Made by a program: the position numbers and the translations under genes | Source of the DNA: a virus | Length of the DNA stretch: 64,000 nt | Virus record (IMG/VR): IMGVR_UViG_3300024344_003321 | Location: 1-64,000 of that record | Reading direction: 5' to 3' (one strand) | In this document: piece after piece, positions 1 to 64,000 of the stretch | How the letters are laid out: the number at the start of each line of letters is the position of its first letter | How positions within the stretch are numbered: position 1 is the stretch's first letter | The notes under the pieces: model-generated | The model's input: the letters and a program-made list of their open reading frames with translations, nothing else | Databases searched by the model: none | What the model was told of the DNA's origin: nothing

Positions 1-252
1 TTAGAAGAAAACCGATACAGAAAAATCGTAAATGCAGATGCAAGACGAATTGCTTGGTTTGTTAATAATTCAATGTCAGAAAATTATGATGATATGCCTG
101 AATCAATGAGAAAGAAATGGGTTAAAGCGGAATATAAAAAAGAACGATATATGGCAAAAAAATTTTTGGAATCAAAAAAACAGAATGAAAGTGTTGAAAG
201 TAAAGTAAGACAAATCATCAGAGAAGAAATTCAAAAGTTGAATGAAAAGTGA
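1..252 (+). CDS. Partial (5'-truncated) hypothetical protein, probable virion/internal head protein
   Basis: Frame 1 is open from the window start to TGA at 250-252 and ends ...KVRQIIREEIQKLNEK. The same frame stays open for 61 more codons (253-438). Confidence 0.6.
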   Translation, partial: LEENRYRKIVNADARRIAWFVNNSMSENYDDMPESMRKKWVKAEYKKERYMAKKFLESKKQNESVESKVRQIIREEIQKLNEK

Positions 253-450
253 TTAAAATTTAAAGCAGGTGATAATATTATTGTTAATACTGGAGGTAAA
301 GATATTAAAGCAATAATAAATCCAGAAATTGATAGTAAGCTTAAGGGAATATATTGGAAAGCTCAAGATGCATATAATGTGTTATTTAATAACAAGACAT
401 CTCAATATATTCCAAGCAAATATATAAGAAAAAGATAAATAAGGGTATAT

Positions 451-693
451 ATGGGGTATAACAAACGAAACACAAACAAAATAGAAATTACTGGGACACG
501 GGTTGAAGTGAAACATAATAATATAGAGTTTGCATTAAAGAAATTTAAGAATAAGATAAAAGATTCTAATTTGATGTTAGAACTAAGGGAGCGTCAAACT
601 TATAAGAAAAAATCTGATAAAAAACGAGAAAAACAAAATTTAATTAAAATAAGACATAAATATAAACAAGAAAAAGAAAATAATTTATATTAA
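451..693 (+). CDS. rpsU: Phage-encoded ribosomal protein bS21-like
   Basis: 80 aa, very basic; VEVKHNNIEFALKKFKNKIKDSNLMLELRERQTYKKKSDKKREK follows the bS21 pattern (V.V...IE.AL++FK+K....L.ELR.R..Y.KPS.K+R); lies directly upstream of the head genes. Confidence 0.8.
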   Translation: MGYNKRNTNKIEITGTRVEVKHNNIEFALKKFKNKIKDSNLMLELRERQTYKKKSDKKREKQNLIKIRHKYKQEKENNLY

Positions 694-708
694 AATTTAA
701 TTTATTCA

Positions 709-721
709 TATTTATATATGA
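709..721 (+). promoter_or_regulatory. Putative late promoter TATTTATATATGA
   Basis: The same 13-mer (one variant) precedes five structural operons: 709, 4171, 7498, 9307, 11336. Confidence 0.7.
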
Positions 722-729
722 AACTAAAT

Positions 730-807
730 ACACCGTTTATAGAAGGGTTTTACGGTGTCTAAATATCCCCTAAAGTAACTTACCTATTATAGGTCTTAAT
801 ACCTATA
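730..807 (+). promoter_or_regulatory. Structured 5' leader of the scaffold/capsid operon (two hairpins)
   Basis: Inverted repeats ACACCGT(730-736)/ACGGTGT(752-758) and TATAGGT(788-794)/ACCTATA(801-807). Confidence 0.45.
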
Positions 808-838
808 TTTCCAATAAAATAAATAATGGAGAATCGCA

Positions 839-1918
839 ATGAGTGATTTATTAAAAGAAGCAATCGCTGATGCTAAAGCAGTCCGAGAAACGGCTTTACA
901 GAATGCGAAAATGGCTCTACAAGAGGCATTTACACCTCATTTAAAGTCAATGTTATCTGCTAAACTGCGTGAAGATGATGACGAGTATGCAGACGATGAT
1001 GATTTTGAAGGTGAAGAAGAATTTGGTGGTGAAGATGAATTTGCCGGCGAAGATGAAATCGAGGGTGGTGCAATAAGTGATGAAGTTCCAAGTGATGATA
1101 TAGACATAGATATGGATATGGGTGACGAGGAACCAGAGATGGAAGAAGAAGGTATCATTGAAATAGATGGTGTCAAGTACGCTCCAATCGTATCAGAAGA
1201 TGAATTAGAAACCGACGAATTTGGAGGTGATGATGAGGAATTTGAAGATGACGAGGAAGCACTTGATTTGGAATCCATAATTCGAGAATTAGAAGCTGAC
1301 ATAAATGAAGAGGACGATTTAGAGGAATCTGATAATCCTTATGATAATAATGAACAGCACAATGACTATAAATCGGTTAAAACTGAATCTGCAGATGAAG
1401 ATGAGGATGAAGAATTTGAAGTAGATGAATCCTTATTTTTAGAAGATGACGATTTAGACGAGGAAGTCGACCAATCATCAGGTATTGGGACTGGTACAGG
1501 AAAAGGTAGCACAGATAAATCTTCCGGTATTGGAAATTCAAATAAAAAACTAAAAGAAGTTACTGCACAATTATCAGAGTATAAGGAAGTAGTTGGTTTT
1601 TTACGAGATAAATTAAGCGAAGTAAATATTTTAAATGCTAAATTATTATTTACAAATAAAATATTTAAACAATATGCTTTATCCAATAATCAAAAGATGA
1701 AAGTGGTAGAAAACTTTGATAGAGCTCGTACAACACGAGAAATCAAATTGGTTTATACTACTTTATGTGAAAACTTTACCAGCACAGGCCCGGTAAAACG
1801 AAAATCAATTAACGAATTAGCAAGTGCTAAATCAGGCTCAACTAAACCTTCTCGTAAGATAATTACAGAAGAATCTGCAGTTGCAAATAGATTTAAAAAA
1901 CTTGCTGGTATTAACTAG
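839..1918 (+). CDS. Prohead core/scaffold protein (T4 gp22-like)
   Basis: Extremely acidic central region and coiled-coil C-terminus; immediately upstream of the major capsid gene; GGAG SD. Confidence 0.75.
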   Translation: MSDLLKEAIADAKAVRETALQNAKMALQEAFTPHLKSMLSAKLREDDDEYADDDDFEGEEEFGGEDEFAGEDEIEGGAISDEVPSDDIDIDMDMGDEEPEMEEEGIIEIDGVKYAPIVSEDELETDEFGGDDEEFEDDEEALDLESIIRELEADINEEDDLEESDNPYDNNEQHNDYKSVKTESADEDEDEEFEVDESLFLEDDDLDEEVDQSSGIGTGTGKGSTDKSSGIGNSNKKLKEVTAQLSEYKEVVGFLRDKLSEVNILNAKLLFTNKIFKQYALSNNQKMKVVENFDRARTTREIKLVYTTLCENFTSTGPVKRKSINELASAKSGSTKPSRKIITEESAVANRFKKLAGIN

Positions 1919-1929
1919 GAGATAATATA

Positions 1930-3603
1930 ATGAGTAATTATATAAATGAAACTCTATTAGATACATCACCATATAAGAAGCAGCAAGATGCTGCAGCAAA
2001 ACTTATTGTAAAATGGGAAAAAACAGGATTATTAGATGGTCTAAATGAAGGGTATCAAAAAAATAACATGGCTATGATGCTTGAAAATCAAGCAAAGCAG
2101 CTATTAAACGAGGCATCAGTTGGTAGTCCAAGTGGTGGAAGTGTAGGTAGTGCATTTAAAGGTGATGAAGAATGGTCAGGTGTTGCATTACCATTGGTTA
2201 GACGGATTTTTGCTGATATAGCAGCTCAAGAATTTGTATCAGTTCAACCAATGAATTTACCATCTGGTCTTATATTTTACCTTGATATGACACATGGAAC
2301 AACATCAGGTGGATTTACTGCAGGTGAAGGTAGTTCTGTATTTGGTAAACAAGGTCCATTTTCTCCATCAGGCTCATCAGCCCCATATGGTGAAGATACA
2401 GGATTTTATGGTGCAGGTCGCTATGGATATACTGCTCCAAGTCAATCTGTAACAGTTCATTTAGATGGTGCAGTTGCTGCATCAATGAAGGACATCAACT
2501 TTGATGCTGATGTTTCACAATCTTATGGTGGAGCTCTTTGGAAAATGACTGGAACTTTAACTGCAAATAGAGTAGATGTACTATCAGCCAGAGGATGGGC
2601 ATTCTCAGGATATGGCGGTGGTGCAACAGGTTCTGCGGGTACCGTATTAAATCAATTTGTATCAGTTGATACTTCAAAAGAAGGAGCATCAAGTCATACA
2701 GTTACAGCAATAGTATCTGGTTCAACAGCAGCTATTGTGCAGGGTAATTATACTGTACAGTACTTTGAACAACCGACTGAAGCAATTAGAGGTGACTTTG
2801 AACAAACAACTACTGGCTTTGGTGCTAATCCAGAAACTGATTTAAACATTCCTGAAATTAACTTGAACCTAAAATCAAGACCAATCGTTGCTAAGACTCG
2901 TAAGTTGAAAGCAGTTTGGACTCCTGAAATGGCTCAAGATTTGAATGCTTATCATTCAGTTGATGCTGAAGCAGAATTAACATCAATGTTATCTGAATAC
3001 ATTTCAATGGAAATAGATTTAGAAATATTAGATATGTTAATTGCAGATGCAGTAACAGTCGATTATTGGTCAATGAAGCCAGGTAATGATTACGATTCAC
3101 AATCTAACTCATTTGTAAATACAACATTTTATGGTACACGCTTCGAATGGTATCAGACATTAGTTCAAAAGATACAAAAAGTATCTAATGAAATACATCG
3201 TTTGACATTAAGAGGTGGAGCTAACTTTGTTGTGTGTTCACCAAAAGTGGCTACTATACTTGAATCGTTGCCAGGATATAACGCTAACTTACCAGGTGGT
3301 GATTTAGCAGCTAATCAGCAATTTTCAATGGGTGTAACTAAAATTGGTGCAGTAAATAATCAGTATCAAGTTTACAAGAATCCTTATATGCATGAGAATA
3401 CAATTCTCTTAGGATATAGAGGTACTAACTTCTTGGAAACAGGTGCTGTTTATTCACCATATGTTCCATTGATTATGACTCCGCTAGTATATGACCCTAA
3501 GAACTTCCAACCAAGAAAAGGTGTGATGACACGATACGCTAAGAAGATGGTTAGACCAGAGTTCTATGGTAAGATATATGTAGCTGACCTTAATATGCTG
3601 TAA
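1930..3603 (+). CDS. Major capsid protein (T4 gp23-like)
   Basis: Motifs LPLVRRIF, VSVQPMNLPSGLIFYLD, AKTRKLKAVWTPEMAQDLNAYHSVDAEAELTSMLSEYISMEID, YSPYVPL, PRKGVMTRY. Confidence 0.95.
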   Translation: MSNYINETLLDTSPYKKQQDAAAKLIVKWEKTGLLDGLNEGYQKNNMAMMLENQAKQLLNEASVGSPSGGSVGSAFKGDEEWSGVALPLVRRIFADIAAQEFVSVQPMNLPSGLIFYLDMTHGTTSGGFTAGEGSSVFGKQGPFSPSGSSAPYGEDTGFYGAGRYGYTAPSQSVTVHLDGAVAASMKDINFDADVSQSYGGALWKMTGTLTANRVDVLSARGWAFSGYGGGATGSAGTVLNQFVSVDTSKEGASSHTVTAIVSGSTAAIVQGNYTVQYFEQPTEAIRGDFEQTTTGFGANPETDLNIPEINLNLKSRPIVAKTRKLKAVWTPEMAQDLNAYHSVDAEAELTSMLSEYISMEIDLEILDMLIADAVTVDYWSMKPGNDYDSQSNSFVNTTFYGTRFEWYQTLVQKIQKVSNEIHRLTLRGGANFVVCSPKVATILESLPGYNANLPGGDLAANQQFSMGVTKIGAVNNQYQVYKNPYMHENTILLGYRGTNFLETGAVYSPYVPLIMTPLVYDPKNFQPRKGVMTRYAKKMVRPEFYGKIYVADLNML

Positions 3604-3617
3604 ACAATACTTAACCA

Positions 3618-3655
3618 GTGATATGGGAGCTGATTAATTTCAGCTCCTTAATCAC
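3618..3655 (+). other. Intergenic stem-loop after the capsid gene (mRNA stabiliser or processing site)
   Basis: GGAGCTGA(3626-3633)/TCAGCTCC(3640-3647) extended by GTGAT/ATCAC; no U-tract follows. Confidence 0.55.
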
Positions 3656-3673
3656 ACTAATAGGAGAAAAAAT

Positions 3674-4096
3674 ATGCCGTTTATAAAAAAAACACATACA
3701 TTTGAAGGTTTAAAGTATAATTTAGATAATAAGGATAGAGTGGCTGCTTCTGCTGCAACACAAGGTGTTGACATTGGAGTTGTAACTCAGGCTACAAATC
3801 ATGCTACTGGTGTCACTCTTAACAAGCGAGCTGGTGTAATTACATTGGCTGGTGATGCTGTGGCAGCAACAACGAATGTGGAATTTACTTTTACTAATGA
3901 TACGATTAAAGCTGATTCCGTTATTTTATTGACTATGCAAGATGAGAATACCACGGATAACAAACAACTTGCATGTGCAGTCCATACGATTGCAGCAGGT
4001 AGCTGTGTTATAACAATAGTTAATCCTCATTCTGCTACAAGTACAAGTGCAACTGCTAGTAAGATTCATTTCTTAATTATTAATAGTACTGCTTAG
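3674..4096 (+). CDS. Hypothetical beta-rich structural protein (possible capsid decoration/fibre)
   Basis: Ala/Thr/Val-rich, 140 aa, strong SD, directly after the capsid gene and before a terminator. Confidence 0.5.
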   Translation: MPFIKKTHTFEGLKYNLDNKDRVAASAATQGVDIGVVTQATNHATGVTLNKRAGVITLAGDAVAATTNVEFTFTNDTIKADSVILLTMQDENTTDNKQLACAVHTIAAGSCVITIVNPHSATSTSATASKIHFLIINSTA

Positions 4097-4124
4097 TAAC
4101 TTATACTAATGTATAAAAAACCTT

Positions 4125-4157
4125 AAAGGGGGTGGATTAAATTCTATCCCTTTTTTG
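4125..4157 (+). terminator. Rho-independent terminator
   Basis: AAAGGGGGTGGA-loop-TCTATCCC followed by TTTTTT. Confidence 0.7.
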
Positions 4158-4170
4158 TTATATTTGCTTA

Positions 4171-4183
4171 TATTTATAGATGA
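4171..4183 (+). promoter_or_regulatory. Putative late promoter TATTTATAGATGA
   Basis: One-mismatch copy of the recurrent motif, placed between the terminator and the neck gene. Confidence 0.65.
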
Positions 4184-4214
4184 GTTATAACCATATTCTT
4201 TTTTGGAGAGTTTA

Positions 4215-5420
4215 ATGTCAAAGTTTAATTATATATATTCTGACCCAACTATATCTACACCCGCATCAGGTTCAACCCCGTATGGGACTTATGACAACGA
4301 TGCGTCGTTTGTTACGGAAAGTGTTGATATATGTAAATGGGTTGCTCGTAGATTGGGTCACCCTGTTATGCAATTGGAATTTAATTCGGGTTCGATATAT
4401 GCTATGTTTGAGGAATCCATATCAGAATATTCTTTGCATATAAATCATTATAATATGAAAAATTGGATATGGGAATCATATGGTTCGGATTCTAAACTAT
4501 CAGGGTCAGGGTGGTCAAATAATAGTGAAAACAGAATGGGGACTGGTTCAGCGACTGTAACACATCCACACATGGGAACGACCTTTTTATTATCAGACCA
4601 ATATGGTGAAGCGATTGGGTTGGGTGGAACAAAAACTATGCACACAGGTTCAATAACTATTACAGGTTCAAAGCAAGTTTATGATTTAGATAATGGTTCT
4701 AATATACCTGCATCACATAAAGGAAAAAGGTTAGAAATTCATACAGTATTTAATCAAGGTCCATCATCTATTACAAGATTTTATGACCCATTTACGGGTA
4801 ATTATGACCAAAGGAATATGTTAGATAGTTTTGGGATGGGCAATGTATCTCCTGCAGTATCATTTATATTACGACCAGTTTCGCATGATATAACACGAGC
4901 ACAAGCAATCGAAACAAATGATATTATAAGAAAATCTGCATATTCATTTGAATTGATAAATAACCAACTTAGAGTATTTCCAGTCCCAGAATCAGATGAT
5001 GATGGGAATAAAATATTCTTTAAATATTATGTGAAAGAAGATAAGCAATCTACCGCAAGTACATTTACGGATAACAGAGTAACAGACCCATCGAATGCAC
5101 CTTACAAATTTATAACATATTCAGAGATTAATGCACCAGGAAGACAATGGATACGAAAATTCACATTAGCATTGTCAAAGGAATTATTGGGTATTATTAG
5201 AAGTAAATATGCATCATTACCTCTACCAAATGGTGAAGTAGCTATGGATGGTGAATCATTGAAAGCAGAAGGTAGAGAAGAAAAAGCACAAATGTTAGAG
5301 GAATTAAAGGAATTTTTAGATTCAGTTTCATTATCTGAAAAAGCTAGGCAAGAACAGGAGCAGGCTGAATCTGCACAGCAAGTATTAGCTAAAGCCCCAT
5401 TAGGGATTTACATAGGATAA
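4215..5420 (+). CDS. Neck protein (T4 gp13-like)
   Basis: RRLGHPVMQLE near the N-terminus; WIRKFTLALSKELLGIIRSKY..LPNGEVAMDGESL and a PLGIYIG C-terminus. ATG at 4215 chosen for the GGAG SD. Confidence 0.75.
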   Translation: MSKFNYIYSDPTISTPASGSTPYGTYDNDASFVTESVDICKWVARRLGHPVMQLEFNSGSIYAMFEESISEYSLHINHYNMKNWIWESYGSDSKLSGSGWSNNSENRMGTGSATVTHPHMGTTFLLSDQYGEAIGLGGTKTMHTGSITITGSKQVYDLDNGSNIPASHKGKRLEIHTVFNQGPSSITRFYDPFTGNYDQRNMLDSFGMGNVSPAVSFILRPVSHDITRAQAIETNDIIRKSAYSFELINNQLRVFPVPESDDDGNKIFFKYYVKEDKQSTASTFTDNRVTDPSNAPYKFITYSEINAPGRQWIRKFTLALSKELLGIIRSKYASLPLPNGEVAMDGESLKAEGREEKAQMLEELKEFLDSVSLSEKARQEQEQAESAQQVLAKAPLGIYIG

Positions 5421-5424
5421 TTTT

Positions 5425-5892
5425 ATGGCAACCAATAAACCATTTTTTGTTCCACAAAAGGAAATAGATTTAATTGACTCTATGAATGAGGAGTTAATTG
5501 ATGATATTGTTGGTCAAACAGTAGATATATATAAAATAACGGTAGATGATACTGAAACCAATTTATATGGTGAATCTACTACAAAATATTATAATAAAGG
5601 ATTTAGAGTAAATTGTTTAATAATGTATGATGAGCCTGTTGTCAATTTAGATGAATTTGGACCAGATACAGGGGGGAGTATTGAGTTATATTTTCATAGG
5701 ACAACTTTAAAGGAAGCTAATTTTTATCCAGAAGTTGGGGATATTGTAGATTGGAATCGCCAATATTATGAAATGAATGCTGTAACAGAACCACAATTGA
5801 TTGCAGGACATCAGGGGTTTAAACATGAAATTAAAGTTGCTGCTCATAGAATAAGAACATCTAATTTACAGATAGAGGAACGAATAAAATAA
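5425..5892 (+). CDS. Head completion/neck protein (gp14-like)
   Basis: EELIDDIVGQTVDIYK, NLYGES, PEVGDIV motifs; follows the gp13-like gene. Confidence 0.65.
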   Translation: MATNKPFFVPQKEIDLIDSMNEELIDDIVGQTVDIYKITVDDTETNLYGESTTKYYNKGFRVNCLIMYDEPVVNLDEFGPDTGGSIELYFHRTTLKEANFYPEVGDIVDWNRQYYEMNAVTEPQLIAGHQGFKHEIKVAAHRIRTSNLQIEERIK

Positions 5893-6293
5893 TGGCTGTA
5901 CAAGAAATAACAAATAAAACGATAACTAAATTTGATTCATCTCATCCAAATTATAATTCTGAGCTTATCAAACGAAAAGAAGTGAATGGTAATCAGGATT
6001 ATGTAAAGTCCGATGATAGTGCAACGGACATATACGGTGAAAATACATACCAAGCACAATCAGAACCAAATGGAAATCTTAAAATGGAAGAGATGATGGG
6101 TAAGATGATGGGAAAACTTGACAATTTATCAGGAACAAATTCTCAAACTGGAACTGAAGCAGTTGAAGTAGATATTCAACGAGAAATAGCTATATCAATG
6201 GTTGACCAAAATGCAGTTAAATCAGAAGTAACATATGGTAGAGTGAAAAACAATAAGAATAAGTTGAAACGATTTAGAAGGATGAATAAATAA
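5892..6293 (+). CDS. Hypothetical protein
   Basis: 133 aa ORF translationally coupled on both sides. Confidence 0.6.
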   Translation: MAVQEITNKTITKFDSSHPNYNSELIKRKEVNGNQDYVKSDDSATDIYGENTYQAQSEPNGNLKMEEMMGKMMGKLDNLSGTNSQTGTEAVEVDIQREIAISMVDQNAVKSEVTYGRVKNNKNKLKRFRRMNK

Positions 6294-7165
6294 TGGCTGT
6301 AAATCCAATTACAAATAAACATATAGTTGTAGGAAAAAATATTGACCGCTCTAAGCAAGTATCAACTAAAGGGTCAGTACAACGGGGTGTTAGTGGCCGT
6401 TCTGCAGCCACATCAATAGTACCTGGAAAAGACTATACTAAAAATTATGCTATCACTTTAAAGGATGTGGATAGTGCAATTTTAAGTCACATAAAACAAG
6501 TGCTTAGACCAAAAGTTAAAGAAAGTAATGAAATGGTCGATGTACCTGTATTATATGGTAATGAGGAAAGGTGGGTGTCGGCTAAAAAACGAGGATATTT
6601 ACGAGATGAGCATGGTACTCTAATGTTGCCACTTATAATGCTACGGCGTATTTCCCATGATGCAAATACAATGTCTGGACAACGGTATTCACATGATATT
6701 AACAATGAATATGCATCAGTATTACGAAATTCAAAGTGGTCAAAAAACAATAGATATGATAGGTTTTCAGTACAAACGGGTAAAAAACCCGTATATGAAA
6801 ATATATTAACTACTATGCCAAATTTTAGAACAATAACTTATGATTTTGTGTTATGGACTAATTATATGGAACAGATGAATGAATTAGTGGAATTATTTAT
6901 AGAAGAAAATAATAAATATTGGGGTGAATCTGAAGGTTATAAATTTTTAGTAAATAGTGAAACAATTAGTGATTCATCGGACTTTGCACAAGATAGTGAA
7001 CGGTTTATAAAAATGAATTTACAGATATTTGCTCAAGCATATCTATTACCAGAATATATAAGCTCAGTAGTTACAGAAAAAATTTCAACAAGTAAGAAGG
7101 AAGTATCATTTTCAAAAGTTATATTTGGATTTGAAGGTGATGCATCAGATAGTCAAGTAAGTTAA
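6293..7165 (+). CDS. Tail terminator/sheath stabiliser (gp15-like)
   Basis: VPVLYGNEERW, LPLIMLRR, ITYDFVLWTNYMEQMNELVE; position before the sheath gene. Confidence 0.6.
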   Translation: MAVNPITNKHIVVGKNIDRSKQVSTKGSVQRGVSGRSAATSIVPGKDYTKNYAITLKDVDSAILSHIKQVLRPKVKESNEMVDVPVLYGNEERWVSAKKRGYLRDEHGTLMLPLIMLRRISHDANTMSGQRYSHDINNEYASVLRNSKWSKNNRYDRFSVQTGKKPVYENILTTMPNFRTITYDFVLWTNYMEQMNELVELFIEENNKYWGESEGYKFLVNSETISDSSDFAQDSERFIKMNLQIFAQAYLLPEYISSVVTEKISTSKKEVSFSKVIFGFEGDASDSQVS

Positions 7166-7188
7166 AAAAAACAAATGTAGGAGGTTAC

Positions 7189-7461
7189 ATGGATAGTACA
7201 AAGCAATTTTCAGATGATGAAATGAAACAATTAAAAGAAATTCAAGAAGCATATTTAGAAATACAGCATAATTTAGGGCAAATAGCTGTAGGTAAATTAA
7301 GATTAGAACAACAAATTTTTAAATTAGATGAATTAAAAATTAATTTAGAAAATGAATTTATTAAGACTCAGGAAGTTGAGCTTAATTTTGTTGAAAAAGT
7401 CAATAAAAAATATGGTGAGGGTGTGCTTAACCCAGAAACTGGAGAATTTGCACCAAAATAA
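7189..7461 (+). CDS. Hypothetical coiled-coil protein
   Basis: 90 aa heptad-rich protein ending KYGEGVLNPETGEF; strong SD. Confidence 0.6.
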   Translation: MDSTKQFSDDEMKQLKEIQEAYLEIQHNLGQIAVGKLRLEQQIFKLDELKINLENEFIKTQEVELNFVEKVNKKYGEGVLNPETGEFAPK

Positions 7462-7497
7462 AATAATAAAAAAATATTGTTTGCAACATTTGTATTA

Positions 7498-7510
7498 TAT
7501 TTATATATGA
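7498..7510 (+). promoter_or_regulatory. Putative late promoter TATTTATATATGA
   Basis: Exact motif copy upstream of the sheath gene. Confidence 0.7.
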
Positions 7511-7559
7511 TATATAATGGTTATTATATGCTTTAAAAAATTCACAAGGAGACCTCAAA

Positions 7560-9290
7560 ATGCCAAGTTCAGAAAAAATAATATCACCAGGAGTATTTAC
7601 AACAGAAATAGACCAAAGTTATCTTCCAGCCGCAATCGGTGATATAGGAGGGGCAATAGTAGGCCCAACAGTAAAGGGCCCAGCTGGAATCCCAGTAGTA
7701 GTAGGTTCATTTTCAGAGTTTGAACAACGATTTGGAGATGATTTTTCAAGTGGTTCAGATTATTATAGGTATTTTACTTCTTTAGCAGCAGAACAATATT
7801 TAAAACATGCTCCAAGTTTAACCGTGATACGAGTTTTACCTGGGGATTTTAGTCATGCTTCTTCTATTGTTTCGAGTTCAACATCCACAGTATCATTTAA
7901 ATTACATACATTAGGTGATGGTACGATAATGAATTCAAATAGTAAAAACGCTACTAATAATGTACTTCCATCGGGTTCAATACATAATTTAAGATGGGAA
8001 ATTACAAATGTAAATAACAAAAAAGGAACATTTACATTATTAGTAAGGAGAGGAAATGACAGCATTAAGAGAAAGGTTACGCTTGAAACTTGGAGTAATG
8101 TTTCACTTGATACTAAAGCGAATAATTATATTGGTAAAGCAATTGGGGACCAGAAATTTACTTTACGCGATGCAGGAACAACAGACCCATATTTACAATT
8201 ATCTGGGTCGTTTCCCAATAAATCTAAATATGTTAGGGTTGAGGTAATAAGTCCAACTGTTGATTATCTTGATGAAAATGGTGATTTAAGATTAAATGAA
8301 TTATCATCGTCATTACCATCGTCTGCAAGTGGTTCATTTGCTGGAGGTACAGATGGGACATTATCACATCCACAGAATTTCTATCATAACATTACTTCAA
8401 CAAATACGCAGGGATTGGACCCTACATCGGCAGGAAATGGTAAAACATCGTATGAGGATGCTTTAAATTTATTATCGAACCAAGATGAATATGATTTTAA
8501 TTTATTATGGTTACCGGGTATAAGTGATGCAGACCACAATGTTATAGCTTCTAAAGCAATTCAAATTTGTGAGGATAGAGGTGACTGTTTTACAATATTG
8601 GATCCAGTATTATACAATAGGACAATATCACAAGCAACAACTGAATCAGAAACACGGGATACGAGTTATGCAGCTCATTATTGGCCTTGGATTCAAATTC
8701 CTGATAATAAATTGGGTGGTAATATTTGGGTTCCACCATCAGTTGCAATTCCAGGTATATATGCATTTAATGATAAAGTTGCTCATCCGTGGTTCGCACC
8801 TGCAGGATTGAATAGAGGTGGAATAGATTCGGCAATAATGGCTGAAAGAAAATTAACTCATGCTAATAGAGATACTTTATATGATAGCAATGTTAATCCA
8901 ATTGCAACATTCCCAGGTCAGGGCGTGACTGTATATGGTCAAAAGACTTTACAGAAAAAAGCTTCAGCACTTGATAGAATTAATGTAAGAAGATTGTTGA
9001 TTAAATTGAAGAAATTTATTGCTTCAAGTTCAAGATTTTTAGTGTTTGAACAAAATAATTCAGCTACGCGGAGGAGATTTTTAAACATCGTTAATCCGTT
9101 TTTAGAATCAGTTCAATCTAATTCAGGATTAACTGCTTTCAGAGTAGTAATGGATGAAACAAATAATACTCCAGATGTAGTGGATAGAAATGTCTTATAT
9201 GGACAGATATTTGTTCAACCCACAAGAACGGCTGAATTTATAGTATTAGATTTTACAGTTCAACCATCTGGTGCTACATTTCCAGAATAA
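7560..9290 (+). CDS. Tail sheath protein (gp18-like)
   Basis: SPGVFTTEID, WFAPAGLNRG, NPIATFPGQG..VYGQKTL, DRINVRRL, FEQNN, QPTRTAEFI motifs. Confidence 0.95.
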   Translation: MPSSEKIISPGVFTTEIDQSYLPAAIGDIGGAIVGPTVKGPAGIPVVVGSFSEFEQRFGDDFSSGSDYYRYFTSLAAEQYLKHAPSLTVIRVLPGDFSHASSIVSSSTSTVSFKLHTLGDGTIMNSNSKNATNNVLPSGSIHNLRWEITNVNNKKGTFTLLVRRGNDSIKRKVTLETWSNVSLDTKANNYIGKAIGDQKFTLRDAGTTDPYLQLSGSFPNKSKYVRVEVISPTVDYLDENGDLRLNELSSSLPSSASGSFAGGTDGTLSHPQNFYHNITSTNTQGLDPTSAGNGKTSYEDALNLLSNQDEYDFNLLWLPGISDADHNVIASKAIQICEDRGDCFTILDPVLYNRTISQATTESETRDTSYAAHYWPWIQIPDNKLGGNIWVPPSVAIPGIYAFNDKVAHPWFAPAGLNRGGIDSAIMAERKLTHANRDTLYDSNVNPIATFPGQGVTVYGQKTLQKKASALDRINVRRLLIKLKKFIASSSRFLVFEQNNSATRRRFLNIVNPFLESVQSNSGLTAFRVVMDETNNTPDVVDRNVLYGQIFVQPTRTAEFIVLDFTVQPSGATFPE

Positions 9291-9306
9291 TTTTTAAAAA
9301 AAATAC

Positions 9307-9319
9307 TATTTATATATGA
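9307..9319 (+). promoter_or_regulatory. Putative late promoter TATTTATATATGA
   Basis: Exact motif copy upstream of the tail tube gene. Confidence 0.7.
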
Positions 9320-9349
9320 GATGTTTAATATATAAAACGGAGAAAAATA

Positions 9350-9838
9350 ATGGCAGAATTGATTGATGCTCAAGATATAATGTTTACCCCATTTGAACCT
9401 AAAATGAAAAATAGGTTTATAATGAGAATTGATGGCGTTCCAGCATATATGATAAAAGCTGCAAGTAGGCCTGAATTCCAATCAGAGGAAGTGATATTGG
9501 AGCATATGAATGTAAAACGATATGTTAAGGGTAAGAGTGAATGGATGGAGCAGCAGATTACATTATATGACCCAATTGTTCCATCTGCAGCACAGGCTAT
9601 AATGGAATGGATACGATTATCACATGAATCGGTAACTGGTAGAGATGGGTATTCAGATTTTTACAAAAAAGATGTGAATTTCCAAATGCTTGGTCCAGTT
9701 GGTGACATTGTTGAAGAATGGACACTTAAAGGTGCATGGATTAAAACTGCTAATTTCGGTGAGATGGATTTTGGTACAAGTGAGCCTGCTGATATTACAG
9801 CAACAATCCGATATGACTACGCAATACTCCAATTCTAA
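9350..9838 (+). CDS. Tail tube protein (gp19-like)
   Basis: EPKMKNRF, ITLYDPI, YKKD..FQMLGPVGDIVEEWTLKGAW; follows the sheath gene. Confidence 0.85.
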   Translation: MAELIDAQDIMFTPFEPKMKNRFIMRIDGVPAYMIKAASRPEFQSEEVILEHMNVKRYVKGKSEWMEQQITLYDPIVPSAAQAIMEWIRLSHESVTGRDGYSDFYKKDVNFQMLGPVGDIVEEWTLKGAWIKTANFGEMDFGTSEPADITATIRYDYAILQF

Positions 9839-9841
9839 TAT

Positions 9842-10324
9842 ATGTTAATAACATTTGATGAGATAATCGAGGTTTTATTAGAACACGAAGGTGGTTATGT
9901 TAATGACCCAACTGATTTGGGTGGGGAAACAAAGTATGGTATCACAAAACGATTTTATCCAGATGTTGATATTAAAAATCTAACAAAAGAACAGGCTAAA
10001 GAAATTTATAAAAAAGATTATTGGGTAAAAAACAAAGTCCCACAATTACCCAATAATCTTAAACATATCTATTTTGATATGTGTATTAATCAAGGGCGAG
10101 GGACTGCAGTAAAAGTTTTACAAAGAGCTGTAAATGCAAAAGGTGGTGATTTAAAAGTTGATGGTGGTTTTGGACCAAAAACTATTGAAGCTATAAATAA
10201 ATACAACCTGAGTGCTGACCGAGTTCGTTGTTACAGACTAAAACATTATTATGATTTAGTAAATAGAAAACCTGAACAGGAAAAGTTTTTGTTTGGGTGG
10301 TTTCGTAGAACAATAGAAGTATAG
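9842..10324 (+). CDS. Glycoside hydrolase family 108 lysozyme with peptidoglycan-binding domain
   Basis: HEGGYVNDPTDLGGETKYGIT catalytic motif; VDGGFGPKT; FLFGWFRR. Confidence 0.9.
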   Translation: MLITFDEIIEVLLEHEGGYVNDPTDLGGETKYGITKRFYPDVDIKNLTKEQAKEIYKKDYWVKNKVPQLPNNLKHIYFDMCINQGRGTAVKVLQRAVNAKGGDLKVDGGFGPKTIEAINKYNLSADRVRCYRLKHYYDLVNRKPEQEKFLFGWFRRTIEV

Positions 10325-10332
10325 GAGTTATA

Positions 10333-11079
10333 ATGGCAACAGAAAACCAATTCCCAACGGAAATAATCGATTTACCTAGCGAGGGAAAATTATATCCAAA
10401 GGATAGTCCACTATCATCAGGAAAATTAGAAATTAAATATATGACAGCAAAAGAAGAAGATATTTTAACTTCACAAAATTTAATTAAAAAAAATGTAGTA
10501 ATAGAAACATTGCTAGATTCATTAATTGTTACACCAGGTGTCAAAACGGATGATTTAATTTTAGGTGATAAAAATGCAGTTATGGTAGCAGCACGGATAT
10601 TGGCATATGGTCCAGACTATGAGGCAGAAATACGCGTCCCAGGTACAGATGAAATTATAAATCACACTTTTAATTTAGCTGACTGTCCATTCAAAAAAAT
10701 AAAAGGTAAAGTCACAGGGAATGAATTTAGTACTACTTTGCCCGTATCTAAAGTTAATATCACTTTTAAATTATTAACAGGTGCAGATGAAAAACAAATT
10801 AATGCTGAAATGGTGGCTAGAAAAAAATTAAATAGTATGGTTTCTCCAGAATTAACTACACGGTTAAAACATATTATAATTGCCGTGGATGGTGATTCTG
10901 AATATGCTACAATAAATAGTTTTGTGGATAGTATGTTATCCCGGGATTCATTATTTTTAAGACAAGAGATTGCCAATATGACTCCAGATATTGAAATGGT
11001 TCAAACGGTAGAGATTGGGGGTGCTGAATTTGAGGTAGATATACCAATGACAGCAAACTTTTTTTGGCCTATATCCTAA
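10333..11079 (+). CDS. Baseplate hub assembly / tail assembly chaperone (gp26-like)
   Basis: IDLPSEGKLY, KYMTAKEEDIL, ARILAYG, two repeated domains; ends ...ANFFWPIS on a U7 run. Confidence 0.75.
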   Translation: MATENQFPTEIIDLPSEGKLYPKDSPLSSGKLEIKYMTAKEEDILTSQNLIKKNVVIETLLDSLIVTPGVKTDDLILGDKNAVMVAARILAYGPDYEAEIRVPGTDEIINHTFNLADCPFKKIKGKVTGNEFSTTLPVSKVNITFKLLTGADEKQINAEMVARKKLNSMVSPELTTRLKHIIIAVDGDSEYATINSFVDSMLSRDSLFLRQEIANMTPDIEMVQTVEIGGAEFEVDIPMTANFFWPIS

Positions 11080-11299
11080 AGATAAGCCAAATTTACATCA
11101 TGAAATATTTCAATTAGTATATCATGGACAAGGATTTACACATTCGGATGTATATAATTTACCCACATATTTAAGACGATTTTATCTTAAACATTTAGTT
11201 GATATTAGGGCCGCTGAACAGGAGCGAGTAAATAAATCAACAAATAAACCCACTACACAAATTCATAAACTATCGGTCTCCCCCGGGTCGAAAAAATAA
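11060..11299 (+). CDS. Start-less ORF (gp51-like), probably expressed as a frameshift extension of 10333..11079
   Basis: The +1 frame reads FFGLYPKDKPNLHHEIFQLVYHGQGFTHSDVYNLPTYLRRFYLKHL...KK* (TAA 11297-11299). It has no ATG/GTG/TTG and a TGA at 11048 upstream. Confidence 0.7.
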   Translation, partial: FFGLYPKDKPNLHHEIFQLVYHGQGFTHSDVYNLPTYLRRFYLKHLVDIRAAEQERVNKSTNKPTTQIHKLSVSPGSKK

Positions 11300-11335
11300 T
11301 TATTTAGTATTCTCTGTATTTATTGATATTCGCTA

Positions 11336-11348
11336 TATTTATATATGA
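11336..11348 (+). promoter_or_regulatory. Putative late promoter TATTTATATATGA
   Basis: Exact motif copy upstream of the tape measure operon. Confidence 0.7.
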
Positions 11349-11366
11349 TTACAAATGGAGAAATTT

Positions 11367-11600
11367 ATGAAAAAAAGTTTAGATTATACACAACTATTGA
11401 GTGAAAATTTTTTTACTAAATTGTTCAATTTATTTAAAATAGAACCAGCTGACCAACAGCAAGTAAAAAGTAATAAGAAAATACAAAATAGCTTAAATTC
11501 GTTAAATAAATCCCAAGATGAATTGGAAACTGCATTAGAAGATTTATTAGGTAAAAAAATTGATTTAAATAGATATTCATTGAAAGATTTTTTACGATAA
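11367..11600 (+). CDS. Hypothetical protein
   Basis: Short helical ORF with GGAG SD before ATG 11367 (alternative start 11355). Confidence 0.55.
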   Translation: MKKSLDYTQLLSENFFTKLFNLFKIEPADQQQVKSNKKIQNSLNSLNKSQDELETALEDLLGKKIDLNRYSLKDFLR

Positions 11601-11601
11601 A

Positions 11602-13410
11602 ATGGCTAACAATAATTTAAATATATCAGATTTAAAGGAAGCCCGCAATTTATTAAATGAGATTAAGGATACTATTTCAAATATAAAAAAAGGTTATGAT
11701 GCAGCCAATACTTCACAAAAAAAAGGATTACAGGATTACCAGGCAGTTTTAGAGGAAATTCTTGCAAATGAAAAACTGGACCGAGCAAATAAATTAAAGC
11801 GTGCGAGTTTAATAGATGACTTAATGAAAAGTGATAATTCGTTAAGTTATATTGCTAAAAAACGGGCTGATATACAGCGGAAAATGAATGATGGACGAGT
11901 GAAGGAGGGTGGTGCTGCTTGGAATGGGTATAAAGTAGATTTGAAGATGTTAGATGCAGCGGAAAATAGGCTTAAAACTCAAAAATTAATTGATTCGGCA
12001 TTTGAATCTGGTGATGCATTGGCGGGTGGTATGTTATCTAAGGCTAAAGGTTTAAAGGATACTATGGGTAAGTTCGGGACAAAAGTAGGGTTAGCTACAG
12101 CGGGATTGACAGCAGCAGTTGCAATATTAATTTCATTTAGTGGTAAATTAGACACTATTGGACAGCAGTTTGGTGCTATTGGATTACAAAGTAAGGCAAT
12201 TAAAGGTGACATTTTAGCAGCCGAAGTTGAAGCTACCAAATTGGGTAAATCAATTGAAGATGTTATAAATGTAACCCGTGGATTAACATCTGAGTTTGGG
12301 ATTGCATTTTCAGAAGCAAGACAAATAACATCTGGTATAATCGATACATCAGTTGCACTTGGATTGACAGTCGATGAGGGAACAAAATTAGTTGGTATAT
12401 TGAGTACAGTTGGACAATTATCGACTGATACTGCACAAGTTTTAGCTAAACAAGTTACTCTATTGGCATATGCAAATGATGTTGCACCACAGGCAGTATT
12501 AAGTGATATTGCAAATTCGGCCGAAACTATTGCACTATATACTGAAAAAAGTGGTGAAAATATTGCTCGGGCAGCAATTCAAGCAAAACGGTTGGGAACA
12601 TCATTGCAAGAAATGGTATCATCGCTTAGGCAGACATTGGATTTTGATACTTCGATACGAGGTGAATTGGAAGCTTCAGTATTATTGGGTAGGCAATTAA
12701 ATTTACAACGAGTACGGGAGTTAACTTTAGCTAACAATCTCGAAGGAGCACAGAATGAGTTAGTGAAACAACTCGGTTCAGCAGCCGATTTTAGTAAACT
12801 AAATGTGATACAGAAAGAAGCGTTAGCTCGTGCAACAGGCCTTTCAGCAGAACAGATGGCTAAATTAGTTTCACATGAAAAGGATGCAGTTACTTTAGCT
12901 GGTCAATTGGCAGGACAACCTGGGTTTGATAAATTGGTAGGAAAAAATGCAATATCAGATTTAACTATGATGAACAATCAATTAAAATCTATGGCTGCAT
13001 TGCTCGTTAATATATTAGGTCCTGCAATAAATTTAATTTTTTCTGTTTTGAACCCAGTACTGGAACTGTTGGAGAGCATAGTTAACCCATTAAATAATCT
13101 GATTCGTAGTGAAAATCAATCATTTCTTGGTGCTGGTATGGGAGCAATTGAACCAATTGGGTTGGCAACAGGTGGTTTAGTGATGAAACCTATAAATGCA
13201 AATTTAGCAGAAAATGGGCCAGAATTAGTAATTCCATTAACAGGTACAAATAAACCTGATGATTTATTTGATACAGAGCCAATTGTTGCTGCAATAAGTG
13301 AGTTAAAATCAGAAATGAGAGGAGTAAACAGTAAAATTTCTGGTTTAAAATTATCAACTAAATTAACAAATCGTGAAATAAATGTGGTATTAACACCACA
13401 TTCAACATAA
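11602..13410 (+). CDS. Tape measure protein
   Basis: Ala/Leu-rich helical; LDFDTSIRGELEASVLLGRQLNLQRVRELTL; LATGGLV..P....AENGPELVIPL near the C-terminus; follows the chaperone. Confidence 0.8.
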   Translation: MANNNLNISDLKEARNLLNEIKDTISNIKKGYDAANTSQKKGLQDYQAVLEEILANEKLDRANKLKRASLIDDLMKSDNSLSYIAKKRADIQRKMNDGRVKEGGAAWNGYKVDLKMLDAAENRLKTQKLIDSAFESGDALAGGMLSKAKGLKDTMGKFGTKVGLATAGLTAAVAILISFSGKLDTIGQQFGAIGLQSKAIKGDILAAEVEATKLGKSIEDVINVTRGLTSEFGIAFSEARQITSGIIDTSVALGLTVDEGTKLVGILSTVGQLSTDTAQVLAKQVTLLAYANDVAPQAVLSDIANSAETIALYTEKSGENIARAAIQAKRLGTSLQEMVSSLRQTLDFDTSIRGELEASVLLGRQLNLQRVRELTLANNLEGAQNELVKQLGSAADFSKLNVIQKEALARATGLSAEQMAKLVSHEKDAVTLAGQLAGQPGFDKLVGKNAISDLTMMNNQLKSMAALLVNILGPAINLIFSVLNPVLELLESIVNPLNNLIRSENQSFLGAGMGAIEPIGLATGGLVMKPINANLAENGPELVIPLTGTNKPDDLFDTEPIVAAISELKSEMRGVNSKISGLKLSTKLTNREINVVLTPHST

Positions 13411-13428
13411 TCATTTAGGAGAGAATTC

Positions 13429-16224
13429 GTGGGTTTAGAAAATTTAAAAAGTATTTTTAGTATAATAGATAACCCATCTATAACACACCAATCTGGTAGA
13501 TTTACAGGTGAAATTGGACCATTACAAAACTTTCATCCTAACGAAAACTCCAATTTAGATTTTGATATAGGTATCCCTACAGTTGATTTTTTTAATTCAA
13601 CAACTTCAATATATGGATTCGATTTGGGTCAGGATTCTCCGATATTAGGTTTTTCTAAAAAAATGGGTCCTCCCGGATATTCTTTTGGTGATGGGGATGT
13701 TGGTAATAGTTTTTTGAGTAGAGTAAATACACCATATGAGTTAAATTCGCTCCCAACCAGAACAATAAACATATCTGCGGCAGACTTAATACCTACAAAA
13801 TTAGGGTTTGGTGATTTAACATTGCAGGGAACGGGTGCAGCATTGAACAAACCTGATTGGGTAAGACAGGGGATAGCAGGGTTAGTCGATGTTATACAAA
13901 CACCATTATTTAGACCACCTGAAGAAGGTGGGATATTTGGTAATAGTATTTATGATAAATTATCTGGGACAGTTGATACTGTTACTGATATTTTAGGGGA
14001 ATTTGAGGTTGGGTATCAAATATATAATGCTGTTACTAATAAAACTTTGGGGTTAGATACGATAAATAATCTTTTTGGTCCAGTTGATTTTGAAAATGGT
14101 AAAATTGTTCTGGGTGGGCACCCAATACGATACCATGACCCTGAAAAAAGTGGTGAAAGTCAACTATACGAAAGTTTTAGTAATGTTGTATCGCCAACAG
14201 ATGCAGCAACGGCAGAAAAATATGAGGGGCAATACCGAGGAACTGCATTTCAAGTCTTGGGGTTTAATAAAACCCCGAGGGAAAAAGTTTTAGGTAATAC
14301 AGACCCGATAACAAGAGTTATTTCACACCAAGGAAAATTCAATGATAGGAGATTTTTAGGTCGCGTTGATGGTAGATTGGGTGGATTCACATTTGACCCA
14401 AGTTTTATATCTATAACGGGTGGTTCTATAAACTTTAACCAGGGAAAAATTGAAGCATATAAACATATATTAGACGATACTGCACAAAATATTAAAGATA
14501 AGTTAATAGAGAAAAAAAATGATACAATTAATTTTTTTAAAGGTATGTCGGCTAAAGATGTTCTCTTTTCTGGAGACGATTTATCTGGGTTGAGAGGTAT
14601 GAAACTACCTTTTAGTGAAAATGAACATATTAAAGCTATAGCAGAAGGCATGGGGGGTGTATTTAAAGACATAGGAGGTTGGGGTGCCCCGATTTTATCG
14701 AATATTAGTAATTTATTTAAGGTAAATATATTACGGGTTCCCATGGGAACTGATGCAGGTGAGTGGTACGGGGGTAAATTATCAAATTTTGGTGATACAT
14801 TGAAAAATTCCAAGGTTGGTAAAGCAGCTTCAAAAATAAGTATTAAGAATATTAAAGGTTTTGCTGAAGATGTTAAAAAAACTATACAAAAATTTAATCC
14901 AATTACATCTGTCGATTTACCCATATTGAAAATATCAAATCCTTTTGCAAATCATTACAGTGAGTATGGGACGCCTGCTAATGCCCAAACTATGAATTTA
15001 TATGATAGGTATAAGGACCTCGATACATCATTATTGCAATTTCAAGAAGGTTTTTATAAAGCACAAGCTGGTGATAGAACAAATAGTGTTACTAATAATT
15101 TACCTGCTGCTTTAGCTGTTTATGATATAACAGCAAATAGTAAAAAAGGTAATTCAATGCTTGTTGAAAAATTTATAAAAAAATTAAATGTTCCGTTTAA
15201 ATCACAAAATAATGTTTCAATAACAACAAAGAAGCAGGCTTCTGCACACTTTAAATCTTCAATTAAAGCAGCAAAAACTTCAGCATTGGCAGGTGTTGCT
15301 GGCAAATTAACAAATAATTTACCAAAATTAGCGTCTGTATCGGGGTTCGGTCCAATTGGTGGAGGGTTGAAATTACCTGGTGTATTAGGTAAAGGTAAAG
15401 TGTCAGATAATAAACAGGAAATTAACGCGACAGGAACAACACATGAAGATATGGGGAAAGAAACTTACGGTGGAGGCCCAAATACGGGGGTAATACAGCC
15501 ATCAGGTTTTTATCCTGCAAAATTGCAACCATCACAAGAAACTGGGCAACCGGCAGACTCTATGACTTTATCGGAAATTAAAGGTGATTTAACTGCTAAT
15601 CATATTGCTGGAGCTGGTTATGATGTATATGGGGATGGTACTAATGTTATTGAAAGTGAAGATAATGGTATGCCAGTGTATTTTAGAGATTTACGCGATG
15701 GTAAATATATAATATTTAGAGGATATATTAATAATTTAACAGAACAATATTCACCGACTTGGAACCCAGTAAATTATATAGGACGCAGTGAACCAGTGTG
15801 GACATACGAAAGGGCTGAGCGAGATATGAATTTTTCGTTGAAATTATTTGCCGGTTCGGCATTAGAATTGAATGCAATATATGGTAAATTGCGGGTGTTA
15901 TCTTCTTTTGTTTATCCTGAATACGATAATGACAGCAACTTGGGTGGTAAGATGAGAATGAAGCCACCACTATTACAATTTAGGTTAGGTGAGTTATATG
16001 GTAGTAATGGTGCAAATGGGTTTGAACAAACATGTTTTATGAAAAATCTAGGTTATACATTTGATGATGTTAGTACATGGGAATTTAGAGCAGGGCAGAG
16101 GGTTCCTAAATTAGTGATGGCAAATATTTCTTTACAGATAATTCATAAAACGCCACCAAATAAAAATACTAAATTTTATGGTTACGATGGTAGTTTTGAA
16201 GGTAATAAACAACTAACTTTATAG
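13429..16224 (+). CDS. Baseplate/tail-tube initiator-like protein with long N-terminal region
   Basis: C-terminal IIFRGYINNLTEQYSPTWNPVNYIGRSEPVWTYERAERDMNFS...PPLLQFRLGELY pattern typical of tube-initiator domains. Confidence 0.6.
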   Translation: MGLENLKSIFSIIDNPSITHQSGRFTGEIGPLQNFHPNENSNLDFDIGIPTVDFFNSTTSIYGFDLGQDSPILGFSKKMGPPGYSFGDGDVGNSFLSRVNTPYELNSLPTRTINISAADLIPTKLGFGDLTLQGTGAALNKPDWVRQGIAGLVDVIQTPLFRPPEEGGIFGNSIYDKLSGTVDTVTDILGEFEVGYQIYNAVTNKTLGLDTINNLFGPVDFENGKIVLGGHPIRYHDPEKSGESQLYESFSNVVSPTDAATAEKYEGQYRGTAFQVLGFNKTPREKVLGNTDPITRVISHQGKFNDRRFLGRVDGRLGGFTFDPSFISITGGSINFNQGKIEAYKHILDDTAQNIKDKLIEKKNDTINFFKGMSAKDVLFSGDDLSGLRGMKLPFSENEHIKAIAEGMGGVFKDIGGWGAPILSNISNLFKVNILRVPMGTDAGEWYGGKLSNFGDTLKNSKVGKAASKISIKNIKGFAEDVKKTIQKFNPITSVDLPILKISNPFANHYSEYGTPANAQTMNLYDRYKDLDTSLLQFQEGFYKAQAGDRTNSVTNNLPAALAVYDITANSKKGNSMLVEKFIKKLNVPFKSQNNVSITTKKQASAHFKSSIKAAKTSALAGVAGKLTNNLPKLASVSGFGPIGGGLKLPGVLGKGKVSDNKQEINATGTTHEDMGKETYGGGPNTGVIQPSGFYPAKLQPSQETGQPADSMTLSEIKGDLTANHIAGAGYDVYGDGTNVIESEDNGMPVYFRDLRDGKYIIFRGYINNLTEQYSPTWNPVNYIGRSEPVWTYERAERDMNFSLKLFAGSALELNAIYGKLRVLSSFVYPEYDNDSNLGGKMRMKPPLLQFRLGELYGSNGANGFEQTCFMKNLGYTFDDVSTWEFRAGQRVPKLVMANISLQIIHKTPPNKNTKFYGYDGSFEGNKQLTL

Positions 16225-16233
16225 GAGATAATC

Positions 16234-16530
16234 GTGGCAAGATATAAGAACACTAACATCAATACATATACAGCAAGACCTGATAAAAAGCACTTGGATA
16301 ATATTACTAAGTATGATACTACTATATATGCAGTTGTCCCAGAAACTAATGAGGATTTATTTATTATCACAACTGAAGGTGACAGATTAGATAATTTAGC
16401 TTACCAATTTTATAATAATTCAAGGTTATGGTGGTATATAGCAAAAGCCAATAGCCTAAATTTTATGACGATAGAACCAGGTACCCGTTTACGAATACCA
16501 TCGTCTGCAGCTTTTGCAATAGGTGATTAA
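16234..16530 (+). CDS. LysM-like baseplate protein (gp53-like)
   Basis: EGDRLDNLAYQFYNNSRLWWYIAKAN...PGTRLRIP. Confidence 0.8.
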   Translation: MARYKNTNINTYTARPDKKHLDNITKYDTTIYAVVPETNEDLFIITTEGDRLDNLAYQFYNNSRLWWYIAKANSLNFMTIEPGTRLRIPSSAAFAIGD

Positions 16531-16532
16531 TA

Positions 16533-19500
16533 ATGGGTAGAATAATTGAAATGCAGACACATTGGTCTGGTGGTAAATTTACCAGTGAGGAAGATGCTAA
16601 ATTAAAAAAATCAAAAAGTAATACAACTTCCGATAAACAAAATAAAGAGAATAAAGGTCCAATTAAAATAGTTGAACCACCAAATCAAGTTGTTCAAAAG
16701 CGTATATTTGGTCAACCAATCGATACTAAAATACATGAATTGTTGCAACAAAGGCAATTTAATAATGCTGGTATAAATCCCAATCAATCTCGGACTGTTT
16801 CAGTAACTGGAGGAGGGCAGGCAATACCTGGTGGTAGTGTAGCAGGGGGATTTGAACTTGAACCTATTGATGTAGTTGGTAGCAGTAAAAATAATTTCAA
16901 TACATTATCTGAGCAAACATCATGGGCAAGAATGTGGACTGCAGTACGAAATACTTCATTTACGGGTGCCAAAGGTGTATCAGAGCAAACAGTTAAAGAT
17001 GCATCAGAGTCAGAGAAACATTTTTATTTTGAAAAAAATGGAAGATATTTTAAGATGGATAAAACTATTCTCGATACTATGGTGTATGAATTGGGTAATA
17101 GTAATTATAGTACCTTCGTGGCATCACCAAATACACCAATTACTTCTACTGTAACTAATAGTCCGACAGCAAATGCAGATGAGACTTCTACATTCAGTGC
17201 TGAACTTAGTGCAAATCAATTTCTAAAACCCCCTGCAGGATTAATTTCTATTGATTCAACTACTGAAGGAACATTGGGGGCTATAAAGCGAACTACGGTA
17301 AATTTTATGGTGCATAATTTTTATGATTTTGAAAATATTTATCTGAAATATTTTTTAAAACCTGGTGCACTATTATTCATTGATTTGGGTTGGAGTGATT
17401 CAGCAATGTATGATAACCGTGCATTAGTTGAAGAAAATGGTGGTAAGGATATGGAGAAAATGCTATTTGGACGGGATGGTGTATTAGATAGGTACCCAGG
17501 AGAATTAGAAATAATAATGGGATATGTTACACACTATACATCAAAGGCTTTGGCAGATGGTAGTTTTGAATGTAGTGTGGAGATAATTTCAAAGAATGAG
17601 ATATTAATAAATAATCAATTGGATGAAGCGAGTGGTGTAAAAAATAAGACTTTTTCATTTATGGGTCCATATTTAATTAATACACTGATAGGTGAACTTG
17701 GTATAGAACTCGGAACTATTTTTGCTGATATAGACCCAAATGTAGAAAAAATTAGTGAAAATGATGTTGCAGCAGAGCAGGACTATATTGAATCATGGGG
17801 TAGAATATTATTTGGTGGTGGGCATAAAACAACTGATATACCTAAAATTGGAATCGAGAGGGGATTATATTGGCAAGAAATACCATACATTGATACTAAA
17901 TCTGGTGTGTTTGGTAGAAAAAAACGAAAATATAGCAATGGTAAAAACTTATATATTACTTGGGGGTTCTTTGAAGATAAATTTTTAAATAACGAATTAG
18001 GGTTATTTTCAGATGATGAAATGAGCACACTTTCAAATTCAATAAATGCAAAATTTGATACTACTAATTCATTTGTGCCATTAGATGCAAACCTACAAAA
18101 ACGGCAATATTCGATTTTAGACAAATCGTCATTGGTTTTCATGTATCCGACAAAATGGGGGGTATTAGAGGATAAAGATAACGATGAATATTCCAGTTAC
18201 AGTTATGTACAAGGTAAATACTCTGGTTTACAACGGCAGCATGAAAATCTAGGAGTGTGCCCAATATCTGAATTATGGATAAGTTTATCAGTAATCCAGC
18301 AAGCGTTTTCAGAGTTTGATAGCGTTAGTGCAGCATTGATTGACATAATGGATACTATATCTGCAGCTGCATTTGATATATTTAGTTTAAAATTGAGTAC
18401 TAATGATAATGCAGTAACTTCACTATCCGTTGTTGATAGGAATTTTACAGATATGGATACTCAATCCTTTAATGATTTATTTGTGTTTAAACCTCATTCT
18501 CCGCAGTCTATCATTACAGATATGCAACTTAATTACACAACTCCACAGAATGGGTTACAGAACTTAATAGCTATACAAAATACTATATCACCAATGTTTC
18601 CTAATTCATCTAATATTGATATGAATTTAGCATTAAAGGGGTTGATGGCGTTTGACAATACCAATACATTTGAATATTTGCCGCAATCCGACACGGGTTT
18701 GTTGAAATTAAAATCACGGATACAAGAAAATGAAATTTCGTCCCAAAATAATAGTAGAGTTGAAGTGTCAACTGGTAATATAAACTCTGATAATGTAACT
18801 TCTGCATTAAGTAATATATATAATGTTGAAACAGATGACTATGAGGACAAAGTGAGTCAGTTGGAGGACGCAAGAGATGAGTATGTACGGGCTGCATTCG
18901 AGGATGAAGCAGAGCAAGTAACGAATGGTTATGGGTTTAACCTCGGGGGTCCATTCAGTGGTGGAAAATCGACAACTAAACCAATTGATGATGAATCTAC
19001 TAAAAAAATTAAAGGTGTTGTTGATTATACTTATGTAGATTCATTGGAAGAATATTATGGGTTGTTAGCAAAAAATAAATTTTATTTTGAAACATTTGAT
19101 ACGATTATTCCAATGGAGCTAGAACTATCTATATATGGTATATCGGGTATTGCTCCTGGTGATTTATTTAAGGTAGATTATCTACCATACCAACTCAGAA
19201 GTAATATATATTTTCAGGCAATAACAGTAAGTCAGACACTTACTGCATCAAGGTGGACTACCCGTATAGTAGCAGTTCCTCGTGTTAGACGGAAATTAAA
19301 ATCAGATTTAGTATCAGGCGATATTCCAATATATAAAATCAATGATGCAACTAATATACGATTAACAAAAAAATTCTTGTTGTCACAAGGTGTTAGCCGT
19401 AATGCTGCATGGTTATTTACAGATTTTACAGTATTGGATGACCCCAGGGTCAATCAATATAATGATATTTTTGTAGTTAAAGGTTTAGTATCGGCCGAGT

Positions 19501-19808
19501 CATTACAGGATTCATCTATATGGGATAATGTTGTAATGACGGGGGAAAATAAAGAAGGTACTTATAATAATTTTACAAATAATTTACATTCTTGGTTTAC
19601 AGATAAAGATGAATATGAAAAAAATTCAGAGTGGTTTCCATTAGAAGTAGATTTTGCTGAAGGGGTATATGTATATGTAGTAGTATCTGGATTTAAAAAT
19701 TTAGTTTTGCCAGGTAAAGCTAACAAAAACCTTGGTGAGTGGATCCAAAAAATTGTCTGGATAAGCCACCATTCTACAAAATTAAGGATGCAACCATCAG
19801 TATCATAA
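16533..19808 (+). CDS. Baseplate hub-like structural protein
   Basis: 1091 aa; PPAGLISI..GAIKRTTVNF, LKPGALLFIDLGW, ELSIYGISGIAPGDLFKVDYLP; last gene of the tail module. Confidence 0.55.
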   Translation: MGRIIEMQTHWSGGKFTSEEDAKLKKSKSNTTSDKQNKENKGPIKIVEPPNQVVQKRIFGQPIDTKIHELLQQRQFNNAGINPNQSRTVSVTGGGQAIPGGSVAGGFELEPIDVVGSSKNNFNTLSEQTSWARMWTAVRNTSFTGAKGVSEQTVKDASESEKHFYFEKNGRYFKMDKTILDTMVYELGNSNYSTFVASPNTPITSTVTNSPTANADETSTFSAELSANQFLKPPAGLISIDSTTEGTLGAIKRTTVNFMVHNFYDFENIYLKYFLKPGALLFIDLGWSDSAMYDNRALVEENGGKDMEKMLFGRDGVLDRYPGELEIIMGYVTHYTSKALADGSFECSVEIISKNEILINNQLDEASGVKNKTFSFMGPYLINTLIGELGIELGTIFADIDPNVEKISENDVAAEQDYIESWGRILFGGGHKTTDIPKIGIERGLYWQEIPYIDTKSGVFGRKKRKYSNGKNLYITWGFFEDKFLNNELGLFSDDEMSTLSNSINAKFDTTNSFVPLDANLQKRQYSILDKSSLVFMYPTKWGVLEDKDNDEYSSYSYVQGKYSGLQRQHENLGVCPISELWISLSVIQQAFSEFDSVSAALIDIMDTISAAAFDIFSLKLSTNDNAVTSLSVVDRNFTDMDTQSFNDLFVFKPHSPQSIITDMQLNYTTPQNGLQNLIAIQNTISPMFPNSSNIDMNLALKGLMAFDNTNTFEYLPQSDTGLLKLKSRIQENEISSQNNSRVEVSTGNINSDNVTSALSNIYNVETDDYEDKVSQLEDARDEYVRAAFEDEAEQVTNGYGFNLGGPFSGGKSTTKPIDDESTKKIKGVVDYTYVDSLEEYYGLLAKNKFYFETFDTIIPMELELSIYGISGIAPGDLFKVDYLPYQLRSNIYFQAITVSQTLTASRWTTRIVAVPRVRRKLKSDLVSGDIPIYKINDATNIRLTKKFLLSQGVSRNAAWLFTDFTVLDDPRVNQYNDIFVVKGLVSAESLQDSSIWDNVVMTGENKEGTYNNFTNNLHSWFTDKDEYEKNSEWFPLEVDFAEGVYVYVVVSGFKNLVLPGKANKNLGEWIQKIVWISHHSTKLRMQPSVS

Positions 19809-19812
19809 AATG

Positions 19813-19846
19813 CTTGTTTTATATATAAAAAAAGTGTTATATTATA
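19813..19846 (+). promoter_or_regulatory. Putative early (sigma70-like) promoter
   Basis: cTTGTTT(19814)-N18-TATATT(19838)ata; the same architecture occurs at 24598, 31687 and 36204. Confidence 0.65.
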
Positions 19847-19869
19847 GTATATAGTAAATTAGGTTATAA

Positions 19870-21111
19870 ATGTACATTGTAATTCCAATACATTCGGATG
19901 GGTTTATACATCCATTACACAAGGAAAATAGATTATCTCTGCTTTATGTCAAAGAGCTAGGTCAACCCGGTCGTGTGCTTACATTCAATCACATGGATTT
20001 ACTTGCATCAGATTCGTATGAATTTCTAAAAAATGAAACTATATTAACACCGTCTAAAAAACATTTATTATCAGTATATCCATTTAAAAATGTATATGAT
20101 ATGAATATGTTGAATTGGTGGATTTACAACAAACCAATGAATTTAGATATAAAAGTAAATACAATAGATATATTAAATAATAGATTTTATAATCTTAAAA
20201 ATATAAATACAGTAATTCCTATATATAAACATCTTGAATATTGTAATAAAGTTGCAGAATATATAGAGCAATTATGGGAAAATAAAGATAAAATTGATTT
20301 TAATAACTATTTATTATATAATAGAGATGCAATATTAGCTTATTATTCAATCGAAAGACGAGGTATCAGGGTTTCAGATGATGTATGTGATGTATTCGAT
20401 AATAGAGTAAAAAAACATATTTCAGATAACAAGTTATATTCAGATTATTTTTTAAATACAACTACAGGTAGGCCAAGTAATTCATTCGGTTCAATCAATT
20501 TTGCAGCACTTGAACCAGCAAAAAGAAAAGTATTTATACCTGAAAATGATATTTTTATTGAATATGATTATGATGCATATCATTTGAGAATAATAGCAGA
20601 TTTAGTTGGATATAAGTTTCCAGATGGTTCAGTCCATGAATATTTAGCAAGTTGGTATGGTGTTGAATATGATGAATCTAAAAGTATAACATTTAAAATA
20701 TTATATGGTGGTATAAGTGACGAGATGGCGAATAAAGTTCCGTTCTTTAAAAAAGTAAGAGAATTTATATCGTTACAATGGAAGTTATTTAATTCACAAA
20801 AATATGTTGAAACTTATATTTATAATAGAAGAATTGTATCAAAAAATTTAGAGGGAATGAATGCTAATAAGGTGTTCAATTATTTAATACAATCGCATGA
20901 AACTGAATTAAACATAAAAACAATAATTGAGTTACAGCGATATTTATTGGATAAACAGACTAATTTAGTGTTATATGGATATGACAGTTTTTTGTTTGAT
21001 TTTTCTAAAAATGATAGTGAGCACATTCTTTATAATTTAAAGAAAATATTAGAACGGAATGGTCACCCAATAAAATTAAAGCAAGGTTATAATTATCAGG
21101 AGATGAAATGA
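19870..21111 (+). CDS. Compact divergent family A DNA polymerase-like protein
   Basis: TTTGRPSN, motif A EYDYDAYHLR, motif B KSITFKILYGG, NYLIQS, motif C YGYDSFLFD; only 413 aa. Confidence 0.7.
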   Translation: MYIVIPIHSDGFIHPLHKENRLSLLYVKELGQPGRVLTFNHMDLLASDSYEFLKNETILTPSKKHLLSVYPFKNVYDMNMLNWWIYNKPMNLDIKVNTIDILNNRFYNLKNINTVIPIYKHLEYCNKVAEYIEQLWENKDKIDFNNYLLYNRDAILAYYSIERRGIRVSDDVCDVFDNRVKKHISDNKLYSDYFLNTTTGRPSNSFGSINFAALEPAKRKVFIPENDIFIEYDYDAYHLRIIADLVGYKFPDGSVHEYLASWYGVEYDESKSITFKILYGGISDEMANKVPFFKKVREFISLQWKLFNSQKYVETYIYNRRIVSKNLEGMNANKVFNYLIQSHETELNIKTIIELQRYLLDKQTNLVLYGYDSFLFDFSKNDSEHILYNLKKILERNGHPIKLKQGYNYQEMK

Positions 21112-23159
21112 AAAAGAATGCAATTGAATATTTATTAGAGCGATTATCAGTTAAATTTGGTATTATAGATTTTAATCAACCAATACAGATTGCATATTTA
21201 TATGAAGTGTTGACTCATATGGATATTCCAATACAGTTAGCTCAGGAATCTATATCGCGATTAACTGAAGGTGATAGATTTTATGCTAAAAATCCTAAAG
21301 GTAAAAAAATAAGTGCATTTGATACTGAAGCTGCAAGAGATGCAGCTATAAATTCAAAGGGATATATAAAAGTATCTGATGCAGAAGCAGAACGAGAACT
21401 AAATAAACAAACTAAAGATACAGTAAAAAACCAGCGTGATAAGGAAAATGATACTGAGCCAAAAGATGATAAATCATCAAAACCTCAACCTGATACTTCC
21501 CCTCCTATAACTGATATACCTACACATCAATTTACTGGTGCAGAGCAAGATATGCAAGATGATGGTATAGGGAAATCATCAGATGAACAGAGAAAAATAG
21601 ACCATGAAACTACTGATTCGCAGTTAAAATTGACTGTATCTGATGCAAAGGCTCAAGCAAAAAAGAAGGGTAAAAAAGGAGTTGGTGCGGGCACACCAGA
21701 ATCGAGGGCTGGAGAGGCAGCAACTCATTATGCATTAAGACAATTAAAAAATGGTAATTCACTTGCAGATATAAAACAACAATTGATGGCTATATCGAAG
21801 GGAAAAACTAACTCAGATACAGGAAAAGTAGATAAAACAGTTTTAACGCGAGAATGGGTCAATGGGGCATTAAACTGTTCGGAATATATTGTTAATAAAT
21901 TTGGGATTGATAGTATTGAAGAAATAGTATGGGATACACCAAATGGTAGAGCACTGATAGATGTTGAAGGCCACGATACATCTTCGGATATGTTTGTTAA
22001 ATTAAAGACTGGTGAGCGCGTGGGTATATCATTGAAAAAAGATGGTAAAGTATTTATTTTGAACGGTGGATATGCAAAACAATTTAATGATTTATTGGAT
22101 GGTTTAAATTTAGATGCTAGTAGTAGAGCACAAATAGAAGATGAATTAGGTTATGATACATTTAAGAGTGACAGAGAAGTTGCATTTTCAGAAGGAATTA
22201 GTCATTTAATAAACATATTACCAACTATTCGGGAGGAGTTAGAAAAATATAAAACAGATTCTAAATTAGCAACAAATCATTTTGGACCTAATTATAACAA
22301 ATATTTGGATATTTTAAATCAAGGTGATGAAGTTTATTATCAGATGATGCAGAAAGCCAAAGAGCAGACTTTAAGTGGTGAAGAAATGAAAGCATTATCA
22401 AAGTTAGCTAAATCGAATACGGCCGTCAAAGAAAGTGTTCCAGAAGTGTATAGTGAAATGCGAAATAGTGAGATACGATTGACCCAAAAAATATTGCGTA
22501 AAGCAAACAGTGATGAGCAATTCAGAGGGGGGTTGAAAGAAATAGCATTACATGGTATTCATGTGGAAGAGATTTTAGGTATTCATGATAATCCTAAATT
22601 AGATAAATTTATAACTGTATATGGTGAATCTGGTGGTGCAGAATTATCACCAGACACACTTGTAAAGTTATTTAATCTTGATGGTTTATATAGTGAACTT
22701 ACTGATTTAGGTGGTAATGAAAAAGAGCATAAAATTGATGAAATTAGAAAACACATTAGAAGTATGGTAGAGTTTGATTTTAAAGATGGTGCTAGAGATG
22801 GTGTGGTGAAAATCAAACATGAGGGCCCACCAGAACAAGATTTTCCATTATTTACTATCAAATGTCGAACTAAGCCAATCGGAGATGCACCAACATTAGA
22901 AATGTCACAAACCACATATATGGTAAATGCTTTGAAATACGGACTTAAAATAGACGGTTGGCCAGAGAAGCAACAAAAAACATTCTATACAGGTCAATTG
23001 AAGGATTTATACGAGCAGCGCGATGATAGTGCAACGGATGAGAGGAAAGCAGTTGATGCACAAATATCAGAATTAGAAACTAAAAGTGGTTATGTTAGAA
23101 AATTTAATCCAAAAACTCGTAAATATATTTTTACTAAGGCACCGGCAGAAGCAGTATAA
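21108..23159 (+). CDS. Large hypothetical protein with possible PD-(D/E)XK nuclease-like domain
   Basis: SRAGEAA...SDMFVKL...GISLKK motif arrangement; low-complexity N-terminal linker. Confidence 0.45.
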   Translation: MKKNAIEYLLERLSVKFGIIDFNQPIQIAYLYEVLTHMDIPIQLAQESISRLTEGDRFYAKNPKGKKISAFDTEAARDAAINSKGYIKVSDAEAERELNKQTKDTVKNQRDKENDTEPKDDKSSKPQPDTSPPITDIPTHQFTGAEQDMQDDGIGKSSDEQRKIDHETTDSQLKLTVSDAKAQAKKKGKKGVGAGTPESRAGEAATHYALRQLKNGNSLADIKQQLMAISKGKTNSDTGKVDKTVLTREWVNGALNCSEYIVNKFGIDSIEEIVWDTPNGRALIDVEGHDTSSDMFVKLKTGERVGISLKKDGKVFILNGGYAKQFNDLLDGLNLDASSRAQIEDELGYDTFKSDREVAFSEGISHLINILPTIREELEKYKTDSKLATNHFGPNYNKYLDILNQGDEVYYQMMQKAKEQTLSGEEMKALSKLAKSNTAVKESVPEVYSEMRNSEIRLTQKILRKANSDEQFRGGLKEIALHGIHVEEILGIHDNPKLDKFITVYGESGGAELSPDTLVKLFNLDGLYSELTDLGGNEKEHKIDEIRKHIRSMVEFDFKDGARDGVVKIKHEGPPEQDFPLFTIKCRTKPIGDAPTLEMSQTTYMVNALKYGLKIDGWPEKQQKTFYTGQLKDLYEQRDDSATDERKAVDAQISELETKSGYVRKFNPKTRKYIFTKAPAEAV

Positions 23160-23554
23160 TGAAAACCCAACTATTAGCAACATTCACCACGAAAGTTTAT
23201 TTAGATGGTATTGTAGATAAAATCAAAGATATTTACCCTATCATATTTGATAAAATTTATGTGTTACAAAATGAAGATTCGCATAAAGAATTAATTTGCA
23301 CTTATAATGTGGATGTAACTCAATCAGTAGATTATAATGCAATAGAAAATACAATATCATTACATCGAAAAAAACACACTAATACATTGTACACAATCAA
23401 TGCATTAAATGAGGTTGTGATGAATATGAACAATGGAGTTAAAGACCCAAACACAATAGTGCCATGGGAAAATTACAAAAATTCTATTTTAGTCACTAAT
23501 TCAGATGGCTTAAATAAAATCAACACAAGGATATTTAAAATAATAAAACTTTAA
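23159..23554 (+). CDS. Conserved-looking hypothetical phage protein
   Basis: 131 aa; TQLLATF, TYNV, SLHRKKHTNTLYTINALN. Confidence 0.6.
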   Translation: MKTQLLATFTTKVYLDGIVDKIKDIYPIIFDKIYVLQNEDSHKELICTYNVDVTQSVDYNAIENTISLHRKKHTNTLYTINALNEVVMNMNNGVKDPNTIVPWENYKNSILVTNSDGLNKINTRIFKIIKL

Positions 23555-23620
23555 TGTTTTGGGATTTTAATATATACTTATATATAGTTATTAACAATAC
23601 AACAATAGGAGAAATAGGTT

Positions 23621-24184
23621 ATGAGTGAATCTACCTTATATTATTTTTATTCAGTAGGATGTGGTTGGTGTAAAAAGACAGAACCACTTATTGATGAATT
23701 AAACAAATCAGGTTATGATATTCTAAAATTAGATTTATCCGAAAAAGATAATCAGGAATTGAATACAGAATTAAAAGAAAAATACAAAGTTCAATGCGGT
23801 ACACCGTGGTTAATTGATGCAGAAACAGGCAATCAAATTTGTGGATTTCGTGAAAAAGATATAATTGAAAAATGGGCTAAAGGTGAGGAAATTCCAGAAC
23901 CACCTAAACCAAAAGGCCCACCTCCTCCACCACCACAAGATTTCAAAGATAAAAAAGGAGTGAGTGAGTGGAAAACAGGGTATGAAAAATGGGTGAAGGA
24001 AAATAAACATATGCCAAACCTTCCGCCAGCTGACCAGATGTTAGAACGGCTCGAAAAGCAAGCTGAGTTTATGAAAAATAGACAGAATCAGGTAGCACCT
24101 GGTAATTCACCACAATTAGATGTTAGAGTCAGTGCAATAGAAAAAAAGATAGATAGGTTAATGAAACATTTAGGTGTAAAATGA
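23621..24184 (+). CDS. Thioredoxin/glutaredoxin-fold protein with Pro-rich C-terminal extension
   Basis: YFYSVGCGWCKK (CxxC) and cis-Pro motif GTP; PEPPKPKGPPPPPP linker. Confidence 0.75.
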   Translation: MSESTLYYFYSVGCGWCKKTEPLIDELNKSGYDILKLDLSEKDNQELNTELKEKYKVQCGTPWLIDAETGNQICGFREKDIIEKWAKGEEIPEPPKPKGPPPPPPQDFKDKKGVSEWKTGYEKWVKENKHMPNLPPADQMLERLEKQAEFMKNRQNQVAPGNSPQLDVRVSAIEKKIDRLMKHLGVK

Positions 24185-24585
24185 AATTTAAACCAAAGCC
24201 AACTGTTGACAGGCAGGCCAGTAAGGTAGAATTGGAGTGTATTGATAAAACTGAAAAGATGTTAGAGGGAGAACATAAGCTCCCTCCAGCATCCCAGATG
24301 ATACGAAACATTGCAGTTGACCACTGGAAAGGTTTGAAAGCTTTTATCCGTGGAAAACAAGTAATTACAACACAAGAAGAAGCACAACGAAGATGGGATA
24401 TATGTACAAAATGTCCACATCTTAAATATGATGAAACAAATCCAGATACTAATAAAAAAGATGGTAGATGTACTCATTGTGGGTGTTTTATGAATGTGAA
24501 AGTTCATTACGCTACAGCAGAATGTCCTATTAAAAAATGGACAAAAGATTGCAACCACGAAAATAAATGTGGGTGTGAAAATTAA
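24181..24585 (+). CDS. Cys-rich metal-binding protein
   Basis: RRWDICTKCP...RCTHCGCFM..KV....AECPIKKW. Confidence 0.6.
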   Translation: MKFKPKPTVDRQASKVELECIDKTEKMLEGEHKLPPASQMIRNIAVDHWKGLKAFIRGKQVITTQEEAQRRWDICTKCPHLKYDETNPDTNKKDGRCTHCGCFMNVKVHYATAECPIKKWTKDCNHENKCGCEN

Positions 24586-24596
24586 TTAAAAAAAAA

Positions 24597-24630
24597 CTTG
24601 TTTTATATATCAAAAAAGATATATATTATA
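24597..24630 (+). promoter_or_regulatory. Putative early promoter
   Basis: cTTGTTT(24598)-N18-TATATT(24622)ata. Confidence 0.65.
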
Positions 24631-24652
24631 GTAATAGGTTATGTGTAAAAAC

Positions 24653-24680
24653 ATAAATAATAAACAATAAACAATAAACA
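24653..24680 (+). repeat. 4 x 7-nt tandem repeat (ATAAAYA) in the SSB mRNA leader
   Basis: ATAAATA-ATAAACA-ATAAACA-ATAAACA directly before the TAAGGAG SD. Confidence 0.75.
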
Positions 24681-24696
24681 TAAGGAGATATTTAAC

Positions 24697-25440
24697 ATGG
24701 ATATCAACGCAATAAAAAACCGATTAAATCAGTTACAAACAACAACTTCAACAAAAAACTCATTTTGGAAACCAGAACCAGGTAAAACACAAATTAGAAT
24801 TGTACCTTACAAATTCAATAAGGACAATCCTTTTAGTGAGTTATTTTTTCATTATCAATTTGAAAATAAAACATTCATTTCACCAGTATCATATGGTCGT
24901 CCAGACCCAATCAATGAATTTTCATCTAAATTGAAATCAACGGGTGTAAAAGATGATTGGATTCAAGGTAAACGATTAGAACCTAAAATGAGAACTTATG
25001 TTCCAGTAGTAGTTAGAGGGCAAGAAGCTGATGGTGTGAAGTTTTGGGGATTTGGTAAAACAGTTTATCAAGAACTATTATCAATTATAGCAGACCCAGA
25101 TTATGGTGATATTACAGACCCAATTAATGGACGAGATATTACTGTTGAAAAAATGACACCGGCAGAAGCAGGCAATCAATATGGTAAAACTACAATTCGA
25201 GTTAAACCAAATCAAGTACCTTTAACAGATGATAAGGACCAACTGAAAAGATTATTTGACTCTCAGGTAGATTTAAATGAATTATACACTGAACCGTCTT
25301 ATGATGATTTAAAGGAAGTCCTTGATAGATATATGAATCCTGAAGCAGAAGAAACAGAAGAAGAAACACTCGCCGCAGAACCTGTAGCACCAGTTACTTC
25401 AAATGTGGGTGATGCTTTCGATAGTTTATTTGACAACTAA
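24697..25440 (+). CDS. Single-stranded DNA-binding protein (gp32-like)
   Basis: FWKP..GKTQIRIVP, VKFWGFGKTVYQEL, DITDPINGRD; acidic tail ending AFDSLFDN. Confidence 0.8.
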   Translation: MDINAIKNRLNQLQTTTSTKNSFWKPEPGKTQIRIVPYKFNKDNPFSELFFHYQFENKTFISPVSYGRPDPINEFSSKLKSTGVKDDWIQGKRLEPKMRTYVPVVVRGQEADGVKFWGFGKTVYQELLSIIADPDYGDITDPINGRDITVEKMTPAEAGNQYGKTTIRVKPNQVPLTDDKDQLKRLFDSQVDLNELYTEPSYDDLKEVLDRYMNPEAEETEEETLAAEPVAPVTSNVGDAFDSLFDN

Positions 25441-25454
25441 ATAGGAGAATAACA

Positions 25455-26573
25455 ATGACGAATAAAGATGAATTAGCATCAGTCATTGCCTCCGAACTCA
25501 ACAAAACATTCAAACATCAACAAGTTGCCTATTTTTTAGGTGATGAAGATACACCAACAGATATAAGGGGATTCGTTTCAACCGGGTCCTCTATGTTGGA
25601 TTTGGCAATCGCAAATAAACCAGATGGTGGAATGGCTATTGGTAGAATAACTGAATTGAATGGGTTAGAAGGTAGTGGTAAATCATTAATTGGAGCACAT
25701 GCACTCGCAGATTGTCAGAAAAAGGGTGGTCTTGCAGTGTATATAGATACAGAATCCGCAGTATCTGAGGAATTTTTACAGGCGATAGGTATAGATACGG
25801 CAAATATGTTATATGTACATCTTGAAACTGTGGAAGAAGTCTTTGATACGATTTCAACTATTGTAACAAAAATTCGTGAATCGAATAAAGATAAATTGGT
25901 TACAATATTAGTAGATAGTTTAGCCGCAGCATCTACAAAAGTAGAAATGGATGCTGATTTTGATAAAGATGGGTGGGCCACTGCAAAAGCAATTATTATA
26001 AGTAAGGCAATGAGAAAAATTACTCAAATGATTGCAAGACAAAAGATTTGTCTAATATTCACAAATCAACTTAGACAGAAACTTGGTGTTATGTTCGGTG
26101 ACCCATGGACTACTTCTGGAGGCAAGGCATTACCATTCCACGCATCAACTCGTGTTCGGTTAAAGAACGCGGGTCAAATCAAAGATACCAAAAAGAATAC
26201 AATTGGTATTAAAATCAAAGCACAAGTGATTAAGAATCGATTAGGGCCTCCAATGAGGACTGCTGAATTTCAATTATACTTTGATAAAGGTATTGATGAT
26301 TTTGGTAGTTGGTTGACCGTGATGAAAGACCATAAATTACTTAAACAAGGTGGTGCATGGTACACGATTCCGCATGTAGATTTGGAAACGGGTGAACTTA
26401 TAAAAGAGTATAAATTTTTATCTAAAGATTTTGAAGAGCTTATGCTAAATAATTCAGAATTAAGAGATTTTTGTTATACTCAAATATGTGAAGCTTGTAT
26501 CTTAAAATACGATTCTAAACAACTTGGTATTGATGATGTAAATGAAGTTGATGAGGTAGTGGATGAACTCTAA
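25455..26573 (+). CDS. recA: RecA/UvsX recombinase
   Basis: STGS..LD, Walker A GLEGSGKS, YIDTE, VDSLAA, IFTNQLR, TTSGGKALPFHASTRVRL. Confidence 0.92.
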   Translation: MTNKDELASVIASELNKTFKHQQVAYFLGDEDTPTDIRGFVSTGSSMLDLAIANKPDGGMAIGRITELNGLEGSGKSLIGAHALADCQKKGGLAVYIDTESAVSEEFLQAIGIDTANMLYVHLETVEEVFDTISTIVTKIRESNKDKLVTILVDSLAAASTKVEMDADFDKDGWATAKAIIISKAMRKITQMIARQKICLIFTNQLRQKLGVMFGDPWTTSGGKALPFHASTRVRLKNAGQIKDTKKNTIGIKIKAQVIKNRLGPPMRTAEFQLYFDKGIDDFGSWLTVMKDHKLLKQGGAWYTIPHVDLETGELIKEYKFLSKDFEELMLNNSELRDFCYTQICEACILKYDSKQLGIDDVNEVDEVVDEL

Positions 26574-27624
26574 AATCGATAAAGAACAATATTTATCATT
26601 TTTAGACCAAATACAGGATAATCCAGAGAAAACAATAAACTTGAATGATAAGGTGTTGATAATTGATGGGCTCAACACCTTTATTCGAGCTCATGCAGTT
26701 AACCCATCATTAAATGATGATGGTATGCATGTTGGTGCATTAATAGGATTTTTGAAGTCATTGAGATATACGATTGAAAAATTACAACCTACACGATGTA
26801 TAATTGTATTTGACGGTAAGGGTGGCTCTAAAAGGCGAAGAAAAATATTCCCTGATTATAAAGCAAATCGAAAAGTAAAGTCACGGTTGAATAGACATGT
26901 AGATTGGTCAACTAGCCCAGCCAATGAGCAAGAATCAATGAAAATGCAAATGAGTAGGTTAATAGAATATTTAGAACAATTACCATTAACTTTAATTTCA
27001 ATAGATGATATTGAAGCTGATGATACTATTGCATATATAACTAAACAATTATTAACGGATAGTCAAATATTGATAATGTCAACTGATAAGGATTTTCTAC
27101 AATTAGCAGACGAGCGAATTAAAGTGTGGAGTCCGACAAAAAAGAAATTGTATAATCAGAGTACTATTATAGATGAATATGGAATCCACCCATCTAAATT
27201 TTTATTATACAGAGTTTTGGATGGTGATAAATCTGATAATATAGGTGGTATAAGGGGTGCTGGTATAAAATCAATAATTAAATACATTGACCCTTTAACT
27301 AAAGGTGATAAATTTAATTTGGATGATTTGATTGAATATTGTGAAAAATCAGATAAAAAAATAAAACTCTTGGATAGTATTACAAATAATCGTAAATTAC
27401 TATATAGAAATTTCTTACTAATGCAGTTAGATGAGGTAGATATACCGAATCATTGTAAATTAAAAATACAAGGTGCAGTAAATCTGAAAATACCTCAACT
27501 GATTAAATATAAAATACAAACTCTTTTTTTACAGGACAAATTGAATAATCAAATAAAAAACTTCGATTCATGGTTATTGGAATTCGTTAGACTGGATAGG
27601 TATAGAGGGTTACATGGTAAATAA
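26563..27624 (+). CDS. 5'-3' exonuclease / flap endonuclease (T4 RNase H-like)
   Basis: LIIDGLN, VFDG, YKANR, EADDTIAY, STDKDFLQ, GDKSDNIGG. Confidence 0.9.
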   Translation: MNSKIDKEQYLSFLDQIQDNPEKTINLNDKVLIIDGLNTFIRAHAVNPSLNDDGMHVGALIGFLKSLRYTIEKLQPTRCIIVFDGKGGSKRRRKIFPDYKANRKVKSRLNRHVDWSTSPANEQESMKMQMSRLIEYLEQLPLTLISIDDIEADDTIAYITKQLLTDSQILIMSTDKDFLQLADERIKVWSPTKKKLYNQSTIIDEYGIHPSKFLLYRVLDGDKSDNIGGIRGAGIKSIIKYIDPLTKGDKFNLDDLIEYCEKSDKKIKLLDSITNNRKLLYRNFLLMQLDEVDIPNHCKLKIQGAVNLKIPQLIKYKIQTLFLQDKLNNQIKNFDSWLLEFVRLDRYRGLHGK

Positions 27625-28969
27625 AATAACTGATTTTGGGTATAATTTTCAGATAAAAACAATTGTGTGTTTGATGAAGGATGTAAAATTCATTGAACAG
27701 ATACATGATATTTTAGATGAAAAGCATTTTGATAATGAAGCAATAAAATGGATAATAAAAAATTGTAGAAGTTATTACGATGAGTATAAAAAAAATATAA
27801 CTTTAGATGTTTTTAAGATAAAAACAAACGAAGTACAGAATGAAATACTTAAAACTACTATTGTTGATACTTTACGGGAAGTTTATAAACATTTAGACGC
27901 AAATGATTTAGAATTTGTACAGGATAAGGCATTAGATTTCTTTAAAAATCAGGCATTAAAAAATGCAATAATGGGCTCAGTTGAAATATTAGAACAAAAA
28001 GGTGATTTTGAACAAATCAAAGTATTGATTGATGATGCTATGAAGGCGGGGACTGAAAGAAATTTAGGGCATGACTATATAGAAGATTTTGACATTAGAT
28101 ATTCAGAAATGGCACGCGAAACGATACCTACCGATTGGGATGTAATCAATGAATTAATGCAAGGTGGTTTAGGTAAGGGTGAATTGGGTGTTATTGTAGC
28201 ACCCGCAGGTATTGGTAAATCGTGGGTATTAGCTACAATAGGTGCAGATGCAGTAAAAAATGGATATAATGTAGTTCATTATACACTTGAATTAAATGAG
28301 GCGTATGTTGGATTACGATATGACAGTATATTTTCTGGTATAGCAAATCAAAATCTTAAATACCATAAAGATGATATTGAACAGCGAATTGAAAAACTTG
28401 ATGGTAGTTTAACAATTAAATATTTCCCAACAAAAACGGCATCTGTCCATACGATTCAAGCTCACTTACAGAAAATGAAAACATTGGGACATGAAGTTGA
28501 TTTGGTTATAATGGATTATGCCGATATAATGAAGGATACGAGTAACGCTCGGGAAGTAAGACATGCACTTGGAAATATCTATGAAGAATTAAGAGGAACT
28601 GCAGGTGAAATAGAAGTACCAATTTGGACTGCTTCACAGGCCAATAGGTCGGCTCTTGATGAAGATGTAATTGAGGCTCAAAAAGTATCTGAAAGTTATC
28701 AAAAGATTATGACTGCTGATTTTGTTATGTCGTTGTCGAGAAAAGTAGAAGATAAAATCGGAAACACAGGTAGGTTTCATGTTATGAAAAATAGATTTGG
28801 TCCAGATGGTATAACATACCCTGCATCAGTTAATACAAATAATGGTAAAATTGATATTTTTGATGCGACAACCGTTGGTGGAAAAGAAACACAAGGTAAA
28901 ATTAATAATAGAGATAATATAGCTAAGAAAATGTTATCTACAAAATTCAAAGATTTAATGGGGGATTAA
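27614..28969 (+). CDS. Replicative DnaB-like helicase (gp41-like)
   Basis: Walker A APAGIGKS, TLEL, IMDYAD, WTASQANR, KNRFGPDG. Confidence 0.92.
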   Translation: MVNKITDFGYNFQIKTIVCLMKDVKFIEQIHDILDEKHFDNEAIKWIIKNCRSYYDEYKKNITLDVFKIKTNEVQNEILKTTIVDTLREVYKHLDANDLEFVQDKALDFFKNQALKNAIMGSVEILEQKGDFEQIKVLIDDAMKAGTERNLGHDYIEDFDIRYSEMARETIPTDWDVINELMQGGLGKGELGVIVAPAGIGKSWVLATIGADAVKNGYNVVHYTLELNEAYVGLRYDSIFSGIANQNLKYHKDDIEQRIEKLDGSLTIKYFPTKTASVHTIQAHLQKMKTLGHEVDLVIMDYADIMKDTSNAREVRHALGNIYEELRGTAGEIEVPIWTASQANRSALDEDVIEAQKVSESYQKIMTADFVMSLSRKVEDKIGNTGRFHVMKNRFGPDGITYPASVNTNNGKIDIFDATTVGGKETQGKINNRDNIAKKMLSTKFKDLMGD

Positions 28970-28971
28970 TA

Positions 28972-29076
28972 ATGTCAACTAAAATTATCAGTTATATAGA
29001 AATACCAGAAGATTATTGGGTCACATCAGTACCTGAAAATATTGAAATAGAATACATAATTATTGAAGAAGAATAA
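28972..29076 (+). CDS. Small acidic ORF (34 aa), not in the ORF track
   Basis: MSTKIISYIEIPEDYWVTSVPENIEIEYIIIEEE*; GGGGA SD-like sequence upstream; fills the helicase-nrdJ gap. Confidence 0.4.
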   Translation: MSTKIISYIEIPEDYWVTSVPENIEIEYIIIEEE

Positions 29077-29120
29077 TATTTATAAGTGACCTAAATCAAG
29101 GTTTTAATCAAGGAGTTTTA

Positions 29121-30977
29121 ATGGATATATCATCACAAATTTTATCAGATATTACAGTTTATATGAAATACGCAAGATACTTACCTGAATTGAAAAGGCG
29201 AGAAACTTGGCATGAATTGGTTACGAGAAACAAATCAATGCATATAAAACAATATCCTGATTTAAAAGACGAAATAAATAAAGTTTACAAGTTGGTTTAC
29301 GATAAAAAGATACTACCATCAATGAGAAGTATGCAGTTTGCCGGTAAATCAATCGAAATATCACCAAACAGAGTGTATAATTGTGCATATCTACCAATAG
29401 ACGATTGGCGTAGTTTTGGTGAAACGATGTTTTTATTACTTGGTGGAACTGGTGTAGGTTATTCAGTTCAAAAACATCATGTAGAACAATTACCCGAAAT
29501 ACATCGACCAAATCCAAAAAGAAAACGAAGATTTTTAATAGGTGATTCAATTGAAGGTTGGGCAGATGCTGTAAAGGTATTGATGAAATCATTTTTTCAT
29601 GGTGGTTCACATATCAAATTCGATTTTTCAGATATACGACCCAAAGGTGCTATGTTAATTACAAGTGGTGGAAAAGCACCTGGACCACAACCATTGAAAG
29701 AATGTATTGTAAAAATTCAAGGTATATTAAATCAAAAAGAAAATGGTGATAAACTCACCACATTAGAAGTGCACGATATTGTATGTTATATAGCAGATGC
29801 TGTATTGGCCGGTGGAATAAGACGAGCCGCATTAATATCATTATTTTCAGCAGATGACGATTCAATGATTTCTTGTAAAGTCGGCAATTGGTGGGAAGAA
29901 AATCCACAACGAGGTCGGTCTAACAATTCTGCTGTATTAGTTCGCTCGAAGGTAACAGAGGATTTTTTCTTTGATATATGGGAAAAAATCAAATTGAGTG
30001 GAAGTGGAGAACCTGGCATTTATCTTACAAATGATAAAGATTGGGGGACAAATCCCTGTTGTGAAATAGCTTTAAGACCATATCAATTCTGTAATTTAAC
30101 AGAAGTGAATGTATCAAATGTAGAATCTCAGGATGACTTAAATGAACGAGTTAAGGGTGCTGCATTCATAGGAACTCTACAAGCTGGATATTCAGAGTTT
30201 CATTATTTACGACCGATATGGCAAAGAAATACCGAAAAGGATGCACTCATAGGTGTATCAATGACAGGTATCGCATCCAATAAATTAGATGATTTGGATG
30301 TAACAGAAGCCGCTAATGAAGTTAAAAAAGAAAACAAACGAGTTGCTGATTTATTAGGTATCAAACCAGCGGCAAGATGTACAACTGTTAAACCAGCAGG
30401 TTCAACATCATTAACTTTAGGAACATCAAGTGGTATTCATGCGTGGCATAATGATTTTTATATCAGAAGATTAAGGGTTGGAAAAAACGAAGCAATTTAT
30501 GGGTATCTATCAGAAAATCATCCCGAATTAGTTGAAGATGAATATTTTAGACCACACGATACGGCAGTAATATCTGTTCCACAAAAAGCGCCTGGCGGAG
30601 CTACAATGAGAACCGAATCAGCATTCCAATTATTAGAACGAGTTAAATTCATTAGTGAAAATTATGTTAAAAAAGGACATCGTGGTGGTATGAATACACA
30701 CAATGTTTCAGCAACAATTTCAATAAAAGATGGTGAATGGGATGATGTTGGTAAATGGATGTGGAAAAACAAAAGTGCATATAATGGTTTAAGTATCTTA
30801 CCATATGACGGTGGTTCGTATGTACAAGCTCCATTTGAAGATTGTGAAGAAGCCACATACGAAAAGATGTTAGAAACATTGAAGGAAGTAGATTTATTTA
30901 AGATTGTGGAAGAACAAGATGATACTGATTTAAAGGGTGAGATTGCTTGCTCTGCGAATGGGTGTGAAATAGTATAG
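29121..30977 (+). CDS. nrdJ: Class II (adenosylcobalamin-dependent) ribonucleotide reductase
   Basis: RRETW, YNCAY, GGTGVGYSV, GGIRRAA, TNPCCEI, TTVKPAG, C-terminal CSANGC; no beta-subunit gene nearby. Confidence 0.9.
   Translation: MDISSQILSDITVYMKYARYLPELKRRETWHELVTRNKSMHIKQYPDLKDEINKVYKLVYDKKILPSMRSMQFAGKSIEISPNRVYNCAYLPIDDWRSFGETMFLLLGGTGVGYSVQKHHVEQLPEIHRPNPKRKRRFLIGDSIEGWADAVKVLMKSFFHGGSHIKFDFSDIRPKGAMLITSGGKAPGPQPLKECIVKIQGILNQKENGDKLTTLEVHDIVCYIADAVLAGGIRRAALISLFSADDDSMISCKVGNWWEENPQRGRSNNSAVLVRSKVTEDFFFDIWEKIKLSGSGEPGIYLTNDKDWGTNPCCEIALRPYQFCNLTEVNVSNVESQDDLNERVKGAAFIGTLQAGYSEFHYLRPIWQRNTEKDALIGVSMTGIASNKLDDLDVTEAANEVKKENKRVADLLGIKPAARCTTVKPAGSTSLTLGTSSGIHAWHNDFYIRRLRVGKNEAIYGYLSENHPELVEDEYFRPHDTAVISVPQKAPGGATMRTESAFQLLERVKFISENYVKKGHRGGMNTHNVSATISIKDGEWDDVGKWMWKNKSAYNGLSILPYDGGSYVQAPFEDCEEATYEKMLETLKEVDLFKIVEEQDDTDLKGEIACSANGCEIV
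30931..30977 (+). repeat. Direct repeat copy 1 (nrdJ 3' end)
   Basis: TAAAGGGTGAGATTGCTTGCTCTGCGAATGGGTGTGAAATAGTATAG; near-identical copy at 31634. Confidence 0.85.
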
Positions 30978-30986
30978 GAGAAACTG

Positions 30987-31586
30987 ATGAATGAAATAAC
31001 ATTAGAACATATAGCAAACGCCATTAAAGGTGGTGATGTAGATGAAATTAACGAGGCATCGCTTGGTAGAGTTTACCAACACATTACAAAAGAAGCAAGT
31101 AAGAGTTTCGCAATCATCACAGCATTTCGAGGTGGTTATTCAACAAAACAAAACAAATCCAGAAATAAACAATTGGGTTCGGATATTCGTGGATTGGGAG
31201 TGGGATTTTTCAAAGTAACTGGATATTGGGTTGAATGTCAAGATGACAGTATAGAATATGATGATTGTCCAGAAGACCAAAAGAAACCAGTTAAAGAATT
31301 TAGTTATTTTGTTCCGGATATATCAAAACAAGATGCTGTTAAATTGGCTAAGAAATATGACCAAGATGCTATTGTGTATCAAGGTGAAGAAACAAATCAG
31401 AAAGTTGAATTGATTAGTAAGACAGGTTCATCTATTATGAAACTTGGTAAATTTTCAGCAAATAAAATAAAACAAGCTTATACACAAATAAAAGGTAGTA
31501 CATTTGTGTTTGAAGGATTTAGATATAAACCAACAGGGCAGTTGGAAAATATAGCATTTAATGCGTATTTAAAAAATATTGTATAA
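30987..31586 (+). CDS. Hypothetical protein (DUF3293-like)
   Basis: FAIITAFR...NKSRNKQL..DI, G.W.E, E.SYFV, AVKLAKKYDQDAIVY. Confidence 0.55.
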   Translation: MNEITLEHIANAIKGGDVDEINEASLGRVYQHITKEASKSFAIITAFRGGYSTKQNKSRNKQLGSDIRGLGVGFFKVTGYWVECQDDSIEYDDCPEDQKKPVKEFSYFVPDISKQDAVKLAKKYDQDAIVYQGEETNQKVELISKTGSSIMKLGKFSANKIKQAYTQIKGSTFVFEGFRYKPTGQLENIAFNAYLKNIV

Positions 31587-31633
31587 TTGTGTTGTTTTAT
31601 ATATTAAAAATGGTGTAAGTGACAGAATCAATA

Positions 31634-31679
31634 TAAAGGGTGGGTTGCTTGCTCTGCGAATGAGTGCGAAATAGTTTAA
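31634..31679 (+). repeat. Direct repeat copy 2 (orphan nrdJ 3' end)
   Basis: TAAAGGGTGGGTTGCTTGCTCTGCGAATGAGTGCGAAATAGTTTAA, which reads VACSANECEIV*. Confidence 0.85.
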
Positions 31680-31685
31680 AAAAAG

Positions 31686-31719
31686 CTTGGTTTATATACT
31701 AATTGCATCGTATAATATA
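31686..31719 (+). promoter_or_regulatory. Putative early promoter
   Basis: cTTGGTT(31687)-N18-TATAAT(31711)ata. Confidence 0.65.
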
Positions 31720-31752
31720 GTATAATCATTAACAATAAATAAAGGTAAGAAC

Positions 31753-32985
31753 ATGAAGAACATTATAATAATATTAATGCTAATACTATCTGGGTGTGAA
31801 ACGGACACTTTACTAAATAATAATCCACAAGACCACACTATATTACAATTAAACAAATCAATTCCTAACCATGAAACTGATATAATAAGTGGTTACGAAG
31901 TTAACCCTCCAGGGTTATACCCATTTATGGCTTCAGTACAATATAATTCAGGTACTATGCACCAATGTGGTGGTATATTGATTGACCCAGAATGGGTATT
32001 GACTGCAGCACATTGCGTTGGTACGGGAAATCCATCAGCTTATTACATAAGAATTGGTGGGCATGAAATATTTGACAGTCCTGAACTGATAAGTGTAGAT
32101 GAAGTAATACAGCATCCCTTATGGGAAACTGATTTTTCAAATATGCTATGGCACGATATAGCATTACTACATTTAAGCACACCATCAGAATATACACCGA
32201 TTGAATTGATAGATGATATAGCTTTAGAATCAATTGGTGTGGCTAAAACTATGGGTTGGGGTGACACTATGTGGTTAGGTGAAAACTCAGATGTATTGTT
32301 AGAAATTGATTTACCACTTATTAATGATTGTTATATTCTTAATCCAGATTTAACGGATGATATTATTTGTGCTGGTGATGGGATATATGCAGGTAACCCT
32401 CAATCACCTGCACATGGAGATTCGGGTGGGCCATTAATTGTAGATGACAATGGTACATGGAAATTAGTTGGAGTCGTAAGTTGGGTTAGTTATTATAATC
32501 CATCTGGTTTTTCTCGAATATGGTCTCAAAAAGATTGGATTTATAGTATCATTGGGTACCCTCAAATTGAACCTTATTTTAGAATATATATAAAATCAGT
32601 TGTAGGGAATGTGATTAGAGTTGGACTTGAAAATACACATTCAGTTGGGTTTTTTAGGTTTCAATTGACTTCCAGTGACTCCTCATTTTGGATGACTAAT
32701 ACCTACGGTGCACCTGGGAGTGGGTGTTACCCCCAATTGCTAGAAATGGCAAGTTCATATCAATTTAGTGTTACAGGTAATTGCAGTGGCTTTCAACCCC
32801 CCGGTGGTGATTTTGTAGATGTTGAATATTGGAGGTCAGGTGAAGGTTCATTTGAAATCTGTGTAACTCCACATGATGAATGGCCTACTATTATTGAGTC
32901 GAGTGGACCACCAGTACCTGTTATTACAGATGATGAATGTAAGGTGTTTCATGTTGGAGAAATTGAGGATAATGAGTTTAAATAA
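31753..32985 (+). CDS. Lipoprotein S1 (trypsin/chymotrypsin-fold) serine protease with C-terminal beta domain
   Basis: Lipobox MKNIIIILMLILSG|C; IISG mature N-terminus; LTAAHC, DIALL and GDSGGP catalytic triad motifs. Confidence 0.9.
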   Translation: MKNIIIILMLILSGCETDTLLNNNPQDHTILQLNKSIPNHETDIISGYEVNPPGLYPFMASVQYNSGTMHQCGGILIDPEWVLTAAHCVGTGNPSAYYIRIGGHEIFDSPELISVDEVIQHPLWETDFSNMLWHDIALLHLSTPSEYTPIELIDDIALESIGVAKTMGWGDTMWLGENSDVLLEIDLPLINDCYILNPDLTDDIICAGDGIYAGNPQSPAHGDSGGPLIVDDNGTWKLVGVVSWVSYYNPSGFSRIWSQKDWIYSIIGYPQIEPYFRIYIKSVVGNVIRVGLENTHSVGFFRFQLTSSDSSFWMTNTYGAPGSGCYPQLLEMASSYQFSVTGNCSGFQPPGGDFVDVEYWRSGEGSFEICVTPHDEWPTIIESSGPPVPVITDDECKVFHVGEIEDNEFK

Positions 32986-32987
32986 AT

Positions 32988-33413
32988 ATGGAACTTAAGG
33001 TTAAACGATTAACAAAAACATCTCGATTACCCGAAAAGGCACACATAGGTGATTTAGGATATGATATATTTGCTGATGAAAGTAAAATGATAGAATCGGG
33101 TGATTACAAATTAATATCAACAGGAATTTCAATCAATTGTTCAAGTAACAATTATGGGTTTCTTATTAAGGATAGAAGTTCAATGGCGTGCAAAGGTTTG
33201 TTTACTCACGCAGGAGTTATTGATGCTGGATATACAGGTGAAATAAAAGTCTTATTTCATAATTCAAATTCAGATGCAGATGCGATAATTGAAAAGGGTG
33301 ATAAGATTGCTCAACTCATTCCAACCAAAGTTATAGGATTTGAAATACAGGAAGTGGATGAATTGTTTAATACGAAGAGAGGAAGTAATGGATTCGGAAG
33401 TACCGGAAAGTAG
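32988..33413 (+). CDS. dut: dUTPase
   Basis: GYDIF, RSS, GVIDAGYTGEI, GDKIAQL, RGSNGFGSTG. Confidence 0.95.
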   Translation: MELKVKRLTKTSRLPEKAHIGDLGYDIFADESKMIESGDYKLISTGISINCSSNNYGFLIKDRSSMACKGLFTHAGVIDAGYTGEIKVLFHNSNSDADAIIEKGDKIAQLIPTKVIGFEIQEVDELFNTKRGSNGFGSTGK

Positions 33414-33660
33414 TTACAGAAAGAAATTTCCAAAGGGTAAAGATTGGGTTCAACCGACACCAAATCCTCATGGATTTTGTGGATTAAATCCTGATTCATA
33501 TCATGGGATGGAAACGGTAGCTATTGATATAGAAAAATATAACAAATTAATGAGAGATTTCAGTCGAGTGGTGGTTGCATTGAACCAATTATTACAAGAA
33601 AATCCAGAAGATGGTTATATAAAAACGGTGCTCCAAGATGTTGGAGTTCACCCTAAATAA
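33388..33660 (+). CDS. Hypothetical protein
   Basis: ORF 33340..33660; likely start ATG 33388 after GAGAGGA. Confidence 0.5.
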   Translation: MDSEVPESSYRKKFPKGKDWVQPTPNPHGFCGLNPDSYHGMETVAIDIEKYNKLMRDFSRVVVALNQLLQENPEDGYIKTVLQDVGVHPK

Positions 33661-33670
33661 AAGGTTATAG

Positions 33671-36202
33671 ATGTATCAAAATATATGGGTTAATAGAAAA
33701 CAAAAGAGTATAGAAGTACATTTATGGGACGATGTTGCTGGCTATAGTAAATTTCAACATAAAACTTATGCATATAAAAAATCACCTGCAGGCACATATC
33801 AATCATTTTATGGTGATAAATTAAAAAAAGTTAATTTTTGGACACAAGACGATTTAGAGCAGAATTTAATGTTTGAATCGGATGTTCCACTGGAAACCCG
33901 CCTCTTAATTGATAATTACTATGATTCAGATGAAGTATCAACGGGGCACAGGGAACTGATATTTGATATAGAGGTTGAAGTAACAGATGGGTTTCCAGAC
34001 CCACATGCTGCTACCAATAAAATCACGGCTATAGCAATGTATGATAAAGTTATGGATAGTTATACATGTTTAGTATTGGGTAATGTTGATGCGTATGGAG
34101 ATGGTAACACGAGCATTGAATCGTTTGAAAGTGAAGAGGAATTATTGCAGCGGTTTTATCAAAAATACCTTGAAATATCTCCTACAATAATTAGTGGTTG
34201 GAACACTGACTTTTTTGATGTTCCGTATTTATATAATAGAAGTACCAGAGTAGTTGGTCAGCATGTAGCAGATATGTTATCCCCAATTGGTCAAGTATTT
34301 TGGTCCGAGCATAAAAATAGATACAAAATAGCAGGTGTATCTCAATTGGATTATTTACCTTTATATCGATTATTTACTTATTCACAACAATCATCATATA
34401 GATTAGATTTTATTGGGCAACTTGAAGTCGGTATAGGTAAAATTGAATATGAAGGTACATTACAGAGTTTATATGAAACTGATTTAGAAAAGTATATAGA
34501 ATACAATTTGAATGATGTGAAAATTGTAAAAGCACTTGATGATAAATTAAAATTTATTGATTTAGCTAAAGGTGTAGCACATTTAGGTCATATTCCATAT
34601 GAAGAGGTATTTTTAAGTAGTAGATATTTAGAGGGTGCTATCCTTGTTTATATGAAAAATATAGGAGTAGTTGCACCAAATAAAATACTTGGTAATTCAT
34701 ATGGTGATGATTTGAAATTTAGTGGGGCGTATGTAAAAACTCCAATCCCAGGTAGATATGACTGGGTTTATGATTTGGATTTAACATCAATGTATCCATC
34801 CACTATTATGACATTGAATATATCGCCGGAAATGAAGCTTGGTAAATTAGATGGTTGGGATGCAGAGGAATTCATTAAAAATACAGATAAAACTTATACA
34901 TTTACTAAAAATAGTCGTATAAAAACAAAACTACCTGAATCCTTTAATAATGAAGAATTACAAATGGTATTCGATAATAATAATATTTCAGTAGCAGCAA
35001 ATGGGGTATTATATAGAAATGACAAAAAGGGGTTAATCCCATCTATATTGTCAAAGTGGTTTACTGAACGGTTAGAGTATAAGAGGTTAGCTAAAAAATA
35101 TAATGACGATGGTGATACTGACCAATTTGGTTATTTTAATAGACGGCAACATGTACAGAAAATTTTGTTAAATTCTATGTATGGTGTATTAGGTTCACCA
35201 ACTTTTAGATTTTATGACATTGATAATGCAGAAGCTGTAACAACCACTGGAGTGTCATTGATAAAATATACTCAGCGAATGGCTAATTATTATTACAATA
35301 ATGAATTGGGTGATGATAAGGATTATGTTATATATACTGATACGGATTCCATATTTTGCTCAGCTGTTCCATTAGTAAAACATAGGAAGCCAAACATTGA
35401 TGTTACAGATAATGATATAATGACAGCAGAAATATTAACTATAGCATCCGAAGTGCAAGACTTTTTAAATAAATCGTATGATGTGTTTGCTCTACGCTTA
35501 CTAAATGTAAAGGGTGACCATAGGTTCGATATAAAACAAGAAGTGATTGCTAAGAGTGGGTTTTGGGTCACAAAGAAACGATACGGTCAGTGGATTATAA
35601 ATGATGGTGGTTTTGCATGTGATAAATTAGATGTTAAGGGGTTGGATATAGTTAGAAGTAATTTTCCACCAGCATTCAGAGATTTAATGACTTTTGTTTT
35701 AAAGAATATTTTGAACAAAGCCGATAAGGATATTATTGATAACAAAATACTGACCTTTAAAAAACAAATGAAAAACAAACCTATTATTGATATTGCATTA
35801 CCAACTGGTGTAAAGGGATTAAAAAAATATATTGATAGGCGCGCCAGAGGTTTTAAATCTACGCAACAGTTTGTTAAGATAAAAAAAGGGTGTCCAGCTC
35901 ATGTAAGGGCAGCTATTCGGTATAATGATTTATTGAAATATTATGGGAAAACAAATTATGAACCAATTAGGAATTCAGATAAAATAAAATGGACATATTT
36001 GAAGCAAAACCCATTTAATTTGGATAAAATAGCATTTAAAGGTTATGATGACCCCCCTGAAATAATGGAGTTTATTGAACAATATATAGATTACAATCAA
36101 TTATTCGAGGGACAATTAAAAAAGAAAATATCAATGTTCTATGATGCATTAAAATGGTCACTGCCAGTAGATAAAAAAAATACATTAGAAAGGTTTTTTT
36201 AA
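33671..36202 (+). CDS. Family B DNA polymerase (gp43-like)
   Basis: Exonuclease motifs FDIEV, GWNTDFFD, YNLNDV; polymerase motifs DLTSMYPS, KILLNSMYG, YTDTDS, KKRY. Confidence 0.95.
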   Translation: MYQNIWVNRKQKSIEVHLWDDVAGYSKFQHKTYAYKKSPAGTYQSFYGDKLKKVNFWTQDDLEQNLMFESDVPLETRLLIDNYYDSDEVSTGHRELIFDIEVEVTDGFPDPHAATNKITAIAMYDKVMDSYTCLVLGNVDAYGDGNTSIESFESEEELLQRFYQKYLEISPTIISGWNTDFFDVPYLYNRSTRVVGQHVADMLSPIGQVFWSEHKNRYKIAGVSQLDYLPLYRLFTYSQQSSYRLDFIGQLEVGIGKIEYEGTLQSLYETDLEKYIEYNLNDVKIVKALDDKLKFIDLAKGVAHLGHIPYEEVFLSSRYLEGAILVYMKNIGVVAPNKILGNSYGDDLKFSGAYVKTPIPGRYDWVYDLDLTSMYPSTIMTLNISPEMKLGKLDGWDAEEFIKNTDKTYTFTKNSRIKTKLPESFNNEELQMVFDNNNISVAANGVLYRNDKKGLIPSILSKWFTERLEYKRLAKKYNDDGDTDQFGYFNRRQHVQKILLNSMYGVLGSPTFRFYDIDNAEAVTTTGVSLIKYTQRMANYYYNNELGDDKDYVIYTDTDSIFCSAVPLVKHRKPNIDVTDNDIMTAEILTIASEVQDFLNKSYDVFALRLLNVKGDHRFDIKQEVIAKSGFWVTKKRYGQWIINDGGFACDKLDVKGLDIVRSNFPPAFRDLMTFVLKNILNKADKDIIDNKILTFKKQMKNKPIIDIALPTGVKGLKKYIDRRARGFKSTQQFVKIKKGCPAHVRAAIRYNDLLKYYGKTNYEPIRNSDKIKWTYLKQNPFNLDKIAFKGYDDPPEIMEFIEQYIDYNQLFEGQLKKKISMFYDALKWSLPVDKKNTLERFF

Positions 36203-36236
36203 CTTGGTTTGTATTGGTTATTTTTCGTATATTATA
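36203..36236 (+). promoter_or_regulatory. Putative early promoter of the deazaguanine cluster
   Basis: cTTGGTT(36204)-N18-TATATT(36228)ata. Confidence 0.65.
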
Positions 36237-36259
36237 AATATTAGAAACGAGGTAAAAAT

Positions 36260-36808
36260 ATGCAGTATATAACACGCTCCGGTACATTTGATTCTGGACA
36301 TCGAGTAATGAATGAGGCAATGAAATGTTTTAATCTACATGGTCACACTTATTTGTATGATTTGACTTTCTCATTCAATTCTATGAAGGATATAGGTTAT
36401 CAGATAGATTTCAAGGAAATTAAAAGAGTAGCATGTCAATGGATAGATGATAAATTAGACCACGGGTTCATAGCTAACTCAAAAGATGTAAATTATATCG
36501 AAGTGGCTCTAAAAGAAGGTAGTAAAGTGTGGGAGATGTCATTAGAAGGAATTGGTAAGTATTGCAATCCATCTGCTGAAAATGTAGTTAAAGAAATATT
36601 TTTAGCTATGGAAATTCTATTTGAAGGATATGATGATTTAAATATCTATGAAATTAAATTAAATGAAACACCCAAATGTTATACTATTTGTAATTCAGAA
36701 TCTATAAGCGATAGTGATAGAAGTAATTTTAAAAATGTTAGGTACAAGGAAATAAAACAATATGCAGATGATAAGGGGATTGTAGAATACGATGACAGAC
36801 TACAATAA
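36260..36808 (+). CDS. queD: 6-carboxytetrahydropterin synthase
   Basis: FDSGHR, CFNLHGHTY, IDFKEIK, LDH, NPSAEN, ETP. Confidence 0.88.
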   Translation: MQYITRSGTFDSGHRVMNEAMKCFNLHGHTYLYDLTFSFNSMKDIGYQIDFKEIKRVACQWIDDKLDHGFIANSKDVNYIEVALKEGSKVWEMSLEGIGKYCNPSAENVVKEIFLAMEILFEGYDDLNIYEIKLNETPKCYTICNSESISDSDRSNFKNVRYKEIKQYADDKGIVEYDDRLQ

Positions 36809-37544
36809 AAATCAACCATTAGGAGAAACATACGCTTGTTTACAGGGTGAGGGTAAATATATGGGTATTCCTCATATTTTGATACGAGTCACTGGATGTC
36901 GGCTAAGATGTCAATTTTCAGATTCGTTTTGTGATACACCGTACGCTTCGTGGACACCTGAAAAAGGTAAATATACTTTAAATGATGTTGTTGAATTTTA
37001 TGAAAATAATAAACATATAAGCCACACCATGATAACGGGGGGCGGGCCAACATTACACGCTGAATTGTTAAAAGAGTTATGCATTATAGGTAAGACATAT
37101 AACCATACAATTACAATAGAAACAGAAGGTTCGGAGTTTGTTCAAACTGTGGCTGATTGTATTTCACTATCACCGAAATTAAGTAATTCAACACCACAGC
37201 CGGGTTCTTGGATGGAATATGCCAATAGAGCAGTCACTAAAAAGGATAAACAGCAACATGAAAAGTGGAGATGTAATTATAAAGCTATGAAACAATTAAT
37301 TACAAAACATCCAGATTATCAGTTAAAACCTGTTATATCAAATGAAAAAGATTTAGATGAAGTAAAAGAGTTACAACATATATTAGATATACCGAACAAT
37401 AAAGTTTGGTTAATGCCTGAGGGTTTGGTAGAAGAACAATTAAATGAACGAAGGAGATGGTTGATGGAATTGTGTACACAAAATGGATACAATTATACAG
37501 ATAGATTACACATAATAGCTTATGGAGATACACGCGGGGTATGA
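36792..37544 (+). CDS. queE: 7-carboxy-7-deazaguanine synthase (radical SAM)
   Basis: LQGEG, GCRLRC......FCDT, ITGGGP, IETEG, SLSPK, RLH. Confidence 0.9.
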
Positions 37545-38182
37545 AAATATTACAAAAATTAGGGTATGCCAATGGTAATATACCATTGACAGGTGAAGAA
37601 AAACAAGAAATGATTAGAGAAGCAGCTGAACACTATGGTCGGTATATGAATGCTTTACGAATCGATTGGAGAAACGACCCAAATTCATCTGATACTCCTA
37701 TGAGAGTTGCGAAGGCCTTTGTTAATGATTTGGCTGAGGGTTGTTATAACGAAGAACCTAAGGTAACAGCATTCGATAATTTAGATAAATATGATGGTAT
37801 GGTATTTCAAGGTAACATTACAGTAAATTCATTTTGTTCACATCATCATTTACCGTTTGTAGGTGTAGCTCATGTAGCTTATATTCCAAGTATTGATGGT
37901 AAAATAATTGGGTTAAGTAAATTAAATAGAATTGTTGAACATTATGCAAGACGACCTCAAGTACAGGAAAATTTGACAATGCAAATTCATAACCACATCG
38001 ATTCTGTATGTGATGGTAATTTAGGTGTAGCAGTGATGGTATCAGCCAATCACATGTGTGCTTGCGTTCGTGGTGTTAGACATGATGCTACAATGAAAAC
38101 ATCTAAATTGAGTAAGGAGTTTTTAAACGGTGAGAGCAGGTCAAGCTCAGAATTTTATAGTTTTATTAACGGATTAAAATAG
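37541..38182 (+). CDS. folE: GTP cyclohydrolase I
   Basis: [43 protein letters not shown]. Confidence 0.95.
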
Positions 38183-38190
38183 GATAATAT

Positions 38191-39534
38191 ATGATAGATT
38201 TACCATTACCTGAAGGGGTAAAAATAAAAGATTGGTACCCTGTGTTTGGTAACAAAACTGTTAGGTGTAAGAAATTTAATAGGAGGACATGTTGGGAAAA
38301 ATCAGATTTTCAAAAATGGTTGGTAGCATTAGGTAGGGGGCATGTTATAAACCCATTGATTTATGTTCATATTGATAGTTGTGTAAATTCTTGTTTAAGA
38401 GAAGGTAAACTTGATGATGTAAAATATTTTGAGGATTATAAAAAACAAGGTTATGATTATATTACCCTCGAAGGTGGTAATAGGCATGATTCTACTGAGA
38501 AAATATATGAGGTAACTCCTGAATTCCATAATAAAAGAATTAATATAGCATTAGTTGATGGTATAGACAGAGAAGAAATGCACGAGCTTTATTTGAATTT
38601 AGCAAGTGGTAAATCTCCAAATGACCAAGAAAGACGAACTGGTATATATGGGGTAGTATCTGATGTTGTGCGAAAAGTATCTGAGCGATTAATCTCCATG
38701 TGGGATAAAGTTAATGGGATAACACGACCAAGAATGAAGGATGATGAAATGGTGGCAATGATAATGAATTATGTTACTAATAATAGTTTCGGGACACACC
38801 CGCTTACAGGAAAAACTCGTACAGAAACCCTTGATTCTTTATATGAAACAAATGAATATAATTCTAAATTATTTAATTATGTTACTGAAAGTCTAAAAGC
38901 TTTTTGGGAGAGGGTGCGGGATGACGAAATTGTCACTAAAAAACAACCAAAAGTAGTAATTTATTTATTAACGATATTATTTTCTCATTTTAAAAATAAA
39001 TATAAAATAGTTAATGAGAAAAAATTTATTAAAGAATTTTTTGATTATTTTAATGATATATATAATTTTGATTATAAGGAGGGTACAACAGAAACACGGG
39101 TTAGGTTAAAATTAAGTGGGACACATTATACATATAAGAATTTATTAGGTAATATGTTAAAAAACTTAGGTGTACTTAATGAGGTGGAATATTTAGTTAG
39201 GTCAGAACTTATACCAAAATTAGAAACTGCTAGTGTTATTAAACCAATTAATATGGAAGAATTTACATTTAAACACCGTAAAGAATATATAGGATTGCAT
39301 AAATTTGACAAGCATGGTAATATATATGTCAAAGTTAGAACTAATAATCCAAAGTTAGATTGGTTTCCTGGGCAACCAGAGTTTACAGATATTAGTTTAA
39401 CGGAATCATTTTCAAATAAATATGAATTAGACCATATTATTCCTAAATCAAAAAATGGGCCTACTTCAATAGAAAATGCAGAATTAACATCTAAAGAGTA
39501 TAACAGAAAAAAATATAATATAGAGGTAAAATGA
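38191..39534 (+). CDS. GmrSD-like protein: DUF262/ParB-like N-terminus plus C-terminal HNH nuclease
   Basis: LEGGNRH (DGxxR-like), LYLNLASGKSPNDQERR; ELDHIIPKSKNGPTSIENAELTSKEYNRKK. Confidence 0.6.
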   Translation: MIDLPLPEGVKIKDWYPVFGNKTVRCKKFNRRTCWEKSDFQKWLVALGRGHVINPLIYVHIDSCVNSCLREGKLDDVKYFEDYKKQGYDYITLEGGNRHDSTEKIYEVTPEFHNKRINIALVDGIDREEMHELYLNLASGKSPNDQERRTGIYGVVSDVVRKVSERLISMWDKVNGITRPRMKDDEMVAMIMNYVTNNSFGTHPLTGKTRTETLDSLYETNEYNSKLFNYVTESLKAFWERVRDDEIVTKKQPKVVIYLLTILFSHFKNKYKIVNEKKFIKEFFDYFNDIYNFDYKEGTTETRVRLKLSGTHYTYKNLLGNMLKNLGVLNEVEYLVRSELIPKLETASVIKPINMEEFTFKHRKEYIGLHKFDKHGNIYVKVRTNNPKLDWFPGQPEFTDISLTESFSNKYELDHIIPKSKNGPTSIENAELTSKEYNRKKYNIEVK

Positions 39535-39878
39535 AAACAAACATAATAGTTACATTACAAGTTGAGGGAGTACATAATTGGCCAAACGCTAAGAATGTAT
39601 TTCCAGAAGTGGCTTTTTTATCGAGAGCACATAGGCATATATTTCATATAACAGCTAAAAAAAGAGTAAATCACGATGATAGGGATGTTGAATTTATCAT
39701 GTTCAAACGGGATATATTAGATTATATGAAAAATAAATATTGGAGAGAGGTCATACGAGCTTATGACTTTAAATCAAAAAGTTGTGAAATGATAGCTAAA
39801 GAAATAGTCAATCGATTTAATTTAGAATATTGCTCAGTATTTGAAGATAACGAAAATGGAGCTGAGGTCTATGTCTAA
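39531..39878 (+). CDS. QueD-paralogous T-fold protein (DpdL-like, putative CDG decarboxylase)
   Basis: EGVHNWP, LSRAHRHIFH (LxxxHRHxF), SCEMIA, VFEDNENGA; sits inside the folE/queD/queE cluster. Confidence 0.6.
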   Translation: MKTNIIVTLQVEGVHNWPNAKNVFPEVAFLSRAHRHIFHITAKKRVNHDDRDVEFIMFKRDILDYMKNKYWREVIRAYDFKSKSCEMIAKEIVNRFNLEYCSVFEDNENGAEVYV

Positions 39879-40278
39879 TAGAAAATATTTACCAACATTA
39901 GCTGAATTAGTGGATAGATTATCGATTATCCAATTAAAGGAAGTTTTTATTGTAGAACATAAAGATGAATATGCAAAAGAGATAGCTGCTATTGTCCATG
40001 ATATTGATGTGATATTAGATGATGAGAATGTAAAGTTAAGTGGCAAAGATGTTAGAGCTATTATAGTGTTATCGCAAATGAATTTACATATATGGCATAA
40101 TGAAACACAATATCGTGCAGGAACAGGTGATGGGAATCTCGGATTAACACATGGACTAAATGGTATCAGAAATACTGCAAAGAATATAATACAGGATAAT
40201 ATTGGTGGTAGGAAAGATTATAAAATTGATTGTATTGCTGCAGAATTTAAAGATTGGGAGATAAGCTGGAGTGAGTAA
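39871..40278 (+). CDS. Helical hypothetical protein (DUF4254/DUF6165-like)
   Basis: TLAELVDRLSIIQLK, NLHIWHNE, NGIRNTAKNII. Confidence 0.5.
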   Translation: MSNRKYLPTLAELVDRLSIIQLKEVFIVEHKDEYAKEIAAIVHDIDVILDDENVKLSGKDVRAIIVLSQMNLHIWHNETQYRAGTGDGNLGLTHGLNGIRNTAKNIIQDNIGGRKDYKIDCIAAEFKDWEISWSE

Positions 40279-41017
40279 AGTTTTAGTTATAGGTGACAGC
40301 TGTAGAGATATTTTTATATATGGGGATATAGAAAGAGTTTCACCTGAAGCTCCAATTCCTGTATTTAAACCAACGCATGAATCTGAAAATGATGGTATGT
40401 CGGCAAATGTAGTTAAGAACTTAGAGGCATTAGGGTGTACAGCTGAGATATTGACAAATGAAAACGATATAAAAAAGATTAGGTATGTCCATACAGCATC
40501 AAATCAAATGGTTCTCCGAGTTGATGAACATGATTATTGCAGAAGGATACATGAACAAGAGCTTAAGTATGTCAATGATTGGGCTGATACTTTTGATGCA
40601 ATCATAATATCAGATTATTGTAAAGGGTTTTTAACTGAGGATGACATAGAATTTATATGTTCTAAGTCAGATAATGTTTTCATTGATACTAAAAAATTGT
40701 TAGGTGATTGGATTATTAACGCAAAATTTATAAAAATAAATGATTTGGAGCATAAAAAAAATTATGAGCGGATACCAAATTATCCACACCTCAATGATAA
40801 ATTAATTGTTACTCGTGGTGGTAATGGATGTGATTATAAAAATACGAATTATCCAGTCCCAGAGGTATCAGTAAAAGATGTATCTGGTGCAGGTGATACA
40901 TTTTTATCTGGGTTAGTATCTGAATATATTAAAACAAAGGATATCGTCCAATCGATAAAATTTGCACAAAAATGTACAACTGCAGTAGTACAAAAACATG
41001 GAGTTTCAACTATATGA
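40271..41017 (+). CDS. PfkB-family sugar kinase (HldA/RfaE domain I-like)
   Basis: VLVIGDSCRD, RVSPEAPIPV, SDYCKG, DVSGAGDTF. Confidence 0.85.
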   Translation: MSKVLVIGDSCRDIFIYGDIERVSPEAPIPVFKPTHESENDGMSANVVKNLEALGCTAEILTNENDIKKIRYVHTASNQMVLRVDEHDYCRRIHEQELKYVNDWADTFDAIIISDYCKGFLTEDDIEFICSKSDNVFIDTKKLLGDWIINAKFIKINDLEHKKNYERIPNYPHLNDKLIVTRGGNGCDYKNTNYPVPEVSVKDVSGAGDTFLSGLVSEYIKTKDIVQSIKFAQKCTTAVVQKHGVSTI

Positions 41018-41307
41018 TAATATATGTGGATATTGATGGTACAATCTGTCATACTGAAAATTCGGATTATGATAATTCAAAGCCAAGATATAATCAAATT
41101 TTAAAAATAAATGAATTATATAGTGATGGACATGAAATAGTATATTGGACTGCTCGTGGGGGCACGACTGGTATAGATTGGAGTAAACATACAAAAAAAC
41201 AGATAGATGAATGGGGCTGTAAATATACACGGATAGAAACGCAGAAAAAACCATCATTTGATTTGTTTATAGATGATAAATCAAAACGAATAGAGGAGTT
41301 AGCTTGA
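41014..41307 (+). CDS. Small HAD-superfamily phosphatase
   Basis: YVDIDGTIC, WTAR, KP..DLFIDDK. Confidence 0.8.
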   Translation: MIIYVDIDGTICHTENSDYDNSKPRYNQILKINELYSDGHEIVYWTARGGTTGIDWSKHTKKQIDEWGCKYTRIETQKKPSFDLFIDDKSKRIEELA

Positions 41308-41681
41308 GTCATAAAATAAAACCAACAGTATGTGAGGGGTGCACAGTCCCAAAAGGTTGGGGAGAAGAGCTTATCATAGAAAATAATGAAATGTATTGTG
41401 GTAAGATATTGAAATTTAAAAAAGGGTGTAAGTTTTCAATGCATTACCATCTAATTAAGGATGAAACTTGGTATGTCCAAGAAGGTGAATTTAGATATAG
41501 ATGGATTGATACTGAAACTGCAGAACTACATGGCATTAAACTTAAAGAAGGTGATGTAGTTAGACAACGAATCGGGCAACCACATCAATTGATAGCTGAA
41601 ACAGATGGAACTATATTTGAAGTTTCAACACAGCATTTTGATGATGACAGCTACAGAATTTTACCGGGAGATAGTCAGTGA
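41304..41681 (+). CDS. Cupin-fold sugar isomerase-like protein
   Basis: KGWGEE, YCGKIL, FSMHYH..KDETWYV, PHQL, EVST. Confidence 0.75.
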   Translation: MSHKIKPTVCEGCTVPKGWGEELIIENNEMYCGKILKFKKGCKFSMHYHLIKDETWYVQEGEFRYRWIDTETAELHGIKLKEGDVVRQRIGQPHQLIAETDGTIFEVSTQHFDDDSYRILPGDSQ

Positions 41682-42067
41682 TGAGAATTTGGACAAACGG
41701 TTGTTTTGATGTGTTGCATAGAGGACATATAGAATTATTTAAATATGCTAGGTCGCTGGGAGATGAATTGATAGTAGGGGTGGATACAGATAGTAAGGTC
41801 AAAAAAGATAAAGGAGTAGATAGACCATTCAATACTTTGGCTGATAGGATGGCAGTTTTAAATTCCCTTATTTATGTGGATAAAGTGATTCCATTTGATA
41901 CCACAGATGAATTAAAAGATACAATAAAATGGCTGAAACCACATATTATGGTTATAGGTTCTGATTGGAAAGGTAAGGATGTGATTGGAAGACGGTATGC
42001 CGAAAAGGTAATATTTTTTGATAGAATTAGTGGATATTCAACAACTATGATTTTGGAGAATAAATGA
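41678..42067 (+). CDS. Cytidylyl/adenylyltransferase (HldC/RfaE domain II-like)
   Basis: NGCFDVLHRGH (HxGH), KGVDRPFN, GSDW, YSTT. Confidence 0.88.
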   Translation: MMRIWTNGCFDVLHRGHIELFKYARSLGDELIVGVDTDSKVKKDKGVDRPFNTLADRMAVLNSLIYVDKVIPFDTTDELKDTIKWLKPHIMVIGSDWKGKDVIGRRYAEKVIFFDRISGYSTTMILENK

Positions 42068-43071
42068 GTAAAATAATTTATTTACCAGTTGAACATCCGG
42101 GTGGGGCAGACGATGTTAGGAATAATAGCACATACGATACATATATAACAGATTATTTAACTCAGAATGATAAGGAATATATTAGGATATATCCAAATAT
42201 TCCACACCCAACAAGTTTAAAGGCTGGAAGTTTTCTTGATGCAGAGTTTACTATTAGATTTAAGAGTGCACAACTCGCAGAAATAGCAAGATTATATCGT
42301 GATGATGTGATTGTTTCTGGTGATATAATATGGAGTGCTGATTTGTGGCACCCAGGTATTGAAAGTATTGCTTACATGAATTATTTTGCTAAGAAGGATG
42401 TTAAAATTAGAGGTATGTTACATGCCGGTAGCTTCACTGATACGGATTTTGTACGGGATTTAGAGAGGTGGGCTAAAAACTTTGAGGATATAGTTTTTGA
42501 TATATCAGATAAAATTTATGTTGGTAGTGAATTTATTAAAAATGATGTTATTAAGAAGAGGATAGTTGACCCAAATAAAATGCAAGTTACTGGGTTCCCT
42601 CTCGATATAGATAAATTAAGTAAATTTCATAACAATAATAAGGAAGATATTGTTTTATTTAGTGCAAGGAATGTAGATGAAAAGCAGCCTTGGTTATTTG
42701 AAGAATTATCTAAAAGATTAAAAGGTAAAGCTAAATTCATAAATACATTAGAGCATAATTTTAGTAAAGAAGAATATTATGAATTGTTATCTAAGTCAAA
42801 GATTATAGTGAGTTATGCTTTACAAGAAAATTTTGGAGTATCAGTACAAGAAGCTGCATATTTAAATTGTGTGCCTGTTCTACCTAATAGGTTAGTTTAT
42901 CCAGAATTTTTTAGTAAAAAGCATTTATATAATACTTTTGAGGAAAGTGTTTCTATGGTAGAACATATTTTAAATAATTGGAATTTTACTGATGTGCATT
43001 GGCCAATAGAACAGATTGGCGTGAGTTGTAATTCAAATAAAAATATAATGGAGGAATGGTTTAATGCGTAA
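42064..43071 (+). CDS. GT-B (GT4-like) glycosyltransferase
   Basis: DLWHPG, HAGSF, R...EKQP, QENFGVSVQEA, PNRLVYPE. Confidence 0.75.
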   Translation: MSKIIYLPVEHPGGADDVRNNSTYDTYITDYLTQNDKEYIRIYPNIPHPTSLKAGSFLDAEFTIRFKSAQLAEIARLYRDDVIVSGDIIWSADLWHPGIESIAYMNYFAKKDVKIRGMLHAGSFTDTDFVRDLERWAKNFEDIVFDISDKIYVGSEFIKNDVIKKRIVDPNKMQVTGFPLDIDKLSKFHNNNKEDIVLFSARNVDEKQPWLFEELSKRLKGKAKFINTLEHNFSKEEYYELLSKSKIIVSYALQENFGVSVQEAAYLNCVPVLPNRLVYPEFFSKKHLYNTFEESVSMVEHILNNWNFTDVHWPIEQIGVSCNSNKNIMEEWFNA

Positions 43072-44263
43072 ATTTATTTATTTCCCATCATTTTCTGCAG
43101 GAGAATATGGTGATAAATTAAAAAAAGATTATAAGTTTAAAAATGGGCACTCGTGCCGATTTTATTCGGATGATTTTCCTGAACAATATAGACATAATCA
43201 AGTTTTAATAACAGCGGGAGCTCATTTTAAAACTGATGGTTATCGTAATTTGTTAGGACTATCTAAGGATAATTTAGTGATGGGTGACTCTGGTGGATAT
43301 CAAATAGCATCTGGTGCTATGAAGTGGGATATAAAACATAGAGATAGAATTTTTAAATGGTTAGAAGAAAATGCTGATGTTGCTATGAATTTAGATATTC
43401 CACCAAGATTGAAATATCAAGGTAAATATAGAGAATGTTTAGATATTAGCATTGATAATTTTAAATATTTTGATAAACATCAGGATGGTAGCACTAAATT
43501 TCTAAATGTAGTACAGGGTGATGATGATGTTACATACCAGAATTGGTATGACCAAGTAAAAGATTTTGAATTTTCTGGTTGGGGTGTAGGTGGTGCCGGT
43601 GGGAGTATGTATCGGTTCATGTCAGGTGTTTTAGCATTAATAAATGGTAAAGAACACCTAAAACCTAATAATGAATATTTTCATATTTTGGGAACATCGA
43701 AGATTAGAGATTTTTTAATGTTAATACAATTGCAGAAGTCACTTGAAGAGGTTGGGAGTAAAGTAACTGTTACTACGGATAGTTCGTCACCAGATAGAGC
43801 TGTAGTATTTGGGACATTCTATACTAATTTTAGTATTAAGCGGGGTACATTTGAGTCGGTTAATTTTCCCAATGCTAAGCATCAAGGGGATATAATTGAT
43901 GATTTTTTAACACTTGAAAATATGAATTGGCCAAACTTGACTAAATTTGATGATAATTTATCAAAATTTGTAGGTTGGAAAGACACAGCAGAATGGAATT
44001 CTGATTGTACAATTGGTATGAGATTACATAATTTTTTTGTATTCAAGGATGCAATACAGCAGATAACTGATTATGTATATGGTCACAATTATATTTTAGA
44101 ACAAGTTGTGGATAAAGAAGTATATACTGTTTTAATGTCAATTGATGAAATGGTCAAAAGTGATGACCCGAAGCGTGTATTTGAGAAATATAAACCATTG
44201 TATTCTAAATTTAGTAATATGAAAAAAACAATAATAAATAACAGTGCGGGGTTTTGGGAATGA
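43064..44263 (+). CDS. dpdA: TGT-fold deazaguanine transglycosylase (DpdA-like)
   Basis: MGDSGGYQ, NLDIPP, VVQG, GWGVGG, HILG, TDSSS, LHN appear in TGT motif order; same operon as folE/queD/queE. Confidence 0.75.
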   Translation: MRKFIYFPSFSAGEYGDKLKKDYKFKNGHSCRFYSDDFPEQYRHNQVLITAGAHFKTDGYRNLLGLSKDNLVMGDSGGYQIASGAMKWDIKHRDRIFKWLEENADVAMNLDIPPRLKYQGKYRECLDISIDNFKYFDKHQDGSTKFLNVVQGDDDVTYQNWYDQVKDFEFSGWGVGGAGGSMYRFMSGVLALINGKEHLKPNNEYFHILGTSKIRDFLMLIQLQKSLEEVGSKVTVTTDSSSPDRAVVFGTFYTNFSIKRGTFESVNFPNAKHQGDIIDDFLTLENMNWPNLTKFDDNLSKFVGWKDTAEWNSDCTIGMRLHNFFVFKDAIQQITDYVYGHNYILEQVVDKEVYTVLMSIDEMVKSDDPKRVFEKYKPLYSKFSNMKKTIINNSAGFWE

Positions 44264-44301
44264 TGGATCCAATGTCAATAATGGATCCAATAATGCATCC
44301 A
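44263..44301 (+). repeat. Three short imperfect direct repeats ATG(G/C)ATCCA
   Basis: ATGGATCCAAT at 44263 and 44281; ATGCATCCA at 44293. Confidence 0.6.
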
Positions 44302-44340
44302 GAGCGCCGAATTAATAATATAAAACAAGGAAATAATAGT

Positions 44341-45063
44341 ATGGATAAAAATAAAATAGATAGATTTATAACAAAATATTCTTTAGCTGGTAACGCTAAT
44401 TCAGTTAAATGGAAATTTACTGATAATAGGTTAGTAACATCATTTGTAACTGAGGATAGAAGTTTATTGGGTCAAGTAACAGTTGATAATTTTGACTTTG
44501 AGGAATGTGAATTGGGGGTTTATGCAACAGACCAATTGCAAAAATTATTAAGTGTACTTAGTGACAGCGTAAAACTATCTTTAAATAAATTTGGTGATAA
44601 GCCACTTTCATTAGGAATTAAAAATGATTTTGTCGCAGTGGACTTTGTGTTATCAGATTTATCGGTTATACCAGAACCACCTAAAATGAAAAAAATACCA
44701 GACTTTAAAACTAAAATTAAAATGGATACTGCTTTTATATCTGCATTTATTAAAGGTAAATCTGCATTACCAGATTCAACATCATTTACAGTAACAGGTA
44801 CCAATGATGGTGATTGTAAAATAGTTATAGGGTATTCCAATACAACTACAAATAGAGTTAGCTTAGATGTAGAATGTTCAAACTGTGATTTAGATGAAAA
44901 TGTATCATTTAATGCAGATTTATTTAAGGAAATTTTAAGTGCAAATAAAGAATGTACTGATGCTGTTCTTGAAGTTTCAAATGATGGTCTTGCTAAGATA
45001 AATTTTAAAATAGACGATTTTGATGCAGTTTATTATATGGTAGCTAACCAAGAGGATGAGTAA
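44341..45063 (+). CDS. Sliding clamp (gp45/PCNA-like)
   Basis: About 240 aa acidic alpha/beta protein (LGVY...QLQKLL, EVSNDGLAKINF) directly before the clamp loader; upstream in-frame ATGs at 44254-44293 are possible. Confidence 0.7.
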   Translation: MDKNKIDRFITKYSLAGNANSVKWKFTDNRLVTSFVTEDRSLLGQVTVDNFDFEECELGVYATDQLQKLLSVLSDSVKLSLNKFGDKPLSLGIKNDFVAVDFVLSDLSVIPEPPKMKKIPDFKTKIKMDTAFISAFIKGKSALPDSTSFTVTGTNDGDCKIVIGYSNTTTNRVSLDVECSNCDLDENVSFNADLFKEILSANKECTDAVLEVSNDGLAKINFKIDDFDAVYYMVANQEDE

Positions 45064-45974
45064 TGAGTGTAACGCATTCACTTTGGGTTGAAAAGTATAG
45101 GCCTAATAAATTAGATAATTATATAGGTAATGAACATTTAAAGACAAAAGTGCAGCGGTATATAGATGACCAAGATGTCCCTCACCTATTATTATATGGT
45201 AGAGCAGGTACAGGCAAAACTACTTTGGCTAAATTAGTCGTTAAGAATATTGAATGTGATTATCTTTATATAAATGCATCAGATGAAAATAATATAGATA
45301 CTGTACGGTTTAAAATAAGAGCATTTGCATCAACTGTTGGGTTTAAGGATTTAAAAGTTGTGATATTAGATGAGTGCGACTATTTAACGCCAAATGCACA
45401 GGCTGCATTAAGAAATGTAATGGAAACATTTTCAAAACATTGTAGGTTCATATTAACTTGTAATTATGTTGAACGGGTCATCGACCCAATACAATCAAGA
45501 TGCCAATCATATAAGATTGTACCACCTAAAAAATCAGATGTTGCTAGGCACATAGTAACTATATTAAACGCTGAAAAAGTCACCTATGATTTAGATGATG
45601 TAGCTACTTTGATAACTGCCGGGTACCCTGATATTAGACGAGTGTTAAACTCTATGCAAAGACAGGTAGTCGATGGAAAATTGAAGGTGGATGTTGATAC
45701 TATAATACAAAATGACTATAAAATGAAATTGTTAGAATTATTAACTACTAATGCTAGTTTAAATGATATACGACAATTAATTGCCAACAATTCTATTAGT
45801 GATTATTCTGAATTATATAGGTTATTATATGATGAGGTTGATAATTATTCTAAGGGGAATGTTGCAGAATGTATATTAGCAATAGCAGAAGGTCAATATC
45901 AAGACGTGAATGTGGTTGATAAGGAAATTAATTTTATGAGTACTATATTAAAAATACAGGAAAAAATAAGATGA
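45063..45974 (+). CDS. Clamp loader AAA+ subunit (gp44/RFC-like)
   Basis: WVEKYRP, GRAGTGKTT, INASDE, LDECD, QAALR, QSRC. Confidence 0.92.
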   Translation: MSVTHSLWVEKYRPNKLDNYIGNEHLKTKVQRYIDDQDVPHLLLYGRAGTGKTTLAKLVVKNIECDYLYINASDENNIDTVRFKIRAFASTVGFKDLKVVILDECDYLTPNAQAALRNVMETFSKHCRFILTCNYVERVIDPIQSRCQSYKIVPPKKSDVARHIVTILNAEKVTYDLDDVATLITAGYPDIRRVLNSMQRQVVDGKLKVDVDTIIQNDYKMKLLELLTTNASLNDIRQLIANNSISDYSELYRLLYDEVDNYSKGNVAECILAIAEGQYQDVNVVDKEINFMSTILKIQEKIR

Positions 45975-46156
45975 GAACTTTTGAAGTTGTAAATAATAAT
46001 GATTGTGCGGACAATACTTGGGGTGATACTGATTGTAGAAAAATTATAGTTACCTTACCCGAAGGACCATATACGGATGAGCGAATTTTAAATAAAACAG
46101 GTTATAATCCCGAAAATGTTACAATACGGGATATAACATTGGAGGAGATATTATGA
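45971..46156 (+). CDS. Hypothetical protein
   Basis: 61 aa with ATGA overlaps on both sides. Confidence 0.5.
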   Translation: MRTFEVVNNNDCADNTWGDTDCRKIIVTLPEGPYTDERILNKTGYNPENVTIRDITLEEIL

Positions 46157-46377
46157 GTAATGACTTTCAAGATTCAATGGGAATGGATATGACAAAGACC
46201 GTTGAATATACATGTGAAAAATGTAATTTTGATGTGTTTGAGGCAAAATGTAAAATAAGAAAATTGCCTGCAGATATATCACCATCTGGTGAGGATGCTA
46301 TAATACCTATGCAGGTATTTGCATGTGGTAAATGTGGCCATATTAACCAAGAATTTCAACAGGGTGAGTTTGAATAG
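46153..46377 (+). CDS. Small zinc-ribbon protein
   Basis: CEKC...CGKCGH; strong SD GGAGGAG. Confidence 0.6.
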   Translation: MSNDFQDSMGMDMTKTVEYTCEKCNFDVFEAKCKIRKLPADISPSGEDAIIPMQVFACGKCGHINQEFQQGEFE

Positions 46378-46560
46378 ATGCCGATATACACTTTTAGATG
46401 TAAATGTGGAAATGAAAAAGACATTATATGCAAGAGCTGTGATACAGAATTACGGATGTGTACTAAATGTGGATGTGGTATGAAGCGGGTAGTGAGTAAG
46501 GGTGGTTCATTTAAATTAAAGGGCAGTGGATTTTACGAAACTGACTATAAGGATAAATGA
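46378..46560 (+). CDS. FmdB-family zinc ribbon protein
   Basis: MPIYTFRC.CG...CTKCG..MKRVVS....FKLKGSGFYETDY. Confidence 0.75.
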   Translation: MPIYTFRCKCGNEKDIICKSCDTELRMCTKCGCGMKRVVSKGGSFKLKGSGFYETDYKDK

Positions 46561-46988
46561 TGACAATATTTAATTGGATAGACCAGATATTGGTTAATAA
46601 AAAATCATGGGAAAAGTTTGATGAATCTGACCATAAAACTTTCAGTCCATTTATCATAAATAGATGGTTATCAATGGATGTGGATTTTCTTGAAATAGTT
46701 AATTTTTTTCAAAAATATTCTATTGGATTGTTAAAACCTAAAGAAGTATATAAATGGTATTGTGATGTATTGCCAAAAGGTAAGAGATTTAATAAATATA
46801 TCAAGGGGAAAAAACAAGTGAAATATAATAACGATTTGATAGAAATTACATGCAAACATTTTGAAACAAGTAAAAAAGAATGTATGGAGTATATTGAATT
46901 AATGAATAAAGAACAATTAACATCATTATTAGAATTGTTTGGTAAAAATCCAAAAGAAATTAAAACATTATTAAAGGGCAAAAAGTGA
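46557..46988 (+). CDS. Clamp loader small subunit (gp62-like)
   Basis: FSPFIINRWLSM, LPKGKRFNKYIK, HFETSKKE..EY. Confidence 0.65.
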   Translation: MMTIFNWIDQILVNKKSWEKFDESDHKTFSPFIINRWLSMDVDFLEIVNFFQKYSIGLLKPKEVYKWYCDVLPKGKRFNKYIKGKKQVKYNNDLIEITCKHFETSKKECMEYIELMNKEQLTSLLELFGKNPKEIKTLLKGKK

Positions 46989-47425
46989 AACCAAAAATAA
47001 AAGTTACAAATGAAAAAGGCGAAGATGTTACTATGGACCGACTAAATATCATAGGGCAAAATGGAAATAGTGGGTTACATTATGACAAGATAGAAGATGC
47101 TATTTCATTTATAACAAAAAAATATCCAGAAACCACAAAAATGTTTCAAGATACACAATTTGAGCAATGGGAGTTATTCTGTAAAAAACAAAAAGATTAT
47201 GGGCCAAAAAATATATCAGTTGGAACTAATTTAGAAACGGATGAAGAAGTTAAATTGGCTCTAACGGGATTGTGGTTTAGAATGAATGACAAAATGCAAA
47301 GATTTCAACAAATAGTTATGAATAATCAAGAACCTGAAAATGAATCTTTAATGGATACATTTACAGATTTAGCTAATTACGCAATAATAGCACAATTAGT
47401 ACAAGAAAAAATATGGGGGAAATAA
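46985..47425 (+). CDS. DUF1599 / nucleotide-modification-associated domain protein
   Basis: KKQKDYG..NI, RMNDKMQR, ESLMDTFTDLANYAII. Confidence 0.7.
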   Translation: MKPKIKVTNEKGEDVTMDRLNIIGQNGNSGLHYDKIEDAISFITKKYPETTKMFQDTQFEQWELFCKKQKDYGPKNISVGTNLETDEEVKLALTGLWFRMNDKMQRFQQIVMNNQEPENESLMDTFTDLANYAIIAQLVQEKIWGK

Positions 47426-47622
47426 TGGATGAAGAAACAAGGTATCACACAGGTGATGTCGTTACAATAAATAATATAGATTGGATTATTGAATCTGTTA
47501 CAATGAGATTTGGTAAGATAATGAATTACGCGTTAAAATACAAAGATGAAAATGGTGATAGGGAATTTGTTAATATTGAAACGGGTTCACTTGAAACATT
47601 AATTAAATTAGGAGAGAGTTAA
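47425..47622 (+). CDS. Hypothetical SH3-like small protein
   Basis: RYHTGDVVTIN...; ORF 47413..47622. Confidence 0.45.
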   Translation: MDEETRYHTGDVVTINNIDWIIESVTMRFGKIMNYALKYKDENGDREFVNIETGSLETLIKLGES

Positions 47623-48455
47623 TGAAAGATATGTTCGCATATGATGCGGTAGTATATAAAATGAGGCAGTATTTTAGAGAAGCAAAAGGATTTGTCGAAG
47701 TACCGGCACAATCCCGACAGTCAATATTAGCAGCGTGTGAGGACCCAAAAACAATCAGCCAGTATGTTTTTAGTGGAACGAATTGGCCACTACCACAAAC
47801 AGGACAAATGTGGTTGGAACACGAGCTGTTGAAAAACCCAACGATAAAGGGTGTATTTTGTGTAACTACATCATACAGAAATGAGCCAAATCCAATACCA
47901 GGGAGACACGATAAAATATTTCCAATGTTTGAATTTGAATCACATGGTAATATGGATGATTTGATAACCATTGAAGAAGAATTATTATCATTTTTAGGGT
48001 TTGGTAGTGTGTTAGATTTCAGCACTGTAAAATATGAAGATGCTTCTACAAAATATGGTGTATCTGAATTAGATGTTGATGAAGAAGAAAAACTATGTAA
48101 GGATTTCAGTACTTGTACATTCTTAACAGACTTTCCTCAAAGAACACATCCATTTTGGAATATGAAACAAAATGAAGTGGATAAAAATCTATTTAATAAA
48201 GTAGATGTCATAATGCATGGAATGGAAACAATAGGAAGTGCTGAACGGAGTACAAATGTTGAAGAAATGCGACATCAATTTCATACAATTTCAGATGGTG
48301 AATATGCGGGATTGTTATTTAATCATTTTGGAAAAGAACGAGTTGAAGCTGAATTAGAGGAATATTTATCCCATGATATGTTTCCAAGATTTGGAGCAGG
48401 AATTGGCGTTACTCGTATGGTACGGGCAATGGAATTATCAGGATTATTAAATTAA
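47622..48455 (+). CDS. Class IIb aminoacyl-tRNA synthetase-like catalytic domain (Asp/AsnRS paralog lacking the anticodon-binding domain)
   Basis: Motif 1 MRQYFREAKGFVEVP, PQTGQMWLE, motif 2 YRNEPNPIPGRH..IFPMFEFE, ETIGSAER, motif 3 GAGIGVTRM; 277 aa starting at motif 1. Confidence 0.85.
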   Translation: MKDMFAYDAVVYKMRQYFREAKGFVEVPAQSRQSILAACEDPKTISQYVFSGTNWPLPQTGQMWLEHELLKNPTIKGVFCVTTSYRNEPNPIPGRHDKIFPMFEFESHGNMDDLITIEEELLSFLGFGSVLDFSTVKYEDASTKYGVSELDVDEEEKLCKDFSTCTFLTDFPQRTHPFWNMKQNEVDKNLFNKVDVIMHGMETIGSAERSTNVEEMRHQFHTISDGEYAGLLFNHFGKERVEAELEEYLSHDMFPRFGAGIGVTRMVRAMELSGLLN

Positions 48456-48474
48456 ACAATAGGAGAATAAGGTT

Positions 48475-48684
48475 ATGGCACATTATTACGAAGCAAATGT
48501 AGTATTTGAGGAAACGGTTGATACAAAAAATGGACCGAAAACTAAAAAGACAAAAGAAAACTATTTGGTAGAAGGTGATTCAGTTACTTATGTTGAAGCA
48601 AAAGTAAATGAACATCTACAAGATAGTGTTCACCCATTTGAAGTAAAATCAGTTAGAGAATCTAAAATAGTAGAAGTTGTTTGA
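48475..48684 (+). CDS. DUF4494-like small protein
   Basis: YYEANV, KKTKENYLVEGDSVTYVEAKV, FEVKSVRESKIVEV. Confidence 0.55.
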   Translation: MAHYYEANVVFEETVDTKNGPKTKKTKENYLVEGDSVTYVEAKVNEHLQDSVHPFEVKSVRESKIVEVV

Positions 48685-49049
48685 AATTCCTAACACGAAA
48701 ACTCGTTACACCAGCAGACTTAAACCCTCGTGGAACTTTACATGGGGGTATTCTGCTGAAATGGATTGACGAAGAAGCAGGTGTACACGCAGCATTAGAA
48801 CTCAATACAGGTTTATTAGTCACTAAATATATGTCAGAGATAGAATTTGTATCTCCAGTGTTACCAGGCGATATAGTTGAAATTGGAATGGAAACTTTAA
48901 AGGTTGGGACAACATCAATTACATTAAAATGCGATGTTAGGTCTAAACAAATGGATGCTGTTATATTACGAATTGAAAAGATTATATTTGTCAGAGTGAA
49001 TAAATATGGTCAACCAAAAGCACACGGTGCGAGTTGGGATGAAGATTAA
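48681..49049 (+). CDS. Hotdog-fold acyl-CoA thioesterase
   Basis: DLNPRGTLHGGILLKWIDEEA, VGTTSI, FVRVN..GQP. Confidence 0.85.
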   Translation: MKFLTRKLVTPADLNPRGTLHGGILLKWIDEEAGVHAALELNTGLLVTKYMSEIEFVSPVLPGDIVEIGMETLKVGTTSITLKCDVRSKQMDAVILRIEKIIFVRVNKYGQPKAHGASWDED

Positions 49050-49051
49050 AT

Positions 49052-49135
49052 TGGAGTATGGTGGAATTGGCAGACACGCTATCCTGTTTAGATGGTGATA
49101 TTTATATCGTGGGGGTTCGATTCCTTCTGCTCCAG
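49052..49135 (+). tRNA. Atypical tRNA, anticodon GUU (Asn), with a type II long variable arm
   Basis: Acceptor TGGAGTA/TGCTCCA plus G73; D-arm GTG-GAATTGGCAGA-CAC; anticodon stem CTATC/GATGG with loop CTGTTTA; 15-nt variable arm TGATATTTATATCGT; T-arm GGGGG-TTCGATT-CCTTC; CCA not encoded. Confidence 0.8.
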
Positions 49136-49161
49136 CAAAAATAAAAAAAAGAGGTTATAGT

Positions 49162-50022
49162 ATGAGTAGAATATCATATTCACAATTATCATTATATACT
49201 AATTGCCCTAAGCAATGGCAATTAAGGTATATAGACAAAATAACAGAATCCGAATCAAATATATATTTAGTATTCGGTACTGCAATGCATGAAACATTAC
49301 AACATTATCTTGATGTGATGTACAAACATACAGTCAAAAAGGCCGATGAAATAAACTTACCAAAATTCTTACAAAAGGCTTTAATAACAGAATTTAAAAA
49401 AGCTGAAGAAGCTGATGGCAAACTACCTTGCACGAAGGAAGAACTATATGAGTTTTTTCAAGATGGTTGTGATATACTTGATTTTTTCAAAAAACGGCGA
49501 AGTGAGTATTTTAGTAAAAACGGGTGGGAGTTAGTTGGTATAGAAAAACCAATAAATGTCGAGCTAAAAGGGAAATTGAGAATAGTTGGTTTTCTTGATG
49601 TGGTGATGTATGATAAAATAGCTAATAGAATAAAGATAATTGATATTAAAACATCTACAATGGGTTGGAACAAGTGGCAGAAAAAAGATGAGAACAAAAC
49701 AGCACAATTATTATTATATAAACAATTTTATGCCAAACAATACGGATTTCCGATAGAAAATATAGATGTTGAATATTTTATAGTAAAACGGAAATTATAT
49801 GAAAATGCACAATTTCCGCAAAAAAGAGTTCAAAAGTTTTCACCTGCAAGTGGGACGGTATCAATGAATAAAGTTGCTAAAAAAATGAAAATTTTTATGG
49901 ATGATGCATTTGATGATGATGGTCAGCATATAATAAAAGAATATCAAACTAACCCATCTAAAAAGGCGTGTAGGTGGTGTGAATTTAATAAAACAGAACA
50001 TTGTTCGGATGGTGTAAAATGA
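49162..50022 (+). CDS. PD-(D/E)XK RecB/Cas4-like exonuclease
   Basis: ISYSQL...CP, FGTAMHE, GFLDVV...IIDIKT, QLLLY, CRWCEF....C. Confidence 0.85.
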   Translation: MSRISYSQLSLYTNCPKQWQLRYIDKITESESNIYLVFGTAMHETLQHYLDVMYKHTVKKADEINLPKFLQKALITEFKKAEEADGKLPCTKEELYEFFQDGCDILDFFKKRRSEYFSKNGWELVGIEKPINVELKGKLRIVGFLDVVMYDKIANRIKIIDIKTSTMGWNKWQKKDENKTAQLLLYKQFYAKQYGFPIENIDVEYFIVKRKLYENAQFPQKRVQKFSPASGTVSMNKVAKKMKIFMDDAFDDDGQHIIKEYQTNPSKKACRWCEFNKTEHCSDGVK

Positions 50023-50933
50023 AATGTTTAGTAACAGGTGGTGCAGGATTCATAGGAAGTAATCTTGTAGATAGACTAATTAAAGACAATCATGAAGTAA
50101 TAATAATAGATGATTTGTCAACTGGTAAAGAAAAAAATATAAACCCAAAAGCTGAGTTTATGAAGGTTGATATATCAGATAATGATGATATGTTGAGTGG
50201 AGCACTTAAAGGTGTTGATGTTGTATTTCATTTAGCAGCCAAGGCTCGTGTTCAACCATCAATTGAAAATCCAATTGAATTTCATAATACAAATGTTAAT
50301 GGAACACTTAATTTATTAAAGGCGTGTGTAGATAACAATGTCAAACGATTTGTATTTAGTTCATCATCATCTGTTTATGGTGATGTTGAAAAGTTACCAA
50401 CACCTGAATATCATCCACTTGACCCAATAAGTCCATACGCATTACAGAAATTAATTGGCGAACAATATTGTAAATTATTTTCAGAACTATATGATATAGA
50501 AACTGTATGTTTAAGATATTTCAATGTGTATGGTGATGGTATGGATTTGACTAGCACATATAAATTAGTTATACCAATATTTACAGAACAGATACAAAAT
50601 GGCAAACCAATGACTATTAGAGGTGACGGTGAACAAAGACGAGATTTTACACATATCGATGATGTAGTTGAAGCAAATATATTAGCAGGCTTTAATTCAA
50701 AGATACCTATTTTCAAATGTAAAGGTGATACTTTTAATATTGGGAATGGTGATAATAGGTCAGTCAATCAAATTGCAGATTTACTTGGTGATAATAAAAT
50801 CAATGTTGAACCTGTAATTGAACCAATAGAAACATTGGCTGATAATAGTAAAGCGTTTATGGTGTTGGGTTGGAAACCAAAATTAATGATAAACGATTGG
50901 ATACAGAAATGGAAGAAGGAGATGGGTATATGA
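50019..50933 (+). CDS. NAD-dependent nucleotide-sugar epimerase/dehydratase
   Basis: VTGGAGFIGSNL, HLAA, SSSSVYG, PYALQK, LRYFNVYG, RDFTHIDD. Confidence 0.92.
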   Translation: MKCLVTGGAGFIGSNLVDRLIKDNHEVIIIDDLSTGKEKNINPKAEFMKVDISDNDDMLSGALKGVDVVFHLAAKARVQPSIENPIEFHNTNVNGTLNLLKACVDNNVKRFVFSSSSSVYGDVEKLPTPEYHPLDPISPYALQKLIGEQYCKLFSELYDIETVCLRYFNVYGDGMDLTSTYKLVIPIFTEQIQNGKPMTIRGDGEQRRDFTHIDDVVEANILAGFNSKIPIFKCKGDTFNIGNGDNRSVNQIADLLGDNKINVEPVIEPIETLADNSKAFMVLGWKPKLMINDWIQKWKKEMGI

Positions 50934-51331
50934 AAATTGGTATAGTTGGTAGTCGAATATATGAGAATAAAAAAAAGATAAAAGATTTTATATTTAAATT
51001 AAAACAAGAAAAGGGTGAGAATGTAATAATCGTAAGTGGTGGTTGTCCAGATGGTGCCGATAGGTATGCTAAGAAATACGCATTGGAATTTGGATTGCAG
51101 TATGAAGAATATCCACCATTTCATGCACAGCATAATTTATATTGTGCATTACCTGAAACTTGTTATGGAAAGCAATATAGTGTTAGATATTTCTTTGCGA
51201 GGAATAAATTAATTGCTAAGAACAGTGATTATATAGTTGGTTTTATCCCAGAGGGTCATACTTCAAATGGTACAAATTCTACATTGAAGTATGCTCAGAA
51301 ATTTGGAAAAAAAACTTTAATAATTGATTAA
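50930..51331 (+). CDS. SLOG-family (DprA/YspA-like) protein
   Basis: IGIVGSR, IVSGGCPDGAD, FARNKLIA, SNGT. Confidence 0.75.
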   Translation: MKIGIVGSRIYENKKKIKDFIFKLKQEKGENVIIVSGGCPDGADRYAKKYALEFGLQYEEYPPFHAQHNLYCALPETCYGKQYSVRYFFARNKLIAKNSDYIVGFIPEGHTSNGTNSTLKYAQKFGKKTLIID

Positions 51332-51395
51332 AAAATCGTTGTTTAGTGTGCTTGTGTTATATATATATACATATATACTAAATTAGGAGTAGGTT

Positions 51396-51590
51396 ATGGA
51401 TAAAATGAAACTCACCTCAGTTAAGATTTTAAAATCGTTATATGATAAATTTAAACTTAAAACGGTTAATAGTAAAATGACATTACAAAAAATTACAAAT
51501 AGGTCTTTATATATGTATCTCAATGATGCTAAATTTAATGATGATGTAAATACAATGGATAAGTTAATAGTAAGTGGTAGTAATCTATAA
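51396..51590 (+). CDS. Small hypothetical protein (possible ribbon-helix-helix DNA binder)
   Basis: LTSVKI...LYDKFK......MTLQKITNRSLYMY. Confidence 0.45.
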   Translation: MDKMKLTSVKILKSLYDKFKLKTVNSKMTLQKITNRSLYMYLNDAKFNDDVNTMDKLIVSGSNL

Positions 51591-52982
51591 ATGGGAAAAC
51601 AGATGAATAAAAAGAAAAAAATACTATTTTTATCGGATGATATGCGAATGTTTAGTGGTGTTGCAGTCGTAAGTAAAGAATTGATTTTAGGGACAGTAGA
51701 TACATTTGATTGGGTTCAAGTTGGGGCTGCAATAAAACATCCGGAAGAAAATAAAAAAATAGATATGTCGGATGTCATACGGGATATAACAGGTGTTCGA
51801 GATGCATCAGTAATGATTTATCCAACAAGTGGTTATGGTAACCCAAATATGTTGCGTGAATTAATAAAAATAGAACAACCTGATGCTATTTTACACTTTA
51901 CAGACCCTAGGTTTTGGATATGGTTATATGAAATGGAACATGAAGTTAGAACCAACATTCCTATATTTTATTATAATATATGGGACGATTTGCCAGACCC
52001 ACATTATAATAGAGATTATTACAGGAGTTCTGATTTATTGATGTCAATATCAAAACAAACTTATGGTATTAATAAGCGAGTATTATCTGAGTATGGTTAT
52101 AAAGATTGGCAACTTAAATATGTACCACATGGTATCGACCATAAAAAATTTAATATAGTTGATAAAAATGACACAAAATTTAAAAAATTCCAAAATAAAT
52201 TTGGGATAGATAAATACAAGTTTAAAGTATTATACTTGAATAGAAATATAAGACGAAAAAATCCAGGTGATGTGATTTTAGCGTATAAACACTTTATCGA
52301 TTCATTACCAAAGGAAAAACGGGATGAATGTGTTTTAATGTTTCACACTAACCCCGTTGATGACAATGGGACTGATTTAAAGGCAGTGCATACGGCATTA
52401 GCTAAGGACTGTAATGTTATTTTTACTATGGATTATGACGGTACGGCATTCGATGACCAACAGATGAATTTTATATATAACTCGGCTGATGTGTATATAA
52501 ATTTAGCATCAAATGAAGGGTTTGGATTAGGTTCGGCCGAATCATTGATGACAGGAACACCAATTGTTGTAAATGTTACAGGTGGGTTACAAGACCAATG
52601 TGGGTTCAAGGATGATAGTGGAAATTATCTTACAGAAGATGATTATATATCATTGGGTTCAAATCATAGAGGCCAATATAAAGAACACGGTGAATGGGTA
52701 AAACCTGTGTTTCCAAGTAATATAAGTTTACAAGGGTCACCACTAACACCTTACATATTTGACGATAGAGCAAGTTATGAAGATGCTGGTGATGCATTGA
52801 AATACTGGTACGATGTTGGGTCAGATAAACGAGGTCAATATGGTAAGTTGGGCCGTGAATATGTGTTGGATAATAGAATAGGTATGTCTGCAGAAAATAT
52901 GTGTGGTAGGTTAGTTGAATCGATAGAGCATTTATTTGAAAATTGGGTACCAAAAGATAAATTTATTTTGGAGGTTGTATGA
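51591..52982 (+). CDS. GT4-like glycosyltransferase
   Basis: SDDMRMFSGV, YVPHGID, NRNIRRK, NEGFGLGSAES...GTPIVVNVTGGL. Confidence 0.85.
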   Translation: MGKQMNKKKKILFLSDDMRMFSGVAVVSKELILGTVDTFDWVQVGAAIKHPEENKKIDMSDVIRDITGVRDASVMIYPTSGYGNPNMLRELIKIEQPDAILHFTDPRFWIWLYEMEHEVRTNIPIFYYNIWDDLPDPHYNRDYYRSSDLLMSISKQTYGINKRVLSEYGYKDWQLKYVPHGIDHKKFNIVDKNDTKFKKFQNKFGIDKYKFKVLYLNRNIRRKNPGDVILAYKHFIDSLPKEKRDECVLMFHTNPVDDNGTDLKAVHTALAKDCNVIFTMDYDGTAFDDQQMNFIYNSADVYINLASNEGFGLGSAESLMTGTPIVVNVTGGLQDQCGFKDDSGNYLTEDDYISLGSNHRGQYKEHGEWVKPVFPSNISLQGSPLTPYIFDDRASYEDAGDALKYWYDVGSDKRGQYGKLGREYVLDNRIGMSAENMCGRLVESIEHLFENWVPKDKFILEVV

Positions 52983-54334
52983 TAAAAAAACAATTACTTT
53001 TATGTGCTCCAGTATCAACTAGGAGTGGTTATGGTAGTCATTCACGCGATGTATTTCATGCATTACATTTAGTGGATAAATATGATATTAAAATATTAGA
53101 TGTACCGTGGGGCGACTGTCCACGCAATGCACTCGATGTTAACAATGAGAATGACAAATTGGTAATTGACAATATTATGGTAGAACCTGTTTTAAAAAGT
53201 CAACCAGATATTTATATTGATTTAAGAATACCAAATGAATTTCAAACTTATGGTAAGATAAATATCGGGTTTACTGCTGGGATAGAAACAAACGCAGTAT
53301 CAGTTAAATGGATTGATGGGTGCAATAAAATGGATTTGAATATTGTACCATCTGAGCATTCAAGGAGGTCATTTATGGATACTAAATTTGATAAAATGGA
53401 AGAACATCAAGGTCAAGGTAGTGTAAAAGTAGGTGAAATATCATTGGAAAAACCAATGGAAGTTGTATTTGAAGGTGTACATGATGACATATATAAAAAA
53501 ATTAATGTAAGTGACATTGATAAAAATATTTTAGATAAAATAAATAATACGGTTAAAGAAGATTTTGCATTTTTATTCGTAGGGCAATGGGTCAAAGGTA
53601 ATTATGGTGAGGATAGAAAGGATATTTTTAAATTGATTAAATTATTCCTTGAGTCGTTTGCTAATAAAAAGAAACGGCCTGCACTTGTATTAAAAACAAG
53701 TGGAGCTTCATTTTCAATAATGGATTATGAACGGACCATTGAAAATATAAAAAGCGTGAAATCGAAGTTTCCAAATGATTGGGAATTACCAAATATCTAT
53801 TTGATGCATGGTGAATTATCAGATGTAGAAATGAATTGTTTATATAATCATCCAAAAATAAAATCGTTGGTGACATTTACCCATGGTGAGGGTTTTGGGA
53901 GGCCACTACTCGAAGCTTCGATGGTAGGGTTGCCAGTCATAGCTTCAGGTTGGAGTGGTCAAATGGATTTTTTAGATAGCGATAGGTCATTGTTATTGCA
54001 AGGGAAATTAGAACAGATACCGAAGTCTGCTAGATGGAAGGATATATTGATAGATGAGAGTAAATGGTTTGTGATTGATGAAAATCATGCATATGATGCG
54101 TTAATAGATATGCATCAAAATTACTTTGAATATAAGCGAAAAGCTGATGCTTTAATGAATATAAATAGAGAAAAATATACATTGAAAAAAATGTCTATAT
54201 TACTTGATTCAATTATAACTAAAGCAACAGAGGGTGTTCCATCTGAAACAAAGTTAAAATTGCCTAAATTGAAAAAATTAAAAACAAATAACGATGAGAA
54301 ATCATTGAAATTACCTAAATTAAAGAGAGTGTAA
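52979..54334 (+). CDS. GT4-like glycosyltransferase
   Basis: TRSGYG.HSRD, FLFVGQW, RKD, GEGFGRPLLEA...LPVIASGWSGQMDF. Confidence 0.85.
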   Translation: MIKKQLLLCAPVSTRSGYGSHSRDVFHALHLVDKYDIKILDVPWGDCPRNALDVNNENDKLVIDNIMVEPVLKSQPDIYIDLRIPNEFQTYGKINIGFTAGIETNAVSVKWIDGCNKMDLNIVPSEHSRRSFMDTKFDKMEEHQGQGSVKVGEISLEKPMEVVFEGVHDDIYKKINVSDIDKNILDKINNTVKEDFAFLFVGQWVKGNYGEDRKDIFKLIKLFLESFANKKKRPALVLKTSGASFSIMDYERTIENIKSVKSKFPNDWELPNIYLMHGELSDVEMNCLYNHPKIKSLVTFTHGEGFGRPLLEASMVGLPVIASGWSGQMDFLDSDRSLLLQGKLEQIPKSARWKDILIDESKWFVIDENHAYDALIDMHQNYFEYKRKADALMNINREKYTLKKMSILLDSIITKATEGVPSETKLKLPKLKKLKTNNDEKSLKLPKLKRV

Positions 54335-54336
54335 GT

Positions 54337-54795
54337 ATGGAAATAAAAATAGATTGTACATTATGTAAAAGTAAACGGAGTATATTTTTACTACCAGAGG
54401 ATAAATTAAAGACAATGCAATGTCTAAGTTGTGGGTATGCAAGTTCCGATAGATACTTAGGTGAGCAGGCAGAAAATGAAGTTTATAATTCATTGACATC
54501 TGAAATGAAGAAGATGGCTATATTTGAATCCAATCGAACTTGGGTACCATCTTTATTAACTTTGCCTGGAGGTGTATTGGCTCCAATCTATGTTGAGGAT
54601 GTATTGTTCTGGTCAGTTGTTCCAGCAGTAGATATTCCTGAAGATGAACAAAAAAATTACCCTGATGGAAATGGTGGTTATTATGAACGAAAATATGATA
54701 ATAACAATACACAATTATTTAATAAATTCGCTGAAGCATTAAAGGAAGTTACTACCAATACAGCTTCTGAACCAAAATTAAATTTACCCGATTAA
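54337..54795 (+). CDS. Hypothetical protein with N-terminal Zn finger
   Basis: CTLC...CLSCGY. Confidence 0.55.
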   Translation: MEIKIDCTLCKSKRSIFLLPEDKLKTMQCLSCGYASSDRYLGEQAENEVYNSLTSEMKKMAIFESNRTWVPSLLTLPGGVLAPIYVEDVLFWSVVPAVDIPEDEQKNYPDGNGGYYERKYDNNNTQLFNKFAEALKEVTTNTASEPKLNLPD

Positions 54796-54800
54796 TACTG

Positions 54801-55397
54801 ATGGCAAATAAAAAATTAAATCATAATCGTAGGATATTGGGTAGAGAAGGTATTGCTAAATATGATTTAGTCCCAGGTATGATTATAAATTTTAATTATT
54901 CTAAACCAAATGTGCAAGATAAAAATCCACTCGTATTATTGTTGGGTGTGGATAATACAACTAATTCAATACATTGCATTAATTTTAATTATTTATATGA
55001 GGCCGATGTCCAACATTTATTTGATGCAATAAGTAAGCGAGTTAATGTGCAGGTCAGTGATGTGAGTGGTCAAATGAAGTCCACGATTACTGATGGTGGT
55101 GTAGCTCATATAGATTATTCTAATAAAGTTGATACATATAAATTATATGAACTCGTTATAAAACCTACATTGATGATTAAACCAAGGACAAAAAATTGCT
55201 ATAGGACATATAAAATATCCAATATTCGTAATTTATCGTTAATTAATTATAGATTTGATGTTATAGAGAAAAAAGCCCGTAAAGATGCTAACCTCACTAA
55301 TTATGCATTAAAATCTGCAGAATTATTTAAAGCGTTAATTGAACAGGAAATGGAAGTGCAGACGGATAATGTTCCTCCATCATATAAGGATAAATAA
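54801..55397 (+). CDS. Hypothetical protein, possibly DNA end protector (gp2)-like
   Basis: PGMIINFNY...DKNPLVL....HCINFNYL...CYRTY resembles the gp2-like pattern. Confidence 0.4.
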   Translation: MANKKLNHNRRILGREGIAKYDLVPGMIINFNYSKPNVQDKNPLVLLLGVDNTTNSIHCINFNYLYEADVQHLFDAISKRVNVQVSDVSGQMKSTITDGGVAHIDYSNKVDTYKLYELVIKPTLMIKPRTKNCYRTYKISNIRNLSLINYRFDVIEKKARKDANLTNYALKSAELFKALIEQEMEVQTDNVPPSYKDK

Positions 55398-55399
55398 AA

Positions 55400-55918
55400 A
55401 TGAAAATATCATACGCTATATTAACACATAATGAAACACAATCCTTAATGGATTTAATTAATTTCCTTGTGGAATATAAGGATGATGAGGATGAAATTAT
55501 AATACTCGATGATTATTCGGATAATGAAGAAACGAAAAAAATATTGGACGCTACAGTTTCAGTTTATGATATTATATTTGAACAACGGCATTTATTAGGT
55601 GATTTTGCGGGTCAAAAAAATCATTTAAAAAATATGTGTTCTGGTGATTATATTTTTAATTTAGATGCTGATGAACTCCCACATAAAAAACTTATAAAAT
55701 CATTAAAACCAATATTAGAAGCAAATCCGGCAGTTGATTTATACTGGGTACCGAGAATTAATACAGTAGAGGGTATAACACAAGAACATATACTTGCATG
55801 GCATTGGAGTATAGGACATTTAGATAGTATGAAACATACTAAAGTATTAGACACAAATTCGGATGAATATAAATTATTGGAAAAATATAATTTAATTATT
55901 GAAGAAAAAGATGTTTAA
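55400..55918 (+). CDS. GT2 glycosyltransferase, N-terminal piece
   Basis: ISYAILTHNE, EIIILDD, FAGQKN, DYIFNLDADE (DxD), VPRIN; stops before the usual C-terminal region. Confidence 0.8.
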   Translation: MKISYAILTHNETQSLMDLINFLVEYKDDEDEIIILDDYSDNEETKKILDATVSVYDIIFEQRHLLGDFAGQKNHLKNMCSGDYIFNLDADELPHKKLIKSLKPILEANPAVDLYWVPRINTVEGITQEHILAWHWSIGHLDSMKHTKVLDTNSDEYKLLEKYNLIIEEKDV

Positions 55919-55961
55919 TTCTATATTTATATTAGGTACTAATTGTCAGGGAAGGATTTAT

Positions 55962-56777
55962 ATGAATAGACAATGGAAAAGAAATTGTCCAGAATGTAAT
56001 AAAGAAATTACTTATACTCAAAAATATAGTAGAGATGATGCTGAACAAAAAAACAGAAAATGTCAGAAATGTGGATGTGGTTGGTCTAAAGGATTAACCA
56101 AAGATACTTCACCTTCATTGATGGGAATGAGTAAAAAAGTTTCTAAAGCTATGGTAGAATATAGAAAAACGGCACCACCGTGGAATAAAGGATTGACTCG
56201 TGAAACTAATGAAATATTAGCTAAAATGGGTGACAATCATAAAGGATTTGTACATACTGAAAATACGAAAAAACTAATATCTAAAGCTTCTATTGAGCAT
56301 TGGAAAGATACTGAATATAGGGAAAAAGTTATAAAAAACGCTACAATAGGAATAAGAAAAGCATATGCTGAGGGTAGAGTAAAATATCCTATAAATAGAG
56401 ATACTAAACCAGAATTAGCAGTGATGGGAGTGTTGGATGATATGGAAATAAAATATATAAAACAATATCCTATTTGGTCATCTTATCCCAGAACTGAAAA
56501 GACTGTTAGATTTTACGATTTTTATTTAACAGATTATAATAAAATAATTGAAGTACATGGTGATTACTGGCACGCTAATCCAACTAAATATTTAGATAGA
56601 AATAATTTATCACAAATACAAAAAGAAACGGTTGTAAATGATGCAGACAAAGTTAAAAGAGCTATGGATGTTGGAAAGGAAGTTTTTGTTATTTGGGAAG
56701 AACATACAAAAGATAAAGAGGTGTTATATGAAAAAATTAGTTACATTTTACAAACCACTAATAAATTGGCCACATGA
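55962..56777 (+). mobile_element. Free-standing homing-type endonuclease (Zn ribbon + NUMOD-like + Vsr/DUF559-like domain) inserted in the GT2 gene
   Basis: CPEC..CQKC, repeated W(S/N)KGLT(K/R), HTENTKKLIS, TKPELAV...FYDFY...IIEVHGDYWH..D..K...IWE; TATTTATA at 55924 upstream. Confidence 0.75.
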
Positions 56778-56970
56778 TTATCAGGGTAGGATTTGGAAAA
56801 ACAGACCAAATATCAGATGGGAAAAACCAGTCCACGAAACTTTGGTTGGTTATAAAGAGTATTCACATTTACCAGCTCAAGATGAATTTGCAATATATCA
56901 CCATAAGGACATAAAACGCCAAGAACAGCAGAATGAAAAATATTATAACATTATAAATGATAAAAATTAA
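56728..56970 (+). CDS. GT2 glycosyltransferase, C-terminal piece
   Basis: INWPHDYQGRIWKN...W..PVHE...IYHHK..RQEQQN, a typical GT2 C-terminus; GAGGTG SD at 56718-56723 before ATG 56728. Confidence 0.7.
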   Translation: MKKLVTFYKPLINWPHDYQGRIWKNRPNIRWEKPVHETLVGYKEYSHLPAQDEFAIYHHKDIKRQEQQNEKYYNIINDKN

Positions 56971-57982
56971 ATTATTAGAAAAAAATATACATCGGAACGA
57001 AACTACATTTAGACCATTTATTTTTGCTCAAAATTATTTAAAGGAAATAGGGATTGAGTTTACAGATGGCGATTCGTATGATTATGCATGGGTCGGTCAA
57101 GCAAGCATTATAGATAAAAAAAAATCACTTAAGGAATCAATAGACGGTGGGTTGGAATTTATTTCAAGGATAACTGGTGATTACATGATAATTGACGGGC
57201 AGGATTCTACATCTTTAATTGGAGCTATTGATGTGTTTAGGGAATCTAATGCTAAGCTATTTCTTAAAAATTCATATCTTAAAGATTTTGATTTGTATAA
57301 AAAAGGTTGGGCAAATGGTAGAATGTATTGGGGTATAGGTGAATATTCAGTCCCTGATATTGATATGATGAAGTCAAAAATGAAGTTATCTGGATGCAAT
57401 TGGTTATCAACAATTCAACCGAATTGGTATGATTATAAACACATAGAAAAAAAATATGATATATCTTGTATGTTTGGATTTCCAACAAAAACCAAAGTAT
57501 ATGAACATGAATTATGCCAAACGGATTATTATGATAAGCATAGAAAGGAATTACTGAACATATTAGGTGATAAATATAATATTGCAAAATTAGATGGTGG
57601 TAAGCGTGTATCGCAGAATGAGTATTATAAAAAAATGTATAGCTCAAAAATAATAATGGCACCATATGGTTATGGTGAAATGGCACCAAGAGATTTAGAA
57701 TCTGCTATGTTTGGTAGTGTATTAGTAAAACCAGATTTAAGTTATATAGAAACTGTACCAAATATTTATCTTGATTCATATAGCTATATTTCCGTAACTT
57801 ATGATTGGTCGAATATTATAGAAAAAATTGATATGATATTAGCTGATTATGAAAATATAAGGGAACGATTAGTTAAAAATATGAGAAATGAATTTGATAG
57901 AGCAAATAATTATGAGAATTTTGCAGTACATCTGTATAATATATTTAGTCAATTAGAGGGGGTGAGTGTTGAATATGCGTAA
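56957..57982 (+). CDS. Glycosyltransferase-like (GT-B C-terminal domain)
   Basis: EYYKKMYSSKIIMAPYGYGE..PRDLES..FGSVLVKP. Confidence 0.6.
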   Translation: MIKIKLLEKNIHRNETTFRPFIFAQNYLKEIGIEFTDGDSYDYAWVGQASIIDKKKSLKESIDGGLEFISRITGDYMIIDGQDSTSLIGAIDVFRESNAKLFLKNSYLKDFDLYKKGWANGRMYWGIGEYSVPDIDMMKSKMKLSGCNWLSTIQPNWYDYKHIEKKYDISCMFGFPTKTKVYEHELCQTDYYDKHRKELLNILGDKYNIAKLDGGKRVSQNEYYKKMYSSKIIMAPYGYGEMAPRDLESAMFGSVLVKPDLSYIETVPNIYLDSYSYISVTYDWSNIIEKIDMILADYENIRERLVKNMRNEFDRANNYENFAVHLYNIFSQLEGVSVEYA

Positions 57983-58985
57983 ATTAATAGTATTTGGGCC
58001 ATGGTGTGGTGAGTTTTGTTATGAATTAAGTTGGTGGATTCCTGAAATTAGAAAAATAAAGAATGATAATTATTCAGATTGGGATGCAATAGCTGTTGGT
58101 TTCAATGGTCGTCAAGTTTTATATGAGGATTTTACTATTGGTTATATATCATATCCAAAAGATGTTGATGATAAATTATTATATCCTGCTACTTACGGTG
58201 AGCATATAGCGGGTGGTGGTGATGTAGTACCAGATTTTTTAATAGATTTTGTCAACGAAAAATTAAATTCTATTAAAGATAATTATGACCATATAGAAGT
58301 ATATTATCCAGGGATTTATCCAATAACAGCAGAGCGAACTTTATCAGAGCAACCATATGGGATTTATAAACATTATACTGCATCACCAAGAATATATAAT
58401 AAAATAAGAACACAACTAAATGATTATTTTGATAATGATAGGAAAACTATTGCAATAATGGCTCGTATTCGGACACGATATGGCAATACATGTAAACTCG
58501 ATTGGAACCCAACTCATTGGGAAACATTAGTGGATATGATTATAAATAAATTGCATGTTAATGTTGTGATGATAGGTATAGCTAGGAAGCCGGATAGTAG
58601 TGCAGGCGGGGGCTTGACATTGTCAGATACAGAGGTATATGAGAAAAATAAAGATTATATTATGCCAATATCATTTAGTGGAGCTGATTCAGTTGAAGAA
58701 CAGATTGCTTTATTACAATTAACAGAATGTAGTATATATGGCTCATCAGGGACAGCAGTGTTCCCATTTTTTATAAAAGATGCACCTTCATTTACTCAGC
58801 AGACTGTTGAGGAAGGATATAGATTAAAATTTAAATGGGAAAGAGAATTAACAAATAATTTAAAAAATATCAAAGTGTTTGATAAATATAATAATTTTGA
58901 TATTTATGATTCCTCACCTGAGGAGTTATTCGATGAATTTAAACGGTTTTATGAAAAAATAGATGAAGGATTATGCTATGAATAA
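57975..58985 (+). CDS. Hypothetical protein, possibly glycosyltransferase (GT9-like)
   Basis: GPWCGEF.YEL..W.P; W....WETLVD; EEQIALL...IYGSSG; lies inside the sugar cluster. Confidence 0.4.
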   Translation: MRKLIVFGPWCGEFCYELSWWIPEIRKIKNDNYSDWDAIAVGFNGRQVLYEDFTIGYISYPKDVDDKLLYPATYGEHIAGGGDVVPDFLIDFVNEKLNSIKDNYDHIEVYYPGIYPITAERTLSEQPYGIYKHYTASPRIYNKIRTQLNDYFDNDRKTIAIMARIRTRYGNTCKLDWNPTHWETLVDMIINKLHVNVVMIGIARKPDSSAGGGLTLSDTEVYEKNKDYIMPISFSGADSVEEQIALLQLTECSIYGSSGTAVFPFFIKDAPSFTQQTVEEGYRLKFKWERELTNNLKNIKVFDKYNNFDIYDSSPEELFDEFKRFYEKIDEGLCYE

Positions 58986-60093
58986 GTTAGATATACGCGA
59001 AAATATGTTACCCGTATTAGGCCCCCAGGGCGGGTTAGAAGAAGTATCTGCTATACAGCAGGTGATTGAAAGTGGTTGGTGGGGTAAAGGGCCAAAAGTT
59101 GCTGAATTTGAAGAAAAGTTTGCTAAAATGGTTGGACATAAATATGCTATAGCTGTTACAAGTGCATCACACGGCCAAGATTTGGTTATGAAGGCAATGG
59201 GCTGGAAAGGAATTGATGTAATCAATCCGGCAATATCATTTATTGCAACTGCTATTATACCTCTTTGGAATGGTTTTACTTCAAATATTGTTGATGTTAA
59301 ACGAGATACATTATGTATAGACCCAGAAGATGTTAGAAAATATAAAAAACCAAATAGTGAATTATTAATAGCTGTAAATCAAGCAGGAGTCCCAGCTGAT
59401 TACAGAGAATTACGAAAAGTATTTGATGGGTTTATACTTGAAGATACTGCACATAGCTGCTGGACACCTGGTGCAGGACTCGGTGGTGATTGTGCTGTTT
59501 GGTCATTTCAAGCAGTTAAGACTATGCCAATGGGGGATGGTGGCATGATTACAACAGATGATAAACAGCTCGCTGATAAATGTAGGGAGATGACTTGGTT
59601 TGGTGTTTCATCGACATGGAGTAGAAGTCAAGGTGCAAGTGGGAAGCCTGGATACGCTTGGGATTATCAAGTTGATATTCTTGGGTATAAATATTATATG
59701 ATTGACATATTAGCTGCTATTGGGTTAGAGCAGATGAAGAAATTACCTAAACATTTAGAATTTAGGAGACATATACAATCAAGATATAATAAAGAATTAA
59801 ACCCATTAATTGAAAGACCACCACATTCAGAAACGGTGCAATACTATGTAGCAAGAGTCCCATCGGAGCATAGAGATAGTTTAATTGATTATTTGGGTAA
59901 TAAAAAAATACATACTTCTGTTCATTTCAAACCATTATATAAATATGGTCCAATTGTGCATGATAGGGAATACCCAGTATGTGAAACTGAATGGACAAAA
60001 TTAATATCATTACCATGCCATAACAGAATGAAGGAAGAAGATATTGATTATGTTGTGTATTGGGTGAATAAATATTTTGAGGATAAGGTTTAA
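58978..60093 (+). CDS. DegT/DnrJ/EryC1 PLP-dependent sugar aminotransferase
   Basis: GPKVAEFE, EDTAHS, SFQAVKTMPMGDGGMI (catalytic Lys), ISLP. Confidence 0.9.
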   Translation: MNKLDIRENMLPVLGPQGGLEEVSAIQQVIESGWWGKGPKVAEFEEKFAKMVGHKYAIAVTSASHGQDLVMKAMGWKGIDVINPAISFIATAIIPLWNGFTSNIVDVKRDTLCIDPEDVRKYKKPNSELLIAVNQAGVPADYRELRKVFDGFILEDTAHSCWTPGAGLGGDCAVWSFQAVKTMPMGDGGMITTDDKQLADKCREMTWFGVSSTWSRSQGASGKPGYAWDYQVDILGYKYYMIDILAAIGLEQMKKLPKHLEFRRHIQSRYNKELNPLIERPPHSETVQYYVARVPSEHRDSLIDYLGNKKIHTSVHFKPLYKYGPIVHDREYPVCETEWTKLISLPCHNRMKEEDIDYVVYWVNKYFEDKV

Positions 60094-60097
60094 TAAT

Positions 60098-60949
60098 ATG
60101 TATTTAGACAAATATACAATACAGGGAACTATAAATAATGATGCAAATCCTTGTTTTCATAATCCTAATACTTTTCCTGATTTTCAAGTTAAATTAGAAC
60201 AATTTAAAAATCATTTAACGGGGTTAGTTGATAATAAAGAATCTAAAACTTTTTATAAATTTGGTGATGGAGATTATTACTTTTTAAAGAGAGTGGGAGT
60301 GGGTAGTGCATCTCCTGGCAAACGAGCTTTAAGTAAGTCATATTCTGATATTAATCACAATGAATTTGTCGAAGGTTCAAAATTAAATGATTATTATACT
60401 TGTGAGATATATCCTGAAAATGTTAGTAAATTTAAAGAAATAATACCTAACACGAATATAGATTATCCTGCAGAATATGGTTATGGGTTGGTTGCTAATA
60501 AATGGTTTTTTGAAAAATTTAATGGTAAAATTGGATTAATTGGGGCCAGTGAAAAGTTATATTTAATTGAAGAACTACTGCAACATGATAGGTATAAAGA
60601 GTATTTGGGTTTGGACCGTTTTAATGATTATATACATTTCCCTCAAAAATATGCTTGTGATGATATTAAAATGGTAGAAGAATTTGTTGGTAATCAATTA
60701 AAGCAATCTGATTCTAACATATTCTTATTGGGAATAGGTCATGCTAAATCAGCCATACTACACAAATTTAAAAAATACACGAACGCTGTTTTTATGGATG
60801 TTGGTGCAGGTATAGATATGATAGCTGGTTGTATCAATGTAAACAGACCTTATGCAGGTGACTGGACAAATTATAGACTTAACAATTACGATTATTCAAA
60901 AATCGATTATTTAAAATACATAGGTGCAGGTAAGGAGGTAGTTTTATAA
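60098..60949 (+). CDS. GT-D-fold-like hypothetical glycosyltransferase
   Basis: FYKFGDGD near the N-terminus and LLGIGHAK...MDVGAGID at the C-terminus. Confidence 0.5.
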   Translation: MYLDKYTIQGTINNDANPCFHNPNTFPDFQVKLEQFKNHLTGLVDNKESKTFYKFGDGDYYFLKRVGVGSASPGKRALSKSYSDINHNEFVEGSKLNDYYTCEIYPENVSKFKEIIPNTNIDYPAEYGYGLVANKWFFEKFNGKIGLIGASEKLYLIEELLQHDRYKEYLGLDRFNDYIHFPQKYACDDIKMVEEFVGNQLKQSDSNIFLLGIGHAKSAILHKFKKYTNAVFMDVGAGIDMIAGCINVNRPYAGDWTNYRLNNYDYSKIDYLKYIGAGKEVVL

Positions 60950-61650
60950 TGAATATATATATTTTAACATCAGATAAAAGTAATTTTGTGATAAAAGCTT
61001 TACAATATTGCATAAATAAATTTTGGAAACCCAATCCTAAAGTTTTTATATTGGGGTATAAAGAACCAGCTGTAAAACTTGAAAAAAACTTTACTTTTGT
61101 TTCATTAGGTGAGGATAGAGGTCCAGAACATGTTGGGGGTGACTTAATCAGATTTTTTTCAAAAATAAAAGATAAACATTTTATTTTTTCAGTTGATGAT
61201 TTTTTACCTATTAGGAAAGTAAATAAAAAAATGTTAACACATTTAAAACAAAAAATGAGGTTAGATTCAGTTGGTAGAATTTCTTTAACAGACCAAGTTA
61301 GTGATAAACAGCATAGTGTAGTTGAACAACTTGAGCAATATAATATAATAGAAATGGCTCAGAATGCGAATTACAGAAAATCAGCAGTATGGTCATTGTG
61401 GTCTAAAGAATATTTTTTAAAATATCTTAATCCTAAGATGACATTATGGCAATGGGAATTGGATGAGAGGTGTAAAGGTGATGGTATTCGTATTTTAGGA
61501 ACTAATACCACATTTATTATGCAATCATGCCATTTATTTAAGCGGGGTAAGTTAAAAGCAGATTGGGTAACGGATAGCGAAAGTGATGATGTCATGTTTG
61601 AAAAAGACCAAAAAGTAGTTTCTGAAATAATAGGTATTGTGAATGAGTAA
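60949..61650 (+). CDS. Hypothetical glycosyltransferase-like protein
   Basis: YILTSDK, FIFSVDDFLP, SLWSKEYF, WQWE; lies in the sugar cluster. Confidence 0.45.
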   Translation: MNIYILTSDKSNFVIKALQYCINKFWKPNPKVFILGYKEPAVKLEKNFTFVSLGEDRGPEHVGGDLIRFFSKIKDKHFIFSVDDFLPIRKVNKKMLTHLKQKMRLDSVGRISLTDQVSDKQHSVVEQLEQYNIIEMAQNANYRKSAVWSLWSKEYFLKYLNPKMTLWQWELDERCKGDGIRILGTNTTFIMQSCHLFKRGKLKADWVTDSESDDVMFEKDQKVVSEIIGIVNE

Positions 61651-62539
61651 AATATTAGTTACGGGTGGTAGTGGTTTGGTAGGTAAACACCTTAAAGATA
61701 TTTTACCAGACGCTATTTATGTATCATCCAAAAATTTTGATTTGATGGACATCAATCGTGTGGATGCAATGATTGACTTTTTCAGACCCAATATAGTTAT
61801 TCACTTGGCAGCTAAAGTGGGTGGTATCATGGATAACATAACCTACCCAGTGGATTATTTAGAAGAAAACATTTTGATGAATACAAATATACTAAAAAAA
61901 TGTCATGAATTTAAAGTGGATAGAGTTATAAGTATTTTAAGCACATGTATTTACCCAGACCATGTTGATACTTATCCGATGGTGGAAACAGATTTATTTA
62001 ATGGACCACCAACACCAACTAATTTTTCATACGGGTTTGCAAAAAGATGCATGGCCACCCATATTGATTCTTATGTAAAACAATACAATAAAAAATGGTC
62101 TTATTTAATACCTTGTAATTTATATGGAGAATATGATAAATATGAAGAACATAATAGTCATTTTGTATCTGCTTTAATTAAAAAAATATATGAGAATGAT
62201 ACTGAAATGACTCTATGGGGTACTGGTAAACCATTAAGGCAATTTATGCATGGTGGTGATTTGGCTAGAGTTATCAAATATATGATTGATAATAATATAG
62301 TTGGTAATTTTAATGTAGCTCCACCAGAAGTGTATAGTATAGACGAAATTACAGAAATAGCAAAAAAAGCTTGTAATAAAGAAAATTTAGTTGTATATTA
62401 TGATAATAATAAACCAGATGGACAATTTAGAAAAGATGTTGATTCTTCCAAATTATTATCAATTCTAAAAGATTTTAAATTCACATCATTGGAAGATGGT
62501 ATAAAAATTACTTATGATGCAGTAAAGGGTAAATTATGA
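61643..62539 (+). CDS. GDP-L-fucose synthase / GDP-colitose synthase-like reductase
   Basis: VTGGSGLVG, HLAAKVGGI, STCIYP, YGFAK, PCNLYG, WGTGKPLRQF, KPDGQ. Confidence 0.88.
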   Translation: MSKILVTGGSGLVGKHLKDILPDAIYVSSKNFDLMDINRVDAMIDFFRPNIVIHLAAKVGGIMDNITYPVDYLEENILMNTNILKKCHEFKVDRVISILSTCIYPDHVDTYPMVETDLFNGPPTPTNFSYGFAKRCMATHIDSYVKQYNKKWSYLIPCNLYGEYDKYEEHNSHFVSALIKKIYENDTEMTLWGTGKPLRQFMHGGDLARVIKYMIDNNIVGNFNVAPPEVYSIDEITEIAKKACNKENLVVYYDNNKPDGQFRKDVDSSKLLSILKDFKFTSLEDGIKITYDAVKGKL

Positions 62540-63111
62540 AGCATTTAAGATTACCAGAAAATTATTTAACTGACAGTAGTGTAGTATTTGACTTAGGTGG
62601 TTATAACGGCACTTATAGTGGACTAATACACAATATATGTGCATGTTCTATATTTTTATTTGAGCCAGTTGAAGGATATTATACTCATTGTGTTAATAGA
62701 TTCAAGGGGAACGATAATATTAAATGTTTTAATTATGGGTTAGGTAGTAATAATGAACTTATATCATTATATATTGGTGGTGATTCATCATCAATTTATA
62801 AAACAAAACAAAATACAGATGAATTAGTATTATGCGAAATAAAACATTTTGGTGAGTTTATAAAACAAAATGAAATTAAACATATAGATTTGATTAAAAT
62901 AAATATTGAAGGTGGTGAATATGATTTATTAGAATATTTAATTGACGGTGGTGACATATTAAAAATAGGTAAACTCCAAATTCAATTTCATAACTTTGAT
63001 AAAAATGCAGAAAAAAGAAAAAGAGAAATAGTAAAAAAATTAAAGGTAACCCATTCAATGGATTGGAAACAGGGTGAATGGACTTGGGAAGAATGGAGTT
63101 TAAAACAATGA
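62536..63111 (+). CDS. FkbM-family methyltransferase
   Basis: VFDLGGYNG, FEPV, IDLIKINIEGGE, QIQFH. Confidence 0.85.
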   Translation: MKHLRLPENYLTDSSVVFDLGGYNGTYSGLIHNICACSIFLFEPVEGYYTHCVNRFKGNDNIKCFNYGLGSNNELISLYIGGDSSSIYKTKQNTDELVLCEIKHFGEFIKQNEIKHIDLIKINIEGGEYDLLEYLIDGGDILKIGKLQIQFHNFDKNAEKRKREIVKKLKVTHSMDWKQGEWTWEEWSLKQ

Positions 63112-64000
63112 TAACTTTAGTAAAAGATACAATAGGTAATGATGATATTGACCAATTAATAGATTGGTTAAAAACTTATCCAAGATTAACAAAGGGTCCA
63201 CTGACCATGGAGTTGGAAAAGAAGTGGTCTAAATGGTTAGGAAGAAAATATTCAGTATTTTGTAATTCAGGTTCATCTGCTAATCTTTTAATGTTGTCTG
63301 CATTAAAAGAAGGTCATTACATGAAAAACAATAAGGTGGTAGTCCCATCGGTTGCTTGGTCAACAGATTTAGCTCCCGTGATGCAATTAGGAATGGAACC
63401 TATTTTATGTGATTCTAACATAAAAGAGTTGTCAGTTGATTTAAATCATTTAGAACAATTATTTCAACTACACTCCCCATCAGCATTAATGTTTGTATCT
63501 GTATTGGGTTTAGTTCCTGATATGGAAAAAATTGTAAAGTTATGTTTGCAGTATAATGTAACATTGTTAGAAGATACTTGTGAATCAATGGGGTGTGAAT
63601 ATAAGAATAAGAAACTCGGGACTTTCAGTAAAATGTCAAGCTTTTCAACATATTTTGGACATCATATTTCAACAATTGAAGGTGGTTTTGTTACAACAGA
63701 TGATGAAGAATTATATGAATTATTATTATCATTGAGGAGTCATGGTTGGGATAGGGATTTAAGTAAAAGTTCACAAATTACTTTGCAACACGATTGGTCA
63801 GTATCAGAATTTGATGCTATGTACACTTTTTACCATCCTGGGTTTAATCTACGGTCCACAGATTTACAAGCATTTATTGGGATAAATCAAATAGACAAAT
63901 TAGATGAATGGGGTGAAAAAAGAGAAAATAATTTTAAGTTATACCAAAAGTTAATAAAGAATGATTATTGGAAAGTGAATCCAACGCCCGATTCATTCAT
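63108..64000 (+). CDS. Partial ColD/RfbH-like PLP-dependent nucleotide-sugar 3-dehydratase (3'-truncated)
   Basis: Open from ATG 63108 to the window end; VFCNSGSSANLLML, LEDTCES, SFSTYFGHHISTIEGG (His at the usual Lys position), RSHGWDR, GFNLRST. Confidence 0.8.
   Translation, partial: MITLVKDTIGNDDIDQLIDWLKTYPRLTKGPLTMELEKKWSKWLGRKYSVFCNSGSSANLLMLSALKEGHYMKNNKVVVPSVAWSTDLAPVMQLGMEPILCDSNIKELSVDLNHLEQLFQLHSPSALMFVSVLGLVPDMEKIVKLCLQYNVTLLEDTCESMGCEYKNKKLGTFSKMSSFSTYFGHHISTIEGGFVTTDDEELYELLLSLRSHGWDRDLSKSSQITLQHDWSVSEFDAMYTFYHPGFNLRSTDLQAFIGINQIDKLDEWGEKRENNFKLYQKLIKNDYWKVNPTPDSF

Follow-up and report, generated by a model that had tools for sequence, protein, structure and literature searches.

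Does a stripped-down viral enzyme resembling asparaginyl-tRNA synthetase (AsnRS) act together with the unusual asparagine-type tRNA encoded behind it? The question arose from a 64,000-nt stretch of DNA (the window), which covers positions 1 to 64,000 of the 97-kb virus record IMGVR_UViG_3300024344_003321. A preliminary description of the window, made from sequence alone, had noted a class IIb synthetase-like protein lacking its anticodon-binding domain in the same gene run as a long-arm tRNA(GUU), the only tRNA found there. It suggested a dedicated phage enzyme/tRNA pair, recognised through the acceptor stem or the variable arm, and used for translation independent of host synthetases or for tRNA-dependent amino-acid transfer. 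The simpler alternative it offered was an asparagine synthetase beside an unrelated tRNA. Our analysis confirmed what had been observed, while the proposed interpretation was only partly supported.

Anatomy of the enzyme gene and the tRNA

The ORF at 47622-48455 (+) encodes a 277-aa protein, of which residues 9-270 match positions 27-292 of 308 of the Pfam tRNA-synt_2 profile (E 5e-19), and no other domain was found. The protein belongs to PHROG 29758 (E 3e-96), a family of unknown function. The AF2 model has a pLDDT of 95.7, and residues 2-274 superpose on the catalytic domain of AsnRS, starting at the motif-1 helix, so the N-terminal OB-fold anticodon-binding domain and hinge are entirely absent. 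All 83 homologues read from enzyme-anchored loci (L001-L083) are about 245-310 aa long, and none has room for an N-terminal OB fold. Two fusion proteins (P0122 and P0143) were also encountered.

Two small genes follow. The first, at 48475-48684 (+), encodes a 69-aa DUF4494-like protein (Pfam PF14902, E 1.9e-9), and the second, at 48681-49049 (+), encodes a 122-aa hotdog-fold, YciA-like thioesterase (Pfam 4HBT, E 2.4e-14; NCBIfam YciA, E 8.3e-11, below the curated cut-off). To test whether these genes are partners of the enzyme, neighbouring genes were clustered across 84 loci, comprising the window and L001-L083. The DUF4494-like cluster is shared with only one other locus (L008) and the thioesterase cluster with only one other (L025), so that both are local passengers and not conserved partners.

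ARAGORN finds a single tRNA in the window, Asn(GUU) at 49052-49136 (+), and the Rfam tRNA model scores 36.7 bits at 49052-49135. The tRNA is 84 nt long, starts 2 nt after the thioesterase stop codon and lies 596 nt from the stop codon of the enzyme gene. It has U1-A72, the discriminator G73, a Leu-like 3-bp D stem with an enlarged 9-nt D loop, and no encoded CCA. The anticodon GUU (49086-49088) lies in the 7-nt loop CUGUUUA (49084-49090), which places U at position 37. The 15-nt variable region (49096-49110) forms a 4-bp stem (GAUA/UAUC) with a 4-nt loop. In 12 homologous tRNAs all 24 pairs are 100% paired and 18 show compensatory changes, including all 4 variable-arm pairs, which none of 500 shuffles reached.

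The tRNA combines features of two types. The anticodon, G73 and U1-A72 are those of bacterial tRNA-Asn, and all three are shared with the host tRNA-Asn of Prochlorococcus MIT 1012, but the short (4-5 nt) variable loop, small D loop and A37 of tRNA-Asn are missing. The paired variable arm of more than 10 nt is that of type-II tRNAs (Leu, Ser, Tyr, Sec), although the anticodon is not. A covariance model of the family (R1) scores the window tRNA at 89 bits, its only match in the whole 97-kb record, phage tRNA-Leu at 59-69 bits and canonical tRNA-Asn at 47-50 bits. Among 77 distinct homologues the loop CUGUUUA is invariant in 76, and the anticodon is GUU in 76 and GUC in one. G73 is present in 75/75, pair 1-72 is always U-A or A-U, G18G19 and the T loop are strictly conserved, and CCA is encoded in 43/118. 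The variable region is 13-44 nt in 76 distinct homologues; U37 and regions of up to 44 nt are not typical of any of the type-II tRNAs. The exception is the element in L005, which looks decayed, with loop UUGUCUC and a 79-nt variable region.

Linkage between the enzyme gene and the tRNA

Co-occurrence and synteny had been proposed beforehand as a test of the pairing, and the outcome is strongly positive. A D-arm plus CTGTTTA pattern gave 127 hits in IMG/VR, of which eight are cut by contig or locus ends and seven have no tRNA fold. In all of the remaining 112 viral contigs, the enzyme gene lies directly upstream of the tRNA on the same strand, with a median gap of 8 nt between stop codon and tRNA. 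The cassette persists across three enzyme clades while no protein-coding neighbour is conserved, which argues against an unrelated tRNA. However, only about 4 gains or losses are needed on the enzyme tree, so that the number of independent associations is small.

To examine the association from the enzyme side, the tRNAs within 4 kb of the enzyme gene were collected from the same 84 loci. Of 27 such tRNAs, 20 are GUU or GUC types, all downstream on the same strand. In L019 and L023 a canonical short tRNA-Asn (GUU, A37, U1-A72, G73) sits in the same slot. The linkage is nevertheless one-way. Of the 179 near-full-length enzyme genes scored, 59 have no such tRNA within 1.5 kb downstream, and these include complete phage genomes (three), huge phages (two) and giant-virus contigs. 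The active-site motifs of the enzyme there are indistinguishable, and the enzyme does not depend on this tRNA.

Relatives of the enzyme and its predicted specificity

The nearest relatives in fold and profile are true AsnRS of the archaeal/eukaryotic type. The AF2 model superposes on AsnRS (8h53) with Z 28.8 and an rmsd of 2.1 over 249 residues at 24% identity, and the AsnRS profile gives E 2.6e-15. Archaeal AspRS gives Z 27.8, while the archaeal asparagine synthetase AS-AR (AsnRS2) and GenX give Z 24.4. The family was viral only in what was seen, and is far from cellular AsnRS (about 22-24% identity).

To infer specificity, the protein was aligned with E. coli AspRS, AsnRS, AsnA and EpmA. The motifs SILAACEDP, PLPQTGQMWLE, SYRNEPNPIPGRH..FPMFEFE, ETIGSAERS and GAGIGVTR are invariant across clades. 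The motif-2 Arg (SYR), the motif-3 Arg (GVTR) and the flipping-loop Glu are kept. GQMWLE aligns with AsnRS GQLxxE, where AspRS has Lys198, and M-F-E aligns with AsnRS M-L-E, where AspRS has Q231-I-D233 and AsnA has Q116-W-D118. The Arg of SAER aligns with that of AsnRS SQR. These specificity positions follow AsnRS, and not AspRS or AsnA.

The enzyme shares with bacterial AsnA the class II core fold, the motif-2 and motif-3 arginines and the Arg equivalent to AspRS Arg489. However, it matches neither the Pfam nor the NCBIfam AsnA model, and it has Met, Glu and Leu in place of the AsnA active-site residues Gln116, Asp118 and the Lys equivalent to AspRS Lys198; AsnA also has extra insertions. EpmA/GenX/PoxA, the EF-P lysyltransferase, is a LysRS-derived class IIb core without an anticodon domain that transfers an activated amino acid to a tRNA-shaped acceptor. 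Its pocket has ELANGFHE where this family has ETIGSAER, LysRS profiles match only at E 1e-5 to 6e-4, no link to EF-P was seen, and the link here is to a real tRNA.

AS-AR has the same architecture, a class IIb core of about 290 aa with no anticodon-binding domain, and the model superposes on 3rex, 3p8t and 1nnh at Z 24.0-24.4 over about 242 residues. On profile and fold scores alone, without a tree that includes AS-AR sequences, AS-AR (profile E 1.1e-7) ranks below AsnRS and AspRS. It is not linked to a tRNA gene, and in the literature it is found in organisms that have an AsnRS.

A proposed minimal asparaginyl-tRNA synthetase with its own tRNA

The reading that we favour, with a probability of about 0.45, is that the protein is a minimal AsnRS consisting of an AsnRS-derived catalytic core only. 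It would form Asn-AMP in an AsnRS-type pocket and transfer asparagine to the 3' end of tRNA-Asn, recognised at the acceptor end (G73 plus a weak 1-72 pair) and not at the anticodon. In this view, the gene carries its own substrate directly behind it in several lineages of T4-like marine phages, a tRNA-Asn(GUU) rebuilt on a Leu-type long-arm body, presumably co-transcribed and cut out of the 3' end of the message. In the window, two passenger genes would have been inserted between the two. The pair would provide a direct, one-enzyme route to Asn-tRNA(Asn), independent of the ND-AspRS plus GatCAB pathway in hosts such as Prochlorococcus. The enlarged D loop, long arm and U37 plausibly keep the phage tRNA out of that pathway.

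The anatomy of both genes, their strict one-way linkage, the AsnRS-type residues and the absence of AsnRS in the hosts tested rest on direct analysis, while asparagine activation, tRNA charging, the mode of recognition (acceptor stem or variable arm) and use of the tRNA on the ribosome are inferred. The host evidence concerns the cyanophage clade of 84 members. Three complete Prochlorococcus genomes, reached through psbA, and the marine Synechococcus RCC307 lack AsnRS and AsnA and have GatB. A free asparagine synthetase could therefore not feed translation there without an AsnRS activity. The absence of AsnRS in these hosts, like the AsnRS-type rather than AsnA-type active-site residues, fits a tRNA-charging role. 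Sheppard et al. state that all known genomes with AsnA use AsnRS (Sheppard et al., 2008; PMC2330236). In addition, full-length AsnRS is a recurrent gene of giant viruses (bioRxiv 10.1101/2020.07.30.228163), and recognition independent of the anticodon is the rule for SerRS and LeuRS.

Several points weigh against this reading. None of the characterised class IIb paralogues without an anticodon domain (AsnA, archaeal AS-AR, EpmA/GenX) is known to charge tRNA, and AS-AR was itself first annotated as a truncated AsnRS. The anticodon is a major identity element for AsnRS (PMC9976931), and the domain that reads it is missing, raising a fidelity problem with tRNA-Asp, which also has G73. U37 is very unusual for a tRNA that decodes A-starting codons. 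The occurrence of the enzyme without the tRNA also counts against it. Moreover, a glutamine-synthetase-like gene lies directly upstream in 7 related loci, and DHFR, RNR and purine genes are frequent neighbours, suggesting a metabolic context.

If the reading holds, a family that kept or regained tRNA charging, with a co-evolved tRNA of a body type not known for asparagine, would change how the minimal requirements for tRNA recognition by class II synthetases are viewed. It would also show that phages can bypass the indirect Asn-tRNA pathway of abundant marine bacteria, which costs glutamine and needs GatCAB. A stronger form, which is not excluded but remains doubtful, is a naturally orthogonal, anticodon-blind pair, in which a mini-AsnRS of about 275 aa recognises only the acceptor end, and perhaps the long arm, of a private type-II tRNA-Asn that the host pathway is unable to use. 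Phages would thus run their own asparagine-decoding channel in hosts that have no AsnRS. This would be the smallest known class II synthetase charging a full tRNA and the first long-arm tRNA-Asn. A compact pair that does not read the anticodon would be a candidate orthogonal pair for genetic-code engineering.

Alternative explanations

The main rival, unlikely but still live, is a free asparagine synthetase of the AS-AR/AsnA kind (Asp + NH4+ + ATP gives Asn + AMP + PPi), supplying asparagine for Asn-rich viral proteins. The tRNA would be a decoding supplement charged by host enzymes and kept beside the gene as an asparagine-supply module. AS-AR is the precedent, reportedly an AsnRS-like core of roughly 294 aa that makes asparagine and does not charge tRNA (Roy et al., 2003; Blaise et al., 2011), and the fold superposition is consistent with it. 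The enzyme is widespread without any tRNA of its own, including in giant viruses of eukaryotes, active-site motifs do not differ between tRNA-linked and unlinked clades, and the upstream glutamine-synthetase-like gene fits an ammonia-assimilation or amide theme. A domain-less AsnA-like protein in Heterosigma akashiwo virus was judged unlikely to be a synthetase (PMC5127864). The lack of an AsnA match, the AsnRS-type residues, the profile and fold ranking and the absence of AsnRS in the cyanophage hosts argue against this rival. It also does not explain why the odd tRNA is never seen without the enzyme (112/112), nor why it carries features expected to hinder the host pathway. Should the enzyme prove to be an asparagine synthetase, this strict dependence would still need an explanation.

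Less likely still, the enzyme may use the tRNA for chemistry other than 3'-end asparaginylation for translation. It may modify the anticodon loop (G34 or queuosine-34), convert an amino acid already attached to the tRNA, or make an aminoacyl-tRNA that serves as donor for a non-ribosomal transfer. For the first, the precedent is GluQRS/YadB, a truncated GluRS paralogue without the anticodon-binding domain that glutamylates queuosine-34, and not the 3' end, of tRNA-Asp, a GUN-anticodon tRNA; it has a class I fold and no homology with this family, and is an analogy only. The invariance of the whole anticodon loop, including the abnormal U37, is more than decoding alone requires. U33-G34-U35 is the motif read by tRNA-guanine transglycosylase, and the variant loop of L005 keeps it. 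The range of the variable region is unusual for a translating tRNA. However, nothing here speaks for any of these chemistries. Encoded CCA in 43/118 and a normal T arm and elbow are as in ordinary tRNAs, a canonical tRNA-Asn can occupy the same slot, and the enzyme is found without this tRNA in many viruses. Adenylating the side-chain carboxylate of an Asp already esterified to A76 is inferred not to fit the geometry of a class II active site.

Finally, a cis-acting 3' element of the enzyme mRNA (an RNase P/Z processing or stability signal) or a hitch-hiking relic is very unlikely, since, although the short median gap, the few changes on the enzyme tree, the decayed element in L005 and its loss in the sister clade would fit, all four canonical stems and the variable-arm stem are kept by compensatory changes, the anticodon loop, G18G19, T loop and G73 are strictly conserved, the tRNA is kept in the window and in L004 although 0.6-1 kb of other genes now separate it from the enzyme gene, and a conserved GUU anticodon is not needed for a processing signal.

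Distribution and additional observations

The family is large and widespread in marine viruses, with at least 176 clusters at 50% identity, more than 8000 clusters at 90% and about 600 or more IMG/VR contigs, yet it is annotated only as 'tRNA ligase' or unknown. No published study of the enzyme-tRNA pair was found in literature searches, and the cyanophage genome paper lists the gene only as 'tRNA ligase'. No near-identical phage records were found, and the sequencing runs listed were DNA metagenomes only. A promoter and terminator scan of 46500-49400 gave no more sites than shuffled sequence, the one 'terminator' being the tRNA anticodon arm. Recoding of AAY codons to another amino acid was rejected informally, as family-invariant Asn positions such as that in FWNMK are encoded by ordinary Asn codons under the standard code. 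ARAGORN misses the roughly 96-113-nt variants of the tRNA or misnames them 'Asp(atc)' or 'Arg(acg)', while the covariance model recovers them.

Enzyme gene and tRNA in the window

The ORF at 47622-48455 (+) encodes a protein of 277 aa, of which residues 9-270 match Pfam tRNA-synt_2 (class II D/K/N) at profile positions 27-292 of 308, with no other domain found. The protein also matches PHROG 29758, a family of unknown function, at E 3e-96, while NCBIfam gives only sub-threshold LysRS and AspRS matches. Two ORFs follow, a 69-aa DUF4494-like ORF (48475-48684) and a 122-aa hotdog thioesterase (48681-49049). The tRNA comes 2 nt after the thioesterase stop; it is called Asn(GUU) at 49052-49136 by ARAGORN and scores 36.7 bits against Rfam tRNA at 49052-49135. 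It is the only tRNA in the window, and the only match in the 97-kb record to the covariance model built from these tRNAs. The sequence shows U1-A72, G73 and a 3-bp D stem with a 9-nt GGAAUUGGCAG-type D loop, as in tRNA-Leu. The anticodon loop is CUGUUUA, so position 37 is U, the variable region is 15 nt with a 4-bp stem, and no CCA is encoded. The preliminary description, which had noted a class II enzyme without an anticodon-binding domain in the same gene run as a long-arm tRNA(GUU), is correct.

The window belongs to a distant T4-like myovirus. A T4-like replication module lies at 44254-46156, with a clamp-like ORF and an RFC/gp44-like clamp loader (45063-45974) together spanning 44254-45974, and small downstream ORFs. 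Its best isolate matches, from Microcystis, Synechococcus, Stenotrophomonas and Methylophilales phages, are only 39-47% identical. The cassette is flanked by a DUF1599 ("nucleotide modification associated domain 1") protein upstream (46985-47425) and a PD-(D/E)XK nuclease downstream (49162-50022), and the nuclease cluster is shared with L005 and L008, two of the homologous loci described below.

The enzyme family

Homologues of the enzyme are very numerous. More than 8000 clusters at 90% identity were scored, and clustering at 50% identity gave 176 clusters at E <= 1e-30 and 673 at E <= 1e-3. At least 596 IMG/VR contigs encode it. The family occurs in tailed phages and in giant viruses, and NCLDV capsid genes lie next to it in loci L074 and L079. 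The 83 copies read from loci are about 245-310 aa and have no N-terminal domain. Isolates that carry the gene are Prochlorococcus phages P-SSM2, P-SSM5 and P-SSM7, where it is annotated "tRNA ligase", and huge phages LR756501 and LR756508. The only mention found in the literature is a table entry, "tRNA ligase", in the cyanomyovirus comparison (PMC3037559).

Linkage of the enzyme gene to the tRNA

In P-SSM2, P-SSM5 and P-SSM7 an 85-88-nt tRNA(GUU) lies 0-10 nt behind the enzyme gene. To examine this association more widely, 83 enzyme-anchored loci with 4-5-kb flanks (numbered L001-L083) were inspected, and 17 of them have a long-arm tRNA(GUU) downstream on the same strand. One of these 17 is L005 (5332-5479), the closest relative of the window's cassette, which has the same tRNA body but with loop UUGUCUC (anticodon GUC, Asp, still U37) and a 79-nt variable region; it is either a decaying copy or a true Asp-anticodon variant. 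In L019 (1320-1392) and L023 (4810-4882) a canonical short tRNA-Asn of 73 nt (GUU, A37, U1-A72, G73) starts at the stop codon of the enzyme gene, in the slot that the long-arm tRNA occupies elsewhere. In L039 (4870-4945) a tRNA-Gly(GCC) lies 12 nt behind the enzyme gene instead of a tRNA-Asn, the only exception of its kind. Of 27 tRNAs found in these loci and the window (84 sources), 20 are of the GUU or GUC kind. Twelve of these tRNAs align with all 24 pairs 100% paired, and 18 pairs show compensatory changes, including all four variable-arm pairs.

A reverse test was then carried out, in which IMG/VR was scanned for the D-arm plus CTGTTTA signature without reference to the enzyme. Of 127 hits, 112 are real tRNAs with enough upstream sequence, and every one of them has the enzyme gene directly upstream on the same strand. 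Eight hits are cut by contig or locus ends, and seven have no tRNA fold and are chance pattern matches. The median distance from stop codon to tRNA position 1 is 8 nt. The tRNA was therefore never seen without the enzyme. The converse is not true, as 59 of 179 near-full-length enzyme genes have no such tRNA within 1.5 kb downstream. Three complete phage genomes and two huge phages have the enzyme but no long-arm tRNA(GUU) anywhere, and the type-II hits to the tRNA model there are tRNA-Leu or tRNA-Tyr. No protein-coding neighbour is conserved across the loci, and the thioesterase and the DUF4494-like gene are each shared with one other locus only.

On a tree of 152 distinct enzymes the tRNA-linked genes form three groups. 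The first is a cyanophage-like clade (84 of 84 linked), the second is a clade with A1-U72 tRNAs (13 of 13 linked), and the third is the window with L005 and L004/L169, at the base of a clade that has otherwise lost the tRNA. About four changes of state suffice to explain this distribution. The association is therefore old and stably kept, but it rests on few independent events.

The tRNA family

Among 77 distinct tRNA sequences, G73 is invariant (75/75), and pair 1-72 is U-A (66) or A-U (9) and never G-C. The loop is CUGUUUA in 76. U8, G9, the G18G19 dinucleotide and the T loop are conserved, and the variable region ranges from 13 to 44 nt. CCA is encoded in 43 of 118 copies. A subgroup of the cyanophage-like clade, found in many loci (e.g. 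L111, L128, L181, L203), has 96-113-nt versions of the tRNA with variable regions of up to 44 nt, and ARAGORN misses these or misnames them as Asp(atc), Arg(acg) or Asn(att). The model built from these tRNAs scores phage tRNA-Leu at 59-69 bits and canonical tRNA-Asn at 47-50 bits. The body is therefore Leu-like, while the identity positions are those of tRNA-Asn.

For comparison, the tRNA-Asn of Prochlorococcus MIT 1012 is canonical, with U1-A72, G73, A37, a 7-nt D loop and a short variable loop. According to a review of identity elements, AsnRS reads the anticodon and G73, GatCAB requires U1-A72 and is blocked by an extra D-loop base, and t6A37 acts against aspartylation in yeast (PMC9976931). 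The phage tRNA thus keeps the acceptor-end signals. It also carries an enlarged D loop, a long arm and U37, which by inference should disturb the host's indirect pathway.

Structural and sequence relationships of the enzyme

To understand what the enzyme resembles, an AF2 model was compared with known structures. The model is confident (pLDDT 95.7), and its closest matches are human and Brugia AsnRS, with Z 28.7-28.8 and rmsd 2.1 over 249 residues at 24% identity. These are followed by archaeal AspRS (Z 27.8), LysRS (Z about 24-25), GenX (Z 24.4) and the archaeal asparagine synthetase AS-AR (Z 24.0-24.4). A family profile gives AsnRS at E 2.6e-15, AspRS at E 8.8e-13 and AS-AR at E 1.1e-7.

Family members were further aligned with E. 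coli AspRS, AsnRS, AsnA and EpmA, and with cyanobacterial AsnRS and AspRS. The flipping-loop Glu, the motif-2 and motif-3 arginines and the Arg equivalent to AspRS Arg489 are all kept. The family reads GQMWLE where AsnRS has GQLxxE and AspRS has QLFKQ (Lys198), and it reads M-F-E where AsnRS has M-L-E, AspRS has Q231-I-D233 and AsnA has Q116-W-D118. The pocket is therefore of the AsnRS type, not the AspRS or AsnA type. These motifs are practically invariant in all clades, with or without the tRNA, suggesting that all members very probably share one activity.

Host context

A cyanophage contig of the family carries psbA, which was used to reach cyanobacterial genomes. Three complete Prochlorococcus genomes and Synechococcus RCC307 (the genomes behind loci L223, L235, L242 and L256) have only two class IIb synthetases, AspRS and LysRS. 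They have no asnS match above the cut-off, while Synechocystis, as a control, scores 696 bits. They have no AsnA, they have GatB, and an AsnB-type gene is above the cut-off in three of the four. These hosts therefore make Asn-tRNA only by the indirect route, and free asparagine cannot enter translation there unless an AsnRS activity is supplied. It has been noted by Sheppard et al. (2008) that all known genomes with AsnA use AsnRS (PMC2330236).

Interpretation

The one-way dependence, in which the tRNA needs the enzyme but not the reverse, points to one reading, as do the canonical tRNA-Asn in the same slot, the AsnRS-type pocket, the acceptor-end invariants and the AsnRS-less hosts of the cyanophage-like clade. 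On that reading the enzyme is a minimal AsnRS that charges tRNA-Asn without reading the anticodon, and the long-arm tRNA is its dedicated substrate. This reading remains tentative, with a probability of about 0.45. The make-up of the two genes, their one-way linkage, the AsnRS-type residues and the lack of AsnRS in the four cyanobacterial genomes come directly from the analysis, while asparagine activation, tRNA charging, the mode of recognition and use of the tRNA on the ribosome are inferred. No RNA sequencing run was found to contain the stretch. The suggestion in the preliminary description of a dedicated enzyme/tRNA pair is thus supported in part.

Several points weigh against this reading. 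AS-AR is a precedent for a truncated AsnRS-like protein that turned out to be an asparagine synthetase, and recognition of tRNA-Asn without the anticodon poses a fidelity problem. The enzyme occurs widely without any tRNA of its own, including in viruses of eukaryotes, and its gene frequently has metabolic neighbours. U37 is also an oddity in a decoding tRNA. The strongest rival, a free asparagine synthetase, is possible but less likely than the main reading, and a non-canonical use of the tRNA is unlikely. A purely cis-acting or relic element is the least likely of these explanations.

Metabolic neighbours of the enzyme gene

A 333-aa glutamine-synthetase-like gene (Gln-synt_N plus Gln-synt_C) lies directly upstream of the enzyme gene in 7 related loci, namely L009 (2996-3997), L005, L008, L013, L025, L029 and L043. 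This is a second "amide amino acid" gene next to the AsnRS-like gene, and it is not present in the window. DHFR, RNR and purine genes are also frequent neighbours, and dihydrofolate reductase lies next to or near the enzyme gene in six loci from different clades (L045, L054, L065, L066, L074 and L079), including the giant-virus contigs with NCLDV capsid genes (L074, L079). In addition, two single-member protein clusters fuse the enzyme to pyrimidine-synthesis domains, and these may be real fusions or gene-calling artefacts. Of these two proteins, P0122 (661 aa) has dihydroorotate dehydrogenase at the N terminus, while P0143 (588 aa) has OMP decarboxylase at the C terminus.
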